Shown here piece after piece: positions 1 through 24,032 of a stretch of 24,032 nucleotides of DNA. The notes beneath the pieces were generated by a model that searched no databases, had not been told where the DNA came from, and saw nothing but the letters and a program-made list of their open reading frames with translations. The translations under genes were made by a program, and so were the position numbers. The DNA is from a virus (lineage: Duplodnaviria > Heunggongvirae > Uroviricota > Caudoviricetes): positions 1 to 24,032 of IMG/VR virus record IMGVR_UViG_3300035208_002853; one strand, 5' to 3'. Numbering within the stretch: position 1 is the stretch's first letter; each line of letters opens with the position of its first letter.

Positions 1-2
1 AG

Positions 3-1652
3 AGAAATGAGATTCGTGGATACTGGCACACTGAAGGTAATCTTCCCGGACTTAAGTTCTCTCCGTCTAATGGTGTCCCTGAATTTTTGGGCGTAGGCTT
101 CGGAAATCCTTGGTATTCTAAACAGGTGTATAAGATTACTTTGGAGGCTGCGGGAGGTCTTCTGTTTAAGAAAGGAGACAAAATATTTGGAGCAACTTCT
201 AAGGCTCGTGCAGAAGTCGCAAGAGTTGTAGGGGATGTTCTCTGGCTTATTGGTGTCCAAGGAACGTTCGATTCTGGAGGAAACGAGGATCTTTACACTT
301 GCCCTGGCGGGACTGATTACACTACAGATACCCTTGTAACGACCCCTGCGTTTGGAGCGGTTTCTGGTTATTACTGCCACAAGATGGATGCAGTAAGAAA
401 CACCTCTAATGCAGGCGTAGTTGGAGTTCACACTACCGCATTACAGGCTTGTCTTATGGATCAGATGCAGGACTTCTCCGAGTTCGGAATTACTACGGGG
501 AAGAAGAAGGTATTCGTTACCGTTAAAGACGCTACCGCAGGCACGGCAATCCCAATTTCCGGATGGATGGGTATGCCTATAATGGGTATAAAGTTCAAGA
601 CCGGAACCGCGATATTCGAGGTTGGCTCTAAGCTTTCCGCTAAAACAGGTGGAGATGCCGCCGCAGTTATTGGAACTATTATTGGATTCCGTGTTGATAC
701 TGGAACTTGGGCTTCCGATGCCGCAGGAATAGTGTTTGTTGCTCAAGATGCAACAGCTCGCGCGGTCCTTAATTCTGATGTACTCACCGATGATCATGGA
801 GCACATAACGCTGCCGCAGTAGCAGATCAGGCCGCGATCCCCGCCTATCTCAACAACGCCGTAAAGATTTACAACAATGCAGATTCTTCAGGTTCTGTTC
901 AGTCTTGGAATGGCGACGTAACAACCTTTGATGAAACCGATACTCTCACATACAACGCCATTCAGAGGACGTTCGATCAAAAGTCTTTATCTGTGTTCGT
1001 TAAAGACGCTGGCGACAATACAAAAGTGGGGAAGGGAACTAAAGTTAAGGAACTCAGTTTCGATATAACTGCCGATGCGTTCGCCTACAATGTTGGGCTC
1101 CTTGGAAGAAACGTCGAGTATCCAACAACCGAACCTGCGTATCCCGGCGGACTAACCGACTCTTCCCCGTTCGGAGCCTCGGCACGTACTTTCGAGATAG
1201 ATGGATCGTCCTCTGGACAGGCCGCTCAGGTAAACAAGGCCCGCGCTAGTTTCACTTGGGATTTTGCACCTGGAAAGGGCGTCGTTATCTCGGAGAACTA
1301 TCCTACTACTTTGCAGCCCACCACCTATAATATCATCGGTACTCTGGATGTACAGTGGAAGAATAACGCGATGATGAAAGCGTTCTGGAACAATCCTTCC
1401 GGTTCCGCACCTGCGGCTGGAACCCTCATCTCTAAGAGACTGTCCTTCCTGTTGGACAGCGGAGACGTGGTTTCTACCGGATATAACAAGATGCTTTCCA
1501 TTGAACTTCTTGGAACTATCGATTCAGCAACGTTGAATAGAGACCAAGATGGGTACATCCAGCCTACTACCATTGAGGGCTTCATGTACGACAGCACTTA
1601 TACTTGGGGACCCGCTCGTTTCTATGTATACGATGCAACTGCAACACATTAG
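3..1652 (+). CDS. Probable major tail (tube) protein, truncated at the 5' window edge
   Basis: The frame is open from position 3 (RNEIRGYWHTEGNLPGLKFSPSNGVPEFLGVGFG...), so the TTG at 87 is not the true start. The protein is Gly/Ala/Thr-rich and beta-strand-like, with tail-tube-like segments (GxKVKELSFDI, IxGTLDVQW, QPTTIEGFMYD). It is followed by an oligo-T terminator and a chaperone-like gene. Confidence 0.65.
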   Translation, partial: RNEIRGYWHTEGNLPGLKFSPSNGVPEFLGVGFGNPWYSKQVYKITLEAAGGLLFKKGDKIFGATSKARAEVARVVGDVLWLIGVQGTFDSGGNEDLYTCPGGTDYTTDTLVTTPAFGAVSGYYCHKMDAVRNTSNAGVVGVHTTALQACLMDQMQDFSEFGITTGKKKVFVTVKDATAGTAIPISGWMGMPIMGIKFKTGTAIFEVGSKLSAKTGGDAAAVIGTIIGFRVDTGTWASDAAGIVFVAQDATARAVLNSDVLTDDHGAHNAAAVADQAAIPAYLNNAVKIYNNADSSGSVQSWNGDVTTFDETDTLTYNAIQRTFDQKSLSVFVKDAGDNTKVGKGTKVKELSFDITADAFAYNVGLLGRNVEYPTTEPAYPGGLTDSSPFGASARTFEIDGSSSGQAAQVNKARASFTWDFAPGKGVVISENYPTTLQPTTYNIIGTLDVQWKNNAMMKAFWNNPSGSAPAAGTLISKRLSFLLDSGDVVSTGYNKMLSIELLGTIDSATLNRDQDGYIQPTTIEGFMYDSTYTWGPARFYVYDATATH

Positions 1653-1668
1653 GTTTCTCACCTAATGT

Positions 1669-1685
1669 TATTTTTTCTTTTTTTT
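1669..1685 (+). terminator. Oligo-T (archaeal-type) terminator after the tail gene
   Basis: TTATTTTTTCTTTTTTTT begins about 16 nt after the TAG stop, with no GC hairpin. Confidence 0.55.
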
Positions 1686-1694
1686 AAACCAATA

Positions 1695-1736
1695 GAAATC
1701 TTTAAATAGTATAAAACTAATTATAATTTGTAAAAT
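1695..1736 (+). promoter_or_regulatory. BRE/TATA-like promoter plus a conserved AT-rich element before the ATG at 1737
   Basis: GAAATCTTTAAATAGTATA matches the motif seen at 5221-5240, 6373-6392 and 9313-9332. It is followed by TAATTATAATTTGTAAAAT, which resembles the 23-bp repeat at 6398 and 6953. Confidence 0.55.
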
Positions 1737-2312
1737 ATGTTTTCTTTTAAGAGGATGATAAATACCATGAAGAATAAAATGCTTTTTTCGCAGCGCGAAG
1801 ATCTGCAACTGAACGCAGACACAAAGATAACGTTGATGAAGCCTGGACAGGATCTTTACCTTAGATATGCTCCTAAACTTGAGAAGGTAATGAAGATTTT
1901 GTTCGGCAAGAAAGAGGGAGAGGCAATTTTACCCTGGACAGAGAATGAGGAGGACTACAAGTACGTTAATAGCGTTATTAAGCCTATCCTGATCTATTCC
2001 ATAAGGAATCCTAACGATTATAGGAAAAGGCTTCTGGTGGACAATGATCAATCTCCTGGGACAGATCAGGAGTACTATGACGACTTTAATCCTGTATTAG
2101 ATGCTAAGATTCTGGAGAGTCAAGGATTCTACAAGAATGCCGAAGATAATACTAAGATCTTTACTCCTCAGTTGACCTTGTTCTTTATTGTGCTTCGTAA
2201 GTCTGGATGGATGTCTTCGGATGACGAAACGACAAAGGAAAATGATGAGATAGAAACCTTTCCTGAAAAGCCCGATGGGGACGAAGAAGCTACTGATAGC
2301 CCAATTGTATGA
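1737..2312 (+). CDS. Putative tail assembly chaperone (lambda gpG-like)
   Basis: 191 aa with an acidic C-terminus, directly downstream of the tail tube. It overlaps a second ORF in the +1 frame, which is the G/GT arrangement. Confidence 0.55.
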   Translation: MFSFKRMINTMKNKMLFSQREDLQLNADTKITLMKPGQDLYLRYAPKLEKVMKILFGKKEGEAILPWTENEEDYKYVNSVIKPILIYSIRNPNDYRKRLLVDNDQSPGTDQEYYDDFNPVLDAKILESQGFYKNAEDNTKIFTPQLTLFFIVLRKSGWMSSDDETTKENDEIETFPEKPDGDEEATDSPIV

Positions 2313-2562
2313 TCTCCGACCATCAGAGGTTATAGATCCTTTTTATGAGTGTACCTTATTGGTGAGGGATGAAATAGACCTTCTCTATAAGACATCTCAT
2401 GAAAAACGGATTATAAGCATTCTTAAGGGCGAGATCTCTGTAACGGGAGAAAAACCAATTCCAAAAGATCCATATCCGAGACCACAACATTGCGATACAA
2501 ATATATTGACGAAGGGAAGCAAATTTGTCAAAAAGATGATGAAAGACGCGGGCTGGACTTAG
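2260..2562 (+). CDS. gpT-like extension of the chaperone, probably reached by +1 frameshift at ACC_TTT_CCT
   Basis: The +1 frame is open from 2254 (after TAG 2251-2253) to TAG 2560-2562. It reads FLKSPMGTKKLLIAQLYDLRPSEV... Confidence 0.5.
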   Translation, partial: FLKSPMGTKKLLIAQLYDLRPSEVIDPFYECTLLVRDEIDLLYKTSHEKRIISILKGEISVTGEKPIPKDPYPRPQHCDTNILTKGSKFVKKMMKDAGWT

Positions 2563-4271
2563 ATGCTTCTGTCGCTAAAGTTCTAGACGACGAAACTATG
2601 GATGCAGCCGGGAGGTTGTACGAAGAAACTTATAATTCGTTTTATCTTTTTGTGGAGAAAATTTTTTCTTTGGCTATTAAGGAGAAATATGGTAAATATG
2701 TGGGCGGAGAATATATAAAAAGAAGTTGCGATTTTTTACAAAATAATAAGAGAACGATGTATTGTGGCCCCAGATTGCATTACAAAAGCTTGAGATTTTA
2801 TTCTTACATTGCTTGGTTAATTTGGAAAAATAAAAAAGATAAAAAAAATCTTGACATTGCATATATTTCATATAATCAGGATTTGTCTGGGGCACACGTA
2901 GGAAAACTTAAAGAATTAATAAGTAACTCTTTTTTCTTTGCAGAAGGGCTATATGATGAGTACTCCACGGCCACATCAAAAGCCGAATATAGATGGAGAG
3001 ACGCTAATGAAAGATCGCTGTCGAAGGCTCCCCATATTAGTATTAATTGTTATAGTATTTTGGGAGCTTTGAGAGGTCTGCATCCTACTCATATCCTCGT
3101 AGATGATTTTTATACGGATGAAGATAGGCAAAATGTGGTTTCTGTAGAGCCAGAAATCATCAAAAAGATAAATAGATTGTTTAGAAAAGTTGTGCTTCCT
3201 ATGCCATTGCCTGGTATCGGAGAACTTCATCTAATCGGAACTCCTCAGTCTTACGCCGATCTTTGGTATCAAAAGGAATTTTATAAAACAAGCGAAGATG
3301 ATGAAGAGTCTGTAAGATTTAACGTAAGATTAGAACCTGCGATTACTTCATATGACTGGGAAACTAGGACTTTTAGATCCGGAGAAGAAAAGAAGGCTCT
3401 TTGGCCCGAAATGTTTTCTTTAAAGTATTTGGAAGAGCAGGGAACCATAATGGCTCCTCAAGAGTGGGCCCAGGAATTTTTAGTGTGTCCGAGGTCAATT
3501 TCGGATTCATTCTTTGAAGAAGATAGAATCGATGAGAGTATCCGATTGGGAAAGGAAAGTTTGTTGGTTAACTACGCAGACCCAGCAAGATATAATACCT
3601 TCAATCCTGACGATTGGTTTGGTTATAAAATATATGGTGCGTATGATCCTGCCAAATCCCGAGACCCAGCACATTTTACAGTTTTTGCGTATAATAATGG
3701 AGTTTTAACACAATTAGTAAGTAAATTTATGGATAAGTGGGACTACAGCTATACTACACCAAGCAAGCCATCGCAGTTTAAATATATACGAGATGCAGTA
3801 GAGCATTTTAATATTCAAAGGATATGGGGCGACAACACTAATTCGGTATTAACATCTGCGATTGAACAAGGGGAAATTCCTGGATTAACTGAGGTTAAGA
3901 TTACTCATAGCTTAAAAGGAAAATTAGCTATCTCTTTACAGAAACACTTGGGAAAACCAAGTTTACTGTTGTTGGACGACGACAGGCAAAAAAGAGGATT
4001 TCTTGCAATTCAGAATAACGGATTAAAGGCAATCCATAGTAAAGACGGGCATGGCGAGCCCCTCACGTCGAGTGGTCTGGTTACGGTCAATGTCTTAGAC
4101 GCCGGAAACGGGGACAACGTAAGACGAATAAAAATAAAAACAGACAGGGATAAAATCCCCAAGTACTATCGTGGATACTTCCTGTCGCGCGGCGCGAATG
4201 GATCTCAAAGAACGGACCTCCCGTTTAATAATTTTGGGGCTAGGAGAAATCTGATGGGGAGATTAATATAA
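2490..4271 (+). CDS. terL: Terminase large subunit (start may be ATG 2598)
   Basis: Variant Walker A (GPRLHYKS), LRGLHP followed by Walker B (HILVDD), coupling motif IGTPQ, WPEMF...WAQEF, and a RuvC-like nuclease start (YGAYDPAKSRDPAHF). Confidence 0.9.
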   Translation: MRYKYIDEGKQICQKDDERRGLDLDASVAKVLDDETMDAAGRLYEETYNSFYLFVEKIFSLAIKEKYGKYVGGEYIKRSCDFLQNNKRTMYCGPRLHYKSLRFYSYIAWLIWKNKKDKKNLDIAYISYNQDLSGAHVGKLKELISNSFFFAEGLYDEYSTATSKAEYRWRDANERSLSKAPHISINCYSILGALRGLHPTHILVDDFYTDEDRQNVVSVEPEIIKKINRLFRKVVLPMPLPGIGELHLIGTPQSYADLWYQKEFYKTSEDDEESVRFNVRLEPAITSYDWETRTFRSGEEKKALWPEMFSLKYLEEQGTIMAPQEWAQEFLVCPRSISDSFFEEDRIDESIRLGKESLLVNYADPARYNTFNPDDWFGYKIYGAYDPAKSRDPAHFTVFAYNNGVLTQLVSKFMDKWDYSYTTPSKPSQFKYIRDAVEHFNIQRIWGDNTNSVLTSAIEQGEIPGLTEVKITHSLKGKLAISLQKHLGKPSLLLLDDDRQKRGFLAIQNNGLKAIHSKDGHGEPLTSSGLVTVNVLDAGNGDNVRRIKIKTDRDKIPKYYRGYFLSRGANGSQRTDLPFNNFGARRNLMGRLI

Positions 4272-5015
4272 TTTTCCTCGGCCACAGTTACAATTCCAAC
4301 ATTCGAGGCAAAAATCTTCTTTAATGGATTGGGGCCAGCCCAATTTCCTAAAACGTTTTATTAATCCGATCCCACTTCGCGGATGATTCCCCAATCTTCT
4401 TTGTTCCCCACCGTCGTTGTGTATATGAGACATAGTGAGGAACCTCAATTCAGAAATACCGCAGGAACATGGACCAAAGAAATCAAACGCTTCTTTCCAA
4501 AGTTTGGTCCGATATCTTTGGTATACATTTTGTTTTTCTCTTGGGATATCGAGGTAATCTCTCGATCGGGAGCAATTATGATTATAGCAAAGTACCCTAA
4601 GATTTTCTGTGTTTTTGTAATATCCACTAACAATGGCGGAGTATAATTTTCCTGAATATAATCCATTCTTTTTATCTAAATTTCCGGTTGAGTCTATGTG
4701 ATCAATTGTTAAATGACTTATATTTTGGTCTCCACAAATTATGCAACGCGGGCCTCCTATTTTATTGAAAGCGGATATTTTTAATTTTAGGTTAAATTCT
4801 TTTCTAGATCGCTTGGTCTCTTCTTCGTGGAGTATCCTATAGTTTTTGCTGTATAAGATGCTGGCTGTCCTAGTCTTATCATAATATTTTTTTCTTCGGA
4901 TTTTTCCTTTCTCTAGAATAATATCGCTTGATTTTCTATATATTTTTTGGTATTCGTTTTTCTTCCTTTTTTTTTCTTTTATCAACTCTTCATAACTCAA
5001 CTCCTCAACCTCCAT
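4263..5015 (-). CDS. Tandem double-HNH endonuclease, copy 1 (putative free-standing homing endonuclease)
   Basis: Two His-Me/Zn units: CIICG..LTIDHI..LCYNHNC and GPCSCG..LTMSHIHNDG..LECWNCNC. It is paralogous to 8292-9296 and 19490-20275 and converges on terL with a 9 nt overlap. Confidence 0.85.
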   Translation of the reverse strand: MEVEELSYEELIKEKKRKKNEYQKIYRKSSDIILEKGKIRRKKYYDKTRTASILYSKNYRILHEEETKRSRKEFNLKLKISAFNKIGGPRCIICGDQNISHLTIDHIDSTGNLDKKNGLYSGKLYSAIVSGYYKNTENLRVLCYNHNCSRSRDYLDIPREKQNVYQRYRTKLWKEAFDFFGPCSCGISELRFLTMSHIHNDGGEQRRLGNHPRSGIGLIKRFRKLGWPQSIKEDFCLECWNCNCGRGKLY

Positions 5016-5017
5016 AT

Positions 5018-5179
5018 CTACTCCCCCTCTCCAAACACCCTCTTATACTCACGATTAATCATGTCGCGAAGGAACCCCGCGCCTGAAACTCCCTCTCGTT
5101 TGGAGAGTTTTTCTAGTCTACTTTTGATCACGGTCGATGCCTTAAATGTCATAACTTCATCTTGTTTAATATTGTCCAT
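5018..5179 (-). CDS. Small ribbon-helix-helix (CopG/Arc-like) protein, 53 aa, not in the ORF track
   Basis: Hand translation: MDNIKQDEVMTFKASTVIKSRLEKLSKREGVSGAGFLRDMINREYKRVFGEGE*. It has a GGAG SD upstream and stops 2 nt before the HNH ATG. Confidence 0.7.
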   Translation of the reverse strand: MDNIKQDEVMTFKASTVIKSRLEKLSKREGVSGAGFLRDMINREYKRVFGEGE

Positions 5180-5220
5180 CAAAAATCATTCTCCAGAAAA
5201 GGTTAAATACCGTAACGTTC

Positions 5221-5240
5221 TAATAGTATTTATAACTTTC
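5221..5240 (-). promoter_or_regulatory. BRE/TATA promoter for the RHH/double-HNH operon
   Basis: The minus strand reads GAAAGTTATAAATACTATTA. Confidence 0.6.
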
Positions 5241-5297
5241 GGATGAACATATCGGAAACGTCGATAAGTTCAACTATCTGGAAATTCCAGATAGTTC

Positions 5298-5307
5298 AAA
5301 AAAAAAA
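5298..5307 (-). terminator. Oligo-T terminator (T10) after ORF 5341-5787
   Basis: An A10 run on the + strand lies about 35 nt past the minus-strand stop. Confidence 0.5.
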
Positions 5308-5340
5308 GAATCGAACCATTAGCTCCAATCTAACAGTTCG

Positions 5341-5787
5341 TTATGCAAGAGCCGATTCGCATCCCGCATCGAAAATAATCTGTTCCTCCTCCGTTAATTG
5401 CTCTCCACGAGCCACTTTCACAGCGATGGCCTCAAATTTCTTCTGCATTTCCGCTTCCTTTTTCTTGTCAGTTGCTATAGACTCTTTAACGATCTTAGCA
5501 AACAACCCTTCTTCAACCTTTCCGGCTTCCTTCTTACTTCTTATTTGTTCGTAAGTTGCCAGAATCTTATTTAGATTCCCAAACTGAAGCATTTTTTTAT
5601 GTTGAAGTTCAAAGTCTATTTTATCGGTATCTAAATCGTGACTAATATTTAATGTCCGCCATACCATATCGATGTACAATATTGTTCCCATATCAGGTTT
5701 CGTGTCCCCTTCTTTCAGTATTCCCATCTTCCGTCCGCGCTCAATCGTCCTTTGTATATCTTGAAGAATCACACCATCTAAAACCAC
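5341..5787 (-). CDS. Hypothetical helical protein, 148 aa (terminase small subunit possible but unsupported)
   Basis: GTG start with a GGAGTGA SD, charged helical composition, no recognised motif. Confidence 0.6.
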   Translation of the reverse strand: MVLDGVILQDIQRTIERGRKMGILKEGDTKPDMGTILYIDMVWRTLNISHDLDTDKIDFELQHKKMLQFGNLNKILATYEQIRSKKEAGKVEEGLFAKIVKESIATDKKKEAEMQKKFEAIAVKVARGEQLTEEEQIIFDAGCESALA

Positions 5788-5793
5788 TATCTA

Positions 5794-6165
5794 TCACTCC
5801 TTTATCTTTAACATAAATTCCTTGTAAGAAAATTGCTTTCGTCTTTTTGTTTTTGTTGAAAATCTTCCTGGATATTGAATGTCTAATGACTTGTAATATC
5901 CGGTAGAGTCCCAATATCTAAGTTCCCCACAACTTTTTGCATACGATTCAGGGTATGCATCTTCATATTTAATACCAAAATGAGAAGAAAGTATATAATC
6001 AATTAAAGCAGATCTTTTGTTTTCGGGGACAATTTCTGAAATTTTCTGTAAAAGAACGAGATTTAATGTTAATGTCCTTGGCCCTTTTCTTTTTATTTTT
6101 CCAGACGGATTCGCTTTTAATGGAGATATCCATCCGTTTTCAGATATACAATCCTTAAATTTCAT
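5794..6165 (-). CDS. RHH-like DNA-binding protein
   Basis: RTLTLNLVLLQKISEIVPENKRSALIDYILSSHFG fits a strand-helix-helix pattern. It shares DxILSxxFGIxYxxAY with the neighbouring ORF. Confidence 0.5.
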   Translation of the reverse strand: MKFKDCISENGWISPLKANPSGKIKRKGPRTLTLNLVLLQKISEIVPENKRSALIDYILSSHFGIKYEDAYPESYAKSCGELRYWDSTGYYKSLDIQYPGRFSTKTKRRKQFSYKEFMLKIKE

Positions 6166-6353
6166 TATTCTCCAGACTTATTAATACCCCATTTATTAGG
6201 TCCCGTACAATTCGAATACGCCTCATCGTAATTTATACCAAAATAATCAGATAATACTTTATCGGCATAAGCGTTAAGATCGGTAGTGTTATCTAATTTT
6301 TCTTGGACTAAATAGTTAAGATGAACGGTAATTTGTTTAGTATATTCAGACAT
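6165..6353 (-). CDS. RHH-like small protein, paralog of 5794-6165
   Basis: KQITVHLNYLVQEKLD...ADKVLSDYFGINYDEAY. It is preceded by a TATA box. Confidence 0.55.
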   Translation of the reverse strand: MSEYTKQITVHLNYLVQEKLDNTTDLNAYADKVLSDYFGINYDEAYSNCTGPNKWGINKSGE

Positions 6354-6372
6354 TAAAATAAATAATATATTT

Positions 6373-6392
6373 GATACTATATAAACGTTTCG
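6373..6392 (-). promoter_or_regulatory. BRE/TATA promoter, possibly bidirectional
   Basis: The minus strand reads CGAAACGTTTATATAGTATC, about 25 nt before ATG 6353. The plus strand reads TATATAAA upstream of ATG 6419. Confidence 0.6.
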
Positions 6393-6397
6393 GTTTT

Positions 6398-6420
6398 TAT
6401 TTAATTCATAATTTTAAAAT
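6398..6420 (+). repeat. 23-bp direct repeat, copy 1
   Basis: TATTTAATTCATAATTTTAAAAT is identical to 6953-6975. Confidence 0.9.
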
Positions 6421-6754
6421 GGAATTTGAAACTAGGATTTCTTTTGTAGGGGAAACCTTAAAATTGTCCATTTTAGGGAAACCCTTAAATGTTATTAAGA
6501 CTCTATATCTCAGTGGGAGTGATCATGATATGAGAGAACCTATCAAAGTTCAATGGCACAAGAAGAGAGACGAGTCGGTTTTGAGTACCTACAGAAACTT
6601 CATTTTATGTAGAAGTAATATTGCTATAAAATGGTGGTACGACGAAGTGACCATTGGTGAAGCCGAGCAAGGCTTAGATTTGCAAGATGCTAACAGAAGT
6701 TTAATTTATACAAATTGGGATCATTATGTCTCAACAAAGGGTTGGATGGTATAG
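6419..6754 (+). CDS. Hypothetical protein (true start probably ATG 6419); the frame continues past the TAG to 6928
   Basis: The ATG abuts the 23-bp repeat. It reads MEFETRIS...KGWMV*, with 57 more open in-frame codons after the amber stop. Confidence 0.55.
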   Translation: MEFETRISFVGETLKLSILGKPLNVIKTLYLSGSDHDMREPIKVQWHKKRDESVLSTYRNFILCRSNIAIKWWYDEVTIGEAEQGLDLQDANRSLIYTNWDHYVSTKGWMV

Positions 6755-6952
6755 GGAGGATGTAGCCGATGGAGGAGCGAATTATCTGTTGATGACTCAG
6801 GAGAGATTGAGGAAGTTTGCTTTATTGAGATTCTCGATTTCGATTCGATATATTATAAAGAATATTTAGAATGGTGGAGTAATTTGGCTCTGCGGGTTGA
6901 GATGTACGAAGTGTTAAGTGGGATGTAGAATTATATCGTGAATTTGTAATTA

Positions 6953-6975
6953 TATTTAATTCATAATTTTAAAAT
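6953..6975 (+). repeat. 23-bp direct repeat, copy 2
   Basis: Identical to 6398-6420 and located upstream of the portal gene. Confidence 0.9.
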
Positions 6976-7009
6976 ACGTATTTAATTGCTAACGGAGATT
7001 GGAAGAAAG

Positions 7010-8317
7010 ATGTCTGATTTTAAAGGCGATATTCAATCTAAGTTAGAGAAAGGAATCCTTAATCAACGAGTGTCTAACAAGGATTTAATACTCGCTGCCA
7101 TGAATCCTTTGGTCCAAGCTCTGTCTGGAACCGATACGCAATTAAAATTTTCTAAACCATTTTATCATAATGTCTATGATCCGAAAGGAAAAGTAGACGT
7201 GGAAATGAGTCACGATATTGCAGAGAACCTAGAAGATATAGATTTCTTCTCTTGGGCTCAGGTTGCAGATTCGGATGGTTTTAGAGGTGGTCGTGGAGTC
7301 TCAGAACTCGCTTGGGGAAAGGACTCCAATTCTGGATATGTAAATTATACTGCTATGCAAAGAAGACCTTATGACTCGTTTATAAGACCCAAAAATGATA
7401 AAATAATTAGCACGGCCCTTCGCTGGAAAGGAATGTATTACGATAATGAAGGGGGACTTAACTTTGACCAAACTATAAGTTCTGGTACTAAGTCTGGGAA
7501 AATAATCAGTTTGGATAAAAATCAAGTATTCTCTTTATCTCCATTGGGATCTAGGTTCATAGATGAAAGCATATTAGAGTACCTTTTACCATATATTGAT
7601 CTTGCTGCTTACAGCTACGACCTAATTTATGTTGTCATGAATGAACAGATTAATCCCAAAGATCTGGTTATTACAGATGAAAATATGCCGGGGACATCAG
7701 ATATTGCAAAGAACATATTAGAAGGTAATAATTCGTTTGAGAATACACCGATTCCTTCCAATATGAGTTTAAATCGTCCTCACTATTACGACCGTCAGGA
7801 CATACTTTCTTTCTATAATTTCGCAACTCGTGAGATGTATAAGATAGTTTTTCCGGTTTCGGCGCTTTCAGATGGAGGGGAAGGGAAGTCGGCGCTACTC
7901 GATAACAGCTCGGCCAGCGCAAAAATGTCAACTTTCTTTGCGTATATTCAATCTGGTAGGTTAAAATTCTGTAGAGAAGCCAGCAAATTTGGAAATAATT
8001 GGCTTGATATTAATGGATTTAAAAAGAAAGGATATCGCTACGAGCTGATCCCGGCCCCAATCGAACCAAAAGATACACAAAATGAATTAAAAATTATGAT
8101 CGCGGCCAGAGGAAGTGGGGATATCAGTCAACAAGAGTACAGGAATTGGATAAATAGTTCTGTAATTGGAATTCGGCTCCAAGAAAATTTTGAGTCAGAA
8201 AAAGATTTAGGACAAAAGGCCCAACCCAAAGTAGATCCTGCGGTTTCAAAAGTGTTAGATAAGGTCGCGGATGGGGACGATCCTATTCAAGCTATGGCTG
8301 ATGTGGTGGCGAGGTAA
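7010..8317 (+). CDS. Probable portal protein (Mu gp29/DUF935-like); start ATG 7010, alternative TTG 6986
   Basis: About 435 aa. GVSELAW...RRPYDSF and SILEYLL resemble conserved portal segments, and the C-terminal QEYRNWI is portal-like. The size and terL context fit. Confidence 0.65.
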   Translation: MSDFKGDIQSKLEKGILNQRVSNKDLILAAMNPLVQALSGTDTQLKFSKPFYHNVYDPKGKVDVEMSHDIAENLEDIDFFSWAQVADSDGFRGGRGVSELAWGKDSNSGYVNYTAMQRRPYDSFIRPKNDKIISTALRWKGMYYDNEGGLNFDQTISSGTKSGKIISLDKNQVFSLSPLGSRFIDESILEYLLPYIDLAAYSYDLIYVVMNEQINPKDLVITDENMPGTSDIAKNILEGNNSFENTPIPSNMSLNRPHYYDRQDILSFYNFATREMYKIVFPVSALSDGGEGKSALLDNSSASAKMSTFFAYIQSGRLKFCREASKFGNNWLDINGFKKKGYRYELIPAPIEPKDTQNELKIMIAARGSGDISQQEYRNWINSSVIGIRLQENFESEKDLGQKAQPKVDPAVSKVLDKVADGDDPIQAMADVVAR

Positions 8318-9296
8318 GATTTATTCCCCTTTGTGAACTGTTTCTCTGTTTTCTAACTTGTCGTGAGCAGTTGCAATTAAAACACTCTAAACAAAAATCT
8401 TCTTTTATAGACTCGTTCCAGTTTATTTTCCTAAATTCAGTTAACAAGTCGGTGCCACATTTTTCTCCGTTTCGTTTTCTTTCAGCCCCGTCGTCATGAA
8501 CATGAGAAATCGTTAGGTATTTAAGGTTCGTGTCGTCACACGTTTTACATGGCCCAAAAAGGTCATACGCTTCTCTCAAAAGTTTAAGTCTCCATCTTTG
8601 TTTATAGGTTAATTCCGTATCTAAGAGATCAAAATATCCCCTATACGATTTTGCGCAGTTATGATTCCAACACAGGACCTGAAATTTTTCCTTTAATTGC
8701 TCTAAACTCCATCCTTCTTTTATTAGCTTTTTAACTTGTTTTATACTGCTATTGAGGTTCATTTCTTTCTTATCTTTTGCCCCGTCGTTGTTGATGTGAT
8801 CAACCGTTAACGTATCTAAATCGGTTATGTTACACTGAGCGCACTTTCCTCCCAAGAGATTTATAATGTCTTCTTTGGGTATTTTACTTTTCTTTGTATA
8901 TTTTCCATCTAAAAAGGTTATTTGCTTTTCTGCATATTTTATTTTGCTTATTCTTTTTATCCCTTTCCGATGGGTTTCCCGGTATTCTGCGTTCTTAATT
9001 TTAATTGATTCTTTATTTTTATCTTTGTATTCCTTATTCTTAATTTTAATAATTTCTTTGTTCTTTTCTTTATATTCTTTTGATTGTTCTTTAACGTAAT
9101 CCTTATTTTTCTCTTTCCATTCCTTGCTCCGTGCGAGAATTGTTTCTTTGTTTTCTTCGTAATACTTTTCTTTATACGCAACCTTCTCTGGTTGGTTTTT
9201 TAGTTTATGATATGATTTTCTTTTAGTTGCTCGTATTTCTTCTTTGTGGTCTTTGGTATATTGTTTTAAATATTCATCTCTATTATTTTCAGTCAT
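8292..9296 (-). CDS. Tandem double-HNH endonuclease, copy 2, with N-terminal 15-aa charged repeats
   Basis: GGKCAQC..LTVDHINNDG..LCWNHNC and GPCKTC..LTISHVHDDG..LECFNCNC. It converges on the portal with a 26 nt overlap. Confidence 0.85.
   Translation of the reverse strand: MTENNRDEYLKQYTKDHKEEIRATKRKSYHKLKNQPEKVAYKEKYYEENKETILARSKEWKEKNKDYVKEQSKEYKEKNKEIIKIKNKEYKDKNKESIKIKNAEYRETHRKGIKRISKIKYAEKQITFLDGKYTKKSKIPKEDIINLLGGKCAQCNITDLDTLTVDHINNDGAKDKKEMNLNSSIKQVKKLIKEGWSLEQLKEKFQVLCWNHNCAKSYRGYFDLLDTELTYKQRWRLKLLREAYDLFGPCKTCDDTNLKYLTISHVHDDGAERKRNGEKCGTDLLTEFRKINWNESIKEDFCLECFNCNCSRQVRKQRNSSQRGINLTSPPHQP
8945..9170 (-). repeat. About five imperfect 15-aa (45-nt) coding repeats
   Basis: YYEENKETILARSKE / WKEKNKDYVKEQSKE / YKEKNKEIIKIKNKE / YKDKNKESIKIKNAE / YRETHRKGIKRISKI. 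Boundaries are approximate. Confidence 0.7.
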
Positions 9297-9312
9297 TATA
9301 TAATAACTATTC

Positions 9313-9332
9313 TAATAGTATATAAAGTTATC
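9313..9332 (-). promoter_or_regulatory. BRE/TATA promoter for double-HNH copy 2 (probably leaderless mRNA)
   Basis: The minus strand reads GATAACTTTATATACTATTA, with the TATA box about 25 nt before ATG 9296 and no SD. Confidence 0.6.
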
Positions 9333-9381
9333 TATTATTCCGCCGCAGTCTGATTATATAGTTTAAAATGGGAGAAAACTA

Positions 9382-9885
9382 TTAAAATCCAAATCTCGGC
9401 CTCTCGCCAAAATCCCAAAAGTTGCAAAGTCGAGTATCTACGAGGTAAAACGTCCTCATCCTTTTTCTTTTGTTATCCCACCTTGTACTTTCAGTCCATT
9501 TACCAAAAGTCTTCCCCGATACAATAATCGCCCCACTCAGCGTCGAATTACAGATAACATAATAACGAGGCTTGACCACCAACCCATCGTAATGGTGGGC
9601 CACGTCCACGATTACCGAATTATAAGGGAACTCCTTCAACCCACCAAACTGTAAATCCGGTCTATGTTTCACTTCAATAACGTTTCCATTAACCACCAAG
9701 TCTCCAGAGTCCGCATACTCCCTAATCCGTCCAGTATCCGGTCTTATCCCAATCGGCGGCAACGTAACCGTATACCCACTGAGTCGTAAATTTCGCGCCA
9801 CAATCCAGGTACTCAAATCGGAAGCCAATAAATCTTTAATAAAATTGGGGTCTATGGTGTCGAAATTATTAATAATAAATAACAC
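9382..9885 (-). CDS. PD-(D/E)XK nuclease-fold protein
   Basis: ADSGDLVV...IEVKHR provides the D...ExK motif. The start codon is uncertain because the GTG lies inside the SD. Confidence 0.6.
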   Translation of the reverse strand: MLFIINNFDTIDPNFIKDLLASDLSTWIVARNLRLSGYTVTLPPIGIRPDTGRIREYADSGDLVVNGNVIEVKHRPDLQFGGLKEFPYNSVIVDVAHHYDGLVVKPRYYVICNSTLSGAIIVSGKTFGKWTESTRWDNKRKRMRTFYLVDTRLCNFWDFGERPRFGF

Positions 9886-9900
9886 TCCTTAAAAAAAAGT

Positions 9901-10071
9901 TTAAAATCTACTAGGCTCGTCTACATCTTTTGTTGCTTCTTTTTCTGCCTCTTCTAAATCTTCGCCCAATTCTCTGAGGGCATATCTCGCCTCTTCTCTA
10001 ATATGTTTTTCGTCTCCATGTGGATGATAGGCTATGTGGTACAGACATTCTATCGCTTGCTCTAGATTCAC
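9901..10071 (-). CDS. Small hypothetical protein, 56 aa, not in the track
   Basis: Hand translation: MNLEQAIECLYHIAYHPHGDEKHIREEARYALRELGEDLEEAEKEATKDVDEPSRF*. It overlaps the upstream stop and is followed by a T8 run (9891-9898). Confidence 0.6.
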   Translation of the reverse strand: MNLEQAIECLYHIAYHPHGDEKHIREEARYALRELGEDLEEAEKEATKDVDEPSRF

Positions 10072-10295
10072 TTAAACCTCTGGCATATGTCATATTTCCT
10101 AAAAATTTCATGTCCAATAAAAAGCGATATCATTAGAAATATTAATGTCCATATTAAACAAAATAATCCGCGTAATATTTCGGGGTATTCTAATAATTTT
10201 GCTAATATGCCAGCCACAATTACGATACAGATAATTACCGATGCTCCAACAACTGTCTTCGCCGTCTGACAGGCATAACGTTTCAATTGACTCAT
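10068..10295 (-). CDS. Small membrane protein with two transmembrane segments
   Basis: Two hydrophobic stretches, GGAG SD, 4-nt overlaps with both neighbours. Confidence 0.6.
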   Translation of the reverse strand: MSQLKRYACQTAKTVVGASVIICIVIVAGILAKLLEYPEILRGLFCLIWTLIFLMISLFIGHEIFRKYDICQRFK

Positions 10296-10564
10296 GTTTT
10301 CTCTCCGTCGTCCTCTAACATTTTACTTAAGTATTCATCTATAGATTTTTCTCCCGAGTCAATAAGGAGTCCTCTTTTTGTTATCATCCGAAAACCCTTA
10401 TCTTGTTTCGGCCTTACGTGAATCGCTATTAGGTTGGCCACATATTGTTCGGGAGTTACCGCCATTGTTTGACATTTCTTTTTCAAGAGGTCTAGATCGG
10501 ATTTTGGAAGAGATATATTAATACTGCGAGGAATTGACCGAAAAATATTAGATAAAAATTTCAT
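10292..10564 (-). CDS. RHH-like DNA-binding protein
   Basis: SINISLPKSDLDLLKKKC...TPEQYVANLI fits the RHH pattern. Confidence 0.55.
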   Translation of the reverse strand: MKFLSNIFRSIPRSINISLPKSDLDLLKKKCQTMAVTPEQYVANLIAIHVRPKQDKGFRMITKRGLLIDSGEKSIDEYLSKMLEDDGEKT

Positions 10565-10959
10565 ATCTTCTCTCCCCTCTTAAAATATCTACATTCTCCT
10601 TCCATCAAACATTCTTCTACGCTGTCGTCACATATCCACCCGATTATACCATTAGTAATCCTTACGATCCATTCAGGGTTGATCATTACTCCGTCTGCGT
10701 ACCAATAATGAGGAAGTTTAAGGTCAATCTTGTTTTCTTCTAACAGACTTTTATAAGTCAAAAATAAAATTTGTCGGAACTCTTGACAGCGCTTCATTTC
10801 TGGCGCAGTTTCTGCGGATAATACGATTATAGCATAGGCTAAAGGTTTATACTCATCGGGAATTTCCTTGAACAATGATTTAAACTTTTCGGCGGAATGT
10901 CTTCCCGCTTCTGTGAAAAATGATTCTGGTAAATTTCTTGTTAACCAATCGTCGTTCAT
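10561..10959 (-). CDS. Hypothetical protein, 132 aa
   Basis: GGAG SD, coupled 4-nt overlaps with both neighbours. Confidence 0.6.
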   Translation of the reverse strand: MNDDWLTRNLPESFFTEAGRHSAEKFKSLFKEIPDEYKPLAYAIIVLSAETAPEMKRCQEFRQILFLTYKSLLEENKIDLKLPHYWYADGVMINPEWIVRITNGIIGWICDDSVEECLMEGECRYFKRGEKI

Positions 10960-11147
10960 TGTCTCTCCTTTAACACGGTTTCAAGATTCTTTCCACGATT
11001 GGGGCAGTCTATATCAAACTCGTAGAAGCCTGATTGGCCTCCAGTTTGGTCTAATGGTATCGGTTGAGCCTCAACGCGCTGAGCCGTACCACAATGCCAA
11101 CACTTGAAATTGACTATCATTTTATGCCTCTCCCTTAATCCACTCAT
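10956..11147 (-). CDS. Small Zn-ribbon protein
   Basis: CWHC...CPN motif. The start may be the second Met. Confidence 0.5.
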   Translation of the reverse strand: MSGLRERHKMIVNFKCWHCGTAQRVEAQPIPLDQTGGQSGFYEFDIDCPNRGKNLETVLKERQ

Positions 11148-11520
11148 ATGTATTCACATGCGTCCGATTTACCAGATCACGCGCCGCCTGTTCTTGCTCG
11201 CGTTTTATTTCTGCTATTTCGTTTTGTCGTCTTACATATTCGATCTCAACCATCTTGACTATTTCGAGATCGGTCGTATTGGTAATCATTGAGCAATTTA
11301 ATAATTTCAACGCATTGACCATCGCGTGATTGTCGCAAATATATGAGTCCACGCTTAAAATTACATTCCAATTATTTTCTGCCAGATCAAATTCAATCAT
11401 GTCCTCAAGTTGATTATCGAGTATATTGACATACTCACCGTCAACTCGCGTGATCGCAATCGATCCGTTATCGGCGCACGACAGGCCGATTAGTATTATA
11501 AATATTAGTAAGTATTTCAT
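11122..11520 (-). CDS. Secreted or membrane-anchored hypothetical protein (start ATG 11520)
   Basis: MKYLLIFIILIGLSCA signal-peptide-like N-terminus after a GGGAGAGGGGAG SD. Confidence 0.6.
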   Translation of the reverse strand: MKYLLIFIILIGLSCADNGSIAITRVDGEYVNILDNQLEDMIEFDLAENNWNVILSVDSYICDNHAMVNALKLLNCSMITNTTDLEIVKMVEIEYVRRQNEIAEIKREQEQAARDLVNRTHVNTYEWIKGEA

Positions 11521-11927
11521 TTTATTTCTCCCCTCTCCTTCATTTTCTCGTAAACTCCACACGCAGGTTCACAGTGTAATGGTACAATAAATTCTCTCGA
11601 TTCTATTGGCTCCGACGATAAAAACGGATGCAACCGACATATTTCCGGTCTAACCTCATATATTTTACACTTCTTGTTTTTAAGGTTATAAAATTTACAA
11701 GGTCTATCGTGCTTAATAATTAGCGAACCATTTTCAGGATTAATTCTACAGTGTCTTTTTGCTGCGACTTTCATCGACTTCCCAAAGTATTCTGCGATCC
11801 TTTTTAAATCTTCCATAGTGACATCTATGGGCGTACACTGAGTACAACAGTTTCCACAATTGGAACACTCAAATTCTTCCTGAGCCCTTAAACGGGCTGC
11901 GTAAGTTGGGCTAACGTAGTACATCAT
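11517..11927 (-). CDS. YkgJ/UPF0153 family Cys-cluster (Fe-S/Zn) protein
   Basis: FECSNCGNCC...PCKFY...CKIYEVRPEICRLHPF signature. Confidence 0.85.
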   Translation of the reverse strand: MMYYVSPTYAARLRAQEEFECSNCGNCCTQCTPIDVTMEDLKRIAEYFGKSMKVAAKRHCRINPENGSLIIKHDRPCKFYNLKNKKCKIYEVRPEICRLHPFLSSEPIESREFIVPLHCEPACGVYEKMKERGEIK

Positions 11928-12078
11928 CTATACATCCCCATTTCTGTCATAGAGGCAAAATACCCTAGAGATGAAAGAATCACATGTAACGGAACATAGC
12001 GAAAATGTTCTTTTGCACAAGATAGGGCGAGGTAAAAATATAAGGTTCCATATAGGCCCCATCCGATTGAAAAGAAAG

Positions 12079-12465
12079 TTATTTCCATAGTCCCAATCTC
12101 CCCGTAATTTTATCGATATTCTCGTTTAAATCAGGTCCGATTCCTATGCAGGTAAGAGTGTTGGGGTCCAGTTCTGTCAGGCCGAAATCATAAACCGTAT
12201 AGAACGGAAGATTGTGTTCCGCACACTTTCCTTCGAGCGCTATAATTTCTTTCGCCGATGGGACCCTAAGAACTATCTTTCGAAATCCTTCGGCAAACCA
12301 ATTTTCCAGCGTTGCTTTTGCTCGATATACTCCAGATCCGTTACATATCACTCCCACGCTCGCGTGAGCTACCTGAACCGCCAGTTTCCCCGGCGACATT
12401 TTAAGATCTTCTCGGACAACTATTACTTGCTTATAAAGGAATTTAGTAGTCATAATATTTGTCAT
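12079..12465 (-). CDS. pth2: Peptidyl-tRNA hydrolase, Pth2 (archaeal/eukaryotic type)
   Basis: KQVIVVREDLKMSPGKLAVQVAHAS, KIVLRV, DFGLTEL..TLTCIGIGP, IDKITGRLGL. Confidence 0.95.
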   Translation of the reverse strand: MTNIMTTKFLYKQVIVVREDLKMSPGKLAVQVAHASVGVICNGSGVYRAKATLENWFAEGFRKIVLRVPSAKEIIALEGKCAEHNLPFYTVYDFGLTELDPNTLTCIGIGPDLNENIDKITGRLGLWK

Positions 12466-13030
12466 CTCCGATTTTCTCTACTTTAAGAACTTTAATGGTC
12501 GGAACCGTAATTTCTAGATAATTGTCATATTCCATATCTTCCTCTTCTATTATCTTTCTGTCTGCTTCATCTGGATCTGGAGCGCTCACAACCATTTTAC
12601 CTGTAAAGGTGGTCTTAACCGTAAACTCCACCATATAGTCGGGCATCTCTTCCTTTCTCCTCTTAATTTCTTCGTCCCACAGTATACTCTTCATACAGTC
12701 TTCTAGGTCATAAAACTTTTGGTGGAGCCTTTTGAGATTATCAAGACTCGTATTATGCTTTCCAAGGAAGAACGAGATCTGATTTGCAATTTCGTGTATC
12801 TCAGATTCGGAGTCTTTAGTATTCATAGTTTTGGTTTCTTCTTTGTGTTGCTCGATTTCTTCCTTCGTGATTTTTCGTAGATCTTCTGCATAATATTCAT
12901 GCCCTTCTTTGTCCGTGCAATACGCTTTTTTACTCCATGTACTAAATCTAATTGTTTTTATTTGGAACACTAAAAGGGGTGGATATGCGAGTTGTACCCA
13001 ATCGCCCGTCTCCAATATGTCGGAACTCAT
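12443..13030 (-). CDS. Hypothetical protein, 195 aa
   Basis: Coupled in the operon. The N-terminus is beta-rich and possibly SH3-like; no confident family. Confidence 0.6.
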   Translation of the reverse strand: MSSDILETGDWVQLAYPPLLVFQIKTIRFSTWSKKAYCTDKEGHEYYAEDLRKITKEEIEQHKEETKTMNTKDSESEIHEIANQISFFLGKHNTSLDNLKRLHQKFYDLEDCMKSILWDEEIKRRKEEMPDYMVEFTVKTTFTGKMVVSAPDPDEADRKIIEEEDMEYDNYLEITVPTIKVLKVEKIGDDKYYDY

Positions 13031-13470
13031 TTCCTTAACCTCTCTATATCATCTAGAATAATGTTCGTGATTTCTTTTACTACCACTTCAAGTTCAGCAA
13101 GACCTTTCATATGACTCATTAAATCTTGAATCTTTTCTGGCGGAGTTTTTCTACAGTCTGGACATAGATAAAAGTATCCAGCTCTATAATCGTCCGACGC
13201 GGGATAATCATAACACGAGTAAGAGTCTCCACTATATCCGGCATCACCTACTTCAAACTCATATTCCTCAAAGATTTTATTTTTCTGAAGGCAAAAATTG
13301 CAAGCATGTTTTCCACACCCCAGACATGAGGGCATTCTGTCTCCCGATCCTCTGGCGCAAAAATCACAGTCCCAGACAATTCTAGGGACATCTATAGTAA
13401 TTACTTCGTTCACCGCTGGCACGACGGTTCTTACTTCTTTTTTTCTCTCGATAATGGTTTTTTGAGTCAT
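13027..13470 (-). CDS. Cys-rich Zn-finger hypothetical protein
   Basis: CDFC, CLGC, CNFC and CPDC motifs. Confidence 0.6.
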   Translation of the reverse strand: MTQKTIIERKKEVRTVVPAVNEVITIDVPRIVWDCDFCARGSGDRMPSCLGCGKHACNFCLQKNKIFEEYEFEVGDAGYSGDSYSCYDYPASDDYRAGYFYLCPDCRKTPPEKIQDLMSHMKGLAELEVVVKEITNIILDDIERLRK

Positions 13471-13964
13471 AATCCGTCTCCGTACATTGGAGTATCTAAT
13501 CTTCTCTTTACGTTTTCTTTTATCTCATCCCTTACCTGCACCAAAAGTTTTCCTAGCATATTCTGACTTCCGGGAAGCGCTCCGCCCCAGAACATATCAG
13601 TTGGCGAATCCTCAATAAGAATTGCATCTCCAGTCCATAGTAACAAGTATCTCAGGGTATTATTGTAGTGGAACTTCTTTCTCAATCCTTCCAACATAAC
13701 CTCCGTTTTCTTTGTCTCCCACTTTTGAACCATTTCTTCGGGTCTCAAATTTCTGCCCGCGGTCATGGCGGCGTAAGCGGTTGGTGCTCTTCGTATCCAT
13801 TCTTTCATCGCGTAACTTTTTGCTTTTTGAGATTGATAATAATGTTCGTTCGTTTGATAAGTATCCGGTTTGGTTCCATATCCAAAATCTATTGGTTCTC
13901 TCCAAAAATTAGACAGGAATCCATAAGGCTCCTCTCTTAAATAAAATCTTATTTCTTCGGACAT
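13467..13964 (-). CDS. NADAR (YbiA-like) family hydrolase
   Basis: FY...YGFLSNF, EHYYQSQK, VMLEGLRKKF, LLWTGDAILIEDSPTDMFWG, NMLGKLLVQVR. Confidence 0.93.
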   Translation of the reverse strand: MSEEIRFYLREEPYGFLSNFWREPIDFGYGTKPDTYQTNEHYYQSQKAKSYAMKEWIRRAPTAYAAMTAGRNLRPEEMVQKWETKKTEVMLEGLRKKFHYNNTLRYLLLWTGDAILIEDSPTDMFWGGALPGSQNMLGKLLVQVRDEIKENVKRRLDTPMYGDGL

Positions 13965-13965
13965 T

Positions 13966-14154
13966 TTACTTTTCTCTCCTTAAAATATCATCTAAATGTG
14001 TAACGGCCATTTCTACGGCCTTTCCCGGATTATGTCCCATATTCATATATCTAGATTGCTCGGATTGGATATATGCATCTATCAGTATGTGGTACTTTGG
14101 AACGGTCATTTCCTGTTTAATTTGTTCTATTCTTTTATATAAGTTTTCGGACAT
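13966..14154 (-). CDS. Small hypothetical protein, 62 aa
   Basis: SD-like GAGGGGAAAGTGA upstream; stops 1 nt before the NADAR ATG. Confidence 0.55.
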   Translation of the reverse strand: MSENLYKRIEQIKQEMTVPKYHILIDAYIQSEQSRYMNMGHNPGKAVEMAVTHLDDILRREK

Positions 14155-14194
14155 ATCACTTTCCCCTCTTTATGCCTCGTAATATACATATTAG

Positions 14195-15235
14195 CTAATT
14201 ATGGTGCGCGGAAAGGGGAATTGTGCGAGTTCCCCGCCAAGTTACTTTTGTTAATATATTTAGGTCTTCTGACTTCGCAATTTTAGTAATCCGTTTTCCT
14301 GTTCTAACACTGTGTAGGGAAATTCTACCCTTATAACTTCCACCAATATAGGTTAATTTCCACTTAGGATGCCGAACCAAGGTTCCTCTGCTAAATCCCA
14401 TTGATCGCGTCCCGCCTTGGGGTCTTCTAGTCCCTCCTTTTGTGAATTGAAACATATGTAATTGTCTTCTATTTAACACTATAGGTGTCCAATAGTTTAA
14501 ATCTTTTGTGGTAGGTTGGCCTGCTCCGCAGATACTAGCAGCCATAACCCAAGCATCCACTGCATGAGATTCGAACACCTTCCTGGATTTAACGGAAGTT
14601 TTCTTCAGTCGGTACGTATCGCGGAGCATCTTAGTGTCGTAACCTCTAAATAATTCTAGCTTCAGCCGCATATCCCGAATTGTTTGGTAGAACCACGCTT
14701 TTCCCACTTCTAAAGGCGAGAAATTCACATTGAACTTTCGAGCCCCTTTCCTGGTCTTAGCCGCTATATCTTCCACGCAAACATCTGTGATAGGTAACAC
14801 CCTCTTTATCTGTTTTAGTATTCGTACCTTGGAATTCCATCTAGCTAGGGTCGAAGGCGGCAACCACTTTTTATTTCTATTTCGGTTAAATCTGGCGGGT
14901 CTTCTCCAACAGTTTCTATGCCTCCTAGATTTTCGTAGATTACGGCGTCTCTCGACCGCGCCCTTAACGTGAATGGGCTCTTCCTGCATACCATTGAGTA
15001 CCGTCTTATGTTGCCCTACCACGCTCCACCCGGTCCACTTTGATCCAGGGTCAATACCAACTACTAACTTCTGGTTATCGGGTACGACCTCTTTGTGTAA
15101 TATAATACAGAATATTCCTAATTTATTCCAGTAGGCGGATGCCTTTCCGTTATCGAGCAGTTTCCTCGCGTGTGCCGGTGATGTAGGCATTAACGGAACC
15201 ATTCTTGAATCTAATACGGGTATTTGTTGCGACAT
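14195..15235 (-). CDS. isrB: IsrB OMEGA RNA-guided nickase (IS200/IS605 family; RuvC only, no HNH)
   Basis: N-terminal PLMP (VPLMPTSPAHARKLL), RuvC-I GIDPG, Arg-rich bridge helix RRRNLRKSRR, RuvC-II VEDI and RuvC-III SHAVDA. At 346 aa with no HNH insert, it is IsrB rather than IscB. Confidence 0.88.
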   Translation of the reverse strand: MSQQIPVLDSRMVPLMPTSPAHARKLLDNGKASAYWNKLGIFCIILHKEVVPDNQKLVVGIDPGSKWTGWSVVGQHKTVLNGMQEEPIHVKGAVERRRNLRKSRRHRNCWRRPARFNRNRNKKWLPPSTLARWNSKVRILKQIKRVLPITDVCVEDIAAKTRKGARKFNVNFSPLEVGKAWFYQTIRDMRLKLELFRGYDTKMLRDTYRLKKTSVKSRKVFESHAVDAWVMAASICGAGQPTTKDLNYWTPIVLNRRQLHMFQFTKGGTRRPQGGTRSMGFSRGTLVRHPKWKLTYIGGSYKGRISLHSVRTGKRITKIAKSEDLNILTKVTWRGTRTIPLSAHHN

Positions 15236-15450
15236 ATTATGTCTCCTACGGGTTAAACCCGCGTAACATTTCCCTTCGAGATTGCAGAAAAAGCTTAGCC
15301 GGATAACGGCGTCCTATTTGGCAAATAGAGAGGTGGTCCGCATTAGGGAAGCGTGCGGTACGTTCTTGTAGCTTCTGGTGCTGCTGCATGTTCTAATGCC
15401 CTCTAGTCAATACTTGCGACGTGTTAGCCATTAACACGTACCTAGTTTAC
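14200..15450 (-). mobile_element. Non-autonomous IS200/IS605-family (IsrB) element
   Basis: isrB plus omegaRNA inserted between dnaE and the small-gene operon. There is no tnpA in the window. Confidence 0.65.
15245..15450 (-). ncRNA. omegaRNA (HEARO-like) scaffold for IsrB; guide predicted immediately 5' (about 15451-15467)
   Basis: This non-coding gap upstream of isrB reads on the minus strand GTAAAC..., an 8-bp hairpin ACGTGTTA-ATGGC-TAACACGT (15419-15439), ATTGACTAGAGGG, GCTAC, GCTTCCCTAATGCGGAC and TCGAAGGGAA. These are typical IscB/IsrB omegaRNA elements. Ends are approximate. Confidence 0.75.
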
Positions 15451-15489
15451 CTAGATTATCAACTCAACAATTGCTTGCAAACAATATAT

Positions 15490-18400
15490 TTATTCTCCAT
15501 TCCAAAACGTACCCTTTGCGGTCGCATTCCACTTTCCTCTAATAATCGATCCATACATAGGCAACAATCCTCCGCGGCTCATCATGGCTCCGTAGGTTAT
15601 CTGACCTACATTATCCACGCATTCTATTGAGGAGAATGCGTTTCCAGCCTTGCTGGTCCCATAACTTATATTTGTTATCAAGAACTCTTTGGCCCCTAGT
15701 GTATCGAATCCACCTTCCAATCCTCTCAGTACATTCTTAGACATTTCATCTTCTACATTACCCATCCATAGTATTTGTAACTTTCCCTCTCTAACTTCTA
15801 TATGGCCTCTGTTCATGTAATAGGGATTTAAACAAAACACCAAGGGATTCTTTTGTTCTCCCTTAACTATCGTGTCCACAATCTCTTTATGTCTCCTCGC
15901 AACTACCGCAGACAAATTTAATGTAACTCTCGACGTGCCGTCCTCAAAATTCAAAACATACGAAGTGTTCCCATTACTACTAAACGCCTTATGATCATAA
16001 ACCCATCCAACAGACAATATTGCTTTGTTTTCTACGGACTCAGACTTTAAGTAGTTTAAAGGCTTCCTATGTAAATCATATTGAGTTTTTGGCAGTTCAT
16101 CATACGATCTAGGCCAGGGCAAGGACTTTCTGAGCCTAAACATCTTTTCCTCCTCAGACCAGTCGTCGCTTGTATTCGGTTCTGTAGACCACCTCCACAG
16201 CGTATTCCTAGTGAGTTCCTTTCCCCCTAATAATTGTTTGCGATTCTTCTCTACTGAATCTAAATAACCGACCTCTACGAGCGTTTGGTAAACATTCTTT
16301 TTAATTTTCTTTATCTTATCAAAGTCATCTCCAGCCGCCAAGACCTTTTTGATTTCTTCAGGTCCGATTCCTTTGACTTTGTTTAATCCTAAGTAAATAA
16401 TATTTTTGTCTTTATTGAACGTAGTTAATTCTGATGGAGATTCTACGCTTGGAGGTTTGATTTCTACTCCAGAATCCATCGCTTCTTTTACAAAGGATAA
16501 AGACTGAGTTTCATCGGATTCTACGTTAATTAGAGAGGCATAGAAAGCTAGGGGATAATATAATTTTAACCATGCTGTCCAGTATCCTAGCATAGAATAT
16601 TCAATAGAATGTGCTTCGTTGAAACTATAGCGTCCAAATTCAAGAATTTTGTTGAATAAATTATCAAATTGTGGTTTTGTGAAGCCATTTGATAACGCGC
16701 CCCGGAGCATTTTATCTTCACTTTCTTTAAGCGCTTCTCGACCCTTTGACTTTGCCACCAGCTTCATTTCCCGCTCACTTTCCACCAAAGAGAAATTTCC
16801 AATTTGATGGTAGATTTGCATAATCTGTTCTTGATAACAAATAATTCCATAGGTGTCCTTCGTGATCGACTCAAGTGTTGGATGATCGTAGTTCCACTCT
16901 TTTCCTCCCTTTCGATCTACATAATCAAATGACATCCCAGAGTTAAGAGGTCCTGGACGACACAAAGCATTCACGGCTACTAAGTCATTAAACTTGTCGG
17001 GATTTAGCTTCCTCAAATAGTCTGTCACTAATTGAGAACCAAATTGGAATATTCCAGCGGTTTTACTTGACTTAAGAAGTTCAAATATTTTAGGATCAGC
17101 ATAATCCTCTGGTAAAACATCCCATTCTAATCCAGAGGATTTTAACGCTCCGTCGATGACATCTAGGACGGAGATTCCTAGGACATCGAACTTGATTATA
17201 CCCAAACTTTCCAACATATCCTTTTCAAAACTTGCGGCGAGGCAATTTTTGATATCTCCTTTGTCATATATTTCTGTTGGGATAGTGCTTTCTAGATCCT
17301 TACAAATTACTACTCCTGCGGCATGAAGTCCTACGTGTCTAATTTTGCCTTTGAGTTTTATAGATGCATCTATTACTTGGGGGTACTTTTTCGCGAACTC
17401 TGCGGCGGTTTCTGAAGTAAGAATTATATCTTCGATTTTAAGGTTCTCTGCGGTCTTAGTGGAGAGTTCTTTGTTGAATTTATTTACCTCGGAAAGGGGA
17501 ACGTCATAAATTCTGGCTACATCCTTAATTGCGGATTTATCAGACCACTCGTTAAACGTCATAATATAGGACACGTTGGTTGGTCCATATTTGAGCCTGA
17601 GACTTCCAATTATACTTCCCCTTTTCTCGGCGCTGAAATCCATATCAATATCAGGAGTCCGTGTAGGTGAAAGGAATCTCTCCCATAAAGTATTAAATCT
17701 TAGTGGATCGACTCGTGTAATTTTTAATAAATATGCAAGTAGAGAACCGCCAACCGATCCTCTTCCTGGACCCCTTGGAATATTATGGGAATCTGCGTAG
17801 TCTGTCATATGCATAACTTTATCAAAATAATTAAAAAATTTTCTAGATGTAAGGAGATCTATTTCTTTTGTTATTCTTTCGTTTACTATTTGTGGATCAT
17901 ATCCGTTCTTTTTGGTATAACCTTCAACATCTATTCTATCTAAAATCTTTTGTCGGGCTTTCTCTTCATTTCCAGGCAAAGTATCCCCTAGATTTGACGG
18001 TAATTCAAAAGTGCATTTGCTAGCTACCTCTAAAGTATTAGCAAATAACTCTTCTCTTATGGGGTATATTTTTGGGTGATTCGATTTCAACAAGGACTCT
18101 ATTTGGTCGCAAGTTAAATTACAAAATGTGTCATCAGAGAACCCAATTTTATCTGTAATCTTTTTTCTCCATTCGTTCGCTTTTACGAGATCGTGATAAT
18201 GTTTATCCTCTGGAGAGTTGTAGTGGGAGTCGGTAGTGATTATTGGTTTAATATTATACTTTCTTGCTATATTAATTATATATTCATTAAATCTTATTTG
18301 TTCCTCCATTCGATTCGGCATTAGTTCCATATAAAGATCTTCTCCGAACGCCGCTTGAAGTTTTTGTATTATAGGCTCAGGATCATCTCCTCTTTTCCAT

Positions 18401-19476
18401 CTTTGGGCTACCGTTCCACTAATACATGCGGTGCTACAAATTAAACCTTCTGAATGCTTACAAACTTCGTCTAGAGGAATCTTTTGGAATACTTTATTGA
18501 AAACTTTATGGACATGTTCTTTTGCAATCGTATGTAATTTTAGTAGATTCTTATATCCAATCTCGTTTTTAACAAGAAGAACGAGATGACTTTGTTTTTT
18601 CTCAGATTCCTCTATATAGGCTTCTAGTCCAATAATGGGTTTAATTCCTTTTTTCTTCAGGGCATTTTGAAAGTAAGGGAGACCGGAAAGAGATCCGTGA
18701 TCTGTTATGGCACACGCTTTGAAGCCTTTCTGCGACAAATCTTCTGCTAATTCATCTTCTGTACGGAAAACATCTCCCACAGATCCGTGTTCAGTGTGTA
18801 CGTGCAAAGGCGCATATCTTTGCATTCCCAACGGAAAAGGTTTGGTTGACTGAGGTCCATTCGGAATTGGAGATCTCAGAGGACTTGGAAGGGGATCGGT
18901 TATTGATTGTTCTGCTGGAGCTTCAATACGTGTCGATCCATCTTCAAGAAAAAAGTTTACACGCTCGAAGGATTTCACGTAATCCTCAATTTTTACAGCT
19001 CCGCGCAGGCAGTAAGACGGATGATATAATCCGACAAACCTTCTGCCGCTATCGTCTTTTAGGGTTTGTCCAATCGCTTCCGAGATTTTTTTGGCAGGGA
19101 AGAAGAAGTTTAGAGCGGTAGCTCCGAGGCACACGATGAGTTCTGGATTTAGCAATTCTAACTGTTGCTCCAGCCAGGGCTTGCACGCGGCGATCTCTTC
19201 TGACGTTGGTTTTCTGTTTTCTGGCGGGCGGCATTTTAAAATATTGAGAATGCAAAAATCTTTAATCCCATTTTCCGATATGCAGCGATCCAGTAACATT
19301 CCAGAGCGGCCCACAAATGGCTTCCCTGCGGCGTCTTCGGCCTCACCCGGAGCTTCCCCCAAAATTACTATTTTCGGAGTCTGCGAACCGCGTCCGACGA
19401 CAACGTTTTTTCTTGATTCGCAGAGTCCACATTTTTTACACGATTTGATTTCTTGAGATAGAATTTTTAGATCCAA
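15490..19476 (-). CDS. dnaE: Fusion of family-4 uracil-DNA glycosylase and DNA polymerase III alpha (family C, DnaE-like)
   Basis: Residues 1-175 form the UDG: CxxCxLC, GEAPG, FVGRSG, KCRPPENR and YHPSY. A Pro-rich linker follows. PHP motifs are HVHT, ITDHG, GLEAY and TDSHY. The polymerase core has GPGRGSVGGSL, PDIDMDF, HAAGVVI, KFDVLG, YQEQIM and YSFNEAH, followed by HhH and OB regions. Confidence 0.95.
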   Translation of the reverse strand: MDLKILSQEIKSCKKCGLCESRKNVVVGRGSQTPKIVILGEAPGEAEDAAGKPFVGRSGMLLDRCISENGIKDFCILNILKCRPPENRKPTSEEIAACKPWLEQQLELLNPELIVCLGATALNFFFPAKKISEAIGQTLKDDSGRRFVGLYHPSYCLRGAVKIEDYVKSFERVNFFLEDGSTRIEAPAEQSITDPLPSPLRSPIPNGPQSTKPFPLGMQRYAPLHVHTEHGSVGDVFRTEDELAEDLSQKGFKACAITDHGSLSGLPYFQNALKKKGIKPIIGLEAYIEESEKKQSHLVLLVKNEIGYKNLLKLHTIAKEHVHKVFNKVFQKIPLDEVCKHSEGLICSTACISGTVAQRWKRGDDPEPIIQKLQAAFGEDLYMELMPNRMEEQIRFNEYIINIARKYNIKPIITTDSHYNSPEDKHYHDLVKANEWRKKITDKIGFSDDTFCNLTCDQIESLLKSNHPKIYPIREELFANTLEVASKCTFELPSNLGDTLPGNEEKARQKILDRIDVEGYTKKNGYDPQIVNERITKEIDLLTSRKFFNYFDKVMHMTDYADSHNIPRGPGRGSVGGSLLAYLLKITRVDPLRFNTLWERFLSPTRTPDIDMDFSAEKRGSIIGSLRLKYGPTNVSYIMTFNEWSDKSAIKDVARIYDVPLSEVNKFNKELSTKTAENLKIEDIILTSETAAEFAKKYPQVIDASIKLKGKIRHVGLHAAGVVICKDLESTIPTEIYDKGDIKNCLAASFEKDMLESLGIIKFDVLGISVLDVIDGALKSSGLEWDVLPEDYADPKIFELLKSSKTAGIFQFGSQLVTDYLRKLNPDKFNDLVAVNALCRPGPLNSGMSFDYVDRKGGKEWNYDHPTLESITKDTYGIICYQEQIMQIYHQIGNFSLVESEREMKLVAKSKGREALKESEDKMLRGALSNGFTKPQFDNLFNKILEFGRYSFNEAHSIEYSMLGYWTAWLKLYYPLAFYASLINVESDETQSLSFVKEAMDSGVEIKPPSVESPSELTTFNKDKNIIYLGLNKVKGIGPEEIKKVLAAGDDFDKIKKIKKNVYQTLVEVGYLDSVEKNRKQLLGGKELTRNTLWRWSTEPNTSDDWSEEEKMFRLRKSLPWPRSYDELPKTQYDLHRKPLNYLKSESVENKAILSVGWVYDHKAFSSNGNTSYVLNFEDGTSRVTLNLSAVVARRHKEIVDTIVKGEQKNPLVFCLNPYYMNRGHIEVREGKLQILWMGNVEDEMSKNVLRGLEGGFDTLGAKEFLITNISYGTSKAGNAFSSIECVDNVGQITYGAMMSRGGLLPMYGSIIRGKWNATAKGTFWNGE

Positions 19477-19489
19477 CTTAAATCATCAC

Positions 19490-20275
19490 CTAAATAATTT
19501 TTCCTTCGCTTTCACTAAATCGGTTGCAATTATCGTTAAAACATTCTAGAGAATATGTTTCTTTTAATTCTTTGGGCCACCCCATTTTATTCCATTTGGA
19601 TAATAATTTGGTTGAATCCGTTTCCCCATTGCGCCTCATTTCAGCCCCATTATGTCCTATATGTCCAACACAAAGATGTATTAAACTTTGATCGCCACAG
19701 ACTCTACAAGGACCAAAGAATTCATAGGCCGCTTTCCAAAGTTTTATTTGGCGTTTTTGAGACAAAGATATCTCCGACTTTGATAAATTAAAATACCCGC
19801 GCCGCTTCACTCCGCAATTGCAATTGTAATCCAAAACCCGCAATCTCCTTCTAATTTCGGTTTCTTCGGGCCAAACCGTTTTATTCCAATATTGAATCAT
19901 CCCGTAAACGTAGTTTTCCCCATAAACTTCTCTGTCGTGTTTAGAGTCATTGTTTATGTGGTCGAAGGTTAAATACTTTTTGTTTGATTCTCCGCACATA
20001 ACACATTCATAACCCAATATATCGAATAGCTTATTTCTTAGCTTTTCGTTGTATTTTCTTTGATACTCAATTATTGATTTATGATTTTGGGATCTATATT
20101 CTTCTTCTTTTCCCCTGGTCTTGTCATAGTTTATCCATCGATTTATTGTCCCAACAGCGCAATTGCATTCTATCGCTATTTGTCTCTGGCTTTTTCCTAG
20201 TCGCATTTGTTTGTCCAACCAATCTTTATTTTTATATGGTTTTGCTCCGCTAAGTAACAAATAAAGTCCTCCCAA
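19490..20275 (-). CDS. Tandem double-HNH endonuclease, copy 3, with N-terminal HTH
   Basis: HTH (SQRQIAIECNCAVGTINRWI), then CVMCG..LTFDHINND..LDYNCNC and GPCRVCG..VGHIGHNG..LECFNDNC. Confidence 0.85.
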   Translation of the reverse strand: MGGLYLLLSGAKPYKNKDWLDKQMRLGKSQRQIAIECNCAVGTINRWINYDKTRGKEEEYRSQNHKSIIEYQRKYNEKLRNKLFDILGYECVMCGESNKKYLTFDHINNDSKHDREVYGENYVYGMIQYWNKTVWPEETEIRRRLRVLDYNCNCGVKRRGYFNLSKSEISLSQKRQIKLWKAAYEFFGPCRVCGDQSLIHLCVGHIGHNGAEMRRNGETDSTKLLSKWNKMGWPKELKETYSLECFNDNCNRFSESEGKII

Positions 20276-20290
20276 AAAAGTTATAGCTAG

Positions 20291-22300
20291 TTAAATAGAA
20301 TTAATCCGTTCTTCCGCCATTTTACAATAATCTGCGTTCAGATCTATCCCCACGAAATCCCGGCCCAACTTCTTGGAAACCACGCCTACAGTCCCACTTC
20401 CCATAAATGGATCTAATATCAAGCAAGGTTCAGGATCTCCCCAGGCGCAGTCCAGAATACATGAGCAGGTCTGTTGCCATCCTACGGTTTTAGATTCTGC
20501 GGGAGATAGCATAGTTCCACTAGCTTGAGTCCTTCCAAATTCTCCCATTTGCGCCATTCTATCTGTCTTTCGAATAACCATTGGTTTCTTAAGAAGAATT
20601 CTCTTGTATGGAGCATTACATGCGGGACAGCAACCTTTTTCGGAAGTGGACGATTTGATAGGATTTAGAAGTAATTCTTCACAAAATGTCGCAAAATGCG
20701 CCGACTTAAAGGGCTTCGTTACAAGGGTCCAAACCGAACGGAGGTTGCGCTTACTGGTACAATATTGACTGAGACGCCCACGAGACGTTTGTCCATTTGG
20801 CGTATTTTCTCTTGCAGAGCCAGATAGTTTGCCCGTCGTGTAATTCCCTGATTTTCCCGGTCTAGTGTCTTCTGGATTTTTGCGTCCTTCCTTCACCGCC
20901 TCTCCATCATAAAAATACTTCTTACTTTTCGTGAACATAAACAAGTATTCATGACTTTTTGATGGGCGATCAACTACCGACTCAGGCATTGAATTCCCCA
21001 CATATAATCCCAGGTTCTCAATGAGTGCTTCTATTTTATTTTGATCAATTCCAATTTCTATGCCAGCATTATAGATCTGAGAAGTCAGTTCTTTTTGTCC
21101 ACTCACTCCCTTGGCCCAGATAATGTCTGACCGGAGCCACCAGCCGTCGTCTCTAAGAGCGAAAGCTACGAGCCAGGGAATTCCGATGAGATCTTTGGGT
21201 TTAATAGATATATTTATATAGTTTGTGGTATTATATGGCTGAATATATGGAAGGTTCAACCATGACGAAACAAGCGAATAGTATCTGGAAATGCATCGAA
21301 TGTGGTCGCACAGTTCCTCGAAGGACGAAAAGGTGTCCCGAGTGTCACAAGGCGTTTCTAAAGATCCGACCGACTTACGTTCGAACTCCCGAGCACAAAC
21401 GGCTAATGAGCGAAGTAACGACAGGAAAACCAAAAGCGTATCCTTCGGCTTCAACTCGCCCAGAAGTGGCGGAACGTATTCGTTTGGCTTGGACTCCTGA
21501 AATGAAAGAATCTGCTCGATTGCGGGGATTAGCGTTTGCGCTCGATCCAAACTGGCGTTTAATGATTGCCGAATCTGTTTCCGGAGAGAAAAATCCTCGA
21601 TGGGAAGATGGTCGGGCAGTTTTACCTTATTCACCAGGTTTTGCTGGCAAAGTAAGGCAACTTGTTCATGAGCGAGACGGAGAGTGTTGTCAGAAATGTG
21701 GTTCCACCAAAAATTTATGCGTTCACCACATGGACTTTCAGAAAAATGATCACGATCTGGGAAACTTGGTTCTCCTCTGTCGGAAGTGTCACACGGGAAC
21801 GCATTTAGAGCATAAGAACGGTCATGTTTAGACCTCCCGTTTGTTCTGTTAACTCCGCCCGTGTTTTTATGATTGCTATACCCCGCGCCGCAATAAGAAT
21901 CTCCTAAATTTAAAAATAGGATTCCGTCGTCTCTCAGAGTCCTTTTTACCTCTCTAAATACTTCTACGAGATTAGTCACGTATTCGTCTGGCGTAGCCTC
22001 TAATCCGAGTTGAAAATCCTCATATGTGGCTCCACACTTAGAACATGTTGGGGATGGGAACTCGGACGGATAACTATTTGTTGTGTTTTTAGCATTGGGT
22101 CCAGATCCACCTCTCCCGTTCCTCGCTGGAATTGTATCGTGAACGCAATCTTGCGATCCTCCGATCCATTTTCCGGTATTGTACGATCTTAAGCCAAAAA
22201 ATGGCGGACTCGTTATGCAACATTGAAACACTTTGTCTGGAAAAGTCTTTAAAACGTCCAAAGAATTGCCACAATAAATTTTATTTCGCTCCATACTCAT
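20291..22300 (-). CDS. Beta-class N4-C/N6-A DNA methyltransferase carrying a ~205-codon in-frame insertion
   Basis: Motif IV (CITSPPF) is N-terminal and motif I (ILDPFMGSGT) C-terminal. Family segments are LNLGDSY, KPKDLIGIPW, SDIIWAK, MPESVVDRP..SHEY, RNLRSVW and HFATF. Confidence 0.92.
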   Translation of the reverse strand: MSMERNKIYCGNSLDVLKTFPDKVFQCCITSPPFFGLRSYNTGKWIGGSQDCVHDTIPARNGRGGSGPNAKNTTNSYPSEFPSPTCSKCGATYEDFQLGLEATPDEYVTNLVEVFREVKRTLRDDGILFLNLGDSYCGAGYSNHKNTGGVNRTNGRSKHDRSYALNAFPCDTSDRGEPSFPDRDHFSESPCGERINFWWNHISDNTLRLAHEQVALLCQQNLVNKVKLPDHLPIEDFSLRKQIRQSLNASLDRAQTLIPAIEQILSFQESKPNEYVPPLLGELKPKDTLLVFLSLLRSLAVCAREFERKSVGSLETPCDTRDTFSSFEELCDHIRCISRYYSLVSSWLNLPYIQPYNTTNYINISIKPKDLIGIPWLVAFALRDDGWWLRSDIIWAKGVSGQKELTSQIYNAGIEIGIDQNKIEALIENLGLYVGNSMPESVVDRPSKSHEYLFMFTKSKKYFYDGEAVKEGRKNPEDTRPGKSGNYTTGKLSGSARENTPNGQTSRGRLSQYCTSKRNLRSVWTLVTKPFKSAHFATFCEELLLNPIKSSTSEKGCCPACNAPYKRILLKKPMVIRKTDRMAQMGEFGRTQASGTMLSPAESKTVGWQQTCSCILDCAWGDPEPCLILDPFMGSGTVGVVSKKLGRDFVGIDLNADYCKMAEERINSI
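21207..21223 (+). promoter_or_regulatory. TATA promoter for the nested HNH gene, embedded in the methyltransferase coding sequence
   Basis: GATATATTTATATAGTT matches the genome's promoter consensus. A GGAAGG SD-like sequence at 21249-21254 precedes ATG 21262. Confidence 0.6.
21262..21831 (+). CDS. HNH endonuclease nested antisense inside the methyltransferase gene (track start 21223; likely start 21262)
   Basis: N-terminal Zn ribbon (CIECG..CPEC), NUMOD3-like SGEKNPRWEDG, and HNH core RDGECCQKCG..LCVHHMD..NLVLLCRKCHTGTH. Confidence 0.92.
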   Translation: MTKQANSIWKCIECGRTVPRRTKRCPECHKAFLKIRPTYVRTPEHKRLMSEVTTGKPKAYPSASTRPEVAERIRLAWTPEMKESARLRGLAFALDPNWRLMIAESVSGEKNPRWEDGRAVLPYSPGFAGKVRQLVHERDGECCQKCGSTKNLCVHHMDFQKNDHDLGNLVLLCRKCHTGTHLEHKNGHV

Positions 22301-22795
22301 CTCTTCTCCAAATTTAGCCTTTTAGCTTTATGATATACAGAATGGTCCTTTCTCCCTAGATGTTCCCCTATCTCTCCCGCTGTCATTGTGAGATAATTAT
22401 TTTTCAAATAATCTATATCTTCAGGAGACCAACTAGAGTTTCTTTTTCTCCGAAGTCCTAAACTACTTGCCTTTAGTATTATTCCTTCCTTTTTCCTCCC
22501 CAGCACAAAACTCATTTCTTCCCAAGAGGTCGTAGCGTAACTTCTTTTAAGATATTCTATATCTTCCGAACTAAAATGTTTTAAATACTCTAAATTAGTT
22601 CCATTCAGTCCCAATTCATCAATTCTTTTTTCAATTTGAGATTCCGATCGGCCCCAGAGTTTATTTTGAATAGAGTTTCTTTTAACTCCTCTAACAGGGA
22701 TCTTTCCATAAAATTCTTTTAAGATATCGTCTTCTTCTGTCGTAAACTTGTCGGGTATAAAAATCTCTCCTAATATTCGGTCTTTCAGACCTCAT
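22297..22795 (-). CDS. Protein with three Myb/homeodomain-like HTH repeats; the 5' end needs a +1 frameshift or an ATA start (22758)
   Basis: Repeats are FTTEEDDILKEFY..LWGRS, FSSEDIEYLKRSY..LGRK and WSPEDIDYLKNNY..LGRK. The frame is open well upstream of the track's TTG at 22614 but contains no ATG. Confidence 0.65.
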
Positions 22796-22947
22796 CTACC
22801 ATATCTAGTCGTCAGAATCCTTTCTAGGGCCACCGCAATTCTTACTAATGAATCACAATTCTCCCTCATCATGCAACTTTCTTTTTTCGGAATATAGGCC
22901 ATACATTTTCCCAGAATACATTCATCGTTTATTTTAGGACAAAACAC
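22792..22947 (-). CDS. Small Cys-rich hypothetical protein, 51 aa, not in the track
   Basis: Hand translation from GTG: MFCPKINDECILGKCMAYIPKKESCMMRENCDSLVRIAVALERILTTRYGR*. It has a GAGGAGG SD upstream. Confidence 0.55.
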   Translation of the reverse strand: MFCPKINDECILGKCMAYIPKKESCMMRENCDSLVRIAVALERILTTRYGR

Positions 22948-23425
22948 CAAGAAATTCAGCCTCCTCTTTTGTTAAATCGATCTGTTGATCAAGAAGTGAT
23001 TTTGATTTATTTGCTAGTTCTATTCCATGTTTACATTCCTTAATAAACCTTTCGACCGCTCTAATAGGAGAAATGTATGTGGGATGATCCCAAGGGAAGC
23101 GAACAAAGAATTTATCGGCCTCATATTTATAATATATACAAAGGTAAGGATCTTTTATTTCGGTTTTCCATAACCGAATATTTATTCCGCTTTGCTTCAG
23201 GAGTTTTAAAACTTTCAGCGCCTTTCCCGCGTTTAAAATATCGTTGTTTATATTTTGAATTATACATAGATGATTTCTTGGAAGAATCTCGCTGTAATTT
23301 TCTTCTATCTTAAACTCAAGGGTATCCAATATTTCTATAGATTTTTGGATCAACTCTCGTCGAGGAATGGTCTTTTCAATATCTGTAAACGGAGGAGTTT
23401 TCTTAAAAAGAGAGAATAGGAACAT
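22934..23425 (-). CDS. Hypothetical protein, 163 aa
   Basis: GGAGG SD; abuts the upstream ORF. Confidence 0.6.
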   Translation of the reverse strand: MFLFSLFKKTPPFTDIEKTIPRRELIQKSIEILDTLEFKIEENYSEILPRNHLCIIQNINNDILNAGKALKVLKLLKQSGINIRLWKTEIKDPYLCIYYKYEADKFFVRFPWDHPTYISPIRAVERFIKECKHGIELANKSKSLLDQQIDLTKEEAEFLGVLS

Positions 23426-23815
23426 TTATATTTCCTCCAATCTTTCCATGTAATATTTCTCTTCTTCCGGAGGAACAAATTCGTTATTTAAAAACGGACT
23501 AATCAGATCAGACAGTTCCTCTCTTGTTAGCGCATGTACAATTATGTTCCTTTTTTCGCACCCATTTGCCGTACAAGTAGTTCTGGATTTTCCTCCAATG
23601 TACCATTGCAACCCACTACATTTCGGACACTTTATAAGTCTCGGACGATTACCCAGAGGCTCGATCTCGATGGGTGTCACGGTAGATTTACACTTAGAAC
23701 ACGCTGTCTTTTCACTACCTTGATACCAAGTCCTCCAAAACCAAGGTTCTTGACATTTGGGGCATTGTACGGATTTTGGCATCGGGAGCAAAATAGGATT
23801 ATTAGGAATAAACAT
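23426..23815 (-). CDS. Zn-ribbon repeat protein
   Basis: CPKC..CSKC and CPKC..CTANGC, two similar modules. Confidence 0.6.
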   Translation of the reverse strand: MFIPNNPILLPMPKSVQCPKCQEPWFWRTWYQGSEKTACSKCKSTVTPIEIEPLGNRPRLIKCPKCSGLQWYIGGKSRTTCTANGCEKRNIIVHALTREELSDLISPFLNNEFVPPEEEKYYMERLEEI

Positions 23816-23929
23816 TTAAATCTCCTATCCCAGGCGGGCCGTTACGTCTCGAACAAAACCATTCCACCACGAATTCCAAGGAACCATCAGAAGCCTTCTG
23901 AGAGTTCCAATTTGAGAATGAGAAAGCAT

Positions 23930-24031
23930 CTACTCCCCTATCCCCGCATAAACATTCAATTCCTGAGCAATTGCCTTCCGCGCCTTATTAACGTCTCTCT
24001 TTCCTCCGCCGACAAGCTCGAGGTAACCTTC
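23930..24031 (-). CDS. 3' end of a gene truncated by the window edge
   Basis: Hand translation: ...EGYLELVGGGKRDVNKARKAIAQELNVYAGIGE*. A 34-codon ORF (23929-23825) follows directly. Confidence 0.4.
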   Translation of the reverse strand, partial: EGYLELVGGGKRDVNKARKAIAQELNVYAGIGE

Positions 24032-24032
24032 A

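Follow-up and report, generated by a model that had tools for sequence, protein, structure and literature searches.

How can a complete nuclease gene lie inside a conserved enzyme gene without destroying it? This question is raised by a DNA methyltransferase (MTase) gene of a Caudoviricetes phage, in which a gene for an HNH endonuclease runs on the opposite strand. Here, we analyze this locus within a stretch of 24,032 nucleotides (IMG/VR record IMGVR_UViG_3300035208_002853, positions 1 to 24,032), hereafter called the window. In agreement with what the initial annotation had proposed from the letters of the sequence, the insert is very probably a homing-type antisense HNH cassette that occupies a loop of the phage MTase and is read through without splicing.

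Results

Two genes on opposite strands

The MTase matches PF01555 (E 1.3e-32) and shows the motif order of beta-class N6/N4 methylases, with motif IV in the N-terminal and motif I in the C-terminal part, both intact (Table 1). We take its SPPF motif to suggest N4-cytosine specificity. The start codon overlaps the stop codon of the upstream gene (ATGA), with GGAG lying 5' of it. In the protein, LNLGDSY occupies aa 130-136, GRSKH aa 155-159, and IKPKDLIGIPW aa 366-376. Both reading frames are as first described, i.e., no stop interrupts the MTase frame where a complete HNH gene occupies the opposite strand.

Table 1 Features of the methyltransferase locus (positions refer to the window)
Feature	Position	Strand	Description
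DNA methyltransferase (MTase) ORF	20291-22300	-	669 aa, beta-class N6/N4, open across the cassette
MTase motif I DPFMGSG	20393-20413	-	near C-terminus, intact; DPFMGSGT is aa 630-637
MTase motif IKPKDLIGIPW	21173-21205	-	adjoins the cassette directly; columns nearly invariant in 73-sequence alignment
Putative HNH expression signals	21205-21254	+	consensus scan
Mobile cassette	21207-21878	+	672 bp, 224 MTase codons: promoter (putative) and SD, HNH ORF, 47-nt tail
HNH endonuclease gene	21262-21831	+	189 aa; open stretch begins at 21223
MTase motif LNLGDSY and first loop residues	21879-21913	-	conserved; other flank of the cassette
MTase motif IV SPPF	22199-22210	-	aa 31-34, near N-terminus, intact

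In the HNH protein, a Cys4 zinc ribbon at the N-terminus is followed by a helical middle and a C-terminal HNH domain with the pattern CxxC...HH...N...CxxCH. It scores 23.6 bits against PF01844, barely above the cut-off of 21.4 bits, and matches PHROG HNH families with E-values down to 1e-12. The catalytic His/Asn/His and the Cys4 zinc ligands that define the beta-beta-alpha-Me enzymes of PF01844 are present, and 32 relatives show no variation at residues C143, C146, H155, H156, N168, C173, and C176. An AF2 model (mean pLDDT 86.6; 90-97 across the motif) aligns to the cores of GVE2 HNH, Cap5, and McrA, a likeness in fold that is limited to the HNH core; a Foldseek search of the PDB with this model gave nothing at E <= 0.001 and only the generic HNH core. 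Among PDB sequences, the best profile match (8.7e-07) was to a group II intron maturase, in its HNH domain, which adds nothing beyond 'HNH'. Judged by its zinc ribbon and by the NUMOD3-type annotation found in relatives, the protein has the architecture of a homing enzyme. The recorded HNH protein has only 141 aa.

A consensus scan upstream of the HNH gene revealed a putative promoter, TAGATA-18-TATTAT with TG, whose extended -10 lies at 21226-21234, and a second element, TGnCTGAAT (21236-21244), that aligns with the -10 of relatives. Extended -10-like motifs are present in 40 of 64 related cassettes, compared with 3.9 expected. The HNH gene thus probably has its own sigma-70-type promoter inside the cassette. 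It had been credited with its own TATA box and Shine-Dalgarno (SD) sequence; the latter is real (GGAAGG, 21249-21254, 7 nt 5' of the ATG), while the 'TATA box' is more aptly interpreted as an extended -10 of bacterial type. The archaeal framing that came with it (TATA box, bulge-helix-bulge) finds no support, given a bacterial 16S rRNA gene in the bin, a replicase of the DnaE type and the sigma-70-like promoter; on these features the context is bacterial rather than archaeal. A scan of 20200-22700 for terminators found none.

The cassette and its empty allele

A close phage relative (L164/P0044) carries an empty allele, with about 127 bp in place of the cassette; the empty site falls within positions 6400-6560 of L164. 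Its MTase is also the closest relative of the window's MTase (84% amino acid identity outside the loop) and has a loop of 45 aa instead of the insert, as expected if a variable loop was invaded. Nucleotide homology (blastn) between the two phages stops at 21206 and restarts at 21879. Because this homology bounds the mobile segment at 21207-21878, the cassette starts right after GDSY and not, as the initial annotation had it, after GRSKH; the motifs on either side (LNLGDSY...GRSKH and IKPKDLIGIPW) had been placed correctly. The comparison with MTase homologues that had been recommended thereby yielded both the boundaries and an empty allele. Most of the 120 best among 4,770 MTase homologues have lengths expected without an insert, and the cassettes of related loci all have lengths divisible by three and share one register. 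A stretch inside the insert, ELKPKDTLL, resembles the flanking IKPKDL; it lies away from the boundary, is not conserved in the related locus L007, and was dismissed as coincidence.

Outside the cassette, differences between the MTases of the window and the empty-allele relative fall on codon positions in the proportion 72/39/163, and all motifs are intact. The MTase flanks thus look functional and are under purifying selection. The IKPKDLIGIPW stretch is a probable homology arm and part of the probable nuclease target.

Stop avoidance and its loss in a split-gene clade

Each MTase codon spans positions 2 and 3 of one HNH codon and position 1 of the next. In this register, an HNH codon NTT, NCT, or NTC followed by an A-starting codon reads as an MTase stop. 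The window's HNH contains 36 such risk codons, none before A, while 50 of its 189 codons start with A; a manual count had given the same 36, and recounting showed it to be exact. Shuffling of the HNH codons produced on average 9.5 stops in the MTase frame, and none of 200,000 shuffles was free of stops. The remaining two antisense registers contain 9 and 10 stops.

The pattern extends far beyond the window. Full-length relatives of the HNH (28-100% identity) nearly all sit between the same two parts of the MTase in antisense orientation, and in all 65 non-redundant related loci the HNH is antisense and occupies the same MTase loop. These comprise 58 read-through loci (the window and 57 other lineages) and seven split-gene loci; the cassette occurs in uncultured phages linked to diverse bacteria. 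The read-through loci together hold 10,467 HNH codons with 1,390 risk codons, none before A against a background of 25.3%. About 361 MTase-frame stops were expected and none was observed; Phe precedes an A-starting codon in 0 of 85 cases. In the other two registers, these lineages have 0-16 stops each.

The seven split-gene loci (L044, L047, L049, L054, L089, L096, and L102), in which the methylase consists of two ORFs around the HNH, behave differently. Here, 32 of 153 risk codons stand before A, and 32 stops were observed with 33.3 expected. In the HNH tree, they lie together on one side of a branch with support 91/86, and they carry a conserved ATG and ribosome-binding site (RBS) for the C-terminal methylase part. 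Their N-terminal methylase parts finish with a conserved tail (...AYVLRELAACKxL) and their C-terminal parts begin with another (M.L.L.Q..IP.HL..YFRP); these tails might join the two chains. The suggestion that related inserts be examined for stops has thus been borne out, with free drift confined to the split clade, and so has the claim of selection for dual coding. These counts indicate that selection has kept the MTase frame free of stops across the HNH; therefore, the host gene probably needs no splicing. The methylase family can apparently live as two chains, as in the split clade, and a continuous MTase chain is therefore not strictly required.

No ATG occurs from the end of the cassette to aa 438 of the window's MTase, so the segment KPKDLIGIPW...DIIW cannot be reached by restart at an ATG (only ATG starts were considered).

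Mobility and the passenger peptide

Similarity of the HNH is a poor guide to similarity of the MTase. Compared with L009, a locus with a divergent MTase, the window's HNH is 84% identical and the MTase parts are 43-47% identical, with blastn likeness confined to 21116-21919. Over 1,326 pairs, HNH and MTase identity are weakly correlated (Spearman 0.24); at every level of HNH identity, the MTases are about 0.46-0.58 identical. This uncoupling indicates horizontal movement and agrees with the mobility assumed at the outset. Mobility is seen here as a sequence footprint, namely the empty allele and the uncoupled similarities; homing is its presumed mechanism.

The conserved frame of the cassette is that of the HNH. 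Differences between the window and L009 are distributed over HNH codon positions as 25/20/58, with the same pattern in all close pairs. Third positions of the HNH are second positions of the MTase, and it is there that cassette substitutions concentrate. Because substitutions fall on the wobble positions of the HNH, the MTase-frame peptide is a passenger, as had been supposed; in an AlphaFold model of the MTase, the insert has a pLDDT of 31-56 beside a core with pLDDT >90.

Searches for splicing elements

The absence of intein and intron signatures that had been noted by eye was upheld by model searches. The Intein_splicing model of Pfam did not match the window's MTase and did detect a true intein that a relative (L004) additionally carries in the same methylase. 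Inteins have splicing blocks with an N-terminal C/S and a terminal HN followed by C/S/T, and a Hint fold; in the MTase frame, the insert ends with ...NIS|IKPKD and lacks this signature. An Rfam search for introns found none at the gathering threshold or at E up to 10, a search that divergent introns can escape; the matches at E up to 10 (snoU13 and SpR19) were at chance level. Pfam likewise revealed no protease or intein signature in the MTase.

Discussion

Alternative explanations

Could the segment be an unrecognized self-splicing intron, or another element excised at the RNA level, that carries an antisense homing-endonuclease gene and is lost from the mRNA? Phage HNH genes often reside in group I introns, and Rfam models miss divergent ones. 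However, the search gave no intron match even at E up to 10, the cassette always keeps a length divisible by three and the same register, and in 58 lineages none of about 361 expected stops is present, in contrast to neutral drift in the split clade. The lack of stops speaks against excision, since an excised intron gives no reason for an open host frame, and we regard this explanation as highly improbable. The idea that composition or chance produced the open antisense frame deserves practically no weight. GC-rich DNA often contains long antisense ORFs, and the codon-aligned register is also stop-free in GC-rich split loci; yet the window's cassette has a GC content of 47%, and this reading is refuted by the shuffles, by the register counts in 58 lineages, of which only the other two registers contain stops, and by the split clade, an internal control in which stops occur at the neutral rate.

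Two further alternatives accept the open frame and interpret it differently. The frame might be kept open only for the movement of ribosomes (so as to avoid polarity, Rho termination, or uncoupling from the C-terminal half), with the peptide removed later or the fused enzyme inactive or irrelevant, i.e., tolerated and not functional. Phage methylases are often dispensable (PMC11855218), two chains may suffice, as the split clade suggests, and the insert is modeled with low confidence. From stop avoidance it follows that ribosomes have to traverse the cassette, which is not proof of an active fused protein. Nevertheless, we consider this explanation unlikely: in the window, the C-terminal part has neither an ATG nor a start signal of its own after the cassette, unlike in the split loci with their conserved ATG and RBS, the MTase flanks bear the marks of purifying selection, and protease and intein signatures are missing. 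It is very unlikely that the HNH cooperates with the methylase (as a restriction-modification-like or exclusion module, or by antisense regulation of the methylase) instead of being a parasite of this host gene. Their linkage is constant, with full-length members of the HNH family found in this methylase loop, and antisense transcription could damp MTase expression. Against this stand the uncoupled similarities of the two proteins, the nearest MTase relatives without an HNH, the insert-free size of most of the 120 best homologues, and an HNH architecture typical of homing enzymes. A restriction-modification pair in particular was rejected, as joint inheritance is contradicted by the uncoupled similarities and by the lack of an HNH in most methylases of the family.

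Relation to known systems

The closest precedent for a homing cassette that is read through is the ShiLan domain or 'hidden HNH', an insertion in DNA methylases of mycobacteriophages (Gosselin et al. 2023, PMC9957025; Arsenault, Gosselin and Gogarten 2025, PMC11855218). Both add about 200 aa to a phage PF01555 methylase at a conserved site, are absent from close homologues, and are less diverged than the methylase; they have no host-frame stop and no intein or intron signature, contain an HNH in another frame, are patchily distributed with insert similarity uncoupled from methylase similarity, and are predicted as low-confidence appendages. The idea is thus not new in kind, because the ShiLan papers describe splicing-free, stop-free HNH insertions in methylases (PMC9957025, PMC11855218). 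The ShiLan HNH, however, shares the strand of its host gene and is shifted in frame, whereas that of the window is on the opposite strand and has its own conserved promoter-like element. Sequence homology and a common insertion site are lacking as well. Gp64 of phage Mantra, which has a ShiLan domain, encodes an HNH_3 (PF13392) on the + strand in an insert between ALKPS and FEPVVVARKP; the window's HNH belongs to PF01844 and gave no mycobacteriophage match in tblastn, its site between GDSY and KPKDLIGIPW is in another methylase subfamily, and its hosts are uncultured phages linked to diverse bacteria instead of mycobacteriophages. Quantified stop avoidance and a split-gene control are not part of the ShiLan papers (PMC9957025, PMC11855218), and our literature search found no paper on an antisense form of the hidden HNH. 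Relative to the ShiLan insertions, which were published in 2023-2025, the cassette represents an opposite-strand variant.

Inteins and intron-encoded HNH enzymes (I-HmuI; I-PfoP3I, PMC3428280) share with the cassette the targeting of conserved motifs in phage DNA-metabolism genes. Unlike these, the cassette shows no machinery for protein or RNA splicing in Pfam and Rfam searches, and stops are purged without excision. It also resembles another arrangement, in which a homing-type nuclease gene lies inside an enzyme gene without intron or intein. In Aeromonas phage Aeh1, the free-standing homing endonuclease mobE reportedly splits nrdA, and seven relatives of the cassette likewise have a methylase split in two ORFs. 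The window and 57 other lineages differ in that the host gene is read through and the nuclease gene is antisense.

A model for splicing-free homing

We propose that a mobile HNH cassette of about 672 bp sits antisense in a variable surface loop of the MTase between GDSY and KPKDLIGIPW. The HNH would be transcribed and translated from signals of its own in the cassette (promoter and SD), and the MTase would be translated straight through, so that its loop gains about 200 aa of poorly conserved peptide with a probably loose structure. Selection would remove each HNH codon pair that reads as a stop on the MTase strand, because a stop would cost the MTase its catalytically needed C-terminal half. 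When a co-infecting phage carries a cassette-free allele, the nuclease presumably cuts or nicks it, and repair with the occupied allele as template would then copy the cassette in, with the two conserved motifs serving as homology arms.

We further lean, with some reserve, towards a broader reading, in which antisense, self-promoted read-through homing cassettes are a distinct and widespread splicing-free lifestyle of selfish nucleases within essential parts of genes, the full-length MTase with its passenger of about 200 aa is made and active, the host frame shapes the nuclease, and the split clade is a one-time escape. If this is true, the host frame forbids Phe before Lys, Asn, Thr, Ile, or Met in the nuclease, and the split-gene clade records a single release from the dual-coding constraint. 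Such elements are undercounted, because gene callers report only one of the two genes or truncate one; in L004 and L007, they recorded the methylase part on only one side of the HNH. Loops that tolerate passengers of 200 residues may be useful sites for protein engineering. The 58 zero-stop lineages and their neutrally drifting sister clade offer a clean natural experiment on dual-strand coding, and the opposite-strand layout with a putative promoter of its own would answer the question of the ShiLan authors of how a hidden HNH gets expressed. Besides introns or inteins and gene splitting, these phages would thus have a third way for a homing endonuclease to live inside a conserved gene without destroying it.

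An antisense HNH gene within one methylase frame

The window holds an HNH endonuclease gene on the plus strand nested in an N6/N4 DNA methyltransferase (methylase) gene on the minus strand. Against PF01844 the nested reading frame scored 23.6 bits (cut-off 21.4), and it matched PHROG HNH families down to 1e-12. The methylase motifs by which the initial annotation had delimited the insert (LNLGDSY, GRSKH and IKPKDLIGIPW) were all found at the claimed sites. At its start the methylase overlaps the upstream gene's stop codon, with GGAG ahead of it, which places the methylase in an operon of minus-strand genes.

Features of the nested gene pair and its surroundings in the window
Feature	Position	Strand	Basis or remark
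DNA methyltransferase ORF, 669 aa	20291..22300	-	ORF listing of 19500-23500; N6/N4 type, PF01555 E 1.3e-32
HNH endonuclease ORF	open stretch from 21223; best start by homology ATG at 21262, end 21831	+	nested in methylase ORF
Cassette, 672 bp	21207-21878		promoter-like element, SD, HNH ORF, 47-nt tail
TAGATA-18-TATTAT with upstream TG	21205-21234	+	consensus scan; sequence signal
SD GGAAGG	7 bases 5' of HNH ATG	+	sequence signal
Methylase LNLGDSY	aa 130-136	-	motif location
Methylase GRSKH	aa 155-159	-	motif location
Methylase IKPKDLIGIPW	aa 366-376	-	motif location
Methylase motif IV (SPPF)	close to N-terminus	-	motif location
Methylase motif I (DPFMGSG)	close to C-terminus	-	motif location
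261-aa ORF	19490-20275	-	HTH and HNH-like motifs; between methylase and polymerase
Uracil-DNA glycosylase/DnaE-type polymerase fusion (UDG-DnaE), 1,328 aa	15490-19476	-	PHP, pol3 alpha, finger, HHH
RRXRR-family protein, 346 aa	14195-15235	-	adjoins UDG-DnaE fusion

A protein search returned 42 HNH relatives. Scanning metagenome, genome and viral contigs with an alignment of these relatives yielded 155 loci, all queried by tblastn with the N-part, C-part and insert of the window's methylase and with its HNH. Practically all full-length HNH relatives, from 100% to 28% identity, lie between the same pair of methylase parts in antisense orientation. Collapsing the HNH proteins at 95% identity left 65 loci. 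In 56 of these, both methylase parts share one frame with no intervening stop; seven have the HNH flanked by two methylase ORFs (split loci); and in L024 and L076, which complete the 58 read-through loci, the sole methylase-frame stops are distant from the HNH, in the SPPY motif. Both of these distant lineages have an insertion of 6 nt, TGATAG or TGGTAG (L024:2670-2690 and L076:890-900, minus strand), which puts stop codons precisely at the junction of SPPY and WGLRDY in catalytic motif IV; over the HNH itself, their methylase frames are nonetheless free of stops. These stops could be a scar, a switch or a case of stop-codon recoding. Some tblastn HNH matches fall under large-terminase-subunit annotations, in KJ410740.1 (Synechococcus phage S-EIVl, 54963-55532) and in Brucella phages (about 3497-3733), and might represent additional cases of a nuclease gene that is nested in, or fused to, a different gene.

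Stop avoidance across the HNH

A stop arises in the methylase frame wherever an HNH codon NTT, NCT or NTC (risk codon) precedes a codon starting with A. The earlier hand count proved exact: among 189 HNH codons, 36 are risk codons, and no A-starting codon comes directly after any of them, even though such codons make up 50/189. The remaining two antisense registers contain 9 and 10 stops, and shuffling the HNH codon order left the methylase register with 9.5 stops on average and in 0/200,000 cases without any. Related inserts, proposed as a check on this avoidance, bore it out. The 58 read-through loci, which all use the same methylase register, comprise 10,467 HNH codons and 1,390 risk codons; at a background of 25.3% for A, about 361 stops are expected and none was observed. 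Phe never precedes an A-starting codon in this group (0/85), so the host frame constrains even the amino-acid sequence of the nuclease.

The split loci are a natural control. Their 1,325 HNH codons include 153 risk codons, 32 of them followed by A, against 33.3 stops expected; without the need for read-through, stops arise at the neutral rate. In the HNH tree these loci form one side of a branch (support 91/86) amid read-through lineages. Their N-part (L044:1870-4112, L047, L049, L054, L089, L096, L102) has a conserved tail, ...LR.DLT.EE.AYVL.ELA.C..L followed by TGA, which overlaps the 3' end of the HNH, and their C-part starts from an ATG of its own, its conserved head, M.L.L.Q..IP.HL..YF.P, preceding LKPKD. 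Tail and head may be matching peptides that keep the two methylase halves together.

Empty allele, mobility and selection

With the methylase C-part as query, close homologues of ordinary length were found, and the insert boundaries sought by homologue alignment could be fixed. The empty allele is a 485-aa methylase (P0044) of the related phage L164 (129-kb contig), which shares the neighbouring UDG-DnaE gene and has a 45-aa loop at the site of the insert. In blastn, 80% homology ends at 21206 and restarts at 21879; 672 bp of the window thus replace about 127 bp in L164. Outside the loop the two methylases are 83.9% identical in protein, and their differences by codon position (72/39/163) show that the occupied gene has not decayed. 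L164 has an additional 255-aa PF01555 methylase gene (L164:5232-5999) immediately upstream of the empty allele, absent from the window.

HNH similarity and methylase similarity are uncoupled. The window's HNH is 84% identical to that of locus L009 and 73% to that of L004, with flanking methylase parts at 43-47% and 33-41%, respectively; in blastn, L009 is similar (80%) only across 21116-21919, the rest of the methylase being too diverged for this method. Over 1,326 read-through pairs, HNH identity is weakly correlated with methylase identity (Spearman 0.24), the latter staying at about 0.46-0.58 throughout the full HNH identity range. The methylases closest to the window's are cassette-free, and the most similar cassette is housed in a distant methylase. 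Such a pattern would be expected if the element homes, but not if HNH and methylase co-evolved as a pair.

In the shared register, the HNH wobble position is the second codon position of the methylase and vice versa, so the two frames compete directly. Window and L009 cassettes differ at 25, 20 and 58 sites at HNH codon positions 1, 2 and 3, and a third-position excess in the HNH frame recurs in every cassette pair above 60% identity. Because differences fall on HNH third positions, the methylase-frame peptide decays faster: it retains 64% identity in the pair whose HNH proteins share 84%, and can no longer be detected once HNH identity drops below about 55%. By this pattern the HNH is the selected protein, and the methylase-frame peptide is, as the initial annotation had proposed, a passenger, kept only stop-free.

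Translation and expression signals

Splicing at the protein or RNA level found no support in the window. The methylase has no intein domain, in line with the lack of intein motifs seen in the initial annotation, and the same search detects a true intein at another site in L004; no Rfam match was obtained in the window, even at E 10. The L004 methylase (932 aa, L004:2085-4883, minus strand) carries this intein (insertion site IIW/C...HN/SKPNPMPES) in addition to the antisense HNH cassette. Restart is a further alternative. Among ATG starts, the only ones scanned, there is none between the cassette and methylase residue 438, so the segment KPKDLIGIPW...DIIW is unreachable by ATG restart, unlike the split loci, where the C-part has a conserved ATG with a ribosome-binding site. 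The segment would most simply be reached by translation through the cassette. AlphaFold2 (73-sequence alignment) modelled the methylase core at pLDDT >90 and residues 141-365 at 31-56, with a few long helices at low confidence. The HNH alone reached a mean pLDDT of 86.6, its fold matches being limited to the generic HNH core of other enzymes.

The cassette starts directly at the conserved KPKD codons. Related cassettes share, at a fixed position 5' of the start codon, a TTGAC(A/T) box plus an extended -10 (TGnTAnAAT), in many cases at a spacing of only six bases, which resembles leaderless mRNAs; the window's own sub-clade instead has an SD at this point. Extended -10-like motifs occur in 40/64 cassettes; shuffles predict 3.9, and the opposite strand has 6. 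The putative promoter of the HNH is thereby described at the level of sequence signals, as a promoter-like element. A scan of 20200-22700 found no terminator-like sites.

Genomic context

The contig to which the window belongs exceeds 122 kb and is part of a 6.2-Mb bin; the window covers its first 24 kb. The initial annotation had used archaeal terms (TATA box, bulge-helix-bulge); this framing is unsupported, because the bin's 16S is bacterial (1,600 bits to RF00177), the neighbouring UDG-DnaE replicase is of bacterial type and the promoters are sigma-70-like. Relatives are found in bins with the labels Planctomycetaceae, Thiobacillus and Dehalococcoidia. The 261-aa ORF between methylase and polymerase has no counterpart in L164, where these genes abut, and locus L165 has a DUF559/Vsr-type nuclease gene in this slot; the ORF appears to be another mobile nuclease gene, in this case a free-standing one.

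Relation to ShiLan elements

The ShiLan domain, an insertion of 202 aa that leaves the methylase frame of mycobacteriophages free of stops, shows intein-like mobility (PMC9957025). It conceals an HNH that is read from the same strand in a shifted frame, has no intron or intein features and is predicted to form a looping appendage; the authors left open how the hidden HNH is translated (PMC11855218). The window's cassette is the same kind of element, but its HNH lies on the opposite strand with its own promoter-like element, belongs to another HNH family, occupies another insertion site and is much more broadly spread. In phage Mantra gp64, which belongs to a different PF01555 subfamily, ALKPS and FEPVVVARKP flank the insert, and the hidden gene is a sense-strand HNH_3 (PF13392); tblastn gave no mycobacteriophage matches to the window's HNH. 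Both L004 and phage ShiLan combine two different selfish elements in one gene. Literature searches found no antisense or nested version, and the selection for stop avoidance quantified here for the cassette family has no such demonstration in the ShiLan papers. With 58 stop-free loci, an empty allele and uncoupled similarities, the antisense HNH in an open methylase frame is confirmed as an observation and its interpretation supported, the cassette being a real, widespread antisense variant of a recently described class of splicing-free, putatively homing elements.
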